Source of the DNA: Eubacteriales bacterium | GTDB lineage: Bacteria; Bacillota; Clostridia; Oscillospirales; CAG-272 | NCBI GenBank assembly: GCA_045538685.1 | Contig: JAZSRX010000008.1 | Location: forward strand, 1,982-65,981 | Reading direction: 5' to 3' | Length of the DNA stretch: 64,000 nt | Shown here: positions 1-64,000 of the stretch, in pieces | Position numbering within the stretch: the stretch's first letter is position 1 | How the letters are laid out: the number at the start of each line of letters is the position of its first letter | Notes under the pieces: model-generated | The model's database searches: none | The model's input: the letters and a program-made list of their open reading frames with translations, nothing else | What the model was told of the DNA's origin: nothing | Program-made: the position numbers and the translations under genes

Positions 1-11
1 ACGAAGCCAGA

Positions 12-515
12 GTGTTTGATCTGACATATAAAGATCTTTTAACTCAGGGAAATAGTTACGAAGACAAACGAACTCATTACAATTCGGTTGCTTTGGCAAA
101 AATTTCAGGACCAATATTCTTCTTTATTTGTTTGGGAATAGCAATTTTTTCATTTATTGTAACAATAATTTGGATGGTACTTATTAACTTCCTTCCTTCT
201 TGTTCGTATACAGCATCGATCGTTTTTGTTCTCTTTATCCCATCATTTATTAATGCTTTTGAGAAATATAGCAGAAACATTAATCCTGATAATGTTGAAA
301 ACAAAGTGGATGAAACGATTAACAAGCATAAAAAGGATGTTGCGAATAAGGCAATCGAAACAATAAAGAACAATAACAAACTCGAAATTAAAGTACAAAC
401 ATTCGAAGATTATCTCAAGCAAATCCATAACTTTACTAGGCAAATTGGAAAGAAAGAATTTTGGATTAAACTATTCAAAAATTTTCTCAACCCCAGATAC
501 TTATTTACAAGGTAA
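12..515 (+). CDS. hypothetical membrane protein (5' end may lie upstream of the window)
   Basis: Reading frame stays open to the window edge. Two hydrophobic helices (GPIFFFICLGIAIFSFIVTIIWMVLINFL; ASIVFVLFIPSFI). A terminator hairpin follows. Confidence 0.4.
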   Translation: MFDLTYKDLLTQGNSYEDKRTHYNSVALAKISGPIFFFICLGIAIFSFIVTIIWMVLINFLPSCSYTASIVFVLFIPSFINAFEKYSRNINPDNVENKVDETINKHKKDVANKAIETIKNNNKLEIKVQTFEDYLKQIHNFTRQIGKKEFWIKLFKNFLNPRYLFTR

Positions 516-522
516 CATTTTT

Positions 523-558
523 CCGCAAGCATCATTACGGTGCTTGCGGATCTTTTTT
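523..558 (+). terminator. rho-independent terminator
   Basis: Stem ccgcaagca/tgcttgcgg with a 9-nt loop, followed by atctttttt. Confidence 0.7.
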
Positions 559-575
559 GCAATCTTTAGTTTACA

Positions 576-1034
576 TTAGTTATACATATTGTTACAAGAA
601 AGGTAGTTATACAACTGTTCACCGTGGTTCTGCTCTTCCTTTTGGATATGAGCAAGAGTGTCACGAAGGACAGGACTTGAGAATTCAAACACCCCGGTGT
701 TATATACAGAAGAAACGTGTTTTTCCATAGAAAGAGCATCCTTACACAAATAAGCATCGTGCTTCTTTTCCACTTCGTTGCAACTTGACATTTTGCACTG
801 AAGCTTTGCCTGCACCGCCGAAGGTGACTGAGCTGGCATTGATACCTCTGTTCCGTTTAAAATCTGATTAATGGTATCAAGATGCTTTTGTTCTGTTTGT
901 TCCAGGTTTGAAAAGAGTGCTTTCAGCTCGGGATCGTGTGCCATCTGCGAGTATTTATTATACTTTTCAATACAAAGCTGTTCCTGGGACTTTAAGTCTG
1001 ATAAAAGTGTAGTTTCCTTTTGTGTAAGTGTCAT
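576..1034 (-). CDS. spore coat protein, CotF (Coat F domain)-like
   Basis: 152 aa. Duplicated helical segments (LSDLKSQEQLCIEKYNKYSQMAHDPELKALF; LRDTLAHIQKEEQNHGEQLYNYL) resemble the Coat F family as I recall it. Confidence 0.55.
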   Translation of the reverse strand: MTLTQKETTLLSDLKSQEQLCIEKYNKYSQMAHDPELKALFSNLEQTEQKHLDTINQILNGTEVSMPAQSPSAVQAKLQCKMSSCNEVEKKHDAYLCKDALSMEKHVSSVYNTGVFEFSSPVLRDTLAHIQKEEQNHGEQLYNYLSCNNMYN

Positions 1035-1271
1035 AAAAATCCTCCTTTATTTTGGTTTCAAGGAAATTATAACCGCGAAAGAGCATTTTATTCCCGTTTA
1101 AATATCGCAAAAGAGACCTTATCCCGATAAAAGCGGAGGTTTTTTTTCGTTTTTCTTTGATAAATCTGTTTCTGCAATTGTTTTGTGCTTTTATCGACAG
1201 CATATTTCGGCGTATTTTTCCTCTCTTTTGGTTTATAATTACTTGAATACTTTTTGAAAGGCGGAAAATAT

Positions 1272-3701
1272 ATGGACAAGCTGACAGACAGCAATAATCA
1301 AACCGCGGAACGCAGAGGAGGCATTAAAGCTTTTTTCCTTCAAATAAAAGAGAGCATTAAATCGCTTTGTGACGGAGCAAGAGAAGACGGAAGAATGCTT
1401 CTTTTTGATCTGATGCTGTTTTCTGTTGGATTTTTATTATCCAGATGTCATCTGATAATGGGTGCAAGACCGCTTGGACTTGCTTTTGTGGCAGTTCTTC
1501 CAACCGGTGTGTGGCCTGCCCTCGGAGGAGTGGTAATCGGATCGCTTTCTCTCGGGCTTGAAGGAATAATATTTGCCTCGTCTGCCGTAATAATAACCCT
1601 TCTTCGTGCGATAGTTTCTGCACCCGACAGAAGATTTGAAGGCGGAGAACTTTTTTCTGAAAGTGTGATGCTTCGCTTATCAATATCGGTGCTTGGCGGA
1701 TTTGTTGTATCTGTATATGAGGTTCTTATGCTAAAGCTCAGCGAAGCAACACTTTTGTTTGGCTTGGTTATGATTATAGTAACACCGCTGGCGACATTTG
1801 CTCTTTCAGGGCTTTTTTCCACAGGAATAAGCTTAAAGGGGCTTATTTCGGGAAGCGACAATATTTTGAAAAGCAAAAGCGACGATCGTGATGAACGTTA
1901 CAACAAGATATTTTTCCAAATTTCCGCACTGACACTTATTTTCTTTGTCGGATTGTCATTAAAAAATGTGAATATCGTCGGAATATCCTTTTCATATATA
2001 TTCAGTGCCACAATCACCCTACTTGCAGCAAAGCGATTCGGCGGTCTTCGTGCTATGGCTGTTGGCTTCATTTCTTCTTTATCGGTTTCGGGAACGCTGT
2101 CAGTATCATTTGCACTTGCAGGACTCTGTTCGGGTGTGATGTTTAGCTTCGGCGGCGGATATGCAATAATTGCAGGGGGAGTTGCCCTTTGTGCTTTCAG
2201 TGCATATTCCTCAGGACTGAACGGTCTGTTAAGCACACTTCCTGAATATGCGGTTGCCTGTGCTCTGACACTTCCCTTACTAAAGAAAATCCCCGAACAA
2301 GAAACCGACAGCTCCACAGAAGAAGAGCCGACAGAAACCGCAGAGGATATGGTAGGAACAATGGCACTGGCATATCAAAACAGATATACTGGAAGTCTTG
2401 ACTCGCTAGAAGCGGCACTTACGAATCTGTCTAAGGTTATTAACGAACATACAAAGCCCACCTCAAAGCTTTCAAAAGAGGAGTACCGGGACATCATAAT
2501 CGGTGTGGCAGAAAACAGATGCATCGGATGTGCAGACGGAATGTTATGTGCAAAAGAGGACATTCGTCCTTCGATTAAAAACGCAGATAAGCTTGCCGGG
2601 ATGCTATGCGAAGGCAAAAAAATAACTGCTCAAGACCTGAATACCGACACAGAGTTTTGCCATATGGCAAAACTTCTTTCGGAAGAAATCAACCGCGAAG
2701 CAGGCAGAAAAGAACGGGAGAGCTACCTTCTCACAGGAACAACGGGTGCAGCAGAGGAATATGAGCTTATTTCCGGGCTGATAAGCCGTGCCAGAGCAAA
2801 CGACAATTCCGAGCGGGCAGTAGACAACAGTATGACTCCTACACTTACAGAGGCATTTCACAACTGTGGCTTTAAAAACGGAACAATACGTGCCTTCGGA
2901 GAAAGAAGAAAACACTTTATTCTGGCAGGAGAGGATGAAAGCGGAGTAAAAATTTCCTCCTTTGAGCTTAGAAAAAGCATAGAAAAGGCGGCTGATGTAC
3001 GGCTTGGAACTCCGGAATATTTTCGCAGAGGGAAAATGGTACTAATGGAGTGTGATATTCGCCCTCGCTATAAAGTCAGTGTGGCAACCGCCGCAATGCC
3101 GGGAAAGGCAAACGAGGTTTCGGGAGACACCGCAATTAGTTTTGAAACAAAAAACGACTGTTTTTACTCTCTGATTTCGGACGGAATGGGAAGCGGAACG
3201 GTGGCAAAGCAAACCTCTTCATTCGCAGCAGATTTTATTAAAAATGCAATGGATATAGGTGCGGCAAAGGAAACATTAATTCTTATGCTGAATCACAACA
3301 TAAGAGCAAGGAGAGAAGAATGTTCGGCAACAATAGATCTTTTCGAGCTGGATTTGCTTAACGGAAACGGAGTTTTCTTAAAAAGCGGTGCCGCTCCCTC
3401 TTATATAAAGCGAGATTCATCTATTTTCCGCATCAGGTCACAAACCGCACCGATAGGTCTGCTTCGCTCTATTGACACCGAAAAAATAAGTGTAGAAATC
3501 AGACGCGGAGACTATATCTTTATGATGTCCGACGGAATAGCCGATTCGGCAGAAGATGCACCCTGGTTGCTTTTGCTTTTGGGAGAGCCGCCGAAGAAAA
3601 ATCTTACCGAATACGCGGAATATATATTAAATGAGGCAAAAAAGAACTCGAGAGTACAGGACGATATGAGTATTACGGTTATTCGGGTTGAGGAAGCATA
3701 G
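1272..3701 (+). CDS. spoIIE: stage II sporulation protein E (SpoIIE), membrane PP2C phosphatase
   Basis: About 10 N-terminal TM helices and a C-terminal PP2C domain (SGDTAISF..YSLISDGMGSG; MMSDGIADS). The ATG at 1272 is preferred over the upstream TTG at 1254. Confidence 0.9.
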   Translation: MDKLTDSNNQTAERRGGIKAFFLQIKESIKSLCDGAREDGRMLLFDLMLFSVGFLLSRCHLIMGARPLGLAFVAVLPTGVWPALGGVVIGSLSLGLEGIIFASSAVIITLLRAIVSAPDRRFEGGELFSESVMLRLSISVLGGFVVSVYEVLMLKLSEATLLFGLVMIIVTPLATFALSGLFSTGISLKGLISGSDNILKSKSDDRDERYNKIFFQISALTLIFFVGLSLKNVNIVGISFSYIFSATITLLAAKRFGGLRAMAVGFISSLSVSGTLSVSFALAGLCSGVMFSFGGGYAIIAGGVALCAFSAYSSGLNGLLSTLPEYAVACALTLPLLKKIPEQETDSSTEEEPTETAEDMVGTMALAYQNRYTGSLDSLEAALTNLSKVINEHTKPTSKLSKEEYRDIIIGVAENRCIGCADGMLCAKEDIRPSIKNADKLAGMLCEGKKITAQDLNTDTEFCHMAKLLSEEINREAGRKERESYLLTGTTGAAEEYELISGLISRARANDNSERAVDNSMTPTLTEAFHNCGFKNGTIRAFGERRKHFILAGEDESGVKISSFELRKSIEKAADVRLGTPEYFRRGKMVLMECDIRPRYKVSVATAAMPGKANEVSGDTAISFETKNDCFYSLISDGMGSGTVAKQTSSFAADFIKNAMDIGAAKETLILMLNHNIRARREECSATIDLFELDLLNGNGVFLKSGAAPSYIKRDSSIFRIRSQTAPIGLLRSIDTEKISVEIRRGDYIFMMSDGIADSAEDAPWLLLLLGEPPKKNLTEYAEYILNEAKKNSRVQDDMSITVIRVEEA

Positions 3702-3760
3702 TCAACCAATAGGGCTTATTTTCATATACTGAAAATGAAACCCAAACGAAAGGGAGTATT

Positions 3761-3844
3761 ATGAAAATTATTGTAATGCATTCGCCAAAAGCTCTGCGAC
3801 GTTTACTTGCTAAAATTTTTGGAGTAGAGCTTAATAAAAAATAA
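3761..3844 (+). CDS. possible 27-aa micro-protein (MKIIVMHSPKALRRLLAKIFGVELNKK)
   Basis: AGGGAG lies 4 nt before the ATG. The ORF is followed directly by a strong terminator. No family recognised. Confidence 0.25.
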   Translation: MKIIVMHSPKALRRLLAKIFGVELNKK

Positions 3845-3863
3845 CATATAACCTAAAAAATAA

Positions 3864-3895
3864 AGGGTTTTGTAAATTGTAGTTTACAAAACCCT
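3864..3895. terminator. bidirectional rho-independent terminator
   Basis: 13-bp stem agggttttgtaaa/tttacaaaaccct, with an A-run upstream and a T-run downstream. Confidence 0.8.
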
Positions 3896-3900
3896 CTTTT

Positions 3901-5067
3901 TTATTTTAATTTACTTACAAACCGTTCTATTTTTTCAAGTGCCTCGGCTATATGTTTTACCGAGTACGCATAGGAAATTCTTGCATATCCCTCTCCGCAC
4001 TCACCAAAGGCAGTGCCGGGAACTATGGCACATTTTTCCTCCATCAAAAGTCTCTGGCAAAACTCCTCAGAAGAAAGACCGTATCCGCCTATATAGGGAT
4101 AAATATAGAAAGCTCCCTCGGGAACCATTACGGGCAGACCGATTTTGCGAAGACCATCGGCAATGAATACTCTTCGTCTGTTATACTCCGCACACATTTC
4201 AGCGATGTCATCGTCTCCGTTTTTCAGTGCCTCGATTGCCGCAAACTGAGAGACGGTGGGAGCACACATTATTGCATACTGATGAAGCTTAGTCATCTGT
4301 TTTATCCAGGTTTTCGGACCGACAAGATATCCGAGACGCCATCCCGTCATAGCATATGCCTTTGAGAAGCCGGAGGCAATAATTGTTCTCTCCTTCATTC
4401 CCTCAATATTTGCTATGGAAATATGCTTTTTGCCAAAGGTAAGCTCGGCATATATCTCGTCCGAAAGAATAACAATATCTGTTTCTTTAATTACCCCGGC
4501 AAGTTCTTCAAGCTCTTCCCTCTCAAGAATTGCACCTGTGGGATTGTTGGGATAAGGAAGAACAAGAAGCTTGGTTTTTGGTGTAATAGCAGAGCGAAGC
4601 TCTTCGGCGGTAAGCTTAAAGCCGTTTTCCGCCTTGGTGTTTATGGTTACAACATTGGCACCTGCCATTTTTGCAATCGGCTCATAGCAAACAAAGGAAG
4701 GCATCGGCACAATAACCTCATCTCCGGGATTTACGAGAGCACGAACAGCAACGTCAATCGCCTCGCTTCCGCCGACGGTTACCAAAACCTCATCTAGACC
4801 ATATTCAAGATCAAAGCGACGTCTTAAATAATTAGTAACCTCAAGGCGAAGCTCGGGTAAACCCGAGTTAGAGGTATAATATGTGTGACCGCGTTCAAGC
4901 GACTGAATAGCCGCCTCTCTGATATGCCAGGGTGTAACAAAGTCGGGCTGACCGACGGTAAGTGCCGTAACGTCACCCATATCAGCAAGCAGGTCAAAAA
5001 ATTTTCTAATTCCCGACGGCTTAATGTCTTTAAGCGTTTCGGAAAGCATTAACTCGTGATCTATCAT
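3901..5067 (-). CDS. PLP-dependent aminotransferase, class I/II (aspartate/aromatic type)
   Basis: 388 aa. PLP-lysine motif SGFSKAYAMTGWRLGY and a YPNNPTG motif. Confidence 0.85.
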   Translation of the reverse strand: MIDHELMLSETLKDIKPSGIRKFFDLLADMGDVTALTVGQPDFVTPWHIREAAIQSLERGHTYYTSNSGLPELRLEVTNYLRRRFDLEYGLDEVLVTVGGSEAIDVAVRALVNPGDEVIVPMPSFVCYEPIAKMAGANVVTINTKAENGFKLTAEELRSAITPKTKLLVLPYPNNPTGAILEREELEELAGVIKETDIVILSDEIYAELTFGKKHISIANIEGMKERTIIASGFSKAYAMTGWRLGYLVGPKTWIKQMTKLHQYAIMCAPTVSQFAAIEALKNGDDDIAEMCAEYNRRRVFIADGLRKIGLPVMVPEGAFYIYPYIGGYGLSSEEFCQRLLMEEKCAIVPGTAFGECGEGYARISYAYSVKHIAEALEKIERFVSKLK

Positions 5068-5543
5068 AACAAATCGTTTTCCCTGAGATCCTTTTTCGGT
5101 GAATTGTAAATAACTCCGTTGTACTTATATGTTTTAAGAACAAAATGAGTTGCGGTTGCTGTAACAAATTCAATGGGAGCAAGCTTTCTCGCCACAAAGT
5201 AAGCAACCTCTTTCATAGTCTTTCCCTCGATAAGAACGGTGAAATCAAAACCGCCCGACATCAGATAAAGGCCCTTGATCTCGGGATAATTCTGTATCTT
5301 TTCCGCAATCTTGTCAAATCCGTCATCACGCTGAGGCATAACCTTTACCTCAATAAGTGCGGTAACGGTCTCCTTTTCGGTCTTATCCCAGTCGATAATC
5401 GCCTGATAACCCAAAATCACACCGTCTTTTTCAAGCTGACGAATCATATTTTTTATATCGCCTTCCTCCTTGGAAAGCATAAGTGCAAGCTCCGCAGGAG
5501 TGAGAGTTGCATCATTTTCAAGCAATTTCAAAAGTTTTTCCAT
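5064..5543 (-). CDS. Lrp/AsnC family transcriptional regulator
   Basis: 159 aa. N-terminal HTH (LLENDATLTPAELALMLSKEEGDIKNMIRQLEKDGVILGY) and a C-terminal RAM-like domain. Overlaps the aminotransferase start by 4 nt. Confidence 0.85.
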   Translation of the reverse strand: MEKLLKLLENDATLTPAELALMLSKEEGDIKNMIRQLEKDGVILGYQAIIDWDKTEKETVTALIEVKVMPQRDDGFDKIAEKIQNYPEIKGLYLMSGGFDFTVLIEGKTMKEVAYFVARKLAPIEFVTATATHFVLKTYKYNGVIYNSPKKDLRENDLL

Positions 5544-5585
5544 ATCAAACCTCTGTTTACAGTATTATTTTTAATATTGAAATTT

Positions 5586-5614
5586 ATTATATCACCCTTT
5601 TTATATAAAGTCAA
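5586..5614 (-). promoter_or_regulatory. sigma-A type promoter for the Lrp/aminotransferase operon
   Basis: On the minus strand: TTGACT, 17 nt, TATAAT. Confidence 0.6.
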
Positions 5615-5639
5615 GAGAGCGTCCGCAACGGACGCTCTC
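5615..5639 (-). terminator. terminator of the feo operon
   Basis: 11-bp stem gagagcgtccg/cggacgctctc with a 3-nt loop. Confidence 0.7.
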
Positions 5640-5646
5640 CAATTTG

Positions 5647-5850
5647 TTAATTTTCTTTATTTTCACTGTCCGAAGTGCAGCACGAGCCGCCGCAACCCGA
5701 GCAATTTCCCGAGCAACCGCCCGACGAGCATGTCTTACTGCTTGGGCAGCCGATGCATTTTTGACCGGACATCTTTGCCTTAACAATATAACCGACAGCA
5801 CCGCCTATAATAACTACAATAGCGACGATAGGAATAATTGTTCCTCCCAT
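5647..5850 (-). CDS. FeoB-associated Cys-rich membrane protein
   Basis: 67 aa. One TM helix followed by a Cys-rich tail (CIGCPSSKTCSSGGCSGNCSGCGGSCC). Lies immediately downstream of feoB. Confidence 0.8.
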   Translation of the reverse strand: MGGTIIPIVAIVVIIGGAVGYIVKAKMSGQKCIGCPSSKTCSSGGCSGNCSGCGGSCCTSDSENKEN

Positions 5851-5851
5851 A

Positions 5852-7882
5852 TTACACCTTTACCTTTTTGGAAGTCTTTTCGGCTGTTTCCTTTTTGATC
5901 TCATTTTCCTTTTTGATAATCAGAACAGTAAGAATTGCTGCGAATACCGCAACAACAGACCAACCGAGAATGGGCATCCACGCCTCGCCGAACTTGCCGC
6001 CGGTGAAGAGAGTGCCAAAGAAGTATACAAGGAATCCGATTGTATATCCCACACCAAGCTGAAGTCCGATACCGCCAAAGAGCCACTTTTTGCTCTTGAT
6101 CTCGGAATTCATAGCACCGATTGCCGCAAAGCAAGGAGGTGTAAACAGATTGAACATAAGGAATGCAAGTGCGGCAACTCCGCTGATTCCGAAGGCAGAT
6201 GCAACTGCATTTTCGCTACCTTCAAGCATTGCAAGCTCGTCAAGGTCAAAGAGGTTTGCAATAGAGAAGCATACCGCAAGAGTTCCTACAACGTTTTCCT
6301 TTGCAATAAATCCGGTAATTGCCGCCGCAGCCAGCTGCCAGGCAACAACACCCACAATAGGAGCGAAGAGATAGGAGAAGGGAGAAGCAATGGTTGCAAG
6401 GATAGAGGTGTTTGCCGCATTCTCTGCAACAACATTAAAGGACCAATCAAAGTTCTGCATAACGTGAACTGCAAAGTTACAAACAAGAATGATTGTTCCC
6501 GCCTTAACTATGTAAGACCAACCACGCTGAAGCATAGACTGACACGCACGAAGAATACTGGGAGCTTTGTACTCGGGAAGCTCTATGATAAAGAAGGACT
6601 TTTTCGCCTTATGGCCTGTAAGCTTGTTAATGAGCAATGCACAGAGGAGAATAATCACGATAGCAACAAAGTACATTGACACACCCACAAATGCATTGTC
6701 TCCGAAGAATGCACCTGCAAAGAGCGAAATTACGGGAAGCTTTGCACCGCAAGGCATAAAGGGAGCAAGCATTGCTGTGGCACGTCTTTCTCTCTCGTTA
6801 CGGATAGTACGGCAAGCCATAACGCCGGGAATCGCACAACCTGTACCTACAACGAAAGGAATAACAGACTTGCCCGAAAGACCAACTCTCTTGAAAATAG
6901 GGTCAAGCACTACGGTAGCTCTTGCCATATATCCGCAATCCTCAAGGAGAGCGATAAGGAAGTACATTACCATTACAAGAGGAAGGAAGCCCACAACGGC
7001 AATAAATCCGCCGATTATACCGTCAATTAGGATAGATCCCCAGATGTTAAGCGACTCTGCATCGCCCTGAATAACACCCGCAAGTGCTTCCTGCCCTGCT
7101 TCAAGCCAGCCAACAAGAAGGTCTGCAATCCACACACCCGGACCAACCTGAGAAATCCAGAAAACAAGGAACATTACAACGGCAAAGATCGGAATACCCA
7201 GCCACTTATTAGTGAGAATCTCGTCGACCTTATCCTGTGCGTTTTTGTCCTTTGTCAAAACCTTTCTTGTTTCAACTCTTTTTACAACACCGTTTACAAA
7301 TTCGAATCTCTTTCTGTCCGCACGTACAACCGCAGACTTGTCGGTAAGATCAATCTGTCCCTGTACATAGGGTGCTTTTTGTCCCTTTCCGATAACAGAA
7401 ACAGCGGCTACAACAAGTTCACGAAGTCCGTCACCTGTGGTAGATGTCGTTTCAATAACCGGGCAACCAAGTCTTCTGGAAAGCTCTGTTGCGTCAATTT
7501 TGTTGTGTTTTTTCTCGTTTGCATCGGTCTTATTCAGTGCAACTACCATAGGTACACCAAGTTCAAGAAGCTGGGTAGTAAAGAACAAGCTTCTGGAAAG
7601 ATTGGTGGAGTCTACAATATTAATTATTGCATCGGGATGCTCCTCTTTTACATATGTAGAGGTTATACTTTCCTCCGAGGTAAAGGGTGACATAGAATAT
7701 GCACCGGGAAGGTCAACCGCAATAAGCTCACCTTCGCCGTAATAAACCTTTTTTATGGGGTGTTCCTTTCTCTCAACGGTAACACCGGCCCAATTTCCTA
7801 CCTTTTCACTTCTTCCGGTGAGGGCATTAAACATAGTGGTTTTACCGCTGTTGGGATTTCCCGCCAACGCAATTCTCATCAT
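5852..7882 (-). CDS. feoB: ferrous iron transport protein B
   Basis: 676 aa. N-terminal G-domain (GNPNSGKTTMFNALTG; DLPG; NKTD) and a polytopic permease domain. Confidence 0.95.
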   Translation of the reverse strand: MMRIALAGNPNSGKTTMFNALTGRSEKVGNWAGVTVERKEHPIKKVYYGEGELIAVDLPGAYSMSPFTSEESITSTYVKEEHPDAIINIVDSTNLSRSLFFTTQLLELGVPMVVALNKTDANEKKHNKIDATELSRRLGCPVIETTSTTGDGLRELVVAAVSVIGKGQKAPYVQGQIDLTDKSAVVRADRKRFEFVNGVVKRVETRKVLTKDKNAQDKVDEILTNKWLGIPIFAVVMFLVFWISQVGPGVWIADLLVGWLEAGQEALAGVIQGDAESLNIWGSILIDGIIGGFIAVVGFLPLVMVMYFLIALLEDCGYMARATVVLDPIFKRVGLSGKSVIPFVVGTGCAIPGVMACRTIRNERERRATAMLAPFMPCGAKLPVISLFAGAFFGDNAFVGVSMYFVAIVIILLCALLINKLTGHKAKKSFFIIELPEYKAPSILRACQSMLQRGWSYIVKAGTIILVCNFAVHVMQNFDWSFNVVAENAANTSILATIASPFSYLFAPIVGVVAWQLAAAAITGFIAKENVVGTLAVCFSIANLFDLDELAMLEGSENAVASAFGISGVAALAFLMFNLFTPPCFAAIGAMNSEIKSKKWLFGGIGLQLGVGYTIGFLVYFFGTLFTGGKFGEAWMPILGWSVVAVFAAILTVLIIKKENEIKKETAEKTSKKVKV

Positions 7883-7929
7883 TTTCTCCTTAATTATGTA
7901 TATTTGTCAACTTTGATTTACTTTTTCTT

Positions 7930-7947
7930 GGTTAGCAGTTGCTAACC
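7930..7947. promoter_or_regulatory. 8-2-8 palindrome GGTTAGCA-GT-TGCTAACC between feoA and feoB
   Basis: Perfect inverted repeat. The same arms occur again at 8226-8243. Confidence 0.5.
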
Positions 7948-7976
7948 GCCTGGTAAAAAAACAATTTTTTAATTGT

Positions 7977-8195
7977 TTAATTGTGAACATAAATGGCTTC
8001 GCCAAGTGCTCTGTCAATATTGTATCTGCCGTCTTTGATAGAAACGGTAAGACCGCTTTTTCTGCGGGAGATAACGGTTATCGGCTCACCGCTGTAACAA
8101 CCAAGCGAAAAGAGAAATGCATCCAGCTCTTCGTCATCGGTCTCAATGCGATCAACTATATATTCTCTTCCTTCCTCAGCAGTCCAAAGATTCAT
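7977..8195 (-). CDS. feoA: FeoA family iron transport protein
   Basis: 72 aa from the ATG at 8195, with AGGAGA 6 nt upstream. SH3-like FeoA sequence (EGREYIVDRIE..GEPITVISRRKSGLTVSIKDGRY). Confidence 0.8.
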   Translation of the reverse strand: MNLWTAEEGREYIVDRIETDDEELDAFLFSLGCYSGEPITVISRRKSGLTVSIKDGRYNIDRALGEAIYVHN

Positions 8196-8225
8196 TTTTG
8201 TTCTCCTAAATAAGATGTTTTTGTC

Positions 8226-8243
8226 GGTTAGCATCTGCTAACC
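8226..8243. promoter_or_regulatory. 8-2-8 palindrome GGTTAGCA-TC-TGCTAACC at about +1 of the feoA promoter
   Basis: Perfect inverted repeat starting 7 nt downstream of the -10 box. Confidence 0.5.
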
Positions 8244-8250
8244 ACAGATT

Positions 8251-8279
8251 ATTATACACATTTTACGGTGATTTGTCAA
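8251..8279 (-). promoter_or_regulatory. sigma-A type promoter of the feoAB operon
   Basis: On the minus strand: TTGACA, 17 nt, TATAAT. Confidence 0.7.
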
Positions 8280-8414
8280 GTATTTTCTTAATTATTTTCT
8301 TTTTTTATCCAGATTTGTTATTTATGAACATTTTTACTTGACTTTGAACGACTTTTATTGTATAATTTATAAGACCTAAAACGGCAAATATCAATAATAA
8401 TCAAGGAGAAAATC

Positions 8415-8918
8415 ATGAGCAAAAACCTTAAAATCGCAATAGCACTTATGCTTTTATCGTGTACTTTTTTAACTCTCTGCTCCTGTGTTGCAAAGCCAAA
8501 GCTCAATCTTGAAGATGCGGCCGACAACCTTAAGGACGAGAATTACACGGTTTACTATGTTGAAGATGCGGAAGATAACAATCCCAGATATCAGGAAACC
8601 CTTAATGCTTACAAGGGCGACGAAGGTATCTCTATCATCAAATTCACCGACTCCAAAACAGCTAATCTTTATTATGAAAATCTCAAACTGGAATATGATT
8701 ACAAAATTGACAGTCTGAGACTCCAAATAGAAACTTTAAAGCACCAAATCAAGAAGTACGAAGACGACCTTAGTAAAGAGGAAATTAAAAGTCTCGAAAA
8801 GACACTTGAAAATTGCGAAGAATCTCTTGAAAAATATAAGGAAGATTATTGCTTCGGCAAGAGCGGCAAAACCGTATGGTACGGAACAAAGGATGCTGCT
8901 AAGGACTCCAGAGGTTAA
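8415..8918 (+). CDS. hypothetical lipoprotein
   Basis: Signal peptide with a lipobox (LLSCTFLTLCSC). The C-terminal part looks like a coiled coil. Confidence 0.6.
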   Translation: MSKNLKIAIALMLLSCTFLTLCSCVAKPKLNLEDAADNLKDENYTVYYVEDAEDNNPRYQETLNAYKGDEGISIIKFTDSKTANLYYENLKLEYDYKIDSLRLQIETLKHQIKKYEDDLSKEEIKSLEKTLENCEESLEKYKEDYCFGKSGKTVWYGTKDAAKDSRG

Positions 8919-9040
8919 TTTTAACCAAAAAAGCGAAATCAAATATACTTACATATAGTTTAAAAACGTCCTCGTTGAGAAATTGTAAAAATGCAATGGC
9001 TTAATGGGGGCCGTTTTTATACTTTTATTTCAATTTTTAT

Positions 9041-9064
9041 GTGATTGATTATGTGATTGATTAT
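9041..9064 (+). repeat. tandem duplication of the 12-mer gtgattgattat
   Basis: Two exact adjacent copies, about 65 nt upstream of the -35 box at 9129. Confidence 0.8.
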
Positions 9065-9128
9065 GTAAAATTGCTCTGTTTTTTTGTCGTTTTAATAAAA
9101 CTTAATAAAAATAGTGCTTTAAAATGGC

Positions 9129-9157
9129 TTGACTTTATTTTATGCGTGTGCTACAAT
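9129..9157 (+). promoter_or_regulatory. sigma-A type promoter
   Basis: TTGACT, 17 nt, TACAAT, upstream of the 9204 CDS. Confidence 0.55.
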
Positions 9158-9203
9158 AAAATAGTCACTATTATATGTGTAAATTTTTTTAAAGGAGAAA
9201 ACC

Positions 9204-10709
9204 ATGGAAAAAATTCTTGCTTCTATTAAGGGCTTATGGGCAAAAGCCAATAAAAAGCTTGTAATTGTTGTTGCATCCATCGTACTCGTTGTTGTTGCAG
9301 CCGGTGTTGGTTTGGGCATTTACCTTAACACACCCTCTGTTCTTGCAGTTAGAGCTGCATCCAGATTTGCAGACGACCTTGTTGCACGTGATGAGTTCAA
9401 GACAATTACCAAGACACTTAAGAAAGGTTCTGTTGAGGCATCTATGTCCAGTCTCAAAATGGACGACGAAGACCTTCTTCCCGAAGGATTCGCAGCATCA
9501 GGAAAGGTGTACTTCTCTAAGAATGCCTATATGCTTGAGAACCTTAACGTAAAGGCAGACGAGTTTAAGATTTCCGGTAATGTTTATATTTCCGACAAGC
9601 TCGTTTACATTCAGGAAGACGAGATTCTTAAGGACGCTTACGGTATTGAGTTCGATAATCTTGCAGAAGATTTCAGCAACTCTATCTTTGCATACGGTTC
9701 GGGTTCTGATTTCGCAATTCCCGACGAAGAGCTTTATGATGCACTTATTACCACTCTTGAAAACAGCAATGACGACAAGATGGTAAAGGAATTCGAAAAG
9801 ATCACCAAGAAGTATGTTAAGGATCTTTACAAGATCGTTTGCGAGCACGCTGAGTTCGAGTCCGAATCCGACAAGGTTAAGATCGACGGCAAAAAGCAGT
9901 CTGTAAGAGTTGTTACTCTCAAGATTGACGAAAAGGCAATGGCAAACATTGTGAACGATGTATACGAGTACCTTGCAGAAGACGACAAGCTTGTTGAATT
10001 CCTTGAAAAGTACGAGGATGCTTTTGCAATCGTAGTATATAGTGCAAATATGGATCAGACCATCGCCGAGATGTACGAAGAGATGATCGAAGAGATGGGC
10101 GAAGAGATTGATGATATCTGCGACGACATCGAAAGCAGCGAGTTCAATGTTGAAGTTGAGCTTGTTACACCTAAGGCATCTTCCAAGATTCTTCAGCTTA
10201 ACGTATCCCTTGACGGTGACGAAATGATTTCTCTTGATGTTGGTAAGTCCGGCATTAAGAAGTCCAACAAGATCACCATTTCTTCCGGCGGTGTTGATGT
10301 TGTATACGAAATCGAAGAGAACAACAAGAACGCATACGAGGCAACACTTAAGGTTGGCAAGGAAAAGGTTGCTTCCATTAAGATCGACCGCAGCGGAGAC
10401 GAGTTCAGCGTTTCTTTGGGTGCAAGCGAAGATAACCGCGTTGTAGTTAAGGGTAGCATTTCCAAGAGCGGAAAGACCACCACTATCGGTGTAGAGAAGA
10501 TTGAATATACACACGAAGATTACGTTTACGATGATTATTGGTCAGGACATTACGAAACCGTTACCGAAACCATCAAGACAAACCTTGAGATCATAATCAC
10601 CGAATCCGATAAGATTCCGAAGGCACCCACCGACTTCACAACCATCGACCAGATTAAGGAAGATGACATCGAGAACTGGGTAAAAAGAGTATACGGCGAG
10701 GAAGAATAA
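9204..10709 (+). CDS. hypothetical membrane-anchored acidic protein
   Basis: 501 aa. N-terminal TM anchor (LVIVVASIVLVVVAAGVGLGIYL). Rich in Asp/Glu. No family recognised. Confidence 0.6.
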   Translation: MEKILASIKGLWAKANKKLVIVVASIVLVVVAAGVGLGIYLNTPSVLAVRAASRFADDLVARDEFKTITKTLKKGSVEASMSSLKMDDEDLLPEGFAASGKVYFSKNAYMLENLNVKADEFKISGNVYISDKLVYIQEDEILKDAYGIEFDNLAEDFSNSIFAYGSGSDFAIPDEELYDALITTLENSNDDKMVKEFEKITKKYVKDLYKIVCEHAEFESESDKVKIDGKKQSVRVVTLKIDEKAMANIVNDVYEYLAEDDKLVEFLEKYEDAFAIVVYSANMDQTIAEMYEEMIEEMGEEIDDICDDIESSEFNVEVELVTPKASSKILQLNVSLDGDEMISLDVGKSGIKKSNKITISSGGVDVVYEIEENNKNAYEATLKVGKEKVASIKIDRSGDEFSVSLGASEDNRVVVKGSISKSGKTTTIGVEKIEYTHEDYVYDDYWSGHYETVTETIKTNLEIIITESDKIPKAPTDFTTIDQIKEDDIENWVKRVYGEEE

Positions 10710-10787
10710 TTCCTTCGTTTAAACTCAATCTATAAATCCGTCGGCAGAATTACATAGTTAGACTAAATAATTTCTACGGACAAAAAA

Positions 10788-10815
10788 GGACAGAGAGCTT
10801 TCTCTGTCCTTTTTC
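10788..10815. terminator. bidirectional rho-independent terminator
   Basis: Stem ggacagaga/tctctgtcc with loop gctt, flanked by an A-run and a T-run. Confidence 0.8.
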
Positions 10816-10867
10816 TTTATTTATCGGCAAAACAAAATTTTATTAATTTAAAGTCGTTAAAATCATT

Positions 10868-11545
10868 TTATTTAATATCAACACCGCCGAACACACTTGT
10901 TGCCTCTATGTAGAGTGTAACAGGCGAGTCGGGATTTCTTTCATAGTTGTCATCCACACCGCCAAAAACGGAAGTTGAGTCAACCTGAAGATTAATTCCC
11001 TTAGGAAGAATAATATCCACCCCACCGAAAACTGCATTTGCCTTAATCTTGCAATCCCTCTCGATAATTGCGTGCGAAAGATCACAGTCCACTCCGCCAA
11101 AGACAGCATTGATCTCACATCCGTCGAACTCAACACCGTCAAAATTCATATCCCTGCCGCCAAACACTGCGGTTTCGGAAGGAACTCCTGTAGGAAACTT
11201 TATCTCTGCATAAGCTTTATTTTTTCTTTTTCTGAAAGAATCTCCAAAAATAAGCTTAAATCCAAACAAAAGAAATACGGCAACACCAAGTATTTCCCAA
11301 ACGTTATGAGATTCAATATATCCAAGCTTTTTAAGAAGCAAAGAGACACCAAGCACCAATCCAATGCCATTTCCTACCTTGTCCCTCTCGGTAATCAGTC
11401 CCACACCGCACGGAATAATTATAAACAAAGTCCACCAGCCCGGAAACCATATGTCAATTTTTGTAACACCAAGGGCATTAAGTGCTAATATCACACCTGC
11501 AGCAAGTAAAACTATACCCCAGATAATCTTTTGAAACTTTTTCAT
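10868..11545 (-). CDS. LiaF-like cell-wall-active antibiotic response protein (4 TM plus DUF2154-like repeat domain)
   Basis: N-terminal TM helices. C-terminal domain has reiterated VFGG(V/R)D motifs (AVFGGRD, AVFGGVD x2, SVFGGVD x2). Confidence 0.6.
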   Translation of the reverse strand: MKKFQKIIWGIVLLAAGVILALNALGVTKIDIWFPGWWTLFIIIPCGVGLITERDKVGNGIGLVLGVSLLLKKLGYIESHNVWEILGVAVFLLFGFKLIFGDSFRKRKNKAYAEIKFPTGVPSETAVFGGRDMNFDGVEFDGCEINAVFGGVDCDLSHAIIERDCKIKANAVFGGVDIILPKGINLQVDSTSVFGGVDDNYERNPDSPVTLYIEATSVFGGVDIK

Positions 11546-11597
11546 AATACACTCCTTTTTTATTTCATTATATACCCATTTTTTAGAAAGTCAACAA

Positions 11598-12500
11598 TTA
11601 AATGAGACATTCTATCTCGAAAATCAACGATGCAGTATTATCCTCGGAATATTCGATTTCTTCGGAGATAACACGAACCCACTCTGCAAGTGTGTCAAAA
11701 TCAGCCACTCTCTCTTTGCTCATATGCTGAAGAACCGAAAGTAAAAGCAAACAATAGCCCACTCTTGCACGAAGCTCATCATAGTTTTCAGAGATGCTCA
11801 CATGGCGAAAAACAAGGTATGCAAAAAAGCGGATAAAATATATATCGTTTTGTGGAAAAACAGCATTATCGCAAACCCCGAAAATTCCTCGTCTGCTCTC
11901 ATCCAGATATTCAAGCGACATAAATGCCTCTCGCCACTCCTCTTTTTGCGTGTGAAATTGAGGTAAAGAGTATCTTTCCCTTATCGCGTTTATCTTTTCC
12001 GTATAAGACAAATCCCTGTTTTTAAGCACAGAATATATGTATTCTCTATGTGAAATGCTGTCAAAATTTGTTTCATCAGCCGCCTCTGCTAACCGAGAAT
12101 ATTCATCAAAGCAGTCATAGTCATCGGATGTGAGAATTATACGGCAGGCCTCTTCGCACACCGCACCTATTCCGCCTTCTACCCTGCCCATAACACTGTG
12201 ATAAAACCTTGGATGCTCCCGACAAATAAGCGAAACACCGCCTTCGCCCATACGGCAAATGAGGCGACATAGCCCTGCGTTATCAAGAAAGGGACACCTG
12301 CCGTCAGATAGGAGTTTTATCGTTGAATCGGACGTGTCAATGTGAGACATTATTTCGTCATAAATCTCGCCTTCCGATTCTTTATACATATTCATCGTTT
12401 CTTCGTCAACACCAATCTCCCAACTAACGCAGCAACTGTGCCTGCATTTCTCGGCGATGCATTTAAATTTTTTATAATAAGAAGGAAAACAAACCGTCAT
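11598..12500 (-). CDS. FliB-family (flagellin lysine-N-methylase-like) Cys-rich protein
   Basis: N-terminus FKCIAEKCRHSCCVSWEIGVD, then GRCPFL..GLCRL, both characteristic of this family. Confidence 0.5.
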   Translation of the reverse strand: MTVCFPSYYKKFKCIAEKCRHSCCVSWEIGVDEETMNMYKESEGEIYDEIMSHIDTSDSTIKLLSDGRCPFLDNAGLCRLICRMGEGGVSLICREHPRFYHSVMGRVEGGIGAVCEEACRIILTSDDYDCFDEYSRLAEAADETNFDSISHREYIYSVLKNRDLSYTEKINAIRERYSLPQFHTQKEEWREAFMSLEYLDESRRGIFGVCDNAVFPQNDIYFIRFFAYLVFRHVSISENYDELRARVGYCLLLLSVLQHMSKERVADFDTLAEWVRVISEEIEYSEDNTASLIFEIECLI

Positions 12501-12694
12501 ATATCTTCCCCTTTCTTTTTACTCATTTTATCACAAATACAGGAAAAAGTAAATAGACCGTTACATTTTTTTGTTTAGTAAAAACCGACGTTTTTATTTA
12601 TTAACGAATTATTCGATTTTAAAAAGATCAATATCAACAAAACAATCGGTCGAAAAATAACGAACAGATATTTTTCTTTTTTTAGCAAAAGCAC

Positions 12695-12723
12695 TTGACA
12701 AAGCACTTATTTTTTGGTAGAAT
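12695..12723 (+). promoter_or_regulatory. sigma-A promoter of tRNA-CAT
   Basis: TTGACA, 17 nt, TAGAAT, about 16 nt upstream of the mature tRNA 5' end. Confidence 0.7.
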
Positions 12724-12739
12724 ATACAAGCACATATTT

Positions 12740-12816
12740 GGAGCATTAGCTCAGTTGGTTAGAGCTACCGGCTCATAACCGGTCGGTCCAAGGTTCGAGT
12801 CCTTGATGCTCCACCA
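12740..12816 (+). tRNA. tRNA with CAT anticodon (elongator Met or lysidine-modified Ile2; not initiator-like)
   Basis: Cloverleaf read by hand. Acceptor stem GGAGCAT/ATGCTCC, D arm GCTC/GAGC, anticodon stem ACCGG/CCGGT with loop CTCATAA, T arm CAAGG-TTCGAGT-CCTTG, encoded CCA. Confidence 0.9.
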
Positions 12817-12823
12817 CAGAAAC

Positions 12824-12847
12824 GGCACCCATTTGGGTGCCTTTTTT
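12824..12847 (+). terminator. rho-independent terminator of tRNA-CAT
   Basis: Stem ggcaccc/gggtgcc with loop attt, followed by tttttt. Confidence 0.85.
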
Positions 12848-12869
12848 GTTTCTGTGGTGGAGCATCAAG
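12848..12869 (+). repeat. perfect 22-nt inverted copy of the tRNA-CAT 3' end plus trailer (partner 12802-12823)
   Basis: gtttctgtggtggagcatcaag is the reverse complement of cttgatgctccaccacagaaac. Confidence 0.95.
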
Positions 12870-13079
12870 ATTGACTCGCCCTTGCTCTTTGGCTTTGCCA
12901 AAGATAAGGTATTGCCGCTCGGGGGGATATTTGTGCCGATTACACTTGTTGCAATACCTGAATACACCATCTCCTCGCCAGGCAAGATACCGCTGTTGCG
13001 GTATGCGCATACCAAACGAAGCTGTCGGAAAGCTCGCTTTCCAGCAGCGAGTGCAGGTATATTGCTCCAAAGGAGCAAA

Positions 13080-13098
13080 GTCCTTGATGCTTCACCAC
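13080..13098 (+). repeat. direct copy of the tRNA-CAT 3' end (19 nt, 1 mismatch versus 12799-12817)
   Basis: gtccttgatgcttcaccac compared with gtccttgatgctccaccac. Confidence 0.9.
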
Positions 13099-13115
13099 CG
13101 TCGAGCATTTTTCTT

Positions 13116-13163
13116 TTATAAAAACCAAAGCTCCGAAGGTTTCCCTTCGGGGTTGTCTGGAGC
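13116..13163 (+). repeat. 48-nt direct copy (1 mismatch) of the tRNA-Thr 3' end plus its terminator (partner 13358-13405)
   Basis: ttataaaaaccaaagc[t/c]ccgaaggtttcccttcggggttgtctggagc occurs at both positions. Confidence 0.95.
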
Positions 13164-13305
13164 AACACGGGTATTCGTTTGCTACGCAAAAACGAAGATA
13201 CCCTCGCCCTTCGCCTGAAGAACAAGCTCTTCGATCTTCGGGCGGAGTATGTGAACCGGATTCTGTGTCTTAGACACAGAGCTCGATTCAAAGCGAGAGT
13301 AGCAA

Positions 13306-13319
13306 CTCCAGACAACCCC
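13306..13319 (+). repeat. 14-nt inverted copy of the tRNA-Thr 3' end/trailer motif
   Basis: ctccagacaacccc is the reverse complement of ggggttgtctggag at 13149-13162 and 13391-13404. Confidence 0.9.
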
Positions 13320-13320
13320 A

Positions 13321-13348
13321 AAACAAAAAAGCACTCCCACAAGAGTGC
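13321..13348 (-). terminator. second minus-strand terminator-like hairpin
   Basis: Stem gcactc/gagtgc, followed on the minus strand by ttttttgtttt. Confidence 0.6.
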
Positions 13349-13359
13349 ATATTTATATT

Positions 13360-13394
13360 ATAAAAACCAAAGCCCCGAAGGTTTCCCTTCGGGG
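13360..13394 (-). terminator. rho-independent terminator of tRNA-Thr
   Basis: On the minus strand: stem ccccgaagg, loop gaaa, stem ccttcgggg, then ctttggttttta. Confidence 0.8.
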
Positions 13395-13399
13395 TTGTC

Positions 13400-13475
<76 letters not shown>

Positions 13476-13506
13476 ATGCACCAAGATGTTTCCCAGTGAC
13501 TCGATT

Positions 13507-13535
13507 ATTATAACAAATATTTTTAATTTTGTCAA
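13507..13535 (-). promoter_or_regulatory. sigma-A promoter of tRNA-Thr
   Basis: On the minus strand: TTGACA, 17 nt, TATAAT. Confidence 0.7.
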
Positions 13536-13719
13536 TACATTTTAGAAAAAAAGCAAAAAATTTATTAATTAGAATTGCATTAATTCTACAAATGGTTTTT
13601 TATAACGTCTATATTTATAACAAAAATATACAAACATCTTAACAAAAACCTTGAAATGTTAATTTATGTATGTTATAATCAAATTAAGAAACTTTTGACA
13701 ATCAACGGAGAATTATAAT

Positions 13720-14961
13720 ATGAAAAATTTACTGGATTCACTTTCAATATTTGTTTTCCTGATAATTGTTGTTCTTATCGGATTTAAAACCGCAAACGAT
13801 TTGAATGAAGCCAAGATGAATGCATATATCGACAGCTTCGAACCGGTAAACTACAGCAACCAGCTTTCACCCGAATATGATAGCGACGGAGTTCCCTATT
13901 TTGTAACAGACGGTGACTTTAAGGTTCTTCATCTGACAGATATACATATCGCAGGTGGCATTTTATCTAAAGAAGAGGATAAAAAGGCAATCAATGCAGT
14001 TGCTGCAATGATTAACACCGAGAAGCCCGATTTGGTTGTGGTAACAGGTGACATTTCCTTTGCTGTGCCCTGGGCAGGAACAATTAATAATGCTTATGCT
14101 CACAAATACTTCATTCGTCTGATGGAAAACCTTGGTGTATATTGGACAGTAACATTCGGAAACCACGATTCTGAAGTATATGACTTCTATAACAGAGCAC
14201 GTGTGGCAGAGATGTATAACAGTGAAAATCTTAAACACTGTCTTTACACCTCAGAAGATGGCGGAGTATATGGCGAGGGCAACCACGTAATAAATCTCAG
14301 AAATTCCAAAGGGCTTATTACAAAAAGCTTTATTATGATGGATACCAATTCCTATACCGACGAAGATCCTCTTGGAATCAGATGGATTTACGATAACATT
14401 CACGAAGACCAGATTGAATGGTATCGAAATGTAATTAACACCAACAACAGCTACAACCAAAACATTCTTGACTCCATTCCCGAAAGCAAACGTCCTGAGA
14501 ATACAGAAGATTTTACCACAGTACAAAGTATGGTATTTGTTCATATTCCGCTTATGGAAGTAAGAAATGCTTATAACGAATATCTTGATGCAGGAGAAGC
14601 AAATACAGAAGATTTAAAATATCTTGAAGGTAAGATAGGCGAAGAAGAGCCCTACGTTTACTGCTCAGAAGAAGAGGAAGAGATGTTTGAGACTATGCTT
14701 TCTCTCGGCAGTACAAAGGCGATGTTCTACGGACACGATCACCTGAACAACGCAGTTATGGAATACAAGGGCATCACCCTTTCCTACGGATATTCAATAG
14801 ACTATTTTGCATATTCCAACATAGATTTGAAGGGTGCACAGCGAGGATGCACGGTTATCAACTGTCACGTCGACACATCCTTTGATATTATCCACGAAAA
14901 CTACTATCAGGAAAAATACACTCCCCTTTATGAAAAAGAGGTTGTGGATATGACTCCTTAA
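13720..14961 (+). CDS. membrane-anchored metallophosphoesterase (calcineurin-like)
   Basis: N-terminal TM helix. Motifs LHLTDIH, VVVTGD, GNHD, GHDH. Confidence 0.8.
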   Translation: MKNLLDSLSIFVFLIIVVLIGFKTANDLNEAKMNAYIDSFEPVNYSNQLSPEYDSDGVPYFVTDGDFKVLHLTDIHIAGGILSKEEDKKAINAVAAMINTEKPDLVVVTGDISFAVPWAGTINNAYAHKYFIRLMENLGVYWTVTFGNHDSEVYDFYNRARVAEMYNSENLKHCLYTSEDGGVYGEGNHVINLRNSKGLITKSFIMMDTNSYTDEDPLGIRWIYDNIHEDQIEWYRNVINTNNSYNQNILDSIPESKRPENTEDFTTVQSMVFVHIPLMEVRNAYNEYLDAGEANTEDLKYLEGKIGEEEPYVYCSEEEEEMFETMLSLGSTKAMFYGHDHLNNAVMEYKGITLSYGYSIDYFAYSNIDLKGAQRGCTVINCHVDTSFDIIHENYYQEKYTPLYEKEVVDMTP

Positions 14962-14965
14962 AAAA

Positions 14966-14991
14966 ACGGCGAGAAATTCTCGCCGTTTTTT
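14966..14991. terminator. bidirectional rho-independent terminator
   Basis: Stem acggcgag/ctcgccgt, flanked by an A-run and a T-run. Confidence 0.8.
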
Positions 14992-14996
14992 CTTTT

Positions 14997-16346
14997 TTAC
15001 TTTGAAAGCGATTCAAGCAGTGCACTATCGGTTACACCGAGGGAAAGGAGAATTAATATCTTTTCCGCATCGTTGTCAGTGCTTGCTACCAGTGTATCAA
15101 TAGTAAGTATTTGACTTGTACCGCACTGAAGGCAATGTCTCTCATACTCAACACCGCCAAGAAGTCGCCAATCGCCAAATTCGTGATCATAAGTGGGTGA
15201 AATCTGCGAGCCGGAGGACAGAAGCTTGTCACAGTCGGAGCAGTAGGTGTCGCCTGTATAACCGTTATTTTTGCAGGTAGCATCAAGCTGATTTCTGAGC
15301 TCGGTACGGCTGTGAGTACATACAGGATCGGGATTGTCGGGTGTGTAGTTAGGATCTTGTGCTCCGCAGGCACACTTACCGTTAACGAATGTGTGTACAT
15401 GAGGAACTTCGGGATCGCTACCGCCCTGGTTACCGCCGTTGTTTCCTGCTGAAAGTGCCTCGCCGGAGGGAGTCTGCATATCAGAAGGAACCTCTCTGCC
15501 AAAGATAAGCCAAGCATACTCGGGATAGTCGATAAATACGTTTCTGTTACCCTGAATATCTTCTACAACCTCGTTTCTACCCATTTCCCAGGTATCTACA
15601 GGGTCCATTTCGCACCAGGCAAGAAGAACGTCAACACTCTGGAATACCTCAGTTACACTGTCTGCACCCCACTGCGAGCCCCATCTTACATAAACGTAAA
15701 GACAGATTCTTGCCACGTCACCCTTAACATTGTCAAGGGGTTCGTAATATGTAGAACTGTATCCGCCAAGTACACCGGATGCAGGATTGCTGCCGTAAAC
15801 CGCCTTACCGCCACTGGCATTACCGTACTTTTTGTTTCCGCGAGTGCTGTTAACTACCGCATCCGAGGGACGAATGTGGTGAAGGTCTGCACCGCCGCCG
15901 GTTGTGTTGTCACCGCCAAGACTCTTGGGCCATACGTGCTCACGGTTCCAACCGTTCCACTGGCTCATTGTTGCCTCGTAGCTTGTATAAATAAGACTTA
16001 ATTTATTGCTTCTTCCGTTTTCGTTTTCACAGTCGGTTCTGTTTGCCATATAATGACAATCATCATAAGATGAAACATATGTATGTGTGGATCTCATAAG
16101 TGTGCGAAGAGAATCAAGTATCTCTGTTGATGACTTTTGAGAAAGAACGTCATATTCGTAGATTCCGTTATAGTAATAATCTGCACTTGTGCCGTCAAGA
16201 GTAGTACAAACAACATCACGCTGGCCGGAGTTGTAGCTTTGGGAATAAGACGTGGGCTGTCCTACGGCGATTACGGGCACGTAGGAAGAAAGTATAATTA
16301 TTATAGCTAACAGTGCAGCCACTGTGCTCTTTAAATATTTTCTCAT
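14997..16346 (-). CDS. secreted endonuclease I family nuclease with a C-terminal Cys-rich extension
   Basis: Signal peptide. Motifs REHVWPKSLGG and DLHHIRPSDAVVNSTRGNKKYG, typical of Endonuclease_1. Cys/His-rich tail. Confidence 0.6.
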   Translation of the reverse strand: MRKYLKSTVAALLAIIIILSSYVPVIAVGQPTSYSQSYNSGQRDVVCTTLDGTSADYYYNGIYEYDVLSQKSSTEILDSLRTLMRSTHTYVSSYDDCHYMANRTDCENENGRSNKLSLIYTSYEATMSQWNGWNREHVWPKSLGGDNTTGGGADLHHIRPSDAVVNSTRGNKKYGNASGGKAVYGSNPASGVLGGYSSTYYEPLDNVKGDVARICLYVYVRWGSQWGADSVTEVFQSVDVLLAWCEMDPVDTWEMGRNEVVEDIQGNRNVFIDYPEYAWLIFGREVPSDMQTPSGEALSAGNNGGNQGGSDPEVPHVHTFVNGKCACGAQDPNYTPDNPDPVCTHSRTELRNQLDATCKNNGYTGDTYCSDCDKLLSSGSQISPTYDHEFGDWRLLGGVEYERHCLQCGTSQILTIDTLVASTDNDAEKILILLSLGVTDSALLESLSK

Positions 16347-16398
16347 GTTTTTCTCCTAAAATATTATTTTTTCGGTGTTTTTGTAAACTTTTATTTAC

Positions 16399-17232
16399 TT
16401 ATCCAAGGATTTCGTCGAGAGAAGCATCCAAATACTCCTCTGCATCACGAGGTGCAGAAATACTAACCTCTGCATCATAGTTATATTCGTAATTGAGATG
16501 CATAGTTACTTTGTATTCCTCGCCGCCCATATTAATAACAAAATTACATGAGATTTTCGAGCTGGTTATTTCGCCTTTAAATGTTTCGAAGCAATATGTT
16601 ACATCACTAAGCTTTACCATTGCACCGATGGCCTCAAACTTTGATGCAAAAATGTTGCAAAGACTTTCTTTTGCATCGCTTGAAATACCTGTGCAGGTAT
16701 AAATAATTGAATAACCGTGGGGCTCTGTGTTAGACTGACTGAAATCATCCTTGCTGATATTTGCACCTGCACCAACATCAGAAAGAAGCTGAGACTTTTG
16801 CTCGGCATTCATATTTGCCTTCTTATATTCGGACAAAAAAAGCTCGCCAACGGAAATTTCATTTGCATAGTAAATAACACCGTCTATGTAAACATAATCT
16901 GTTTTTGTGGTGATGTCATTTACACTTGCAAAAGATTCTACCTTGATGTTATCACCGTCAAAACTAATTGTAGTTGCGGGAGATCCAATGGCAGCAATTG
17001 CATCCTTCATTTTAGCATCCTTGGTTTCGTACACCGTCTTTACGGTTACAGTATAACTGTCGGACGTTTCTTCGGGCTCTTCGGTATCGCCAGAGTTGTT
17101 TTCGCCACCTGTTTCTTCATTTACATTATTGTTTTCACCGTCATTCTGCTGATCCTTTTTACACGAAACAAAGCATCCGCAAAGAATAAAGAGACAAGTA
17201 ATTAAAGCCAAAAGCTTTGTTGTAATGTTCAT
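16399..17232 (-). CDS. hypothetical lipoprotein
   Basis: Lipobox LFILCGCFVSC. Acidic linker. No family recognised. Confidence 0.6.
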   Translation of the reverse strand: MNITTKLLALITCLFILCGCFVSCKKDQQNDGENNNVNEETGGENNSGDTEEPEETSDSYTVTVKTVYETKDAKMKDAIAAIGSPATTISFDGDNIKVESFASVNDITTKTDYVYIDGVIYYANEISVGELFLSEYKKANMNAEQKSQLLSDVGAGANISKDDFSQSNTEPHGYSIIYTCTGISSDAKESLCNIFASKFEAIGAMVKLSDVTYCFETFKGEITSSKISCNFVINMGGEEYKVTMHLNYEYNYDAEVSISAPRDAEEYLDASLDEILG

Positions 17233-17374
17233 ATCATTCTCCTTGTTTTTGCATTTTCTACCAATTATATTTTACTATAAAAAAATTTAAATGTCAATAG
17301 ATTACTTAAATAGTTGAAATTTCGTGTTTTCGGTGATATAATAGCATAAGTAAATCAAAGCTAAGGACTCAAAA

Positions 17375-18529
17375 ATGTATCTTCTTCTTTTATCGGTTAT
17401 TTATTTGGCATTTATCAGCTTAGGCCTGCCCGATTCACTGCTTGGTGCGGCCTGGCCAACCGTTTATTCTGAGTTTAATATACCTATTTCCTACCTTGGA
17501 CTTGTATCAATGATAATTTCGGGCGGTACAATATTTTCAAGTCTGCTTACCGACCGAGTCGTAGCAAAATTCAGAACGCGGAACGTAACCGCTGTCAGTG
17601 TTTTGCTTACGGCAGCGGCAATGCTGGGCTTTTCTTTTTCAAAAGAATTTTATCAGCTTTGCCTGTGGGGTATTCCCTACGGCTTCGGTGCGGGTGCAAT
17701 AGACGCCGCACTGAATAATTATGTTGCCCTGCACTACAATTCCCGACATATGAGCTGGCTTCACTGCTTTTGGGGTGTGGGCACAATAATCAGCCCATAC
17801 ATTATGAGCTACGCACTGACTCATTCGGTTTGGCGAGACGGATACAGATCCGTATCTTACATTCAGATTTTTATTTTTATAATAATTATACTGTCTCTTC
17901 CGCTTTGGAAAACCAACGAGGAGAAGGCAGATATCAAAACAGAAGCAACACCGATAGGTATTGGCAGTGCTATCAAAATCAAGGGTGTTTTGCCGTTGAT
18001 GATAGGATTTATGTCCTACTGTGCCGCCGAAGCAACCGCAATGCTTTGGGCAAGCAGTTATTTTGAAGGTGTATTCAATATGACAAAAGATGCTGCGGCG
18101 GCACTTGGTTCGCTTTTCTTTATAGGTATGACTGTCGGAAGATTTTTCGGCGGATTTATTACGGAAAAGCTTGGTGACAAGCGTATGATTCGCATAGGCA
18201 CAGCAATAGGCGGTGTTGGAATAATACTTTCTGCCATGCCTCATAAAACAATTGCCATAGTCGGATTTATTATTATCGGTATCGGTTGTGCACCTATATA
18301 TCCCTGCATAATTCATTCTACGCCAATAAGATTCGGTGCAGAAAAATCACAGAGCATTATCGGAATACAGATGGCATCTGCCTATCTCGGCTCTACCCTT
18401 ATGCCGCCATTATTCGGTCTGATTGCAAACCATATAAGTCTTTCGCTTATGCCTGTATACATCGCATTCTTTATGGCTCTTATGATGATTTTACTTTGCA
18501 AAGCAGACAAGGACGCACCCGCAAAATAA
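17375..18529 (+). CDS. MFS transporter
   Basis: 384 aa with about 12 TM helices. MFS-like loop motif (GRFFGGFITEKLGDKR). Confidence 0.75.
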   Translation: MYLLLLSVIYLAFISLGLPDSLLGAAWPTVYSEFNIPISYLGLVSMIISGGTIFSSLLTDRVVAKFRTRNVTAVSVLLTAAAMLGFSFSKEFYQLCLWGIPYGFGAGAIDAALNNYVALHYNSRHMSWLHCFWGVGTIISPYIMSYALTHSVWRDGYRSVSYIQIFIFIIIILSLPLWKTNEEKADIKTEATPIGIGSAIKIKGVLPLMIGFMSYCAAEATAMLWASSYFEGVFNMTKDAAAALGSLFFIGMTVGRFFGGFITEKLGDKRMIRIGTAIGGVGIILSAMPHKTIAIVGFIIIGIGCAPIYPCIIHSTPIRFGAEKSQSIIGIQMASAYLGSTLMPPLFGLIANHISLSLMPVYIAFFMALMMILLCKADKDAPAK

Positions 18530-18534
18530 AAATG

Positions 18535-18560
18535 AGGACTCTGCCTTTGGTAAGAGTCCT
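18535..18560. terminator. bidirectional terminator hairpin
   Basis: Stem aggactct/agagtcct between convergent genes. Confidence 0.6.
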
Positions 18561-18565
18561 TTTAC

Positions 18566-18910
18566 TTATATAAGCTTAATTTCAATACCTACAACTCCGT
18601 AGGATGCCTGTTTTTCTTTGGAGTAATAAATATCCATATCCGAAGGATCTGCTGTTTCAATGTCATCCTCGGTGTATCCGCATTTCAGCAGAGGCAATCC
18701 TTTATACAGCTCTGAAAAAGACGGGAAAAGATGCAAACCAACCACAAGACAGCGCATAGAATCCTCTCCACCGCGACTTCTGGTGAAGAGAATTTCGTCA
18801 CCAACCTTGATATTTCTGCGTTTTTCATCCCACAAGCGAAGCTCAAAGGTCTTTTTACCGCCCAATACCATATCAAACGGCGAGTCGTGCAAATTCATTT
18901 CGTGAGTCAT
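18566..18910 (-). CDS. ASCH domain-containing protein
   Basis: 114 aa. FDMVLGGKKTFELRLWDEKRRNIKVGDEILF is typical of ASCH/PUA-like domains. Confidence 0.6.
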   Translation of the reverse strand: MTHEMNLHDSPFDMVLGGKKTFELRLWDEKRRNIKVGDEILFTRSRGGEDSMRCLVVGLHLFPSFSELYKGLPLLKCGYTEDDIETADPSDMDIYYSKEKQASYGVVGIEIKLI

Positions 18911-19030
18911 TTTTCTTCACCTCAACATATTATTAATTCAATTATACGAAATCCAAACTGAAAAATCAACACCTTTCACTAAAATCGGGCTTTTTCGTAA
19001 AATAAAAATATAACTTTTTTGGAGGAAAAA

Positions 19031-19564
19031 ATGCTGGTAGTAAAACCCTATATAAGAGAAAATGCCCTGGCATATGCGAAAAAATATGCCTTTTCACAAA
19101 ACTCCTTTTTTGGAAATTTTGCCGGAATCGGCGGAAACTGCACAAATTTTGTTTCACAGTGCATATATGCAGGAAGCTGTGAGATGAACTACAAACCTAC
19201 TTTTGGCTGGTATTACATTTCGCTTGATGACCGCTCACCGTCTTGGACAGGAGTTGAATATTTTTATAATTTTATGATAGAAAATGCCGATGTTGGCCCC
19301 TTTGGCAGAGTCGCAACATCCGACGAGCTTGAAATAGGCGACGTAATTCAGCTTGCAAGAAACGAGGAGGGTTATTACCATTCGCTTTTGGTGGTTGGAT
19401 TTGACGGGGAAGATTTATTGGTTGCAGCACAGACCGACAACGCATATGCAAGGCCGCTTTCCACCTATGATTACGATTATTCCCGATATATAAAAATACT
19501 CGGAGTTCGCTTTGACAGTCCGGAAACGAGCGACTCTTGCTTTGAAAGATTAATGCAAGGGTAA
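19031..19564 (+). CDS. putative amidase-domain protein (NlpC/P60-like Cys peptidase fold)
   Basis: GGAGG lies 5 nt before the ATG at 19031. Motif GGNCTNFVSQCIYAG..GWYY..SWTGV..GDVIQL..YHSLLVV. Confidence 0.5.
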   Translation: MLVVKPYIRENALAYAKKYAFSQNSFFGNFAGIGGNCTNFVSQCIYAGSCEMNYKPTFGWYYISLDDRSPSWTGVEYFYNFMIENADVGPFGRVATSDELEIGDVIQLARNEEGYYHSLLVVGFDGEDLLVAAQTDNAYARPLSTYDYDYSRYIKILGVRFDSPETSDSCFERLMQG

Positions 19565-19586
19565 ATCGGAAATTAAATAAAAAAAC

Positions 19587-19622
19587 ACCGCATTTTGCAA
19601 ACAATACTGTACAAAATGCGGT
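19587..19622. terminator. bidirectional rho-independent terminator
   Basis: 11-bp stem accgcattttg/caaaatgcggt. Confidence 0.75.
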
Positions 19623-19629
19623 TATTTTA

Positions 19630-20694
19630 TTAAAGATTAATCTTATTCTCGGTTGTGTAGAGGGAGAGAAGCTCGCTCTTCTTTTCCTCGATTTCCGCCT
19701 TCATAAGTTCTATTTCTTCGGCAGAGAATGCATCAAGGTCGCCTTCATTAAGCTTGCCCTTATACATCTTGTCAATAACGTGAGAATATCCAATTCCAAC
19801 GGCACAGATGTCGCCGTTTCTCTCACAGATAACCTTATTTGAATTACCTCTGAGAAGCTCCTCTACGGCATAAACTCCCATTTTAGAAGCAAGAACTCTG
19901 TCCTTCAGTGTGGGGTTTCCGCCTCTTACAATGTGAGCAAGACGGGCGAATTTTGTTTCAACCCCTGTCTCTGTCTGAATCTTCTTTGCGAGAGCAGGAG
20001 CATATTCTGCACCAACACCCTCAGAAACGATAACGATAAAGTTTCTCTTTCCAAGCTCTCTTGCTCTTTTAATTCTTTTGCAGATAGAATCGTCATTGTG
20101 AGGAAATTCGGGAACAACAACTGCGGTAGCACCAGACGCAATAGCCGTATTAAGTGCAATATCGCCTGCACCGCGTCCCATAACCTCAACAACATTACAT
20201 CTTGCGTGAGATTCGCAGGTATCACGAAGCTTGTCAACAAGCTCGATAACCGTATTCATAGCTGTATCAAAGCCGATAGTATTATCGGTAGAGGTAATGT
20301 CATTGTCTATTGTTGCAGGAATTCCTATACAAGGAACACCCTCTTCGGTAAGTCTGGTTGCACCCTGGAATGTTCCGTCACCGCCAATGCAGATAATGCC
20401 CTCAATTCCAAGCTTTTTGCAATTTTCGATTGCCTTTGCACGAACCTCGGGATACTTGAACTCGGGACAACGGTCGGAATAAAGAATTGTACCACCCTTA
20501 TTAATTACATTGGATACATCTCTTATCTCCATAGGTCTGATGTCTCCCTCAATAAGTCCTGAATAACCGCGGAATATACCCATTACCTCAACACCGCGGG
20601 TAAGTGCGGTACGGCAAACAGCTCTTACCGCAGCATTCATTCCCGGAGCATCGCCGCCGGATGTGAGTATTCCTATTCTTTTTATATTACTCAT
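19630..20694 (-). CDS. pfkA: ATP-dependent 6-phosphofructokinase
   Basis: 354 aa. Motifs GILTSGGDAPGMNAA, IGGDGTFQGA, VEVMGRGAGDIAL. Confidence 0.95.
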   Translation of the reverse strand: MSNIKRIGILTSGGDAPGMNAAVRAVCRTALTRGVEVMGIFRGYSGLIEGDIRPMEIRDVSNVINKGGTILYSDRCPEFKYPEVRAKAIENCKKLGIEGIICIGGDGTFQGATRLTEEGVPCIGIPATIDNDITSTDNTIGFDTAMNTVIELVDKLRDTCESHARCNVVEVMGRGAGDIALNTAIASGATAVVVPEFPHNDDSICKRIKRARELGKRNFIVIVSEGVGAEYAPALAKKIQTETGVETKFARLAHIVRGGNPTLKDRVLASKMGVYAVEELLRGNSNKVICERNGDICAVGIGYSHVIDKMYKGKLNEGDLDAFSAEEIELMKAEIEEKKSELLSLYTTENKINL

Positions 20695-20887
20695 TCTAAT
20701 AAAATCCTCGCCTGTTTAAATTTTAACAGAACAATTATACAACATCTTTTTGAAATTATCAACCCCAATTAAGATTTTTTTATATTTTATTTATTTTGCA
20801 GTAATGAAAAAACCGAAGAAATATATACAAAATCCAGTTAAAGAAAATAAAGAAGCAATATAATATATTAAAATATCTGTATAATTA

Positions 20888-20916
20888 TTGACAAATCGGT
20901 CAAATAATGCTATAAT
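20888..20916 (+). promoter_or_regulatory. sigma-A type promoter
   Basis: TTGACA, 17 nt, TATAAT, upstream of the MGS-like gene. Confidence 0.65.
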
Positions 20917-20979
20917 GATTTCGGAATTTTGTAAATTTTAAATAAAAAGAAGAAATATATATAGATTGGAGTGCGTGTA

Positions 20980-21414
20980 ATGGAGATAGCACTTATTGCT
21001 GACGACAACAAAAAAGAACTTATGGCACAATTTTGTATCGCATATTGCGGTATTCTGAGCCGTCATCATATTTGTGCCACACATACCACAGGTAATTATA
21101 TAGCAGATGCGACAGGCCTTGAGATAGACACCTATCTTCCCGGTTCCGGTGGCGGTCTTGAACAGATAAATTCGAGAATTTCTTATAACGAGATAGATCT
21201 TGTATTCTATTTCAGAAGCACCGATCACGCAAAAGATCCCTACGAATCAGAGCAGGATCTTTTCCGTCTTTGTGACGTAAACAATATTCCTCTGGCAACA
21301 AACATTGCCACAGCAGAGGTTCTTGTAACAGCTCTTGAAGCTGGAAGCTTCGATTGGAGAGAGTTTATCAACCCCAGAAGTGCGTATAATCGCAGAAAAA
21401 GAGCATTAAAGTAA
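20980..21414 (+). CDS. methylglyoxal synthase-like domain protein (catalytic residues substituted)
   Basis: Collinear with MgsA as I recall it (IALIADDNKK; ATHTTG; GSGGGLEQI; LCDVNNIPLATN). The catalytic Asp in GGDQQ and the His in AHD are replaced. Confidence 0.65.
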   Translation: MEIALIADDNKKELMAQFCIAYCGILSRHHICATHTTGNYIADATGLEIDTYLPGSGGGLEQINSRISYNEIDLVFYFRSTDHAKDPYESEQDLFRLCDVNNIPLATNIATAEVLVTALEAGSFDWREFINPRSAYNRRKRALK

Positions 21415-21498
21415 ATATTTTGACAAAAACGGAGGCGGAGGATAGCCCTTTTGGGTTGTTGGTGGCTGCCGTTTTTGTCTTTTTATAAGAGGTGTCAG

Positions 21499-21948
21499 GT
21501 GACAAAAATCAGCGAAGTTAAAGTAAAAATAGAATCAAGTATTGATAATCTTGATTCCGCCGGCCTTCCCGAAGGTGATACCGAGAAGAATTTCACCGAG
21601 GCCGAGGGATTCTTTATGTATTCGGAAAACGAGGCCGTACTTACATACGCAGAAGAAAATGAGGGCGGAAGGGCCGAGTCCGAGATTATTATTGCAAACG
21701 GATGCGTAAGAGTAAAGCGAAAGGGTGCAATCGAGAGCGATATGTACTTTAAGGAGGGAGAGACCTCCCTCTCGATCTATTCTGTTCCTCCATACAAGTT
21801 TGATATGTCTGTATTCGCAAAGAGGGTGAGAATATCTCTTGATGAAAACGGCGGAAAGATAGACCTGCTTTACAATATGAAAATTGGCGGAGCCGAAAAA
21901 TCGGCAAGGATGAAAATATGGATCTTGCAACCTTCAAATCAAATCTGA
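21499..21948 (+). CDS. DUF1934 (YwiB-like beta-barrel) protein
   Basis: GTG start with AAGAGG 6 nt upstream. Size and pattern resemble DUF1934. Confidence 0.45.
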   Translation: MTKISEVKVKIESSIDNLDSAGLPEGDTEKNFTEAEGFFMYSENEAVLTYAEENEGGRAESEIIIANGCVRVKRKGAIESDMYFKEGETSLSIYSVPPYKFDMSVFAKRVRISLDENGGKIDLLYNMKIGGAEKSARMKIWILQPSNQI

Positions 21949-22946
21949 AAAAAGGCGAGATAAGCGGCATTTATCTTTTCTCGGGCGAAGAGGATTATCT
22001 GGTAAGATATTACCTTAAATCCCTGCGTGAGAAGATTGCGGGAGACGAAGCTTTTGCAATATTCAATAATCCCGTTTTTGACGGCGAGGAAATTGATTTT
22101 CCAAAAATTATTGAGGCGGTGAAAGCTCCTCCTATGATGAGCGATCTGAAGCTTATCGAATGGCGTCACGCCGACTTTACAAAGCTTAAAGACGGACGGC
22201 TGGAAGAGCTGGAAGAGCTTATTTCGGTATGCGAGGAATATCCCTACTCGGTAGTGGCATTTACCGCAGACGAGGACGGTGTTGATTACGGAAACCCAAA
22301 AAAGCCCTCTGCCTTCTTTAAACGATTTAATGAAAAAATCAACATAATCAATTTTGAAAAATCTACGGAAAACCAGCTCTACGCGTGGCTGAAAAAGCAT
22401 TTTGATTCAAGAGGTGTTACCGTCGGACTTGAAACAGTGCAGGCACTTGTTTTCCGCTCAGGAAAATCTATGGACGTGCTTGTAGGCGAGGTGGAGAAGC
22501 TCTGTGCTTTGGTGCTTTCAAGAGGAAAAACCTTTGTCACCCCCGAGGATGTGGCAGAAGTTGCTTCTTCTACACCCGAGTGCGATACCTTTGCTCTCTC
22601 TAATGCCATTATCGACAGAAGCAGAGCAAAGGCATATTTCGCCTTAGAGGATATGAAGCTCCGACGGGTTGAACCAACCGTAATTATGGGTATGGTAGCA
22701 AAGACCTTTGATGATCTTTCTGCCATTGCTCACCTGCTTGACGAGGGGCTTGGTGTATATGAAATCAAGGCCGCCTTGGGTATGAATGAATTCAAGGTTA
22801 AAAAATTTATTCCCGCCGCAAAAAGATACGGAAGCAAACGGCTTGGTGAAATAATTAATGCCCTTTCGGAAGCCGATGCAGGAGCAAAATACGGCGGCGT
22901 GACAGGTTATACTGCGATTGAGTTGTTCATTTCGAGATATTTATAA
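21918..22946 (+). CDS. holA: DNA polymerase III subunit delta
   Basis: 342 aa. N-terminus (GIYLFSGEEDYLVRYYL) and overall layout are typical of HolA. Confidence 0.75.
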   Translation: MDLATFKSNLKKGEISGIYLFSGEEDYLVRYYLKSLREKIAGDEAFAIFNNPVFDGEEIDFPKIIEAVKAPPMMSDLKLIEWRHADFTKLKDGRLEELEELISVCEEYPYSVVAFTADEDGVDYGNPKKPSAFFKRFNEKINIINFEKSTENQLYAWLKKHFDSRGVTVGLETVQALVFRSGKSMDVLVGEVEKLCALVLSRGKTFVTPEDVAEVASSTPECDTFALSNAIIDRSRAKAYFALEDMKLRRVEPTVIMGMVAKTFDDLSAIAHLLDEGLGVYEIKAALGMNEFKVKKFIPAAKRYGSKRLGEIINALSEADAGAKYGGVTGYTAIELFISRYL

Positions 22947-22960
22947 ATGAGGACGTAAAA

Positions 22961-23644
22961 ATGAGCAAAAAAAAAGGAAAGAATTCAAATTACAGCGGAA
23001 AGGTGGACACCAAGGTTCTTCCTTATAAAAAGGAAGCTCCAAAGAAAACCTTCTTTGAAAAATATAAAAACTATATCATATGGTCGGTATGTGCTTTACT
23101 GTTTGTATCTATTGTGTTAGGAATAGTATTGTCGTCAATCCCCAAAGATCCCGTTTATGTTGAAATGGATTTCGGCCCATACGGAAAGATAGTTATTGAG
23201 GTAGACAGAAATACCGCACCAAAGACAGCAAAAAACTTTATTAAGCTTGTTAAAAAGGGCTTCTATGACGGACTTACCATATTCCGTGCTCAAAAGGACT
23301 TTGTAATCCAGGGCGGCGAGAACGAGAATGTTAAGCTTAGACCAATCAGAGGAGAATTTGCATCAAACGGATACAAAAATGATATCTCCCATACAAGAGG
23401 TGTTATTTCTATGGCGAGAACGAAAGAACCCAACTCTGCAACATCTCAGTTCTTTATCACTCTCCACAACAATGCAGCTTACTCGCTGGACGGTGATTAT
23501 GCGGGCTTTGGACACGTTGTAGAAGGAATGGAGGTTGTTGACAAGATTGCAAACACCCTCTACGGACACGCAACCGACAGTATGGGATTTGTTGATGACA
23601 GTTATGCTATTAAAATTGTAAGTGCAAAAATTATAGATAAATAA
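22961..23644 (+). CDS. membrane-anchored cyclophilin-type peptidyl-prolyl isomerase
   Basis: TM anchor and a full cyclophilin domain (GKIVIEVDRNTAPKTAKNF..FRAQKDFVIQGG..GVISMARTKEPNSATSQFFI..FGHVVEGMEVVDKI). Confidence 0.85.
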   Translation: MSKKKGKNSNYSGKVDTKVLPYKKEAPKKTFFEKYKNYIIWSVCALLFVSIVLGIVLSSIPKDPVYVEMDFGPYGKIVIEVDRNTAPKTAKNFIKLVKKGFYDGLTIFRAQKDFVIQGGENENVKLRPIRGEFASNGYKNDISHTRGVISMARTKEPNSATSQFFITLHNNAAYSLDGDYAGFGHVVEGMEVVDKIANTLYGHATDSMGFVDDSYAIKIVSAKIIDK

Positions 23645-23662
23645 TTATTGAAGGAAAAATAA

Positions 23663-24163
23663 ATGAAAAAGATAATCAGTTTATTACTTACCCTTATTCT
23701 CCTTTTGGGCTGCTTCCTTTCTATGTGGTCTTGTAATAACAGCAAGAATGACAGGGATGATGAAGATGATGAAACCGGTGATGAAATCAAGGGCGAGTTT
23801 GACTTAAACGGCCATCCCAACGATATAAGCCACAAGCACGGTGTTATTTCTATGGCAAGATCAAACGATCCCAACAGTGCCTCCAGCCAGTTCTTTATCT
23901 GTAATGCAGATGCCACCTCGCTTGACGGCAGTTATGCTGCTTTCGGCTATGTTGTAGATGGACTTAATGTTGTTGATAAGCTGACCGAAGATGTATTCCC
24001 CAAGACCTATCTTTCAAGCTATTACTACGACTTCACCATCGATCCCTACTACGGTGTAACCAGACACGACCTGTGGAACTACTTCGGAAACGGTGCATTT
24101 GAAAATCAAAACGACCAACCCATAATAGAATACATCAAGGTTCTTGACTCCCGGTCAAAATAA
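23663..24163 (+). CDS. lipoprotein carrying only the C-terminal half of a cyclophilin domain
   Basis: Lipobox LLLGCFLSMWSC. The match to the upstream paralog starts at GEFDLNGHPNDISHKHGVISMARSNDPNSASSQFFI. The N-terminal beta-strands and FxIQGG motif are absent. Confidence 0.6.
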   Translation: MKKIISLLLTLILLLGCFLSMWSCNNSKNDRDDEDDETGDEIKGEFDLNGHPNDISHKHGVISMARSNDPNSASSQFFICNADATSLDGSYAAFGYVVDGLNVVDKLTEDVFPKTYLSSYYYDFTIDPYYGVTRHDLWNYFGNGAFENQNDQPIIEYIKVLDSRSK

Positions 24164-24179
24164 ATTAAAAGGCAAAAAT

Positions 24180-25187
24180 ATGAGCAAACTTTTTATTCCC
24201 GAAAACTATAAATCTCCTCTTGACGTTTACAAAACACAAAAGGCAATTTCATTTATTAAACAAACCTTCCAGGAAAGACTTTCGGCAGCTCTTAATTTAA
24301 AGCGAGTTTCCGCACCTCTTTTCGTAACCGAGGCATCCGGTCTTAACGATAACCTGAACGGCACAGAACGTCCCGTAACATTTGATGTTCCTGCGGTTGG
24401 GGAAAGTGTGCAGGTTGTTCACTCTCTTGCAAAATGGAAGCGTCTTGCCCTTCACGAATATCATTTCTACGTTGGCAACGGTCTCTACACCGATATGAAC
24501 GCAATAAGACGTGATGAGGAGCTTGACAATATTCATTCTATCTATGTTGACCAGTGGGACTGGGAAAGAGTTATTACGAAAGAGGAAAGAACTCTCGATT
24601 ACTTAAAAGAGACGGCACAGAGCATTGTTAATGTTATTTGTGATACAAACGAGCTTTTAAAGATTGATTTTCCCGAGCTTTCCTGTAAGCTTAACAGAAA
24701 CATGTTTACAATTACAACCTCCGAGCTTGAGGATATGTATCCCGACCTAACTCCAAAGGAGAGAGAGAATGCAATAACAAAAAAATACGGAACTGTTTTG
24801 CTTATGCAAATAGGCGGAAAATTAAAGAGCGGCAAGCCCCACGACGGCAGAGCTCCCGACTATGACGACTGGTCGCTGAACGGAGATATTCTGTTCTACA
24901 ATGAGGTTCTTGAAAGAGCATTTGAAATCTCATCTATGGGAATTCGTGTTGATGCCGAATCTCTCGACCGACAGCTTACCGAGCGTGGATGTGATGACAG
25001 AAGAACTCTTCCTTTTCATAAAAAGCTTCTCTCAGGCCAGCTTCCCCTCACAATCGGCGGAGGTATAGGTCAGTCAAGACTCTGTATGCTGATGATGGGC
25101 TCCGCTCATATCGGCGAGGTTCAGTCCTCTATCTGGGATAAGGAAACAATTGAAGGATGCAAGAAAGCAGGAATTAAGCTTTTATAA
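24180..25187 (+). CDS. asnA: aspartate--ammonia ligase
   Basis: Motifs VVHSLAKWKR, VDQWDWERV, APDYDDWS, GGGIGQSRL match AsnA. Confidence 0.9.
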   Translation: MSKLFIPENYKSPLDVYKTQKAISFIKQTFQERLSAALNLKRVSAPLFVTEASGLNDNLNGTERPVTFDVPAVGESVQVVHSLAKWKRLALHEYHFYVGNGLYTDMNAIRRDEELDNIHSIYVDQWDWERVITKEERTLDYLKETAQSIVNVICDTNELLKIDFPELSCKLNRNMFTITTSELEDMYPDLTPKERENAITKKYGTVLLMQIGGKLKSGKPHDGRAPDYDDWSLNGDILFYNEVLERAFEISSMGIRVDAESLDRQLTERGCDDRRTLPFHKKLLSGQLPLTIGGGIGQSRLCMLMMGSAHIGEVQSSIWDKETIEGCKKAGIKLL

Positions 25188-25285
25188 AATATCCGCAGCA
25201 AAAGCTTCAAAAAACAAAAAGCGACTCAACGAAGTGAGCCAAAAGGGTTCATATCGGGGTCGCTTTTTTTATTTACAAATAAATT

Positions 25286-26341
25286 TTAAAGATACTGATC
25301 ACAGTAAACGCACTTGCCGTATTCGTCAAAGAGCTTTTTTATACCTCTTTCGGTGCGGCTGATGCAATGGGGATTGCGGCAAACGACGCCGGGCCTCTCC
25401 TCGCCGTCAAGACGGCGGTCATCAATACCATTTGTTCCGAGAAGCATCAGAATAAGTGCCATTCTTATGTACCTGCCGTACATTGCCTGATCAAAATAAT
25501 CCGCTCTCGGATCATCGTCCACATCAACATTTATCTCTGTAACTCTGGGAAGTGGATGCATTATGGAAAGATCCTCTTTTGCCATTATCAGCTTTGATGC
25601 GGTAAGCTCATAGGAGTCCTTTAATCGCTCATAATCCTCTCTCGACTCAAAACGCTCTGCCTGTATTCTTGTCATATAAAGAATATCAAGCGAAGGTATA
25701 GCCGATTCAAGATTTTCGGTCTCTACATATTCGCAGCCGCCGGTGAAGAGATGATCGTCCTTCACATAATCGGGAAGAGCCAACTCCTCAGGAGAAATAA
25801 GCACAAAACGAACATTGTCATATCTTGACATTGCCGCAATAAGTGAATGAACAGTTCTGCCATACTTAAGGTCTCCGCACACACCGATAACCAGGTTGTC
25901 AAAGTGGCCTTTTTTCTTATAAATTGTGAGAAGGTCGGTCAATGTCTGGGTTGGATGGAAATGTCCGCCGTCACCTGCGTTAATCACAGGAACGGTTGCA
26001 ACTCTCGATGCCACGATAGGTGCTCCTTCTTTCGGATGACGCATAGCAATAATATCCGAATATGCACTAACCATTCTTATGGTATCCGAAACGGTTTCGC
26101 CCTTTGCCACCGAAGAAGAGCCCGCCTGATCAAATCCAAGAACCTGACCGCCAAGTCCCATCATTGCAGAAGTAAATGAAAGGCGTGTTCTGGTTGAGGG
26201 CTCAAAAAAGAGTGCTCCGAGAATTTTTCCCTTACAGCTCTCTGAATACCTTTCAGGATGCTCCATTATATCCGAAGCAAGACGAACAAGTCCGTCGATT
26301 TCCTCTGTGGTGAGGTCAAGAATATTTACAAGGTTTCTCAT
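25286..26341 (-). CDS. pyrB: aspartate carbamoyltransferase catalytic chain fused to a PyrI-type zinc domain
   Basis: ATCase motifs ([10 protein letters not shown]; HPTQ; HPLPR). About 45 extra C-terminal residues contain [17 protein letters not shown]. Confidence 0.85.
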
Positions 26342-26374
26342 TTTTATAACTCCTTGCTAATAATAGTTTACATT

Positions 26375-27031
26375 TTACGCATTTGCACCGTAAACTTCAA
26401 GATATTTTTTAATACGTTCAACGTTTTCGGTGTTCTTTTCATCTTCAGAGAGATACTCGATAATATCGTATACATCAACAACAGAATATACAGGGAAGCC
26501 GAACTCCTCGCCTACCTCTGCCATTGCACTCTTCTCTCCTCTGCCCTTTTCCTTACGGTCAACCATAACGAAGGTTGCAATAACACGAGTGCCGTCAAGA
26601 GAAGAAAGAATTTCCATACTTTCACGAATAGCCGTTCCCGCAGTAATAACGTCTTCAACAATAACAATTTCCTCACCCGATGCGGGCTTATAGCCAACGA
26701 AAACGCCACCCTCGCCATGATCCTTTGCTTCCTTACGGTTAAAGAAGAAGGGAAGATCAAGTCCCTGCTTTGAAAGACCGATAGAAGCGGCAACGGCAAT
26801 GGAAATTCCCTTGTACGCAGGGCCGTAAAGCACCGCTCTCTTATTGCCAACCTTTTCAAGATATGCCTGAGCATAAAATTCACCAAGCTTTGCTATCTGA
26901 TCGCCCGTCTTAATTTCACCTGCATTGATGAAATAGGGAATCTTTCTGCCGCTTTTTGCAGTGAAATCACCGAATTTAAGCACACCTGCACCCTCTAAAA
27001 ACTGTATAAATTCTCTTTTATAGCTTTCCAT
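26375..27031 (-). CDS. pyrE: orotate phosphoribosyltransferase
   Basis: 218 aa. PRPP-binding motif IVIVEDVITAGTA. Confidence 0.9.
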   Translation of the reverse strand: MESYKREFIQFLEGAGVLKFGDFTAKSGRKIPYFINAGEIKTGDQIAKLGEFYAQAYLEKVGNKRAVLYGPAYKGISIAVAASIGLSKQGLDLPFFFNRKEAKDHGEGGVFVGYKPASGEEIVIVEDVITAGTAIRESMEILSSLDGTRVIATFVMVDRKEKGRGEKSAMAEVGEEFGFPVYSVVDVYDIIEYLSEDEKNTENVERIKKYLEVYGANA

Positions 27032-27285
27032 CAGCCGTTTTCCTCATTTCCGTCGTTTTTGTCAAAAATAATAAATGCAACAAGCAGAGTAACAATACTG
27101 CCAAATATAAACAGTGCACCAAGACTGCCTATAAGATCTGTGACAAATGGTTTACCCGCCTCGGGCTGCCAAATAAAAGTGATTCCTTCGTCGGTTACAA
27201 AATGGTAAAAGAAGTAATTAAATATAAACACTACTATGGCAATTATCGCCTGCCAAAGCGAAAGTTTAAAAAGCTTGTTTCTCAT
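27031..27285 (-). CDS. small hypothetical membrane protein embedded in the pyr operon
   Basis: About 84 aa from the ATG at 27285, with two TM helices. Joined by TGATG overlaps to the pyrF stop and the pyrE start. Confidence 0.5.
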   Translation of the reverse strand: MRNKLFKLSLWQAIIAIVVFIFNYFFYHFVTDEGITFIWQPEAGKPFVTDLIGSLGALFIFGSIVTLLVAFIIFDKNDGNEENG

Positions 27286-27983
27286 CAGCCGATAAACTCC
27301 CTGCAACATCTCTCGTAAGCAGCAACAGGATCTTCTGCGGCGGTAATAGGTCTGCCTACAACAATATAATCAGATCCGATTCTGTTCGCCTCGGCAGGAG
27401 TCATAACTCTCTTCTGATCGCCTATATCACCGTCGGCAAAGCGAACACCGGGTGTTACGGTAACAAAATCCTTACCGCAAAGATCGTGAACCTTGCCTGC
27501 TTCAAGAGGAGAACAAACAACACCGTCGAGTCCGGCCTCCTTTGCACAGGAAGCATAGTGCATAACAACCTTGTCAATCGGTTCTTTGATAAGCAGATCG
27601 TTTTCCATACTCTCCTGGTCGGTAGAGGTAAGCTGGGTTACAGCAATAAGTAACGGACGGCTGCCGTCAGGTCTTGTAAGACCTTCAATTGCGTCCTTCA
27701 TCATTCTCTTTGTTCCCGCCGCGTGAAGATTTGTCATATCCACATCAAGACGCGAAAGAACAGCCATAGCTTTCTTAACCGTGTTGGGAATATCGTGAAG
27801 CTTCAGATCAAGGAAAATCTTATGTCCTCTTCTCTTTATTTCTCTTACGATAGATGGGCCCTCTGCATAGTAAAGCTCCATACCGATCTTTACAAATGGC
27901 TTTTTGTCGGTGAATTTATCAAGAAAAACAAAAGTTTTTTCTGCACTGTCAAAATCACAGGCAATAATTACGTCCTTTCCCAT
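27285..27983 (-). CDS. pyrF: orotidine 5'-phosphate decarboxylase
   Basis: Motifs [12 protein letters not shown] and DYIVVGRPI. Confidence 0.9.
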
Positions 27984-28948
27984 TACTGTACTCCTCCTAT
28001 TATATCACTTAATTTTTCAATATTATATTTTTTCATTACTCTCGGAAGTTCTTCGATGATTTTCTTACAGGCCATAGGATCAACCAAATTTGCCGCACCA
28101 ACCTGTACAGCGGTTGCACCCGCAAGCATCATTTCAATCACGTCCTCTGCCGAAGAAACTCCGCCCATACCGATAACCGGAATATTAACTGCGTGGGCAA
28201 CCTGATAAACCATTCTCACTGCCACAGGAAAAATGGCAGGACCGGAAAAACCACCCATTTTGTTGGCGATAACAGGTCTTCTTGTGCGAAGATCAATTCT
28301 CATACCAAGAAGGGTATTGATAAGACTGATTCCGTCAGCCCCCGCCTCCTCGCAGGCCTTTGCAATGGCTACAATATCGGTAACATTAGGCGAAAGCTTT
28401 ACAATAATCGGCTTTGTTGTAACCGCCTTTACCGCCCTTACAACCTCTGCCGCCCCTTCGGGACTTGTACCGAATGCCATTCCGCCTCCGTGAACGTTGG
28501 GACAGCTGATGTTTACCTCAAGCCAACCTACCTGCTCTTCATTATCAAGCAAAGCACAGGTGTGAACATACTCATCAACCGAAAATCCCGAAACATTTGC
28601 CATAACCGGCTTGTTAAAGCATTTTTTCAGCTTTGGAAGCTCCTCGGAAATAACCCTTTCAACACCGGGATTCTGAAGTCCGACAGCATTTATCATACCT
28701 ACACTGCACTCTGCAATTCTGGGAGTGGGGTTGCCAAAGCATGACTCTTTTGTTGTTCCCTTAAAGGAAAATGTGCCGAGAATATTTATATCATAAATTT
28801 CTGCAAATTCGTAGCCGAAGCCGAAGGTTCCGGATGCCGGAATTACAGGGTTATCAAGCTCTATACCGAGAAGATTAACCTTTGTATCAAACTCCGCACT
28901 CTGCACACTGTACTCTGTACTCTGCACTCTGCACTTTGAACTCACCAC
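27983..28948 (-). CDS. pyrD: dihydroorotate dehydrogenase (class 1B) catalytic subunit
   Basis: Motifs [29 protein letters not shown] start overlaps the pyrK stop (GTGA), with GGAGG upstream. An unusual N-terminal extension of about 20 aa is encoded by the heptad repeat. Confidence 0.85.
28888..28943 (-). repeat. 8 tandem heptads (GAGUNNN consensus) at the pyrK/pyrD junction
   Basis: Minus strand reads GAGTTCA AAGTGCA GAGTGCA GAGTACA GAGTACA GTGTGCA GAGTGCG GAGTTTG. Confidence 0.9.
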
Positions 28949-29670
28949 AGCACCTCCTCTTTTTTCATAACAGGGCCTTCCTTACAAATGCGTTTATATC
29001 CGGTAATTGTCTTACAGGAACAGCCCATACAAGCACCGAAGCCGCATCCCATTCTCTCTTCAAAGGACATCTGTCCTTCGGTGACGGTAGCTTTATAAAC
29101 CGCCTTCAACATTGGCTCAGGACCGCAGGTATAAAAATAGCTGTAATCAATGCCTTCCATAGCATTTGTAACAAATCCCTTTATTCCTAAGGAGCCGTCT
29201 GCTGTTGCAACAAGAACGGTTGCACCAAGAGCTTCAAACTCCTCTTTATAAAACACCTCGTCTGCCTTGTTAAAACCGAGAATCACAGTGGGGTGTTTCC
29301 CTTCTTTTATAAGCTCCTTACAAAGCATATAGAGAGGCGGAACACCAACCCCACCACCGATAAGCAAGGGGGCATCGCCCGACGTAGATGTGTCATATCC
29401 GTTTCCGAGCCCCGTAAGCAAATCCAGCTTTTCGCCGGGATTCATTTGGCTCATCAACTCTGTACCGCGTCCTACAACCTTGTAGATAATGGTGAGTATA
29501 TCACCATCACAATCGCACACCGATATAGGTCTGCGAAGGTAAAGTCCGTCAAGCTTTATATTGACAAACTGACCGCATTTTATGCCTTCGGTGTCACCTT
29601 TTAAGGTCATAATATAAACATTACTTGCCAGATTATCATTTTTTGTTATAGTAAAAACAGCATTTTTCAT
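28942..29670 (-). CDS. pyrK: dihydroorotate dehydrogenase electron-transfer subunit
   Basis: FAD/NAD-binding domain and a C-terminal 2Fe-2S motif (CGFGACMGCSC). Confidence 0.85.
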   Translation of the reverse strand: MKNAVFTITKNDNLASNVYIMTLKGDTEGIKCGQFVNIKLDGLYLRRPISVCDCDGDILTIIYKVVGRGTELMSQMNPGEKLDLLTGLGNGYDTSTSGDAPLLIGGGVGVPPLYMLCKELIKEGKHPTVILGFNKADEVFYKEEFEALGATVLVATADGSLGIKGFVTNAMEGIDYSYFYTCGPEPMLKAVYKATVTEGQMSFEERMGCGFGACMGCSCKTITGYKRICKEGPVMKKEEVLW

Positions 29671-29693
29671 TTATTAACTCACTTCAAATTATA

Positions 29694-29735
29694 CTTACTC
29701 CGCACTCTGAACTCTGAACTCTGCACTCTGAACTC
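29694..29735 (-). repeat. 6 tandem heptads (GAGUNNN consensus) in the carB/pyrK intergenic region
   Basis: Minus strand reads GAGTTCA GAGTGCA GAGTTCA GAGTTCA GAGTGCG GAGTAAG, starting 1 nt after the carB stop. Confidence 0.9.
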
Positions 29736-29736
29736 A

Positions 29737-32700
29737 TCAAGCATCAATAGTCGAAATAGTAAGAGTTGTTTCCTCCAGAACATCAAGAAGAACCCGAACA
29801 GTATCAAGAGATGTAAATACGGTAACGTTGTTTTCGGTTGCGTATTTTCTTATTTCAAAGCCGTCACGAACAACACCCGAAGAAGAAGCATCGCTTGTAT
29901 TGATTACATATGCAATGTGTCCCTGTCTGATAGATTCGGAAATTTCATCAGAGCCGTCGGACAACTTTTTCAAAACGTGGGTTCTTATTCCGTTCTCTTT
30001 AAGGAATTTTGCAGTTCCCTTTGTTGCCTCAATATTAAAGCCAAGGTTATAGAATCTGCGGATAAGAGGAAGAGATTCTTCCTTGTCACAGTCGGCTATG
30101 GTGCAGAATACAGTTCCGTAATTCTGAAGATGCATACCCGATGCCTGAAGTGCCTTATAAAGTGCACGGTAGTATTTATCATCATATCCAATTGCTTCAC
30201 CCGTAGACTTCATCTCGGGGGAAAGATATGCATCAAGTCCGCGAAGCTTGTTAAATGAGAATACAGGCACTTTAACATACCATCTCTTTTTCTCCTCGGG
30301 GTAAAGGTCGAATATTCCCTGTTCCTTCAAGGTTTTTCCGAGAATACACTCGGTTGCAATATCAGCAAGACAGTATCCTGTTGCTTTTGAAAGGAATGGA
30401 ACTGTTCTTGAGGATCTGGGATTTACCTCGATTATATACACTTCATCATTCTTGTCAACGATAAACTGAATGTTATAAAGGCCGACAATTCCGATTCCCA
30501 AGCCAAGCTTCTTTGCATACTGAAGAATTGTACCCTTAACCTTGTTGGAAATTGAGAATGTGGGATAAACACTGATAGAGTCACCCGAGTGAATACCTGT
30601 ACGCTCTACAAGCTCCATTATACCGGGAACGAATACATCACGTCCGTCACAAATTGCGTCAACCTCAACCTCCTTACCGCTGATATACTTGTCAACAAGA
30701 ACCGGCTTGTCCTCATCAATTTCAACGGCGGTTTTAAGATAATGGCGAAGCTGCTCTTCGTTTGCAACAATCTGCATAGCACGTCCGCCCAGAACGAAGG
30801 AAGGACGAACAAGCACAGGATAACCTATTCTTGCGGCAGCAGCAACACCGTCTTCTATTCTGGTAACCGCACTTCCCTCCGGCTGAGGAATTCCAAGCTC
30901 CTTCAAAAGCTTTTCAAAAGAATCTCTGTTCTCTGCTCTGTCAATTGCAGCACAGTCTGTACCGATAATCTTTACTCCGAGAGCATCAAGAGGGCCCGCA
31001 AGATTTATTGCGGTCTGTCCACCCAGAGATGCAATAACGCCCTCCGGCTTTTCAAACTCAATTATATTCATAACATCTTCGGTGGTCAGGGGCTCAAAAT
31101 AAAGCTTATCCGCCGTAGTGTAGTCTGTTGAAACGGTCTCTGGATTATTGTTGATAATAATTGCCTCGTAGCCGGATTTTTTAATTGTGGAAACTGCGTG
31201 AACGGTGGAATAATCAAACTCAACACCCTGACCGATACGGATAGGGCCTGCACCGAGAACTATAATCTTCTTTTTGTCTGTGAGACGAGAGGTGTTTTCT
31301 CCGTTATAAGAGGAATAGAAATAAGGAATGTATGCTCCTGTATGACAGGTGTCAACCATACGGAACGCAGGGAAAATACCGTTTTCCTTGCGAAGATTAA
31401 ACACATCAAGTTCCTTTTCACCCCAAAGCTTTGCAATAAACTTATCGGAGAAGCCCATTTTCTTTGCAGAAACAAGAGTTTCTGTGTTTCGCTTATTTTC
31501 TTTGAGTATGGCTTCCATATCTACAATATTCTTGATTGCTTCAAGGAAGAAGGAAGTAATCTTGGTAATTTCGTGTATTTTTTCAACATCTACACCTCGG
31601 CGAAGCAGCTCTGCAACAGCAAAGATGTTATCATCGCGGAACTGTACGATATATTCAAGTATTTCACCCTCGGACATACCGTCAAACTTCTGATGATAAA
31701 GATGATTTACACCGATTTCAAGCGAGCGAACACCCTTTAAAAGTGCTTCTTCAAGAGTGGAACCAATGCCCATAACCTCGCCTGTTGCCTTCATCTGTGT
31801 ACCAAGTGTGTTGGACGCAGCAGCAAACTTATCAAAGGGGAATCTGGGAAGTTTTGCAATTACATAATCAAGAGCGGGCTCAAATGCAGCATTTGTATTG
31901 GCAATTTTTATCTCGTCAAGAGTCATACCAACGGCAATTTTTGCGGTAACTCTTGCAATAGGATAACCCGATGCCTTAGATGCAAGAGCAGAGCTTCTTG
32001 AAACGCGGGGGTTAACCTCGATAAGATAATATTCGCCGGTTTTAGGGTTTAATGCAAACTGAACGTTACATCCGCCCTCTATTTTAAGCTCTTTTATAAG
32101 CTTGATAGCCGAGTCGTTAAGCATCTTTCTGTCGCTCTCGGAAAGAGTCATAATAGGAGCAACAACCAGAGAGTCGCCTGTGTGAACACCAACGGGATCG
32201 ATATTTTCCATACCGCATATGGTGATTGCGTGGTCGCCACCGTCACGCATAACCTCAAACTCAATTTCCTTGTAACCCTTAACACTCTTCTCAATAAGCA
32301 CCTGATGAACGGGAGAAAGCTTAAATCCATTCATACCGATTTCAATAAGCTCTTCTTCATTATTTGCAAATCCGCCACCTGTACCTCCAAGTGTGAAGGC
32401 AGGACGAAGAACAACCGGATAGCCGATTTTTTCGGCAGCGGCCTTTGCCTCGTCAAGATTATATGTGATTTCAGAGGGAATTGTGGGCTCGCCGATAGAC
32501 CTGCAAAGCTCCTTGAACAGCTCTCTGTCCTCTGCCATCTCAATAGACTTTGAGCTTGTGCCGAGAAGCTGAGTGCGGCACTCTTTCAAAATACCCTTTT
32601 TCTCAAGCTGCATAACAAGGTTAAGACCTGTCTGACCGCCAATACCGGGAATTATGGCATCAGGACGCTCATATCTTAAAATTTTTGCAACATATTCAAG

Positions 32701-32910
32701 AGTAAGCGGCTCCATATACACCTTATCTGCAATAGCAGTATCTGTCATAATGGTGGCAGGATTGGAGTTAACAAGAACAACCTCATAGCCCTCCTCTTTA
32801 AGAGCAAGACAGGCCTGTGTTCCCGCGTAGTCAAACTCTGCTGCCTGACCTATAACGATAGGGCCCGAGCCGATTATCATAATTCTCTTTATATCTGTTC
32901 TCTTTGCCAT
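29737..32910 (-). CDS. carB: carbamoyl-phosphate synthase large subunit
   Basis: About 1057 aa from the ATG at 32910, with GAGGA upstream. Duplicated ATP-grasp halves and a C-terminal MGS-like domain. Confidence 0.95.
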   Translation of the reverse strand: MAKRTDIKRIMIIGSGPIVIGQAAEFDYAGTQACLALKEEGYEVVLVNSNPATIMTDTAIADKVYMEPLTLEYVAKILRYERPDAIIPGIGGQTGLNLVMQLEKKGILKECRTQLLGTSSKSIEMAEDRELFKELCRSIGEPTIPSEITYNLDEAKAAAEKIGYPVVLRPAFTLGGTGGGFANNEEELIEIGMNGFKLSPVHQVLIEKSVKGYKEIEFEVMRDGGDHAITICGMENIDPVGVHTGDSLVVAPIMTLSESDRKMLNDSAIKLIKELKIEGGCNVQFALNPKTGEYYLIEVNPRVSRSSALASKASGYPIARVTAKIAVGMTLDEIKIANTNAAFEPALDYVIAKLPRFPFDKFAAASNTLGTQMKATGEVMGIGSTLEEALLKGVRSLEIGVNHLYHQKFDGMSEGEILEYIVQFRDDNIFAVAELLRRGVDVEKIHEITKITSFFLEAIKNIVDMEAILKENKRNTETLVSAKKMGFSDKFIAKLWGEKELDVFNLRKENGIFPAFRMVDTCHTGAYIPYFYSSYNGENTSRLTDKKKIIVLGAGPIRIGQGVEFDYSTVHAVSTIKKSGYEAIIINNNPETVSTDYTTADKLYFEPLTTEDVMNIIEFEKPEGVIASLGGQTAINLAGPLDALGVKIIGTDCAAIDRAENRDSFEKLLKELGIPQPEGSAVTRIEDGVAAAARIGYPVLVRPSFVLGGRAMQIVANEEQLRHYLKTAVEIDEDKPVLVDKYISGKEVEVDAICDGRDVFVPGIMELVERTGIHSGDSISVYPTFSISNKVKGTILQYAKKLGLGIGIVGLYNIQFIVDKNDEVYIIEVNPRSSRTVPFLSKATGYCLADIATECILGKTLKEQGIFDLYPEEKKRWYVKVPVFSFNKLRGLDAYLSPEMKSTGEAIGYDDKYYRALYKALQASGMHLQNYGTVFCTIADCDKEESLPLIRRFYNLGFNIEATKGTAKFLKENGIRTHVLKKLSDGSDEISESIRQGHIAYVINTSDASSSGVVRDGFEIRKYATENNVTVFTSLDTVRVLLDVLEETTLTISTIDA

Positions 32911-32926
32911 TTTAAAATCCTCGCTA

Positions 32927-34171
32927 TCAGTTAATATCAGAGTACACAACTCTGCCTTCGTATACGGTTAAAAGACATTTTCCGTACACTTCACACCCCT
33001 CAAAGGGTGTTGCCTTTCCTTTGGACAAAAAGTCCTTCGGATCAATTTTATATTTTTCATCAAGCTTAAACACCGTAAAACCGGGATCGGTTTTTATATT
33101 AAATCTGGTTCTCGGTGCATCGCTCATAAGATAAATAAGCCGTTCAATACCTATTATTCCCTCTCTAACCAAGTGAGTATACAAAAGAGGAAATGCGGTT
33201 TCTATTCCTACAATACCCATTGCACTCTTTTCAAGTCCCCGTGATTTTTCCTCATCAGAGTGCGGTGCGTGGTCGGTGGCAATCATATCTATTGTACCGT
33301 CCAGAACTCCGCGGAGTATTGCCTCTCTGTCATCGGGTGAACGAAGAGGAGGATTCATCTTAAACCGTCCGTTCTCCTGCAGACAGGAGTCGTCAAGTAA
33401 AATGTAATGCGGGCCGCTTTCACAGCTAACATCAAGCCCCTTTGCCTTTGCCTGTCTGATTATCTCCACACTCTCTTTTGTGGAAATGTGACAAACGTGA
33501 TAACCGCACCTGGTGTCTTTAACAAGCTCCATATCTCTTTTTATGGGGCCCCACTCGCTCTCAGAACAGATTCCGCGGTGTCCGTGAGCTTTTGCATACT
33601 CGCCATCGTGGATATATCCGCCACGAAGCAGTGAGTTGTCCTCGCAGTGAGCAACTATCATCTTGCCTGCTTTCTTTGCCTGAAGCATAGCAGAACGCAT
33701 TATTTCCTCACCCTGCACACCTCTTCCGTCATCGGAAAAGCCGGCAACATCCTTCGCCATACCTTCGATATCCGCAAGGCACTCGCCGGATTCTCCCTTT
33801 GTGATAGTGCCGTAAGGAATTACCGCAATCTTTGCATCACGTTTTATTATTTCAAGCTGAATATCAAGATTTTCTCGGCTGTCGGGTGTGGGATTCAGGT
33901 TTGGCATAGAGCAAACAGCGGTGTATCCGCCTCTTGCCGAAGCAAGAGTACCGCTTTCTATTGTTTCCTTATAAGAAAAACCCGGCTCTCTGAGATGAAC
34001 ATGAACATCACAAAGACCGGGAAAAACAGCAATATTATCAAAAACAACAGAAGAGTCAAAAGTAGATACGTCGCCTTCAAAAACAGAAAGAGAAGTACCG
34101 TCAAAATGCATATTAAGCTTTCTCATAACACCGTTTTCATAAACAAGAGCATCGCGGAAAATAGCCATCAT
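32927..34171 (-). CDS. pyrC: dihydroorotase
   Basis: Motifs DVHVHLREPG and DHAPH. The ATG at 34171 is preferred because the -10 box overlaps the longest-ORF ATG at 34207. Confidence 0.9.
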   Translation of the reverse strand: MMAIFRDALVYENGVMRKLNMHFDGTSLSVFEGDVSTFDSSVVFDNIAVFPGLCDVHVHLREPGFSYKETIESGTLASARGGYTAVCSMPNLNPTPDSRENLDIQLEIIKRDAKIAVIPYGTITKGESGECLADIEGMAKDVAGFSDDGRGVQGEEIMRSAMLQAKKAGKMIVAHCEDNSLLRGGYIHDGEYAKAHGHRGICSESEWGPIKRDMELVKDTRCGYHVCHISTKESVEIIRQAKAKGLDVSCESGPHYILLDDSCLQENGRFKMNPPLRSPDDREAILRGVLDGTIDMIATDHAPHSDEEKSRGLEKSAMGIVGIETAFPLLYTHLVREGIIGIERLIYLMSDAPRTRFNIKTDPGFTVFKLDEKYKIDPKDFLSKGKATPFEGCEVYGKCLLTVYEGRVVYSDIN

Positions 34172-34205
34172 AATACACATCCCCTTTTCTTCTTTTATTC
34201 GATAC

Positions 34206-34234
34206 ATTATAACATAGTATTATTTTAAAGTCAA
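34206..34234 (-). promoter_or_regulatory. sigma-A promoter of the pyr operon
   Basis: On the minus strand: TTGACT, 17 nt, TATAAT. The leader to the pyrC start is only about 25-30 nt. Confidence 0.65.
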
Positions 34235-34392
34235 TAGTTCAAAACCTAAAATAGTCGAATAAAATTTCATTATAGCTTGTGCAATATGTACTAATATTTT
34301 ATCCAAAAAAGAATTTACAATATCTTGATTTTGTTCCTGTTTATATGTTATAATAAACAAGCGAAAGTAAAAACAACCTTCGGAGAACAAAA

Positions 34393-35430
34393 ATGGAAGA
34401 AAATAAAAAAGAAATTATCAAAGAAAAAAACAAAATAAATAAAGAAAAAGAGAAGAAAAAGAAGGCATCTGCAAAGCAAAAGCTTGACAGAGCCACAATC
34501 CTCGGAATAATTGCGGTCTGCATAGCATCGGTTGGCCTTGTTATTGCAATTCTTGCATTGGTTCTCGGCGGCGGAAAATCGGGAAAAAACAGTTCGGGAC
34601 TTGAATTTTATCCCGACGGAAACGGAAATTACATAGTTGGTGCAGGAGAGGCAAAATATCTCAGTGAGATCACCATTCCCGAAAAGCACAACGGCGGAAA
34701 TGTTATTGGCATAGACAACGAGGGCTTTGCCTACTGTGAAAATCTGAAAAGCATTACAATTCCCGACAGTGTAACAAATATCGGCGATTATGCTTTTGCA
34801 TATTGCGATAAGCTTACCGATATTAATATGGGCAGCGGTGTTACAAATATCGGACTTTATGCATTTTCGGGTTGTACCGCACTTGCAAGTATAAATCTTT
34901 CCGAAAACCTTCAAACAATTGACGAATACGCATTCTATGCTTGTGAAAACCTTGTGAATATTTCTATTCCCGACAGTGTTATTTCTGTGGGTGCAAACGC
35001 ATTTACAAATTGCGACTCGCTGAACTTCACTATTTCAGAGAACGGATATTATCTCGGAAACCGCAATAATCCTTATCACACACTTGTAAAAATTGAAAGT
35101 ACGGAAATAACATCATTCACAGTTAACGAAGGAACGAGAGTCATCTACTCGGGTGTGTTTGATTTCTGTTACAAACTTACAGAAATTGATCTTCCCGAAG
35201 GTGTTACACAGATAGGTGTTGAGGCATTTTACAACTGCGAATCGCTTAAAACTCTCATAATTCCCAGAACCTTAAAGTACATCGGAGACAGAGCTTTCTC
35301 GGGCTGTACATCGCTTTCCGCTATTTATTACACAGGCGAAGAAAACCAGATGTATTCAATTACGGTTGAATATGACAACGATCCCTTCTTTGGGGCGGAA
35401 TTCTATTATAATTATACCCGTTCAAACTAA
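34393..35430 (+). CDS. membrane-anchored leucine-rich repeat (BspA-type) surface protein
   Basis: Lys-rich N-terminus and a TM helix. Reiterated motif of the form SITIPDSVTNIGDYAF..C..L. Confidence 0.65.
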   Translation: MEENKKEIIKEKNKINKEKEKKKKASAKQKLDRATILGIIAVCIASVGLVIAILALVLGGGKSGKNSSGLEFYPDGNGNYIVGAGEAKYLSEITIPEKHNGGNVIGIDNEGFAYCENLKSITIPDSVTNIGDYAFAYCDKLTDINMGSGVTNIGLYAFSGCTALASINLSENLQTIDEYAFYACENLVNISIPDSVISVGANAFTNCDSLNFTISENGYYLGNRNNPYHTLVKIESTEITSFTVNEGTRVIYSGVFDFCYKLTEIDLPEGVTQIGVEAFYNCESLKTLIIPRTLKYIGDRAFSGCTSLSAIYYTGEENQMYSITVEYDNDPFFGAEFYYNYTRSN

Positions 35431-35440
35431 AATTTTAAAA

Positions 35441-35469
35441 GACGGACCGAAATCGGCCCGTCTTTTTTT
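35441..35469. terminator. bidirectional rho-independent terminator
   Basis: Stem gacggaccg/cggcccgtc (1 mismatch), followed by a T-run. Confidence 0.7.
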
Positions 35470-35478
35470 CTTAACAAA

Positions 35479-38130
35479 TTATTCTGTTCTGAGAGCGACC
35501 ACAGGATCCTTCTTTGCAGCACTTCTCGCAGGAGCAACACCCGAAATAAGAGTAAGTCCTATGCTGAGAATTACAAGGAAGACAGCATTTCCAACAGGCA
35601 AAGCTGCTATTCCCGAGTAACCAATCAAAGGTTTAAGAATAACATTAATAATTGCGGAAAGCAAATAGGTTGTACCCACACCGATAAGTCCGGCAAGACA
35701 ACCGATAATCGCAGTTTCGGCAATAAACAGGTTGGAAACGTCACGCTTACGTCCGCCAAGCGATCTGATAACTCCGATTTCCTTGATACGCTCAACAACA
35801 GATACGTATGTGATAATTCCTATCATAACGGTGGAAACCAAAAGAGATACCGAGGTAAAGGCGATCAGAGCATAGGAGATAATATCAATCATAGTATTTA
35901 TCATACTGATAATCAGCTCCAGACTATCGGTATAGGTAATCTTGGTATGGTCCTTATTCCACTCGTCAAGATAATCTGTTACATGGCTCTTTTCGTCAAA
36001 GGATACGGGATAAATTCTTATTTTATTAGCCAGCTTATTACCGCCGAGCTCACGGATAAACCTTTCCTTCACTTCCTCGTGATTGAAGATATCGTTACTG
36101 TCATCATCGGAGCCGGACATTCCTCTGGGAGCAATAGAACCAAAAGCTATGCCGCCGTCTTCCTCACCGTATTCGTAATTGAAGGTGTAGCTTATTCTAT
36201 ACTTGTTAGAGGCTGTGCTGCTTATATCGCTTTCATCTATACCCTTGATATAATCAAATATTTCGGATTTCTCATTTGTTTCCAGCACGTGATTTACAAA
36301 GCTCTCGGTATAGTAAATTCCCGAACTAAGCGAGCCAAATTTCACGTTGTCCTTGGGAGTGAGAATACCGACAACGCGAAGCTTAAGTCCCTCAGAGGAA
36401 TCAAAATCTTCAGAATAAGGGCTGTAAGTGTATCCGCCAAAGGGCCCCTTCTCGAATACTGTGTCGTTAGGATACCAGGTTATAGTCTTTCCAATAAGCT
36501 CGTCATAGGAGAAATACTCTTTGTATATCGACTCGTCATATACGGGATTGCCGTCCTCGTCTTTGTTGGCAGCCTTATTAACCAACTCGATCAACTGCTC
36601 CTGAGTGTAGAAGCCGAACTTTGCAAGAAGAAGGTCGGAAAGCTCATCCTCGCTGTTAAGAACGAGCATAATTTCATTCGCCTCGGTTGCTATTTTGCTT
36701 CCCTCTCCAAGCAGATTGTACTGGGAGAGAATATACTCGCTGTTATTGGAAAGCTGCGAGAAGGAAGGGGCAAAGGCACTGACGATACCTGCATAATCTA
36801 CGTATCCCAGCTTTGCGAGAAGGAAGGTGTACATCGTCGTGATAGCATCTACGGACATTTCCTTAGCCTCGCTTTGAGCGTTGACCTTAAAATCGGTGTA
36901 GAAGCCGTAATTCATATTAATACCATAATCGAAAATCATCGTACGGTAATACTCTTCGGGCATATTCTTTACGTACTCAACGTATTCCTCGGTTATCTCG
37001 TTTTCAACGGCAGTTTTCTCTCCCGTTTCAAGCATACCCGCAATATAATCGATGATTGACGAAACGTAAACCTTGTCAGCCAGCTTTTCGGGCATTATCT
37101 TATCGGTCTCATCCTTCATCATCTGCGTCAATGCAGTAAAGTCCAACGCAGTCTCGGTTATAGTGATAGGATTATCCGACAGCATATCGTCCTGCATCGA
37201 AGCAATATATCCTTTTATACCCGCAGAAAAAGCAAGAACCATAGCTATACCTATAATACCTATCGAGCCGGCAATGCCGACCATTGTGGTTCTGCCCTTT
37301 TTGGAGATAAGATTTCGTGAGGAAAGCTTAAAGGCGGTAAGCAAAGACATCTTTGCTTTTTCTTTTTTCTTTTTATCCTTCTTAGGTTTCTTTTCCTCCG
37401 ACTCTTCGGGCTTACTCTTTTCAAAGGCGGAAAGCGATTCATATTCCTCATCACCGACAGGATTTGTATCCTCGATTATCTGACCGTCAAGAAGTCTGAC
37501 TATTCTTGTGGAATACTGCTCTGCAAGCTCGGGGTTATGGGTTACCATAATAACAAGACGCTCGCCTGCAATCTCGCGGATAAGCTCCATAATCTGCACA
37601 CTTGTTACAGTGTCTAGAGCACCGGTGGGCTCGTCTGCAAGAAGAATCTCCGGCTCGTTTACCAAGGCACGTGCAATAGCAACACGCTGACACTGACCGC
37701 CGGAAAGCTGATTGGGACGTTTATAATACTGATCCGACAGACCAACCTTATCAAGTGCTGCTTTTGCCCTTCTGATTCTCTCTTCTTTATCAACACCCGA
37801 AATTGTAAGAGCAAGCTCTACATTGCCAAGTACGGTCTGATGAGGAATAAGGTTATAGCTTTGGAAAATAAAGCCAACCCTGTGATTTCTGTACACATCC
37901 CAATCATGATCTCGATAAAGCTTTGTGCTTTTTCCGTTGATAACAAGATCACCCGACGTATATCTGTCAAGGCCGCCCACAATGTTAAGAAGTGTGGTTT
38001 TTCCACAGCCCGACGGGCCGAGAATCGAAACAAATTCTTTGTCACGAAAGACAATGTCCACACCTCTGAGAGCATTAACCGTCTCCGAAGAGGTTATGTA
38101 GTCCTTTTTAATACTGCGTAATTCAAGCAT
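35479..38130 (-). CDS. fused ABC transporter ATP-binding/permease protein (MacB/FtsX-like)
   Basis: Walker A GPSGCGKTT, signature LSGGQCQRVAIARAL, Walker B ILLADEPTGALD. Lys-rich linker, large extracytoplasmic domain, C-terminal FtsX-like TM bundle. The start may instead be at 38148. Confidence 0.85.
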   Translation of the reverse strand: MLELRSIKKDYITSSETVNALRGVDIVFRDKEFVSILGPSGCGKTTLLNIVGGLDRYTSGDLVINGKSTKLYRDHDWDVYRNHRVGFIFQSYNLIPHQTVLGNVELALTISGVDKEERIRRAKAALDKVGLSDQYYKRPNQLSGGQCQRVAIARALVNEPEILLADEPTGALDTVTSVQIMELIREIAGERLVIMVTHNPELAEQYSTRIVRLLDGQIIEDTNPVGDEEYESLSAFEKSKPEESEEKKPKKDKKKKEKAKMSLLTAFKLSSRNLISKKGRTTMVGIAGSIGIIGIAMVLAFSAGIKGYIASMQDDMLSDNPITITETALDFTALTQMMKDETDKIMPEKLADKVYVSSIIDYIAGMLETGEKTAVENEITEEYVEYVKNMPEEYYRTMIFDYGINMNYGFYTDFKVNAQSEAKEMSVDAITTMYTFLLAKLGYVDYAGIVSAFAPSFSQLSNNSEYILSQYNLLGEGSKIATEANEIMLVLNSEDELSDLLLAKFGFYTQEQLIELVNKAANKDEDGNPVYDESIYKEYFSYDELIGKTITWYPNDTVFEKGPFGGYTYSPYSEDFDSSEGLKLRVVGILTPKDNVKFGSLSSGIYYTESFVNHVLETNEKSEIFDYIKGIDESDISSTASNKYRISYTFNYEYGEEDGGIAFGSIAPRGMSGSDDDSNDIFNHEEVKERFIRELGGNKLANKIRIYPVSFDEKSHVTDYLDEWNKDHTKITYTDSLELIISMINTMIDIISYALIAFTSVSLLVSTVMIGIITYVSVVERIKEIGVIRSLGGRKRDVSNLFIAETAIIGCLAGLIGVGTTYLLSAIINVILKPLIGYSGIAALPVGNAVFLVILSIGLTLISGVAPARSAAKKDPVVALRTE

Positions 38131-38214
38131 AATTTTTTCCTTTACCATCTTTTGGAATAATTATAAACCAAAAATATTAACAAATAACGGCTATTAGTAA
38201 AACAATTTTAAAAT

Positions 38215-39597
38215 TTAATCTACTTTTATCTGTCTTGCCCACTTTCCTCTGTGAACGAGGATAAGTCCGGGAAGCAATTTAAGATTTTCCACCACCAAAA
38301 CTATCGGCAGCATATAGTAGAACGAAAGGTCGGTGAGGTAAGAAAGCGATGCAACAACAGGCATAACCACAACCCAGGCATAAACACTGTCAAACAGCAT
38401 TGTGACAAGCACTCTGCCACCAGAGCGAATAGTGTAATAAGTTGAGGTCGCCAAAGCCGCCGCAGGCATTGTGAAGCCAAAGCAGGTCATTACAAAGCCC
38501 GAAAGAGAACGTACCGAGTCGGTTGTGTTGTAAAGCAAAGGGAACACACCTGAAAGTCCAATCTGAACACCCATCATACACATTCCCATAAATACCGCAA
38601 ATGCGAGAAGCTTTTTGTCTGCATCCTTCGCCTCCTCAATCTTGCCTGCACCAAGCAAATTACCAACGATAATTGCAATGGACGAGCTCAATGCAAAATA
38701 GGAAACACTAAGCAGATTTTGCAGTGTGAAGGAAATGTTCATTGCGGCAACAACGTCAAGACCGCGAGTGGAATAACACTGGTTGCTTACCGTAACCGAA
38801 AGCGACCAGAAAAGCTCGTTAAGAAGAATTGGTGTACCCTTTACCAAAACCTGTTTTATCAATGTCCCGGGAACTGTGAAATGCTTGAAAACACCAACAG
38901 CAAAGGGACATTTGGCATTATTTTTATGAGTCCAGATAACCAAAATAGCAAGTTCGGCATAGCGGGAAAGTGCGGTTGCTATTGCCGCACCCACAACACC
39001 AAGTGCGGGAAAGCCAAGAAGTCCGAAAATAAGAAGTGCATTAAACACAAAATTGGTTGCAATAGCCACAACACTTGCAACCATCGGAACAACGGTCTGT
39101 CCGGTTTCGCGAAGAGTTGAAGCATATACCTGAGAGAATGCAAAAGGAATAAGGCCTATCAGAATAAAAGCCAAATAATCCTTACCCGAAATAAAGGTTA
39201 ATTCAAGATTACCCTCTGTTCCTTCGTGAAGAAAGGTGTTTATCAGGTCTGAGCCAAAAAATCCCAGAACACCGACACCCACAATTCCGATCACAGCACA
39301 AATAACAAGCTTTATGCGAAGAGTGTGACGGACACCCTCAACATCTCCCCTGCCGTTAAACTGTGCGGTGAAAATTCCCGCACCCGAAATAGCACCAAAG
39401 ACAGCCAGATTAAATACGAAAATAAATTGGTTTACAATAGCAACACCCGACATTTGCTCTGTTCCCAGAGAACCAACCATAAGGTTGTCAAGCAGGTTTA
39501 CCAGGTTTGTAACCGCATTTTGAATTATCATTGGAAGGGCGATGGCTAATGTTCGTTTGTAAAATGCCCTATCGCCAATATACTTTTTTAAAATCAT
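38215..39597 (-). CDS. MATE family efflux transporter
   Basis: 460 aa with 12 TM helices and a MATE-like N-terminus (LAIALPMIIQNAVTNLVNLLDNLMVG). Confidence 0.8.
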   Translation of the reverse strand: MILKKYIGDRAFYKRTLAIALPMIIQNAVTNLVNLLDNLMVGSLGTEQMSGVAIVNQFIFVFNLAVFGAISGAGIFTAQFNGRGDVEGVRHTLRIKLVICAVIGIVGVGVLGFFGSDLINTFLHEGTEGNLELTFISGKDYLAFILIGLIPFAFSQVYASTLRETGQTVVPMVASVVAIATNFVFNALLIFGLLGFPALGVVGAAIATALSRYAELAILVIWTHKNNAKCPFAVGVFKHFTVPGTLIKQVLVKGTPILLNELFWSLSVTVSNQCYSTRGLDVVAAMNISFTLQNLLSVSYFALSSSIAIIVGNLLGAGKIEEAKDADKKLLAFAVFMGMCMMGVQIGLSGVFPLLYNTTDSVRSLSGFVMTCFGFTMPAAALATSTYYTIRSGGRVLVTMLFDSVYAWVVVMPVVASLSYLTDLSFYYMLPIVLVVENLKLLPGLILVHRGKWARQIKVD

Positions 39598-39724
39598 TAC
39601 TTTTCCTTTTTTCTTTTTTATAAGCTGTATTTTATCATATTATTTAAATAAAAGCAACACTAATTTGTAAAAAATATTTTTGCAAGAAATAAAAAACAAA
39701 AAATAAGAAGCAGAAAGAAAACAA

Positions 39725-39747
39725 AAAGACCTCCTAAAAAGGTCTTT
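39725..39747 (-). terminator. rho-independent terminator after the degV-family gene
   Basis: 8-bp stem aaagacct/aggtcttt. Confidence 0.6.
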
Positions 39748-39791
39748 TTGTTAAAATATGTAAAATACAGTTTGCATTTTTGTGATTTTTC

Positions 39792-40622
39792 TTAAATTTC
39801 GAAGCCCACAAGAAGCCCACCCTGCTCTGCATAGAAAGAGCAAAGTCCGCCTGCCATAAGAACATCAATCTTTGCATTAGGGAACTTTTCAAGTATCTTT
39901 GTTTTAAGAAGGTTGGTTGCAGTCATATTATTTGCGTGGTGAATTTTCACCCTGCCGCCGTTATAACCGTCACCAATCATATTGGCAAGCATATCATTTG
40001 CAGCATTGATAGGACCGCGAGACTTGCAAATCATTTCAAGAGTGCCCACCTCACTTGCTCTTCCTATTGCTCTGATACCAAGAATACCTGCCATTTTGGC
40101 AACGATGGGATTAACTCTGCCATTATTGGCAAGATTGGTCATATTTTCAAGTGCGAAAAGCAGTCTTGTATGATTATGATATTCGGTTATTTTTTCTTTA
40201 ACCGAGTTAAAATCATTGCCTTCGAGGATAAGATCGCGGATTTTTTCGATAAGAAGAGCATTTTCAGGGCCGGTAGAAAGACTGTCGATAACGTGAATAT
40301 TTCTGTCGGGGTGTTCTTCTTTATACTGATTTGCTGCAACGTGAGCAGCATTAAAGCTACCCGAAAGTCCGCTTGTTATGGTAATGCAAAAAACATTTTC
40401 ACTCTCACCGAATGCCTCTGTGTATTCACCAGAGCTGGGACAGGAGGAACGCGAGCGTCCTTTATACTGCTTCAAATCCGAGAGCATTTCCACAACGTCA
40501 AGTTTATCGTCGTCAACATATTCTTTATTATCGGTTATAATCTTAAGCGGAGCACTTGCAAAGGGAATGCCCTCAAGAGTTTTAATATCGGCAGAAGAGT
40601 CGGTTACTATTTTAAAATTCAT
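39792..40622 (-). CDS. DegV family fatty-acid-binding protein
   Basis: N-terminus MNFKIVTDSSADI and overall length are typical of DegV. Confidence 0.8.
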   Translation of the reverse strand: MNFKIVTDSSADIKTLEGIPFASAPLKIITDNKEYVDDDKLDVVEMLSDLKQYKGRSRSSCPSSGEYTEAFGESENVFCITITSGLSGSFNAAHVAANQYKEEHPDRNIHVIDSLSTGPENALLIEKIRDLILEGNDFNSVKEKITEYHNHTRLLFALENMTNLANNGRVNPIVAKMAGILGIRAIGRASEVGTLEMICKSRGPINAANDMLANMIGDGYNGGRVKIHHANNMTATNLLKTKILEKFPNAKIDVLMAGGLCSFYAEQGGLLVGFEI

Positions 40623-40749
40623 ATAAATTCTTCCTTTTTTTTCTGTTTTTTACACAGAAATTATACCATATTTTTCAAACTATGTCAATAATCAAAAAAT
40701 CTACCTACACTACCGAAGATTATTTTAGTTGAATGTGAACGAAAAAAAT

Positions 40750-41661
40750 CTAATTAACAGAGAGATATTTTTCTCCGCCGTCGGGGAAAATCATTACTGT
40801 TCTTTTTCCCTTGTTTTCTTTTTCTTTAGCTATTTTTATTCCGGAACAAAGTGCCGCACCCGAAGAATATCCCACGAGCAGTCCTTCTTTCAATCCCAAT
40901 ATTTTCTTACATTCTTTTGCTTCATCGGTTGAAACGGTTATTATTTCATCAACCGCATCTGCATCAAAAATAGAAGGAATAAATCCGGCTCCAATGCCAA
41001 AAATGCCGTGACTGCCTGCCCTGTTTCCTGATAAAACGGCAGACTCTCGGGGCTCGGTGGCTATTATTTTTACAGAAGCCGCTTTTTCCTTTAAAAACCG
41101 CCCTGCTCCGCTGACCGTTCCTCCGCTGCCAACGCCTGCAATAAGAAAATCAACCCTTCCGTTCATATCAAAATAAATTTCCGGGCCTGTGGTATAATAA
41201 TGTGCCATTAAATTCTGCGTATTGGTAAACTGAGACGGCATAAAGCCATTTTTATTTTCAGACAAAAGCTCTTTCGCCCTTTCAACCGAGCCGGACATTC
41301 CCATTGCACCGTCGGTAAAAATCACCTCGCCGCCGTATTCCCTAATCATTTTTGCCCTCTCTCGAGTCATATTGCTTGGCATAACGATAACAGAACGGTA
41401 ACCGAATACAGAGGAAAGCATTGAGAGCGATATTCCCATATTTCCGCTTGTGGGCTCAATAACCGTAGTTTTGTCGGAGATAAGTCCTCTGTCAGCCGCA
41501 TCTTTTATCATAAAAAAGGCAGCCCTGTCCTTTACAGAACCCGAAGGGTTATACATTTCAAGCTTTGCATAAAGCTCGGCGGCTATGCCAAAATATTTTT
41601 CTATTTCAAGAAGTCTGATAATGGGTGTTTTTCCTATAAGCTTGCTTACATTATTTTTCAT
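40750..41661 (-). CDS. cysK: cysteine synthase family PLP enzyme
   Basis: Motifs NPSGSVKDRAA, GNMGISL, GSGGTVSG. The start could instead be the upstream TTG at 41691. Confidence 0.8.
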   Translation of the reverse strand: MKNNVSKLIGKTPIIRLLEIEKYFGIAAELYAKLEMYNPSGSVKDRAAFFMIKDAADRGLISDKTTVIEPTSGNMGISLSMLSSVFGYRSVIVMPSNMTRERAKMIREYGGEVIFTDGAMGMSGSVERAKELLSENKNGFMPSQFTNTQNLMAHYYTTGPEIYFDMNGRVDFLIAGVGSGGTVSGAGRFLKEKAASVKIIATEPRESAVLSGNRAGSHGIFGIGAGFIPSIFDADAVDEIITVSTDEAKECKKILGLKEGLLVGYSSGAALCSGIKIAKEKENKGKRTVMIFPDGGEKYLSVN

Positions 41662-41761
41662 TTCTTTATTTTTCTTCCTTTTGGTAATCAAATCATTGAC
41701 AAATCATCTCTCTTTGATATATAATATACATACTAAATAAAAAATATTAAAGGAATTTAAA

Positions 41762-43936
41762 ATGAAAATAATTAAGAGAAACGGAGCAGAGGTCGCCTTT
41801 GACAAAAGCAAAATATATTCGGCTGTTTGTAAGGCAAATGATGCGGTAGATCCCTCTCATCGCATAACCCAGAAGCAAATAGCTGAAATAACCGACCGTG
41901 TTACCGAAAAATGCGAAAAGCTTTTGCGTCCGACCGAAGTTGAAGAAATACAGGATATGGTTGAAAGAGAGATAATGTCTCTCGGTGCATTTACTCTTGC
42001 AAAAACCTATATTACATACAGATATACAAGAGATCTTGTGCGTAAGTCCAATACAACAGACGAGCGAATTATGTCTCTTATAGAATGTTCAAACGAGGAA
42101 ATCAAACAGGAAAATTCCAACAAAAATCCCACCGTAAACAGCATTCAGCGTGACTATATGGCAGGCGAGGTTTCGAAAGATCTAACACGAAGAATTTTGC
42201 TTCCGCCCGATATTGTAAAGGCACACGAGGACGGACTTATCCACTTCCACGATGCCGATTATTTCGCTCAGCATATGCACAACTGCGACCTTGTAAACCT
42301 GGAAGATATGCTTCAGAACGGTACGGTTATCAGCGGAACACTTATTGAAAAGCCCAAGAGCTTCGCCACCACCTACAACATTGCAACACAGATTATCGCA
42401 CAGGTTGCATCAAATCAGTACGGCGGTCAGTCCATAAGTCTTACTCATCTTGCTCCATTTGTAGACATCAGCAGAAAGAAGATTCATAAGCGAGTAGTTG
42501 AAGAGTTCAGCAATGCAGGAATTAACTGCACCGATGAGCAGATTGACAGGGTGACAGATATTCGTCTGCGTGAAGAAATAAACCGCGGTGTGCAGTGTAT
42601 TCAGTATCAGGTTGTAACCCTGCTTACCACCAACGGACAGGCACCCTTTATCACCGTATTTATGTATCTTGGCGAAGCGAAGGATGAGCAAACAAAGGCA
42701 GACCTTGCCCTGATAATAGAAGAGGTTCTTAATCAACGTATTCAGGGTGTTAAAAATGAAAAGGGTGTGTGGGTAACACCTGCATTCCCGAAGCTTATTT
42801 ATGTGCTTGAAGAAGAAAACATAAACCCCGATTCAAAATACTATTATCTGACAAAGCTGGCGGCAAAATGTACGGCAAAACGTATGGTTCCCGACTACAT
42901 TTCCGAGAAAATCATGCTTCAGAACAAGATTGACAAAAACGGTGACGGTCAGTGTTATACCTGTATGGGTTGCCGTTCCTTCCTTACACCCTATGTTGAC
43001 GAAAACGGAAAGCCCAAGTATTACGGCAGATTTAATCAGGGTGTTGTTACCGTTAATCTTGTTGATATCGGCCTTAGTGCCGAGGGTGATATGGACAGAT
43101 TCAGAAGAATTTTTGACGAGCGAATGGAGCTTTGTCACAGGGCACTTCGCTGCCGTCACGAAAGACTGCTTGGTACAACATCTGATGCCGCACCTATCCT
43201 TTGGCAATACGGAGCACTGACACGACTGAAATCCGGAGAAAAAATTGATAACTACCTTTACGGCGGATATTCCACACTTTCTCTCGGATATGCAGGCCTT
43301 TGGGAGTGTGTTCTCTCTCTTTCGGGCAAAAAGCTGACCGATCCCGAGGGAGAAGCTCTCGGCCTTGAAATAATGAGAATGTTGAACTCCTACACAGCAA
43401 AGTGGAAGGCGGCTGAAAACATTGACTATTCGCTTTACGGAACTCCTCTTGAAAGTACCACATACAAGTTTGCAAAATGCCTGCAAAACCGTTTTGGCAT
43501 TGTTAAGGGAATCACCGATAAAACATATATCACCAACTCCTATCACGTTCACGTTACCGAGGAAATTGATGCCTTTGAAAAGCTTTCGCTTGAAGCAAAA
43601 TTCCAGGCACTTTCTCCCGGCGGTGCAATCTCTTACGTTGAGGTTCCCGATATGCAAAACAACATCGAAGCAGTGCTTGACGTTATGAGGTATATATACG
43701 ACCATATTATGTATGCCGAGCTTAACACCAAGAGCGACTACTGCCAGTGCTGCGGATATGACGGTGAAATTTTGGTTGTTGAGGATTCAGGCAAACTTCT
43801 TTGGGAGTGCCCCAACTGTCACAACCGCGATCAAACCAAAATGAACGTGGCAAGACGAACCTGCGGTTACATCGGTACACAGTACTGGAACCAGGGACGA
43901 ACAAGCGAAATCAAGGACAGAGTATTGCATCTGTAA
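41762..43936 (+). CDS. nrdD: anaerobic ribonucleoside-triphosphate reductase
   Basis: N-terminal ATP-cone. C-terminal Zn motif (CQCCG..CPNCH) and glycyl-radical motif RRTCGYIG. Confidence 0.95.
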   Translation: MKIIKRNGAEVAFDKSKIYSAVCKANDAVDPSHRITQKQIAEITDRVTEKCEKLLRPTEVEEIQDMVEREIMSLGAFTLAKTYITYRYTRDLVRKSNTTDERIMSLIECSNEEIKQENSNKNPTVNSIQRDYMAGEVSKDLTRRILLPPDIVKAHEDGLIHFHDADYFAQHMHNCDLVNLEDMLQNGTVISGTLIEKPKSFATTYNIATQIIAQVASNQYGGQSISLTHLAPFVDISRKKIHKRVVEEFSNAGINCTDEQIDRVTDIRLREEINRGVQCIQYQVVTLLTTNGQAPFITVFMYLGEAKDEQTKADLALIIEEVLNQRIQGVKNEKGVWVTPAFPKLIYVLEEENINPDSKYYYLTKLAAKCTAKRMVPDYISEKIMLQNKIDKNGDGQCYTCMGCRSFLTPYVDENGKPKYYGRFNQGVVTVNLVDIGLSAEGDMDRFRRIFDERMELCHRALRCRHERLLGTTSDAAPILWQYGALTRLKSGEKIDNYLYGGYSTLSLGYAGLWECVLSLSGKKLTDPEGEALGLEIMRMLNSYTAKWKAAENIDYSLYGTPLESTTYKFAKCLQNRFGIVKGITDKTYITNSYHVHVTEEIDAFEKLSLEAKFQALSPGGAISYVEVPDMQNNIEAVLDVMRYIYDHIMYAELNTKSDYCQCCGYDGEILVVEDSGKLLWECPNCHNRDQTKMNVARRTCGYIGTQYWNQGRTSEIKDRVLHL

Positions 43937-44021
43937 TTACTTTTTTGTAAACTATAATTGTCATATCATTACATTTTAAGCATTTCCCCTTTTATTAACT
44001 ACAATTTTAAAGGAGATAAAA

Positions 44022-44786
44022 ATGAAAAGAGCAATTTCACTCTTACTCATCTTTTGCATTATTCTTACAAATCTTGTAATCCTTACATCCTGCTTCCATT
44101 TTTGCAAATTCTCTGAGGAATGGACACACGACGGTGAAAACCACTGGCATGCCTGCACGAATTCAAAATGTACTGAGGTAGAAGGTCTTCAGAAGCACAG
44201 TTTCGACGCAGGTGAGATTACCTCAACGGCAACACAAGAGGCAGACGGTGTTATGACCTACACCTGCTCGGTTTGTAACGCCAAGAAGGAATCTCCCATT
44301 CTCTTCAACGGCCTTGACCAGACGGAATGGGACGCCGCCTTTGCTGAGGATAACTTTATCAACTTTACTTACAAGGAAAGAGCATACGTCGATGCACAGA
44401 ACGTTTCAGCATCTGCCATCAGTCTGGTTATCTACAAATTCACCGAGGATAAAGTCCACGTATCAATAACCTCAGGCGGTGTAACCAAGACCGACTCCGC
44501 CACAGGTCCCCTTGCTGAGACAACCAGAGCAAATCTGGTAAAGTCCATACAGGATATGCTGAAGCACGGTAGCTTTACCTATGACAGAGAGACCAAGACC
44601 TATACTCTTACAGGTACAATGAAGATCGAATCCCTGGGTGTCAATGCTAAAAGTGCCACCCTTACCTTCAAAGACGGCAAACCCGAGAAGCTTGTTTACA
44701 CCTGTGTAATCAAGAGAAACGGACTCTCTATGGATTGCGAATCCACCGTTACATTTGCTGATTTCGGAACTACCGTTGTCAACTGA
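44022..44786 (+). CDS. hypothetical lipoprotein
   Basis: Signal peptide/lipobox (LVILTSC) and a Cys/His-rich N-terminal module. Confidence 0.55.
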   Translation: MKRAISLLLIFCIILTNLVILTSCFHFCKFSEEWTHDGENHWHACTNSKCTEVEGLQKHSFDAGEITSTATQEADGVMTYTCSVCNAKKESPILFNGLDQTEWDAAFAEDNFINFTYKERAYVDAQNVSASAISLVIYKFTEDKVHVSITSGGVTKTDSATGPLAETTRANLVKSIQDMLKHGSFTYDRETKTYTLTGTMKIESLGVNAKSATLTFKDGKPEKLVYTCVIKRNGLSMDCESTVTFADFGTTVVN

Positions 44787-44887
44787 CGAAATGTTTGAAT
44801 TAGACATTTGCATCAAAAAGCAAAAAATACATAAAAAAGCACCTACGGTGTGGAGAAAATCCTGCCGTAAGTGCTTTTTTGGTTTAA

Positions 44888-45085
44888 TTATTGATTCATA
44901 TTATGCATCATATCCGAGTCATTTTTCATTCTGCCAAACATACTTGACACAGAATGTACCTTACAGTGACAAATATTCTTTACCTTCTCGCTGATACTCA
45001 ACACTCCCAAAGTAGCAAGACCGATTACTGTAAGAGTTGCGTAAGGATGTCGCAAAATATTACCCTTTTTGTTATTAAACATCAT
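44888..45085 (-). CDS. small hypothetical membrane protein
   Basis: 65 aa with AGGAGA upstream, one TM helix (ATLTVIGLATLGVLSI) and a terminator downstream. Confidence 0.45.
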   Translation of the reverse strand: MMFNNKKGNILRHPYATLTVIGLATLGVLSISEKVKNICHCKVHSVSSMFGRMKNDSDMMHNMNQ

Positions 45086-45266
45086 ATATCTCCTTTTTTA
45101 GAGTTAATTATATTTTTACCGCAGGATTAAAAAATATTTATATCATTGACAAAACTTTAATATTGTTGTAAAATAAAAAATGAAAAGGGCGGTTTTTGAG
45201 TTTCAACCGCAATCGAGATATTTTGGGAGGAAATTCAGCTTATTTCCTCTCAGAAAGGAATGAACA

Positions 45267-47021
45267 ATGATCAGATGTAAAGGATGCGGAAAAGAAAATC
45301 CAAAATATGAGATTTCCTGCCCGAAGTGCGGCTCCTCACCCGAGCTGACCGAGCTTGAATGTGCGAATTTATTAAAAGAGGCAGAAGAAAAAATCCAAAG
45401 AAACGACTTTGTTTCTGCGGTGGATATATACAAATTTTTAGCTGCTGCCGGTTCTGCCGACGGAGAACGAGAGCTTGGTATCATCCTTGAAAAAGGAGTT
45501 TTAGTTCCACGGGATCTTGATATGGCGACGCAGTATTACTGTTCGGCTGCAAAGCGTGGCGATGCTTTCTCGGCATACAAATATTCAAGACTTGTTGTAG
45601 GAAATGAGTCGGTGGCGGATTTTTGGCTTGCATACTCTGCACTTATGGGATGTAAAGAATCCTATCCCGACGCATTTACTCTTTATACCGGTTACAGGGA
45701 AAGATCGACGGCGGCATACTATTGCTCGCTTCTTGCCGAAGAAGGTGACACCGATGCTATAATTGAAATGGCACGCAGACATCTTTACGGCGACGGAGTT
45801 TTACAAAACGAAAGAATGGCAAAGTGGTATATGGACAGAATAGAACGTCCTCCGCTTCACGCAATAAAGCTTCACAGGCGACTTCAAGCTGTAACAGGCA
45901 GATCTATCCGCCCCGAACCTCCGAAATTTACAGAGAGAAACAAGGTAATAGAACGCCTTATTGCAACGTCGAAAAGGTTAGGATATAATCATATTCTTAT
46001 TTCACTTTGCAAAACGTACTCTCAAAACGGAAGCTGTGACTCGGGTGTATTTCTTGCTTTATTACATATCGAGGGTATTGAGTTCCAGCAAAATACAGAG
46101 CTTGGAATTTCAATGCTTGAAGAGGCAATGAGAGCCGGATCTGTTCTAGGTACAAAGTGCCTCGGCGATCTGTATGCCAGGGGCGATCACGTAGAACAGG
46201 ACTGTCGGAAGGCCACACAGTATTACAGACGTGCGGCAGAGCTTGGCGGACTTAGCGAATGCGAGAGTCTTGGAGATATTTTCCACAAAGGACTTATCAC
46301 CGAGCCGGACTATGCCCTCGCAATCTCACTCTACGAAAGAGGAGCTGCGGCAGGCGATTTCGGCTGTCAGAGAAAGCTTAAAATGATGCAGGAAGAGCGA
46401 GAGAGAAATTATGTTGAGGCAACAAAGCTTGAACGAAGCTCTCCCGATGTGGCATTTACACTTTTCAAAAAATCGGTTGATGCAGGTTACTTGCCCGCCC
46501 ACGCAAGAATTGGCTGGTATTATGAACGGGGAATCGGCACAAAGATAGACCGCAAGGCAGCTTTTTATCACTACAAGTCGGCATACGATGCAGGTGACAA
46601 GAGGGCGGTTGAAAATCTTGGAAGATGCTATGCAAGAGGTATCGGCACAGCATTTGACTTTGAAAAGGCATCGAAGCTTCTTTCTGTTGCACGGGAGATG
46701 GGCTCTCATTCGGCAGACAAAGAGCTGTATCGCATATATGAAAACAAAAAGAAGCATATGGTTCGCTCGCTTTACTCAACCGCTATGCGACTTTACTACA
46801 ACAAAAAATACGACTTGGCCCGCGAGAAGCTTGAAGTTTGTATGCGGCTTGGACTTGGAGAAGCGACCTACTCTATCGGTTGCCTTTACGAATTCGGCAT
46901 AACAACCCCTCCCGACAGAAAAATAGCACTTCGTTTCTACAAAAAAGCATATGAACAGGGCTACGGCGATCCAAGACAGTATCACAAGCAAAGTATGCTT
47001 CGCATCTGGAAACAGGCATAA
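45267..47021 (+). CDS. Sel1-like repeat protein with an N-terminal zinc ribbon
   Basis: CKGCG..CPKCG at the N-terminus. Many Sel1 repeats of the form A..YY..AA..GD..A...LG..Y..G. Confidence 0.7.
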   Translation: MIRCKGCGKENPKYEISCPKCGSSPELTELECANLLKEAEEKIQRNDFVSAVDIYKFLAAAGSADGERELGIILEKGVLVPRDLDMATQYYCSAAKRGDAFSAYKYSRLVVGNESVADFWLAYSALMGCKESYPDAFTLYTGYRERSTAAYYCSLLAEEGDTDAIIEMARRHLYGDGVLQNERMAKWYMDRIERPPLHAIKLHRRLQAVTGRSIRPEPPKFTERNKVIERLIATSKRLGYNHILISLCKTYSQNGSCDSGVFLALLHIEGIEFQQNTELGISMLEEAMRAGSVLGTKCLGDLYARGDHVEQDCRKATQYYRRAAELGGLSECESLGDIFHKGLITEPDYALAISLYERGAAAGDFGCQRKLKMMQEERERNYVEATKLERSSPDVAFTLFKKSVDAGYLPAHARIGWYYERGIGTKIDRKAAFYHYKSAYDAGDKRAVENLGRCYARGIGTAFDFEKASKLLSVAREMGSHSADKELYRIYENKKKHMVRSLYSTAMRLYYNKKYDLAREKLEVCMRLGLGEATYSIGCLYEFGITTPPDRKIALRFYKKAYEQGYGDPRQYHKQSMLRIWKQA

Positions 47022-47046
47022 TTTTTGTTTTTATTAATAAAATTCA

Positions 47047-47080
47047 AGAGACCGTCTCAAAGCGAGACGGTCTCTTTTTC
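47047..47080. terminator. bidirectional rho-independent terminator
   Basis: 12-bp stem agagaccgtctc/gagacggtctct, followed by a T-run. Confidence 0.85.
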
Positions 47081-47092
47081 TACATTATTTAA

Positions 47093-48760
47093 TTACTTAT
47101 CCTGGGGGTAAGAACGTCTGTCATCAAGAGTGCTTACCTCGGGCCATGTGATAATGGTCTTTGCAAGAATGGTGTAGTATGTTCTGATGGTGAAATATTC
47201 CTCATCAAAGTTTGCATATAGATCTTTTTTGCAATCCTCTACAAGCTGCTGGTATTCCTGCTCGGTGTAATCGTCCTTACTCTTACCGATGTACTGAAGG
47301 TACTGAGCAACATATTCATCAAGATATTCCTGACGAACCTTGTCATACTCCTTCTTGAAATCTGCATCGGAAGGAGCAAGTCCCTCTGCTTTAAGGATGT
47401 AGAACATTGTCATTCTTTCCTTAATGTAGCTCTGTGCCTGAGCATAAACAACATCCTTCCAGTTTTCACCGGTCTTTGCGTTTACATATACGGTAGCATA
47501 TGCGTCAAAGGAGGTGTAGGTCTTATACTGACCGAGAGCTTGGTTGTATATCTGACCGCCGGAAGTAGAGAACTGGTATTCCATTTCTCTGATATAATCA
47601 TCATAAATTTCCTGAACCTTGTCAGCGGGATACTGCTTTGCCTTAGAGATTTCATCAAAGTAAAGCCAAGCTTCTGATTCTACAAGAGCATCATACTCTT
47701 CCTTGTAGATTTCCATCATTGTCTTCATTGCGAAATCACGGTACTTGTCGGTGAGAGAATCACCCTTACAAGCATTAAGCTCTTCAAGAGTAACGTTAAT
47801 CTCGCCGTCCTCTATCTTCTCTTTAAGATATGTGTCGGTAAACTCGGGAGCTGTATATGCCTCAAGCTTTTCAACATATACCTCGAACTTAGCATCCTCG
47901 TTACGAAGGTCTTCCTTCTGATAATCATAGGGGAAGTATGCATCAATAACGATAGGATTGGTCTCGCACTCGGTGAAGAAGTTAAGGGTTACATCCTTAT
48001 AATTATACTTCTTATCACCAACCGCACCAACAAACTCAACCTTGTCACCAAACTTGAGATTAAGGATTTTTGCCTTGAAGCCAAGGCCATAAATTGCATC
48101 AAGGTCCTCGGAGAGATCAAGTCTTACATTGCTCTCGGTAACCTTTGTGCTGCTGTCATCATTTGTAGTTTTGGTATAGGTAACGTATGCTATCTTGCTT
48201 TCGTCAAGAGTACCGCTGGTAATCTTTTCAAACTTAGAATAATCAGAGGGCTTGTGACCTATAAGATTAAGCTCAAAACCGGGAATAAAGCTGTTAGAAC
48301 CGATTTCGAGAGTGTAAGCGGATGCACCGCCAAAGTTACACATACCGGGAACGGCAATTTCCTTACCGTCATCGCCGATAAGATAACCGCGATACCATAT
48401 TTTTACAACGTCACCGGCACTGATCTCTGCAATTTTACTTGCATCACCGCCGCCATAAAGAGGGGTCTTGTCCTTATCTGCACAAAGCATATTGAGAATT
48501 GCAACCTCAACGTCGATTTCACGGGGCTCGGCAATGTCAATCTCAACCTTGAAATTCTTGTAATCGGGAGTAGTAAACTCGATATATTGAGAAAGATCTG
48601 CAGTCATATAGTCAAATTCAGGAGTTTTATTATTGTTTTTCTTACATCCAACACTAAAAAGAAGAACAGAAGCGATGGTTGCAAGAAGCAGCACGAAGCT
48701 GATTAAAGAAGAAATAGGTCTTCTTTTGTTTTCTCTGTTTGTATTTATGTTTTTACTCAT
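47093..48760 (-). CDS. lipoprotein with a trigger-factor/FKBP-type PPIase-like domain
   Basis: Lipobox LLFSVGC. Segment GDVVKIWYRGY..FGGASAYTLEIGSNSFIPGFELNLIGHK resembles the trigger factor PPIase domain. Confidence 0.5.
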   Translation of the reverse strand: MSKNINTNRENKRRPISSLISFVLLLATIASVLLFSVGCKKNNNKTPEFDYMTADLSQYIEFTTPDYKNFKVEIDIAEPREIDVEVAILNMLCADKDKTPLYGGGDASKIAEISAGDVVKIWYRGYLIGDDGKEIAVPGMCNFGGASAYTLEIGSNSFIPGFELNLIGHKPSDYSKFEKITSGTLDESKIAYVTYTKTTNDDSSTKVTESNVRLDLSEDLDAIYGLGFKAKILNLKFGDKVEFVGAVGDKKYNYKDVTLNFFTECETNPIVIDAYFPYDYQKEDLRNEDAKFEVYVEKLEAYTAPEFTDTYLKEKIEDGEINVTLEELNACKGDSLTDKYRDFAMKTMMEIYKEEYDALVESEAWLYFDEISKAKQYPADKVQEIYDDYIREMEYQFSTSGGQIYNQALGQYKTYTSFDAYATVYVNAKTGENWKDVVYAQAQSYIKERMTMFYILKAEGLAPSDADFKKEYDKVRQEYLDEYVAQYLQYIGKSKDDYTEQEYQQLVEDCKKDLYANFDEEYFTIRTYYTILAKTIITWPEVSTLDDRRSYPQDK

Positions 48761-48792
48761 CTTGGCAAAAACCTTTCATTATAATATAATAG

Positions 48793-49227
48793 TTATTCAA
48801 ACGAATCGGCAAAAGCGGTAGCCAGCCGATCGCATCTTTCGTTGTAATCGTGACCGTTATGTCCCTTAACCCACACAAAAGTAACCTTATGTGTTTCGGT
48901 AAGCGAATAAAGTCGCTCCCAAAGGTCGGGGTTTTTCAGTTCATCTCTTCCACGTCTCCAGCCCGCCGCATGCCAGGAGTGAACCCACCCCTGCAAATAG
49001 GCATCAACCAGATATTTGGAATCCGAATAAAGAGTTACCTCGCAGGGCTCTTTCAAAGCCGAAAGTCCCTCGATAGCGGCGGTAAGCTCCATACGGTTAT
49101 TGGTTGTAAGAGGATCTCCGCCCGACAGCTCTTTTTCATAGACACCGTAAACGAGAACAGCTCCCCAACCACCCTTTCCGGGATTACCGCGGCAAGCACC
49201 GTCGGTATAAATATCAACCTTTTTCAT
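48793..49227 (-). CDS. rnhA: ribonuclease HI
   Basis: Motifs [41 protein letters not shown]. Confidence 0.9.
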
Positions 49228-49267
49228 TTTGATAAAACGGGATATCCCTTTCTTCTTTTATCAAAAA

Positions 49268-49290
49268 ACGGACGAAGAATCTTCGTCCGT
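49268..49290 (-). terminator. rho-independent terminator
   Basis: 10-bp stem acggacgaag/cttcgtccgt, flanked by an A-run and a T-run. Confidence 0.75.
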
Positions 49291-49334
49291 TTTTATTTGG
49301 TCATTGTTCTGCAGGACGGCAGAACGTAAAGATA

Positions 49335-51488
49335 TTACTCAAAGCTATACTTGATTGTTCTGTAGGCAATCTTGCCATCCTTGTATACGGGCTCACCGTG
49401 AGCGTGGCCGGATACACCGTACTCTGCCTCGTAGGAGAGAAGGTAATTAAGGAGAACCTCAGTCTGCTGTGCAGTCTTAAGGTTAAGTTCACCGTAGTTT
49501 TTGATCTCGTCTCTGTAAACTGCAGAACCAACCCACTTCTTATACTGCTTCATGTATGCCTTATCAACGATAAGACTGCCTGCAACATTGCGAAGGAACT
49601 TGATCTCGCTTTCATCAGTATACTTGCCTGCCTTAATATCGGCCTCAAGATATGTGCTGAGATCCTTGCTTGCCTTTTCGTTGAGTGCCTGAGCTACTGC
49701 GTGAATACGAAGCATGGGCTTGATAGCTTCCTCTGCCTTCTTAGTAAGAGCTGCGTCGATAAGATCAGCACTTGCAACATTAAGCTTTACAAGGAGGAAT
49801 GCCTCAAGGTTGCCGTAATGATTAAAGTTAGAAACCTTTGTGGTTGTATCAAATGTACCGGTGTAGAACTCGTTCTCGTAGTTGTCGTAAAGAGTTTCCT
49901 TGAATTCTTCAACAAGCTGGGAAGGACACTGCTTAACGGGAATTTCCTTGATAAGAGCATAAACCTTGGTCTGAACAGCACTGGTGATGTGATTGTTGTA
50001 GCTGTGAAGAAGACCGTCATAGATGTTATCGTTATGCTGTTCGATGATAAGGTCAGCAAGCTTCTTGTCACCGCTGGTAGCAGCTGCGATCTTTTCAAGA
50101 ACCTTCTTAAGCTCAACATCCTTTGCAGCATTAAGAGCAGCAAGCTTGGTAGCTATATCCTTCTTCTGTTCATCGGTAGGATTGGTTCCGCCTGCGTTCT
50201 TTGCCTCTGTATGTGCCTTGTTTAACTCATAGAGAGCTCCGCCCTCTTTGTAGTAGCTGTTGTTCTCTGTTGCGGAATTATAGATATCTGTGAAATCTTT
50301 AAGAAGCTTCTCGATGCTTTCATCGCCATACTTGAAGCTGGTGTCAGAGAATGCCTCATACTGAGTGGTGCTGAGGTTGCTGCCTAATGCATGATAGAGA
50401 ATCTGGTATGCAGTGATCTCCTCATATGCGGGAAGATTAACTGCGTATACGGGATATACGTAATAGGTAAGCTTTTTGCCGTTGATGTCAACGGTCTTGT
50501 CTGCATCGTAAGGAGTGGAGGGCTTTACTTCCTTCTTACCGTTGTAAGCATACTCGAAGGTAGCGATAGGATCGCCCATGTTTTCAATCTTCCAATCAAT
50601 ATTGATATCGGAATAGCTGTAAACAATTCCATCTTTATCGGTTACTTCAAACTTGTTGTCTGCATTGCTGAGCTTAGAACCAACCATTGCGGTTGTGCCA
50701 TCAGCAAGGAACAGTGCATGGAAAGCATCTTCTGCATCAAGAGTGATGATCTGATTGGTTGCCTTTTCGGTAAACTCAGCACCCTCTTTGCTGGTGTACT
50801 TAACGGTGTAAGTAACACTGATTGTATCGCCTGCCTTAACAGTAAGAGCTGCATTCTTTGCTTCGGTCTTCTCAGCATCGGTTGCATCGGGCTTTGTTGC
50901 CTTAAGTGCCTCGAGAGCTGCCGCCTCAATCTCTGCCTTTGTAAGCATAGAGTATGCATAATCCTCGATGTTGCCGATATTTTCCTTGCTGATAACATTA
51001 TCAATTACAAGCTGAAGGAACTTCTCGTCACCCTTGGTAGTAGCAGTAGCGGTGTAGAAGAAATCGCCAAGCTTAACACTATGGTTTGCCTTAATGGAAG
51101 CGGTAGTGCTTTCAATTGCGGATACGTTCATATCAGAACCGAAGTACATATTACCTTCAGCATCCTCTGCATAGTATACGAAATAGATTGCATCGCCCTT
51201 GGAAAGTGCGCCGGTCTTGAAGCGGTCTTCCTTAGTACTATTGGTAAGAAGCTTGCTAACTACGGAATTGTAAATGTTTGCCTTTACAATTTTCTCTCTT
51301 GTAGCTTCGTCTACATTAAAATCGTGATTTGCAATCTTGATTTCGCTGATGCTCTTAAGGAAAGAGTCAAGATTGAAGTCAACGTAAGTGCTGAGATCCT
51401 CTTTTGCAAAATCATAGCCACCACAGCTTGTGAGTGCAAGAAGAGACATCACAACAGTAAGAATTAATGCTAAAATTCTCTTTTTCAT
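49335..51488 (-). CDS. large hypothetical lipoprotein (paralog-like to the 47093-48760 product at its N-terminus)
   Basis: Lipobox LLALTSCGG. The N-terminal segment YDFAKEDLSTYVDFN parallels FDYMTADLSQYIEFT in the other lipoprotein. Confidence 0.55.
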   Translation of the reverse strand: MKKRILALILTVVMSLLALTSCGGYDFAKEDLSTYVDFNLDSFLKSISEIKIANHDFNVDEATREKIVKANIYNSVVSKLLTNSTKEDRFKTGALSKGDAIYFVYYAEDAEGNMYFGSDMNVSAIESTTASIKANHSVKLGDFFYTATATTKGDEKFLQLVIDNVISKENIGNIEDYAYSMLTKAEIEAAALEALKATKPDATDAEKTEAKNAALTVKAGDTISVTYTVKYTSKEGAEFTEKATNQIITLDAEDAFHALFLADGTTAMVGSKLSNADNKFEVTDKDGIVYSYSDINIDWKIENMGDPIATFEYAYNGKKEVKPSTPYDADKTVDINGKKLTYYVYPVYAVNLPAYEEITAYQILYHALGSNLSTTQYEAFSDTSFKYGDESIEKLLKDFTDIYNSATENNSYYKEGGALYELNKAHTEAKNAGGTNPTDEQKKDIATKLAALNAAKDVELKKVLEKIAAATSGDKKLADLIIEQHNDNIYDGLLHSYNNHITSAVQTKVYALIKEIPVKQCPSQLVEEFKETLYDNYENEFYTGTFDTTTKVSNFNHYGNLEAFLLVKLNVASADLIDAALTKKAEEAIKPMLRIHAVAQALNEKASKDLSTYLEADIKAGKYTDESEIKFLRNVAGSLIVDKAYMKQYKKWVGSAVYRDEIKNYGELNLKTAQQTEVLLNYLLSYEAEYGVSGHAHGEPVYKDGKIAYRTIKYSFE

Positions 51489-51741
51489 GTCTTTCATCCT
51501 TGTATAAAAATTATTTCAAATTCCGCGTTATGGGACGCGATTAAATTGATCAAAGCAAGCGATTTTTATCCCTATGGAATAACTCGCTGAACTATTATAT
51601 CATACAAAATTAAAAAAAGCAATTGTTTTTTCAATTTTTTTATATTTTTTTATTTTATTAACATTTACTTGTTATTTTACACTAAAAAAAGATGATTTTA
51701 CATTCTTATAAGCAAATCTTTGCATAAAATCTTTTTTTCAC

Positions 51742-51770
51742 TTGACAAAATCTGATTAACAATGTATAAT
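51742..51770 (+). promoter_or_regulatory. sigma-A promoter of trpS
   Basis: TTGACA, 17 nt, TATAAT. The leader is only about 40 nt. Confidence 0.7.
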
Positions 51771-51817
51771 TTTTCTAATGGAAATAAGATATTCGCTATC
51801 ATCGAAAGGATATAAAA

Positions 51818-52813
51818 ATGATTGGAGATAAGAAAATTGTTTTCTCGGGTGTGCAGCCCTCGGGAAATCTTACAATAGGAAATTACCTCGGTGCGATTAA
51901 AAACTTTTCGCGTTTTTCCGAGGATTATAAAACCTTCTACTGTGTAGTTGATCTTCACGCAATTACAGTAAGACAGGTTCCTGCCGAGCTTCGCAGAAGA
52001 ACCTACGAAACCCTCGCTCTTTATATGGCATGCGGTCTTGACCCCAAGCAGAACACCTTATTTGTTCAGTCCCACGTTCCTGCCCACGCAGAGCTTGGCT
52101 GGATGCTTGATTGCTATACAATGTTCGGTGAGCTTTCCAGAATGACTCAGTTCAAGGACAAGAGCCAGAAGCACTCGCAGAATATAAATGCAGGTTTGTT
52201 CACCTATCCCACACTTATGGCGGCAGATATCCTGCTTTATCAGACCGACGTTGTTCCTGTTGGCGTTGACCAGAAGCAGCATCTTGAGTTGGCACGTGAT
52301 ATCGGTATGCGTTTCAACCAGATTTACGGAGACACCTTCACCATTCCCGAGGGATATATGTCCACCGATACAATGAAAATTATGTCTCTTTCAGAGCCCA
52401 CCTCCAAGATGTCAAAGTCTGATACCAATCAGAATGCAGTTGTGTATATCCTCGACTCCAAGGATGACGTTATGCGTAAGTTCAAAAAGGCGGTTACCGA
52501 CTCTGATGCCTGTGTAAGATATTCAGAGGACAAGCCGGGTGTTTCCAATCTTATGAGCATCTACCGTGCATTCACCGGTAAGACCTTTGAAGAGATTGAA
52601 AGAGAATTTGACGGCAAGGGTTACGGCGATTTCAAGCTTGCTGTGGGAGAGGCATGTGCCGACGGTCTTGCACCCGTAAGAGATGAGTTCACTCGCCTTA
52701 TGGCAGACAAGGCACAGCTTGAAGCTATTATGAAAGCCGGTGCAGACGAGGCAGCATACCATGCTCGCAAAACCATGTCAAAAGTCAGAAGAAAGATTGG
52801 TTTTGTAAATTAA
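51818..52813 (+). CDS. trpS: tryptophan--tRNA ligase
   Basis: Motifs FSGVQPSGNLTIGNYLG, VPVGVDQKQHLEL, KMSKS. Confidence 0.95.
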   Translation: MIGDKKIVFSGVQPSGNLTIGNYLGAIKNFSRFSEDYKTFYCVVDLHAITVRQVPAELRRRTYETLALYMACGLDPKQNTLFVQSHVPAHAELGWMLDCYTMFGELSRMTQFKDKSQKHSQNINAGLFTYPTLMAADILLYQTDVVPVGVDQKQHLELARDIGMRFNQIYGDTFTIPEGYMSTDTMKIMSLSEPTSKMSKSDTNQNAVVYILDSKDDVMRKFKKAVTDSDACVRYSEDKPGVSNLMSIYRAFTGKTFEEIEREFDGKGYGDFKLAVGEACADGLAPVRDEFTRLMADKAQLEAIMKAGADEAAYHARKTMSKVRRKIGFVN

Positions 52814-52886
52814 ACATTACAAATTAAAGCGATTGTTTATGCCAAAACGGTTATAGGCAGTCGCTTTTATAAAAGGTATTTTTATT

Positions 52887-53453
52887 ATGAGATACATTCT
52901 TGCATCAAAATCACCAAGAAGAAAAGAGCTGCTTGGACAGATAATAAGCGATTTTAAAATAGTTACAAGAGAGGTTGATGAAACCCTGCCCGTCGATGTT
53001 CACCCCCGAGAAGGAGTTGAGATCCTTGCGATAAGAAAAGGATTTGCTGTTGCTGAACGCAGCGACGGCGACTGCGTTGTAATTTCCTCTGACACACTTG
53101 TTGAAATCGGAGGCGTTCCTCTCGGAAAGCCGGTATGCAAAGCAGAGGCAGTGACTATGTTGAAAATGCTGTCGGGAAAGTCACACAATGTACATACAGG
53201 TGTGGCAGTTCACTACGACGGCAAATGTTACAGCGGAGTTGCCACAACGGCAGTTTATTTCAGAGAAATGAGCAATGAGGAGATAATCGAATACGTAGAA
53301 AGCGGAGATCCGATGGACAAAGCCGGAAGTTACGGTATTCAAAGCGGCGGCGGAAAATTCGTTGAAAAAATTGAAGGCGATTACGACACTGTTGTCGGAC
53401 TTTCTGTTTCGCTTACCAAAAAGCTTATTGAAGAGGCATTAAAAAATGACTAA
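52887..53453 (+). CDS. maf: Maf family nucleoside-triphosphate pyrophosphatase
   Basis: Motifs ILASKSPRRKELL, DKAGSYGIQ. Confidence 0.85.
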   Translation: MRYILASKSPRRKELLGQIISDFKIVTREVDETLPVDVHPREGVEILAIRKGFAVAERSDGDCVVISSDTLVEIGGVPLGKPVCKAEAVTMLKMLSGKSHNVHTGVAVHYDGKCYSGVATTAVYFREMSNEEIIEYVESGDPMDKAGSYGIQSGGGKFVEKIEGDYDTVVGLSVSLTKKLIEEALKND

Positions 53454-54108
53454 AACCGAGAAAAAAAGACGTCTTTCGCTTATAGTTGAACGTCTAAAAG
53501 AAATATATCCCGATGCCGAATGTGCCTTGCACTACGACGGCGACCCCTGGAAACTGTTGGTTATGGGCAGACTGTCTGCACAGTGTACAGATGCCAGAGT
53601 AAATATTGTATGTGAAGAGCTTTTCAAGAGATTTCCCACTGCAGAAGCAATGGCAAAGGGTGATATCGCTGAAATTGAAGAAATAGTAAAGCCCTGCGGA
53701 CTTTATCGAATGAAGGCGGATAACATCAAAGCAGCAAGCCGTATGCTGATTACCGATTTTAACGGCAAGCTTCCCGACAATATGGAGGATCTTTTGAAAT
53801 TTCCCGGTGTGGGAAGAAAAATCGCCAACCTTTTGCTTGGTGACGTATTCGGCAAGGAAGCAATAGTTTGCGACACCCACTGCATACGCATCTGCGGAAG
53901 ACTCGGTATGTATCCCGAAAAAGAAAAAGACCCTACAAAAATCGAAAAAATTCTCAGAGAGCTTATAGATTTAAAGGAAGGCAGCGATTTTTGTCACAGA
54001 ATTGTTTTCTTCGGCAGAGAAATATGTACCGCCAGATCCCCAATGTGCGAAAACTGCCCGCTTGGCGACCTGTGTTTAAAGAGAGAAAGGGAAAATGGAA
54101 AGAATTAA
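53446..54108 (+). CDS. nth: endonuclease III
   Basis: HhH-GPD motif (LLKFPGVGRKIANLLL) and a C-terminal 4Fe-4S cluster motif (CTARSPMCENCPLGDLC). Confidence 0.9.
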   Translation: MTKTEKKRRLSLIVERLKEIYPDAECALHYDGDPWKLLVMGRLSAQCTDARVNIVCEELFKRFPTAEAMAKGDIAEIEEIVKPCGLYRMKADNIKAASRMLITDFNGKLPDNMEDLLKFPGVGRKIANLLLGDVFGKEAIVCDTHCIRICGRLGMYPEKEKDPTKIEKILRELIDLKEGSDFCHRIVFFGREICTARSPMCENCPLGDLCLKRERENGKN

Positions 54109-54688
54109 AATATCTCTGCCCATAATCGTTGAGGGCAGATATGATAAAAGCTCGCTTTTAGGATATCTTGACGCAAGGATAATCACAACAGGCGGTTTTT
54201 CCGTATTCAACGATAAGGAGAAACAAAATCTGCTTCGCAGAATTTCTAAAAACGGTGTAATCGTATTAACCGACTCTGACGGAGGCGGAAAACAAATAAG
54301 AAAATTTCTGTCCGGAATTTTGCCTCCCGATAAAATTCATAATCTTTTTATACCCCAGATTAAAGGCAAAGAAAGTCGTAAAAGAAAGGCATCTGCCGCC
54401 GGAAATCTCGGTGTAGAAGGAATGGATAAAGATGTGATTTTGCGTCTCTTATCCCCTTTTATCGACGGTGAAAAAGCACAAAACAACACTAAAATGATAA
54501 CTAAAGTTGACTTTTTCAACGATAAATTAACCGGATGGCCTAATTCTTCCGATAATCGCAAGACGCTTTGCCGCGAGTGTAATCTTCCCGAGGATATGAC
54601 TCCAAATGCCCTGCTTGAAGCAATGAACATTCTTTACGGATATGAAGAATACCGTACCGTTGTGGACAAGCTTTTTTCCGAAAAATAA
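54095..54688 (+). CDS. Toprim domain protein (RNase M5-like / DUF4093)
   Basis: IIVEGRYDK and VIVLTDSDGGGKQIR match Toprim acidic motifs. Confidence 0.5.
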   Translation: MERIKISLPIIVEGRYDKSSLLGYLDARIITTGGFSVFNDKEKQNLLRRISKNGVIVLTDSDGGGKQIRKFLSGILPPDKIHNLFIPQIKGKESRKRKASAAGNLGVEGMDKDVILRLLSPFIDGEKAQNNTKMITKVDFFNDKLTGWPNSSDNRKTLCRECNLPEDMTPNALLEAMNILYGYEEYRTVVDKLFSEK

Positions 54689-54738
54689 AAATTCCCATAC
54701 AGAGAACCCGTTTTAAAAGGTCTTTGTATGGGATTTTT

Positions 54739-55428
54739 TTACAGTTTTGTTTCTTTGTACGGTTCAAGAATGATTTTGTCGTCAAAATCGAACTCGTCGG
54801 GAGTTATGTCATCGGTAAGTCCGTAATGAATTGGAATAGCACATTTTGCACCTATTTCATATGCGAAATCAGCGGCGTCATGTGCATTCATATTATTGCC
54901 CTTGCCGTTGATGGGAAGAAATGCAAAATCAACTCCGTCGGGAGCAAGGTCAAGAACGTCATCTATAACCTCATAGTTATAAATCGTGTCACCGCTGACA
55001 TAGAAGGTTTGTTTTCCGTCATCAATTATGAAGCCAACCGCCTTTCTGTCGCTGTGTTCGGCACGAACAGAGTAGAATGTAACACCCTTTTCGCTCCAAA
55101 CCGAATGAGGTGCAAGAAGAACATAGTTGTGACAACCTCCTATTGCGGCAACCTTCTCATATGCAGACTCTGCCGCCAAAACGAGAGCAGGAGCTTTGCA
55201 ACCCGAAAGCACCCTTTTAAGTGTGACCATATCAAGATGATCCATATGCTCGTGAGTGATAAGAATTACGTCGGGAGATGCAGCAAAAAAGCTTTCATCA
55301 GCAGGAATTCTTCTTTTCTTTTCGGGTTTGATTTCTCCAAGCGAATCTGTAAGGTATGGATCTACCATTATTTTTATTTTACTGTTCTCAAACAAAAGTC
55401 CTGCCTGAGTAAGCCAAGTGATTTTCAT
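54739..55428 (-). CDS. MBL-fold metallo-hydrolase
   Basis: Motif ITHEHMDHLD. Confidence 0.7.
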   Translation of the reverse strand: MKITWLTQAGLLFENSKIKIMVDPYLTDSLGEIKPEKKRRIPADESFFAASPDVILITHEHMDHLDMVTLKRVLSGCKAPALVLAAESAYEKVAAIGGCHNYVLLAPHSVWSEKGVTFYSVRAEHSDRKAVGFIIDDGKQTFYVSGDTIYNYEVIDDVLDLAPDGVDFAFLPINGKGNNMNAHDAADFAYEIGAKCAIPIHYGLTDDITPDEFDFDDKIILEPYKETKL

Positions 55429-55616
55429 AATAAACCTTCCTTAATAATATTATGTAAAGGCAGCAGCCATTTTTTCTACACTAATTATTACATAAATTTA
55501 AGGTAAAGTCAAGTTTTTTATTTTTAACTTTCCATTCATTGACATTTGTATTAAAGTCTGTTATAATATTACATCGTATCAAACTGTAAATAAATAATCT
55601 GTAAAAGAGAGGAAAA

Positions 55617-56633
55617 ATGAAAAAAACAAAATTTAATTTTGAAAAAATAAAGAAAGTGTTGCTTATACTGTTGATCTTTGTTTTGATCTCGGTACTTTCT
55701 GCTGCACTGCTATATATGTTCGGCGTCATCTATTTTGAGGGTGGAGATATGCGAATTGATAAGGAGCTGTTCAACTCCTTTAAAGGTGCCTGGTACGGAG
55801 CAATAATTATAATTTTGCTTCAGGTTGTAATAACGTCGCTTCTGTCCTTTGTTCCGGGTGCTTCAATGGCATTTATTGTAGTGATCGGCGAGCTTTATGA
55901 AAATCCCGTAGAGGCATTTATAATAACCTTCTCGGGTGTAATGCTGTCAAGTCTTATGATGTATCTGATAGGAAGATTCGGCGGTTACAATTTAGGTAAA
56001 AAGATCATTGGAGAAGAGGACTGTCAGAAGGCATCCGAGCTTTTAAACAACAAGGGCTTGATCTACTTCCCGATGATGATGATGTTCCCTGTATTCCCCG
56101 ACGACGCACTTGTTATGGTTGCAGGAACACTGAAAATGACGTTAAAGTGGTTTGTTCCCTCTATTGTATTCGGCAGAGGAATAGGTGTGGCAACAATAAT
56201 CTTTGGTCTCTCTATCGTTCCCTTCGATAATTTTACCACTATCTGGCACTGGATTGGCTTTATTCTGGCTTGTGCATTATTTATTGTGGCGGTATTCTTA
56301 CTTGCAAACAAATTCAATAAGTATATGGAAAAGAAAAAATCTTCCTCATCAAAAAACACAAATACCGAAAACTTTGTTATGCTTGATGACAGCAATGCCG
56401 AGGTTCTTTCGGACGAGGAAATCTATCCCGACGGTGCAAACTCACCTACAAGACGTATTGAATACAAATGTCCTTGCGGAAAAGGAAAAATCATTGATGA
56501 GCGAGTAATCGGATTCGGCGATTATTATGCTTATATTGAGTGCGAAAATTGCAAGGATAAGTATGATGTGGAAACCGGTTGCGGAAGCATCTGGCGGCTT
56601 AAAAAAGCAGAAGAAAAGATAGAAATAAAATAA
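55617..56633 (+). CDS. TVP38/TMEM64 (DedA-related) membrane protein with a C-terminal Cys4 module
   Basis: Polytopic, with FPVFPDDALVMVAG. The tail carries CPCG..CENC. Confidence 0.55.
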   Translation: MKKTKFNFEKIKKVLLILLIFVLISVLSAALLYMFGVIYFEGGDMRIDKELFNSFKGAWYGAIIIILLQVVITSLLSFVPGASMAFIVVIGELYENPVEAFIITFSGVMLSSLMMYLIGRFGGYNLGKKIIGEEDCQKASELLNNKGLIYFPMMMMFPVFPDDALVMVAGTLKMTLKWFVPSIVFGRGIGVATIIFGLSIVPFDNFTTIWHWIGFILACALFIVAVFLLANKFNKYMEKKKSSSSKNTNTENFVMLDDSNAEVLSDEEIYPDGANSPTRRIEYKCPCGKGKIIDERVIGFGDYYAYIECENCKDKYDVETGCGSIWRLKKAEEKIEIK

Positions 56634-56637
56634 TAAA

Positions 56638-56676
56638 ATGCCTCTTACGGATTATACTCTGTAAGAGGCATTTTTA
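56638..56676. terminator. bidirectional rho-independent terminator
   Basis: 11-bp stem atgcctcttac/gtaagaggcat, followed by a T-run. Confidence 0.8.
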
Positions 56677-56685
56677 AATATAAAA

Positions 56686-57393
56686 TTAACGGTTTTGTGC
56701 GATATCCTTAATAACCTCACCCGCAATGATAAGTCCCGCCACAGAAGGAACAAAGGAAATACTTCCGGGAACTCGCTTTTTTTCGCCGTCGGATACCTCG
56801 GGCGGTATAACGGGAAGCTCTTTTGAATAAACCACTTTAAGATGATTTATCCCTCTCTTACGCAGAGCAATTCTCACCGCACGTGCAAGAGGACAAACTG
56901 CGGTTTTGGATATATCCGAAACTTCAAATTTAGTTGGATCAAGCTTATTTCCCGCACCCATTGCCGAAATGATTTTTGTTCCGCTTTGATGTGCACAGAC
57001 GATAAGCTCGACCTTTGAGGAAAGAGAGTCTATGGCATCAACTACATAATCAAAGATTGAAAAATCAAACAGATCTTTACTGCCGTCGTCGAAGAAAATA
57101 TTATGACAAACCACCTTTGCATCGGGGTTTATACTTAATATTCGGTCACGCATTGCATCTGTCTTGTACATTCCAAGGGTATTTTGGGTAGCAATGATCT
57201 GTCTGTTTATATTGGAAAGAGAAACCTTGTCCGAATCAACAAGCTCAATATAACCCACTCCTGCACGGGCAAGGGCTTCAACGGCATATCCGCCTACTCC
57301 GCCTACTCCGAAAACTATAACCCTTGCAGAACCGAGTCTTTCAACCCCCTCCGCACCGAGAAGCATCTCTGTTCGTGAAGAAAACTTTTCCAT
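56686..57393 (-). CDS. tcdA: ThiF-family tRNA threonylcarbamoyladenosine dehydratase
   Basis: Rossmann motif VIVFGVGGVGGYAVEALARAGVG. Size and layout are typical of TcdA/CsdL. Confidence 0.7.
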   Translation of the reverse strand: MEKFSSRTEMLLGAEGVERLGSARVIVFGVGGVGGYAVEALARAGVGYIELVDSDKVSLSNINRQIIATQNTLGMYKTDAMRDRILSINPDAKVVCHNIFFDDGSKDLFDFSIFDYVVDAIDSLSSKVELIVCAHQSGTKIISAMGAGNKLDPTKFEVSDISKTAVCPLARAVRIALRKRGINHLKVVYSKELPVIPPEVSDGEKKRVPGSISFVPSVAGLIIAGEVIKDIAQNR

Positions 57394-57402
57394 ATTTCCT
57401 CC

Positions 57403-59277
57403 TTACTTGCCGAGATAAATTAGTAAAACACTGATATCCGCAGGGTTAACTCCGCTGATACGTGATGCCTGTCCAATATTCATAGGGCGAATTTTGTCAA
57501 GCTTTTCTGCCGATTCAAGTCGAAGTCCCGTAATCTTTTTATAGTCTATGTCGGAAGGAATGCTTTTATCCTCTAACTTTTTCTGTCTTTCCACCTCGGA
57601 AAGCTCACGTTTAATATAACCCTGATACTTAACCTTAATTTCTGCAGTTCTGACTACCGCAGAAGGAAGCGAAGGTCTGTCAATATCAATCTCCGACAGT
57701 GACTTATATGACAGCTCAGGGCGTCGAAGAAGCTCGGCAAGTTTTGCTCCTGTACTTATTTGTGCAGAACCGAGTCCAAGCAAAATCTCATTATTTCTGT
57801 CAGAAGGAGCAATAACCGTTTTTTCAAGACGCTTTATCTCCCTCTCTATCATCTCCTGTTTTTCAAGGAAACGGGTATATCTTTCGTCATCAACAAGTCC
57901 TACACTGTGACCTATTGGAGTAAGTCTTTCATCGGCATTATCCTGGCGAAGAAGAAGACGGTACTCGCTTCGTGAAGTCATCATACGGTATGGCTCGGAT
58001 GTTCCCTTTGTAACAAGATCGTCTATCAGAGTACCTATATATGACGAAGAACGGGTAAGAATCATCGGCTCTTTTCCGCACTCGGCAAGAGCGGCATTTA
58101 TTCCTGCCACAAGTCCCTGTGCAGCCGCTTCCTCATATCCTGACGTTCCGTTAAACTGCCCTGCTCCGTAAAGTCCGCCCACCTTTTTAAACTCCAAGGT
58201 AGGATACATTTCGGTAGGATCTGCCGCATCATACTCAATAGCATAGGCATATCTCATAATCTCGGCATTTTCAAAGCCATTTAAGCTGTGAAGCATCTCA
58301 TACTGCACATCTGTTGGCATAGAGGTAGAGAAGCCCTGAATATAAAGCTCGTCTGTATCAAGACCGCAGGGCTCAATGAAAAGCTGATGCCTTTCCTTAT
58401 CGGCAAATCTGACAAGCTTGGTCTCAATGGAAGGACAGTATCTCGGTCCTTCTCCTGTTATATTTCCCGAATACATAGCCGACCTTTCAAGATTTGAAAG
58501 AATGGTTTTATGTGTATTCGAATTTGTGTAAACTATATGACAGGGGCGAAGATTAACCTCGTTAACCCCACGTTTTTCCGTTCTTACCGAATAAGGAATC
58601 GGCTCTTCCTCGCCCTCCTGAATTTCAAGGGCTGAAAGATCAACCGAGCGAAGATGAACTCTTGCAGGTGTTCCGGTTTTAAATCTTTGAAGCGACAGTC
58701 CAAGCTTTAAGAGCGACTCTGAAAGTCCCACAGCAGGCATAAGACCGTCAGGGCCGGAAGAAAACACCTTGTCACCCACAAATATCTTACTGTCAAGGAA
58801 TGTTCCTGTGGCGATAACAACACGGTTTGTCTCCCAAACCTCGCCAAGAGATGTTACAACACCCGAAACGACGTTTTTTCCCTCTCTCTCTTCGGTAAGA
58901 ATATCAACAATCTCCGCCTGAATAAGACGAAGATTTTTCTCGGACTCAAGAGTCCTTTTCATCTGCTTTTTATACTCTGCCCTATCTGCCTGCACTCTTT
59001 TTGAGTGAACCGCAGCACCCTTGCCTAAGTTCAGTGTACGTGACTGTATGGTGGCAATATCCGCCGCATATCCCATCTCACCGCCCAGAGCATCAATTTC
59101 AAATACCAGATGTCCCTTTGCACTTCCGCCAATAGAGGGATTACAGGGCATATTACCAACGGCATCAAGGTTGGTAGTAAACAAAATTGTATCAACACCC
59201 ATTCTTGCCGATGCAAGTGCTGCTTCAATTCCTGCGTGACCTGCACCGATAACGGCAACCTTGGTTTTCAGTTCCAT
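57403..59277 (-). CDS. mnmG: tRNA uridine 5-carboxymethylaminomethyl modification enzyme
   Basis: 624 aa. FAD motif VIGAGHAGIEAALA, plus GPRYCPSIE and GQFNGTSGYEEAAAQG. Confidence 0.95.
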   Translation of the reverse strand: MELKTKVAVIGAGHAGIEAALASARMGVDTILFTTNLDAVGNMPCNPSIGGSAKGHLVFEIDALGGEMGYAADIATIQSRTLNLGKGAAVHSKRVQADRAEYKKQMKRTLESEKNLRLIQAEIVDILTEEREGKNVVSGVVTSLGEVWETNRVVIATGTFLDSKIFVGDKVFSSGPDGLMPAVGLSESLLKLGLSLQRFKTGTPARVHLRSVDLSALEIQEGEEEPIPYSVRTEKRGVNEVNLRPCHIVYTNSNTHKTILSNLERSAMYSGNITGEGPRYCPSIETKLVRFADKERHQLFIEPCGLDTDELYIQGFSTSMPTDVQYEMLHSLNGFENAEIMRYAYAIEYDAADPTEMYPTLEFKKVGGLYGAGQFNGTSGYEEAAAQGLVAGINAALAECGKEPMILTRSSSYIGTLIDDLVTKGTSEPYRMMTSRSEYRLLLRQDNADERLTPIGHSVGLVDDERYTRFLEKQEMIEREIKRLEKTVIAPSDRNNEILLGLGSAQISTGAKLAELLRRPELSYKSLSEIDIDRPSLPSAVVRTAEIKVKYQGYIKRELSEVERQKKLEDKSIPSDIDYKKITGLRLESAEKLDKIRPMNIGQASRISGVNPADISVLLIYLGK

Positions 59278-59315
59278 TTTTCCAACCTCTCTTTCCTTTT
59301 AATTAAAAACTTTAT

Positions 59316-60089
59316 TTAAAAACCGACCGATACTATATCAGACACTCTGCCGGTAGATGTGTCAATTGTAAAAATAACTCCATCTGCGTGGCATTTGCCC
59401 GAGGCAGCCTTAAAATTGTGAGGAAGATTTGAACGCATACGAAGAACAACCGTCTCTGCATCCATACCCAATATTCCCTCGCTTTCGCCACACATTCCAA
59501 CATCGCTGATATATCCGCTTCCGTTGGGAAGAATACGTCTGTCAGCCGTTTGAACGTGTGTATGTGTGCCGAAAATTACATTAATTTTGCCATCATAGGC
59601 ATATCCGATGGCAAGTTTTTCGCCCGTTGCCTCTGCGTGAATATCGAGAATAGCAAAATCATAATTTCCATTCTCAGACACAAGCAGTTTATCAATGTAG
59701 GTGAATGGAGAATCAAGCACAGGTGTCATATTAACTCTTCCGAGTGCATTGATAACCATAACGCGATAACCGAGACAGTCGATAATCGTATATCCGTGGC
59801 CTGGTGCGTCGTCACCAAAGTTCAAGGGCCTTAAAATCTCGGAGGTATCGTCAAGATAAGTGTAAGCACGTTTGTTGCGAAGTGTGTGGTTGCCTCCTGT
59901 AATACAGTCTGCTCCCGAGCGGAGCAAAATCTCTGCAAGCTCGGCGGAAATTCCTGTAACAAAGGATGCATTTTCTCCGTTTACAACGCAAAGGTCAATT
60001 CCGTTTTTCTCTCTGAATTTCCAAAGATTTCTTTTAAGATGTTCAATTCCCGAAGGACTTGTAACATCTCCGATAACGAGTATTTTCAA
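59316..60089 (-). CDS. ymdB: YmdB-family metallophosphoesterase (2',3'-cyclic-nucleotide phosphodiesterase)
   Basis: MKILVIGDV..GENA..GNH..H.E.T.EK pattern. Located downstream of rny, as in Bacillus. Confidence 0.8.
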   Translation of the reverse strand: MKILVIGDVTSPSGIEHLKRNLWKFREKNGIDLCVVNGENASFVTGISAELAEILLRSGADCITGGNHTLRNKRAYTYLDDTSEILRPLNFGDDAPGHGYTIIDCLGYRVMVINALGRVNMTPVLDSPFTYIDKLLVSENGNYDFAILDIHAEATGEKLAIGYAYDGKINVIFGTHTHVQTADRRILPNGSGYISDVGMCGESEGILGMDAETVVLRMRSNLPHNFKAASGKCHADGVIFTIDTSTGRVSDIVSVGF

Positions 60090-60274
60090 AATAATTCTCT
60101 TTTCTATCCTGCTTTTGCAGGTAAAATATTTAATTGGACTGCCACGCTACCGCAACAGTCCAATTTTTACGCAAACAGCGTTGTTATTTAATAATATAAT
60201 GAAGTTCGATGATTTTAATCCGTCAAGCAAAAACTGCTGTGTCACGCATTAAAAACCAAAGCAATTCGCATTCA

Positions 60275-61822
60275 TTATTTAGCATAGTCAACGTGGCGAG
60301 ACTCGCGGATTACAGATACCTTGATCTGTCCGGGATAATCAAGCTCGTTTTCAATCTTCTTAGCTATGTCGCGTGCAAGAATCTTCATCTTGTCGTCAGA
60401 TACAACCTCGGGCTTAACCATAATTCTTACCTCACGACCTGCCTGAATTGCAAATGTCTTTACAACACCATCAAATTCGCCTGCAACCTCTCCAAGCTTC
60501 TGAAGTCGCTTAATATAGTTTTCAACGTCCTCGCGTCTTGCACCGGGTCTTGCAGCACTAATAGCATCGGCTGCCTGAATAATGAAATCAAGAGCACTCT
60601 TGGGCTCTACGTCATTGTGGTGTGCCTGAATGGAGTGGATAATATCCTTATTTTCACGGTACTTTGTGGCGATATCAACACCAAGCTGAACGTGAGAACC
60701 GTCAACCTCGGCGGTAACTGCCTTACCGATATCGTGAAGAAGACCTGCTCTGCGTGCCTGGGTAACGTCAACACCCATTTCCTCAGCCATAACACCCGCC
60801 AGCATAGAAACCTCTATAGAGTGGCGAAGAGCATTCTGACCGTAGGATGTACGGTACTTCATACGGCCAAGAAGCTTGATAAGCTCGGGGTGAAGTCCGT
60901 GTACACCTGTTTCGAAGATTGCCTTTTCTCCGGCCTTCTTGATCTCGATATCAACATCGCGACGTGCCTTTTCAACCATCTCCTCAATTCTTGCGGGATG
61001 GATTCGTCCGTCACTGATAAGCTTTTCAAGAGCAATTCTTGCAACCTCACGTCTTACGGGATCAAAACCGGAAACGGTAATAACGTCGGGAGTATCGTCA
61101 ATAATAAGCTCAACTCCGGTCAGATTTTCGATAGTACGGATATTTCTACCCTCACGACCGATAATTCTGCCCTTCATTTCATCACCGGGAATTTCAACAA
61201 CAGAAATCGCAATTTCGCTGACGTGGTCGGCAGCAAAACGCTGAATAGCGAGAGAAAGAATATCACGTGCCTTTGTATCGGCCTCATCCTTAAATCTTTC
61301 CTCGTACTCTGCAATCTTGAGTGCAGTTTCGTGCTGCATCTCGGAATCAAGTCTGTGTACAAGTTCTGCCTTTGCTTCCTCGCTGGTAAGACCTGCGATT
61401 TTTTCAAGCATAGCAAGCTGTCCCTGTAAAGTTTTGTTTACTTCTTCACGGGTTTTGTCGGCATCTGCAAGCTTTTCAGCAAGTGCAGCTTCCTTCTTTT
61501 CGATCTTTTCAAGCTTTGCATCAAGAGTTTCTTCCTTCTGGATGTTTCTGCGTTCCTGTCTGGAAACCTCTTTACGACGTTCATTAATGTCACGATCCGC
61601 TTCTTTCTTCAGCTCAAAAATCTCGCTTTTTGCAGAAAGAATAGATTCTTTCTTTGCATTTTCTGCATTCTTAATGGCATCCTCAAGAATCTTTTTCGCC
61701 TGCTCTTCGGCAGAGCCAATTTTCTTTTCGGCACCAATCTTGCGAAGTATAAATCCTAACGCCAGGCCAATGACCAAAGCGACTACAATCAAAACTATAG
61801 CAAGTATAAGATCAATTGTCAA
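60275..61822 (-). CDS. rny: ribonuclease Y
   Basis: N-terminal TM helix, coiled coil, KH domain ([10 protein letters not shown]) and HD domain (LLHDIGKA). Confidence 0.95.
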
Positions 61823-62142
61823 TTTGCACCTCCTTCTGATTACATTTTTCTAATGTATATCAAGTAAATAATTTTTAGTAATATGGTGTACGTGCGTATA
61901 CGCACACTCATACAAATATAATTATATAATATATTTTCTTTAAAGTCAAGACTAATTTTGTCAAAAGAAATAAACTGCAGGTAAATTTATCTTTTTTACT
62001 GCAATTTTACTAAAAGATCTGCTGCATGACGATTTTCAAACCATAAAAAAACAAAAAACACTTTTTTTGCCAAAATTTTAGCACTTAACAGTTTTATTTG
62101 CGAATGTTCACAAAAAATTCATTAAAAAATCAACAAAAGTTC

Positions 62143-62171
62143 TTGACATATCCTATAAAATCGGTTATATT
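62143..62171 (+). promoter_or_regulatory. sigma-A promoter of the hrcA-grpE-dnaK operon
   Basis: TTGACA, 17 nt, TATATT. Confidence 0.7.
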
Positions 62172-62184
62172 ATATATGCTTCGA

Positions 62185-62211
62185 TTAGCACTCCAAAGAC
62201 ACAAGTGCTAA
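62185..62211 (+). promoter_or_regulatory. CIRCE operator (HrcA binding site)
   Basis: TTAGCACTC-N9-AAGTGCTAA, one mismatch from the consensus TTAGCACTC-N9-GAGTGCTAA. Lies between the promoter and the hrcA start. Confidence 0.85.
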
Positions 62212-62237
62212 AATTCGATCAAAAAGGAGGTATTAAA

Positions 62238-63299
62238 ATGGATGATTCACGACTTACACCGCGAAAAATGCAAATACTTAAAGCAATAGTTGATGCTCAT
62301 ATTGCAGGCGGCGAGCCCGTCGGATCAAAATACCTTTCGCAAGATGACAAGATTTCTTGCTCTCCCGCCACAATTCGAAATGAAATGGCAGAGCTTGAAG
62401 AAATGGGATATCTGCTTCAACCCCATACCTCAGCAGGAAGAATTCCCTCAGAACTGGCATACAGATATTATGTAGACGCACTTGTTCATCAGTACGCAAA
62501 CACCAGAGCAGAGATAGACGAGATCAACGAGACTCTCAGATACAAGCTTACCGAGATGGATGAAATTCTTTCAGAGGTTTCACGACTTGCGGCATCCTTC
62601 ACAAACTATACGGGTATTGCATTCAAGCCGGGTGCAGGCAAGGTAAGAATTATTCAGTTCAAAAGTGTTTTGCTGTCAAGCAAGGATTTCCTTCTTGTAA
62701 TGACATTCGAAGGCGATATTGTTAAGACTAAAACAATACATCTCCCCTTCTCTATCGGTGAAGACGGTCTGCGAAGATTTACAGAGGCACTTAATATCTA
62801 CCTCATCAATCAACCAAGCGACAGCATTACTATGCCAACCATTATGAAGCTTGAAGCAATAATGGGCTCGGCAGGTGCTATTGTTCATCCCACAGTAAAG
62901 GCAATTTACGAAACGATGAACGAGCTTGATACGGCAGATGTAAAGCTTGAAGGAATAACAAAGCTTCTTCAGTATCCCGAATATTCTGATATTTCGGATT
63001 TCAGAAATCTTATGGGAATGCTTGAAGAAAAGGAAAAATTCCTTGATGTTATCTCACGTGAGGCAGAGGATTCAGGCGATATTCACGTTTATATCGGCAC
63101 AGAGAACGAGTCGGATGCTATGAGAAACACCGCACTGATCTTCAAAAAGGTAAATATCGGCGGCAAGGAGTTTGCCGTAGGTGTTATCGGACCTAAGAGA
63201 ATGAACTACTCTAAGGTTATTGAGATGCTTAACGGACTGGCAAACGGAATTGATAAAATGTTCGGAACAGCAGCACTGCCGTCGCCGGATGAACTATAA
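62238..63299 (+). CDS. hrcA: heat-inducible transcription repressor HrcA
   Basis: ATG at 62238 with AAGGAGG upstream. N-terminus LTPRKMQILKAIVDAHIAGGEPVGSKYL. The longer ORF would start inside CIRCE. Confidence 0.9.
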   Translation: MDDSRLTPRKMQILKAIVDAHIAGGEPVGSKYLSQDDKISCSPATIRNEMAELEEMGYLLQPHTSAGRIPSELAYRYYVDALVHQYANTRAEIDEINETLRYKLTEMDEILSEVSRLAASFTNYTGIAFKPGAGKVRIIQFKSVLLSSKDFLLVMTFEGDIVKTKTIHLPFSIGEDGLRRFTEALNIYLINQPSDSITMPTIMKLEAIMGSAGAIVHPTVKAIYETMNELDTADVKLEGITKLLQYPEYSDISDFRNLMGMLEEKEKFLDVISREAEDSGDIHVYIGTENESDAMRNTALIFKKVNIGGKEFAVGVIGPKRMNYSKVIEMLNGLANGIDKMFGTAALPSPDEL

Positions 63300-63329
63300 A
63301 AAACGACTAACCGAAAGGATTTTTTACAA

Positions 63330-63860
63330 GTGGAAGAGAATAAGAACATTCCCGAAACTGCAGAAGAAGCAGTTGTTTCGGAAAAAAAAGATAAAAAAAG
63401 TCACAAGGGTGACAAAAAGCTTCTTTTAGAGATTGAAGAGCTTAAAGCAACAATAAAAGAGCTTGAGGACAAATATCTTCGTATGGCGGCAGAGTATGAT
63501 AATTTCAGACGCCGTTCCAGAGAAGAAAAGGATGCAATCTACGAAAATGCAATGGCAGATACAGTAAAAGAGTTGCTTCCTATTATTGATAATCTTGACA
63601 GAGCTGCCGGATTTACCGAGGGAGACAAGATTCTCGAAGGACTTGTTCTTACCGCAAAGGCAACATCCGAAGTATTTGCTAAAATGGGTGTTGAAGAATA
63701 CGGAAAGCCGGGCGATATATTTGATCCCAACATTCACAATGCCGTTTTTCATGTTGACGACGATGCTTATGGCGAGGGTGAAATCGTTGAAGTATTCCAG
63801 AAGGGATACAAAAAAGGAAAGCACATTATCAGATTTGCAATGGTAAAAACCGCAAATTAA
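63330..63860 (+). CDS. grpE: nucleotide exchange factor GrpE
   Basis: Motif LRMAAEYDNFRRRSREE, plus a C-terminal beta domain. Confidence 0.9.
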   Translation: MEENKNIPETAEEAVVSEKKDKKSHKGDKKLLLEIEELKATIKELEDKYLRMAAEYDNFRRRSREEKDAIYENAMADTVKELLPIIDNLDRAAGFTEGDKILEGLVLTAKATSEVFAKMGVEEYGKPGDIFDPNIHNAVFHVDDDAYGEGEIVEVFQKGYKKGKHIIRFAMVKTAN

Positions 63861-63926
63861 GTGTATTTTTCTAACTTAGCTTTACAAAAATAATATAAAA
63901 TATCTATATATTGGAGGAAAATTAAA

Positions 63927-64000
63927 ATGGGAAAAAGTATTGGTATTAATTTAGGTACAACCAATTCCTGCGTAGCAGTATTTGAGGGCGGCGAGCCCAT
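63927..64000 (+). CDS. dnaK: molecular chaperone DnaK (5' fragment, runs off the window)
   Basis: [24 protein letters not shown], with GGAGG upstream. Confidence 0.9.

Follow-up and report, generated by a model that had tools for sequence, protein, structure and literature searches.

Direct repeats of a tRNA 3' end lying beside an intact tRNA gene are the classic footprint of tRNA-targeting islands. The tandem ssrA islands of Dehalococcoides are one such comparison among integrative elements that target tRNA genes (PMC3146451), and the locus described here, a spacer between two convergent tRNA genes within a 64,000-nt stretch of clostridial DNA (the window, meaning the whole stretch that was analysed), shares several of their features. 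As in tyrosine-integrase islands, integrase-less CIMEs and tycheposons, an intact tRNA is followed by repeated partial 3'-end copies, the crossover position is in the T-loop, the units can be tandem, and cargo or defence genes lie between the repeats. However, no integrase was found here, the units are as small as ~190-280 nt, a covarying hairpin core sits inside the repeated T-loop, inverted tRNA-end copies are systematic, and an antisense tRNA-Ser D-loop also serves as target. The large ornate RNAs ROOL and GOLLD, to which an initial annotation made from the sequence alone had likened the spacer, resemble it in being Firmicute, tRNA-adjacent, hairpin-rich, non-coding and several hundred nucleotides long; the spacer departs from them in having no covariance-model match and in consisting of two opposed repeats built from tRNA-gene copies. 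The adjacency to tRNA genes has a different cause here, every copy being built from pieces of the adjacent tRNA gene.

Two convergent tRNA-tail modules in one spacer

The spacer (12817-13399, 583 nt) has a G+C content of 48.5%, the highest value among the window's 22 intergenic regions with a length of 80 nt or more (median 25.8%, runner-up 38.2%), as had been judged by eye in the initial annotation. The two tRNA genes that were said to point into it are both intact, and each has the consensus-type promoter and the terminator ascribed to it (terminators at 12824-12841 (+) and 13394-13373 (-)). The description of the spacer as hairpin-dense was likewise well founded: the plus-strand minimum free energy is -250 kcal/mol vs -165 +/- 7 for shuffles (z = -12.5), and the minus strand folds equally well (z = -12.6). 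Both proposed closing stems exist, stem 1 at 12854-12869/13083-13098 (16 nt, 94%) and stem 2 at 13146-13162/13306-13322 (17 nt, 94%, of which 14 nt are perfect), and the local hairpins at 12887-12903, 12987-13004, 13027-13042, 13062-13078 and 13262-13280 are found in the sequence as well as in the predicted folds. The open reading frames that cross the spacer (80-189 codons) do run on into the tRNA genes as described, and no open frame is kept across the family among the 56 core copies examined. No promoter-like sites were found within the spacer.

Repeats of the two tRNA ends plus two opposite-strand copies of one element make up the entire spacer, in which two convergent tRNA-tail modules meet, each reading in the same direction as its tRNA. 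The order of parts in a module is intact tRNA (D1), terminator (F), inverted 3' end (I), hairpin H0 and direct T-arm/3'-end copy (D2), and a conserved core of 71-78 nt interrupts the D2 T-loop precisely behind its TTCG. The parts are as follows, scores being those of a covariance model of the repeat family, R1.

12695-12723 (+): near-consensus tRNA-Met promoter (TTGACA, 17 nt, TAGAAT, with TG; 11/12 matches), given for context only
12740-12816 (+): intact tRNA-Met(CAT); its T-arm and 3' end (12798-12816) are copy D1 of the Met module
12817-12847 (+): F(Met), trailer CAGAAAC, terminator hairpin 12824-12841 and T-run
12848-12883 (+): I(Met), 3' end and trailer of tRNA-Met, copied in inverted orientation
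12886-12904 (+): H0(Met), hairpin TCTTTGGC TTT GCCAAAGA
12906-12910 (+): tL(Met), AAGGT, the tRNA-Met T-stem 5' strand and first T-loop T
12911-13005 (-): 95-nt insert; in minus-strand reading it starts CATACC-GC AACA GC-GGTAT and ends GGCAAT
13008-13078 (+): core, Met copy, 71 nt; R1 match 12996-13098, 92.9 bits
13009-13013/13056-13060, 13027-13032/13037-13042 and 13062-13068/13072-13078 (+): helices P1, P3 and P4 of the Met core
13079-13097 (+): D2(Met), AGT CCTTG ATGCTTC A CCA
13105-13163 (-): second copy of the tRNA-Thr terminator and last tRNA bases, 59 nt, 93% identical to 13347-13405
13149-13173 (-): D2(Thr), TACCCGTGTTGCTCCAGACAACCCC, one arm of closing stem 2
13174-13251 (-): core, Thr copy, 78 nt, CATACTCC...AAACGAA; R1 match 13154-13263, 95.4 bits
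13252-13262 (-): AAT, tL(Thr) CCGG and TTCA, the tRNA-Thr T-stem 5' strand and T-loop start
13262-13280 (-): H0(Thr), hairpin TCTGTGTC TAA GACACAGA
13282-13322 (-): I(Thr), 3' end and trailer of tRNA-Thr, copied in inverted orientation; second arm of closing stem 2
13323-13399 (-): F(Thr), tRNA-Thr terminator hairpins 13373-13394 and 13331-13348, with T-runs
13400-13475 (-): intact tRNA-Thr(GGT), copy D1 of the Thr module
13507-13535 (-): near-consensus tRNA-Thr promoter, 12/12 matches

In the Met module, positions 12848-12869 of I are a perfect 22-nt complement of 12802-12823 and include the 5' arm of closing stem 1, with a weaker continuation (GACTCG) that is the reverse complement of the T-loop. 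The 3' arm belongs to D2, which repeats in direct orientation the part of tRNA-Met that runs from the 3' half of the T-loop through the 3' strands of T-stem and acceptor to CCA; 13079-13098 and 12798-12817 are 95% identical. In the Thr module, the 24 nt of I at 13299-13322 are 92% complementary to 13388-13411, and I runs on into an inverted T-arm hairpin, CTCG CTTTGAAT CGAG; D2 repeats, in direct orientation and degenerate form, the 3' strand of the tRNA-Thr T-stem, the 3' end and the trailer, and the distal end of the module (13105-13163) carries a terminator-like hairpin at 13133-13150. The 95-nt insert of the Met module, present in the related locus L011 and missing from L009, L008 and L014, is a weak candidate for a degenerate, reverse-oriented family member in a GGT|TCGCATACC junction (5 bits, E = 0.13).

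ARAGORN and the Rfam tRNA model call only the two intact tRNAs and pass over the partial tRNA-end copies, and the two tRNAs are also all that Rfam 15 returns from the window at the gathering score. With the threshold relaxed to E <= 10, the spacer's only matches are spurious palindromes (miRNA models and one snoRNA model), and the permuted tmRNA model scores a spurious 11.9 bits across a tRNA; the search that had been proposed for ROOL, GOLLD, OLE, raiA, HEARO, 6S and tmRNA therefore yielded no family match in the spacer. Six other element loci, searched at E <= 0.1, gave tRNAs and three weak matches far below gathering, none of them on an element copy.

A covarying hairpin core at tRNA T-loops

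Homologues, for which the initial annotation had proposed a search, do exist in relatives. Eleven copies were found across the window and related MAG loci, and R1 matches a further 67 times in 53 metagenome contigs, the core copies coming from gut and rumen Clostridia metagenomes. The neighbouring tRNAs are of at least 10 species (Met, Thr, Glu(TTC, CTC), Ser(TGA, CGA), Pro, Arg, Gly, Tyr and Cys), and wherever the tRNA is available for comparison, the flanks of a copy are halves of it. The 64-kb window holds two copies only, both tRNA-linked; what had been taken for two modules of one RNA are instead opposite-strand copies of one repeat family of ~100-250 nt. The databases searched apparently do not contain the repeat module. 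When the spacer was compared with phage and plasmid collections by BLASTN, only a chance 44-nt terminator match came up; pattern scans of IMG/VR gave only chance matches, none confirmed by R1. The element was not caught on a vehicle. No description of a T-loop-splitting hairpin element was found in the literature searched.

The core is made up of a long hairpin with bulges, P1-P2-P3, and after it a short one, P4; P1-P3 begins 1 nt from the left end, P4 finishes at the right end, both covary, and the ends read CATACC... and ...GGCGAA. Compensatory double changes affect 19 of the 21 core base pairs, paired cells amount to 93.6% vs 78% in shuffles and 29-55% in slid controls, and the nucleotides of the internal loops are highly conserved to near-invariant. 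The core helices are thus maintained by compensatory change, and their structure is selected. H0, which stands ahead of the split T-arm in almost every family member, stays a hairpin while its stem sequence varies (e.g. CTGCGAC/GTCGCAG in L008). Wobble pairs are no commoner than A:C mismatches in the core (G:U 9 vs A:C 8 in ~1300 cells) and scarcely so in H0 (26 vs 21). The tRNAs of the organism itself, read directly, likewise contain few G:U pairs, and the wobble argument is therefore suggestive only. The G-U in closing stem 1, which had been adduced as a sign of plus-sense RNA, is a single C-to-T difference in a decaying tRNA-end copy, in a family where G:U is as rare as A:C.

The junctions are sharply placed. 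In every tRNA/element pair tested, the left flank stops at the TTCG of the neighbouring tRNA's T-loop and the right flank takes up the T-loop again directly afterwards or no more than a few positions away; where this is clearest, up to 19/19 positions of the right flank are identical to the tRNA 3' end, and the target continues without loss or gain. Neither target duplication nor terminal inverted repeats were seen at the core in the pairs compared, the inverted repeats that are present being tRNA-end copies and not the element's own termini. Complementarity between I and the tRNA 3' end was seen at 25 of 25 loci tested, with perfect runs up to 26 nt. The closing stems formed by I and D2, previously read as RNA architecture, are copies of tRNA 3' ends and are not conserved in all relatives: they are absent or shifted in L009 and L005, and L009 lacks them. 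D2 copies are visibly degenerate; D2 commonly ends ACCA and is then followed by a terminator, and in the cases read the modules lie between terminators. Two short motifs may be mentioned here: TTGAT in CCTTGAT|GCTCC presumably resembles an ISDra2-like target, and GGTTCGCATA may resemble the XerC arm of E. coli dif.

All copies at T-loop sites lie downstream of, and in the same sense as, the tRNA gene. At tRNA-Ser loci, however, the site occupied by the core is CCGCTTCG|ATACC, which is the D-loop in reverse complement and places the element antisense to and upstream of the tRNA and argues that a DNA sequence is recognised, not a transcript context. Unrelated inserts fill the same TTCG| position in other partial T-arm copies. 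H0 and an AAT ahead of the 4-5-nt T-stem strand are conserved across tRNA types, and the conserved element therefore reaches to the left of the apparent insertion point, which a model of a core inserted into a pre-existing tRNA remnant does not explain.

Several features of the wider loci are signs of mobility or recombination. Window positions 12819-13088 are 96.7% identical to L011, the adjacent gene only 69.3%. Units occur in tandem in L011, L098, L112, L130, L143 and L100, the last with three units and cargo in between; cargo genes between units, or between tRNA and unit, are seen in L009, L100 and L128. Related loci with both a Met and a Thr unit differ in how the two are oriented to each other, and contigs break within 250 nt of a copy in 31 of 51 cases vs ~11 expected. 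Copies in the same genome have diverged from one another, which speaks against a recent burst. Genes for a transposase, integrase, other recombinase or reverse transcriptase were looked for beside the copies and not found (~150 ORFs at 53 loci on short contigs, and ten window neighbours), and by all-against-all BLASTP and Pfam the recurrent neighbour proteins are ABC transporters, GH28, VanZ, LRR proteins and housekeeping genes only; the protein of the gene flanking the spacer has no exact match on record. Cargo and defence-type genes adjoin copies, and the cassettes in arrays carry their own promoters. Among the loci compared, neither a full-length autonomous relative nor half-elements of one were found, and neither an empty/filled site pair nor an excised circle junction was seen.

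Mobile DNA, tRNA-linked RNA or inert remnants

On balance, we think it probable, with moderate confidence, that these are trans-mobilised, T-loop-directed DNA insertion or recombination modules, and we infer that they work as DNA and not as RNA. They would be non-autonomous, site-specific units aimed at tRNA T-loop-coding DNA, whose hairpins may be recognised in single-stranded or cruciform form by an enzyme encoded elsewhere, candidates being a hairpin-dependent HUH transposase or a site-specific recombinase. The tRNA gene would stay intact because the module carries or regenerates the tRNA 3' end with its terminator, the displaced tRNA-end copy being left behind with the core inside, and repeated events would give rise to tandem arrays that trap accessory genes between units. 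The simplest origin of the inverted copies would be copying with fold-back or a template switch at the hairpins of the terminator and H0; alternatively, they may be needed for the folded substrate.

The main rival, to which we give a minor but real share of belief, holds that the spacer encodes two separate tRNA-linked structured RNAs, made by read-through from the tRNA and folded in a tRNA-like shape, with I and D2 as an extended acceptor/T helix, H0 in place of the anticodon arm and the core as an expansion of the T-loop. Such RNAs would act on the cognate tRNA, for example with I antisense to its 3' end and D2 as a decoy restraining I. The strong covariation and conserved internal loops would suit this reading, as would the complementarity of I to the tRNA 3' end at all 25 loci, the position of T-loop-site copies in sense and downstream of a highly transcribed gene, the frequent ACCA-plus-terminator ending of D2, and some D2 differences, in the window and L014, that are C-to-T and keep G-U pairing with I. 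However, G:U is as rare as A:C, folding is strand-symmetric, there is no dedicated promoter (upstream promoter-like sites are not enriched, 8/45 sense vs 11/45 antisense), and a terminator stands between tRNA and module; the tRNA-Ser copies are antisense and upstream, the I/D2 stem is missing or shifted in L009 and L005, D2 decays freely, unrelated inserts occupy the same T-loop position, and Rfam matches are nil. The degenerate D2 copies, the tRNA 3'-end direct repeats beside an intact tRNA, as with tRNA-targeting islands, and the adjoining cargo and defence-type genes with no recombinase nearby would fit with inert scars, namely attL/attR-type integration remnants and fold-back replication errors at hairpins that have no present function and owe their apparent conservation to recent common origin. 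This explanation we consider distinctly unlikely: neutral decay does not produce a 70-nt core in which pairing survives double substitutions at 19 of 21 pairs and the loops stay near-invariant, over many genomes and beside more than 10 kinds of tRNA context, the H0 hairpin is kept despite variation in its stem, and the junction is exact in all copies.

The structured-RNA candidate of the initial annotation survives insofar as there are conserved structured homologues with compensatory changes and no Rfam family, and fails as one large RNA on the plus strand. A single ornate RNA of ~580 nt, related to ROOL/GOLLD or of a new class, would account for hairpin-dense, G+C-rich, ORF-poor, tRNA-adjacent DNA that folds far above shuffles, but it is contradicted, and highly improbable, given that no Rfam family appears even at E <= 10, that the halves are homologous to one another in opposite orientation, and that the minus strand folds as well; the halves are separated, re-oriented or single in relatives and so do not belong to a single transcript. 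A decayed protein-coding gene or small protein deserves almost no credence: the 80-189-codon ORFs that suggest it enter the tRNA genes, no frame stays open across the 56 core copies, and substitutions follow paired helices and not codons. Other candidates were considered and rejected: remnants of TnpB/IscB omega-RNA or IS110 bridge-RNA (no partner gene, and guide-like segments too long or short), a retron msr/msd (no reverse transcriptase), a retroelement primed by tRNA, for which I would be the primer-binding site (again no reverse transcriptase, and I covers trailer that the mature tRNA lacks), a class C group II intron (too small, no domain V/VI), a T-box (no Rfam match) and an assembly artefact (the same architecture recurs in many independent MAGs and metagenomes).

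The proposed DNA modules and their nearest described relatives

If the modules are active DNA elements, they form a family new to Rfam, to the phage, plasmid and viral collections and to the papers searched, one that targets the tRNA T-loop, biology's most conserved short motif, and yet leaves the tRNA gene functional; they would also mark sites, with no integrase linked to them, at which uncultured gut Clostridia gather accessory and defence genes. The 4-5-nt tRNA-specific segment in a conserved scaffold hints at a simple, possibly re-programmable rule of target recognition. The element explains assembly breaks at tRNA loci in these genomes, covariance model R1 can be used to annotate such sites, and the case cautions that G+C-rich, hairpin-dense, ORF-free DNA next to a tRNA is not necessarily an RNA gene.

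Among described mobile elements, the miniature derivatives of IS200/IS605 (PATEs) and the REP/RAYT elements are like the modules in being small and non-coding, with no terminal inverted repeats and no target duplication, and in inserting in a specific orientation immediately 3' of a fixed tetranucleotide (here TTCG). Additionally, both have conserved hairpins at their two ends, almost purely Watson-Crick as DNA hairpins should be, and mobilisation of the modules would likewise have to be in trans. However, no TnpA (Y1 HUH), TnpB or RAYT gene or full-length parent was found at the 53 loci or among the window's neighbours, the conserved sequence reaches, with H0, beyond the apparent cleavage site on its left, and every module copy comes with direct and inverted target duplications; unlike PATEs, which are dispersed at unrelated sites sharing a short target, the modules are tied to tRNA-end copies. 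The hairpin-to-end distances of the module probably also differ from those of IS608. The core differs from a MITE in having neither terminal inverted repeats nor a target-site duplication.

A bolder reading, speculative and in our view unlikely, is that of an undescribed tRNA-anchored cassette-capture system in gut and rumen Clostridia with no linked integrase, in which a folded-DNA module I-H0-tL-core-D2 would dock into T-loop-coding DNA, its target set by the T-stem segments tL and D2 within a conserved scaffold; the tRNA 3' end and terminator would be rebuilt, successive dockings would stack accessory and defence genes, and the whole would amount to an integron analogue or a programmable hairpin-guided transposon, its enzyme encoded elsewhere. 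Integron arrays are similar to the modules in having a structured, probably single-stranded-DNA site (attC) after each cassette, cargo-plus-site units on one chromosomal attachment point (as in L100, L009 and L128) and accessory or defence-type cargo. The modules differ from integrons in lacking an adjoining IntI-type integrase and the RYYYAAC/GTTRRRY core sites. In contrast to attC, the sequence of the module site is conserved and not its structure alone, the cassettes of module arrays have their own promoters, and the module attaches at the tRNA T-loop, each unit rebuilding the tRNA 3' end.

The spacer between tRNA-Met and tRNA-Thr

For the 583-nt spacer (12817-13399) between the convergent tRNA-Met(CAT) and tRNA-Thr(GGT) genes, the initial annotation had proposed a single large plus-strand structured RNA, perhaps akin to ROOL or GOLLD or else undescribed, composed of two stem-closed modules. 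The tRNA genes lie where it placed them, each with a near-consensus promoter and an intrinsic terminator, and the spacer, as it judged, is the most G+C-rich of the 22 window intergenic regions compared (48.5%, vs a window average of 41.8%, 43.1% for coding DNA and an intergenic median of 25.8%). Its two long-range stems are also present, as are the local hairpins on its list. The tRNA-Met, which may be an elongator Met tRNA or a lysidine-modified Ile2 tRNA, lacks initiator features: positions 1 and 72 pair, and the anticodon stem has no GGG/CCC. Upstream of it, gene 11598-12500 (-) encodes a cysteine-rich protein of 300 aa that matches no Pfam family; two genes from tRNA-Thr, 14997-16346 (-) encodes a 449-aa Endonuclease I family protein whose N-terminus resembles a signal peptide and whose tail is cysteine-rich. 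A repeat search revealed the origin of the long-range stems.

Features of the spacer and its flanking tRNA genes (tRNAs by ARAGORN and Rfam, copies by repeat finder)
12740-12816, + strand, tRNA-Met(CAT)
12848-12869, perfect 22-nt inverted copy of the tRNA-Met 3' end and trailer (12802-12823)
13079-13098, direct copy of the tRNA-Met 3' end, 95% identity
13105-13163, direct copy of the tRNA-Thr terminator and final tRNA bases (13347-13405), 93% identity
13299-13322, inverted copy of the tRNA-Thr 3' end and trailer
13400-13475, - strand, tRNA-Thr(GGT)

Both "closing stems" are copies of tRNA ends, the first pairing the inverted with the direct Met copy and the second the inverted with the direct Thr copy. 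The spacer fold is far from chance yet strand-symmetric: the plus strand folds at -250 kcal/mol vs -165 +/- 7 for shuffles (z = -12.5), and the minus strand gives z = -12.6. The Rfam search of the spacer returned no match at the gathering score and, at E <= 10, only spurious palindrome matches, ruling out membership of ROOL, GOLLD or other Rfam families.

Homologues of the spacer do occur in relatives. Retrieval with the flanking metallophosphoesterase gene yielded 80 loci in MAGs of uncultured Clostridia from ruminants and gut (best amino-acid identity 74%), several of which retain parts of the spacer. When aligned in the sense of each tRNA, they show a conserved element downstream of each terminator, and the minus strand of the Thr side proves homologous to the plus strand of the Met side. 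The spacer thus holds one element twice, in opposed orientations, and is not a single molecule. The stems and the division into two modules stand, but not as parts of one RNA: the initial annotation found a real, unusual feature and mistook its nature, and the ornate-RNA reading should be dropped.

Each tRNA and its own downstream sequence move together as a unit. The Met and Thr units converge in the window, diverge in L009 and L011, and follow one another in tandem in L005, L007, L008, L014 and L017; in L009 and L014 they lie ~3 kb from the metallophosphoesterase gene rather than adjoining it. The region upstream of this gene is a rearrangement hot spot. The window Met module is 96.7% identical to that of L011, vs 69.3% for the adjacent gene and 79.6% for the Thr module. 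Six of the closest MAG contigs (L001-L006) terminate just upstream of the flanking gene, and 31 of 51 contigs at metagenome loci L093-L145 end within 250 nt of a copy, vs ~11 expected; assemblies in both sets tend to break at modules. Downstream of tRNA-Thr, L001, L002, L007 and L008 carry a different element (GAATCTACTTCG joined to TAGCTTCTTAGTCTTGAAGAGTCCACYGGACTCTTCACAGTCCGAATC...) at the position of the window Thr core, which suggests insert turnover at one locus.

The core element and its tRNA-derived flanks

Within each module lies a conserved 71-78-nt core, whose consensus, built from ten aligned copies, has stems P1, P2 and P3, with an internal loop between P2 and P3, and then a further hairpin, P4; 14 of its 21 pairs show compensatory change in that alignment. 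The covariance model of the core (R1) matches the 64-kb window exactly twice, at 12996-13098 (+) and 13154-13263 (-), and also detects a copy in L009 outside its training set. A degenerate-pattern scan of metagenome contigs added 53 loci with 67 model matches; searches of IMG/VR for the core, and of phage and plasmid collections for the spacer, returned no copies. In the 67-row alignment, double changes occur at 19 of 21 core pairs, and 93.6% of cells are paired vs 78.3% in shuffles (none of 500 reaching the observed value) and 29-55% with slid partners. This excess, together with the double changes, indicates that the core structure is under selection.

Copies lie beside tRNAs for Met, Thr, Glu(TTC, CTC), Ser(TGA, CGA), Pro, Arg, Gly, Tyr and Cys. 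In each case the left flank of the core is the T-stem 5' strand of the neighbouring tRNA plus TTCG, invariably stopping at the T-loop TTCG, while the right flank comprises the remaining T-loop, the T-stem 3' strand and the acceptor 3' strand, often with CCA. In the clearest cases (L139, L110) the right flank restarts at the next T-loop base, with zero loss or duplication. At tRNA-Ser loci, the element lies upstream of and antisense to the tRNA, with the core between CCGCTTCG and ATACCTCTGC, the reverse complement of the D-loop and 5' end. Comparison of the two kinds of site indicates that the shared feature is a DNA motif, approximately NTTCG followed by A(A/T)(T/A)CC, and not a position in the transcript. 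Unrelated hairpin-bearing inserts occupy the same position after TTCG in further partial tRNA-Glu copies (L128:770-850 and 2325-2400; L121:2890-3000 and 3130-3260), for example AGCAATAGCC...GCAGGCGAGGCGTC and AAAGAAAGCCTCGC...GCGAGGCTT, and several families appear to use this target in common.

The window Met copy additionally carries a 95-nt segment at the junction of GGT and TCGCATACC, missing from L009, L008 and L014, whose minus strand weakly (5 bits, E = 0.13) resembles the family end architecture CGCATACC..GGTAT..CTTGCC..GGCAAT. Where this insert meets the left end of the core, a perfect 14-nt palindrome, GGTATGC-GCATACC, is formed (window 12996-13020).

Module organisation, arrays and cargo

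In the element sense, each unit runs D, F, optional cargo with a second terminator, I, H0, tL plus TTCG, core, and D again.

Segments of the module
D, tRNA T-arm and 3' end
F, terminator
I, inverted tRNA-end copy, often extending through the inverted T-arm
H0, 7-9-bp hairpin, conserved TCTG...CAGA then AT
tL, 4-5 nt of T-stem 5' strand, then TTCG

This grammar explains every base of the spacer, the Met module running rightwards to 13097 and the Thr module leftwards to ~13105. Segment I was detected in each of the 25 tRNA/element pairs tested, its longest perfect run being 26 nt, and H0, variable in stem sequence, precedes 54 copies among those with sufficient upstream sequence.

Arrays of two or three units occur at six loci (L011, L098, L112, L130, L143 and L100), and in L100, L009 and L128 genes sit between units or between tRNA and unit, including those for glycoside hydrolases, a DUF5050 protein and an HTH/DUF4145 protein. 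In L009 (1056-3720), two Met-type modules flank a 2.6-kb insert that codes for a 675-aa HTH_3/DUF4145 protein and a 155-aa protein without Pfam match, bears its own degenerate tRNA-like T-arm and ACTCCACCA at its right end, and looks like a small defence or regulatory islet. In L100 (7050-11960, minus strand), gene cassettes are set apart by three tRNA-Cys-type units, and a near-identical promoter and leader (TTGCACTCCGCCCCAAAGTGTGCTATAAT ... GGAAAGGCGGTGAA) follow each of these, so that the inter-cassette repeat block includes expression signals. On the 8.3-kb L113 contig, which has no tRNA gene, at least 7 kb of defence-type genes (125-7138) lie on one side of a degenerate copy, among them two D12 adenine methyltransferases, a 464-aa HNH protein and a DUF4062 protein.

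Function of the modules and comparison with known systems

The architecture of the modules and their recurrence, exact T-loop position, selected hairpins, cargo arrays and patchy identity are established. As to what the modules are, we lean towards DNA: non-autonomous elements or sites of recombination directed at the sequence that codes for the T-loop. At paired positions G:U is as rare as A:C (9 vs 8 in the core, 26 vs 21 in H0), a test weakened by the near absence of G:U pairs from the local tRNAs themselves. Both strands fold equally, and each module folds well with DNA parameters too (z ~-6.9). Scanning found no promoter in the spacer, and promoter-like sites are not enriched upstream of copies; at the loci inspected, terminators isolate the modules, standing between them and the tRNA and between them and cargo. 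The antisense orientation at tRNA-Ser loci, the exact junctions at a site shared with other inserts, and the signs of exchange or rearrangement (the patchy L011 identity, varied unit orientation and contig ends near copies) likewise favour DNA. Next to this reading, tRNA-linked RNAs seem unlikely and inert scars, given the selected hairpins, still more so; a single large RNA or a coding region merits very little credence. Weighing against the DNA reading, no recombinase, transposase or reverse transcriptase was found near any copy, nor any autonomous parent element, empty site or circle junction.

A further point against it is that conservation of H0 extends leftwards beyond the insertion point, a pattern that simple insertion leaves without explanation. 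If the modules are mobile or recombining DNA, a hairpin-recognising enzyme might handle them in trans; the element would supply a tRNA 3' end and terminator, so that the tRNA gene survives, and the displaced tRNA end would stay as the second copy of D, with the core inside. Fold-back or template switching during copying, at the hairpins of the terminator and H0, could have produced the inverted copies; alternatively, a folded substrate might require them.

The family is apparently undescribed and merits follow-up: it is widespread in uncultured gut Clostridia and under strong constraint, targets the tRNA T-loop precisely, and accompanies arrays of accessory genes. Among known systems, the core is most similar to miniature IS200/IS605-type elements: its target is a fixed tetranucleotide that is not duplicated, both ends bear hairpins without terminal inverted repeats, and the stems are almost purely Watson-Crick. 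It departs from them in dispersal, and a cognate transposase was looked for near the copies and not found. The arrays resemble integron cassettes or tandem tRNA/tmRNA islands, but no integrase was found near them and they lack the core-site motifs. The element belongs to no named family; we file it with mobile or recombination DNA that acts site-specifically at tRNA genes and bears hairpins.
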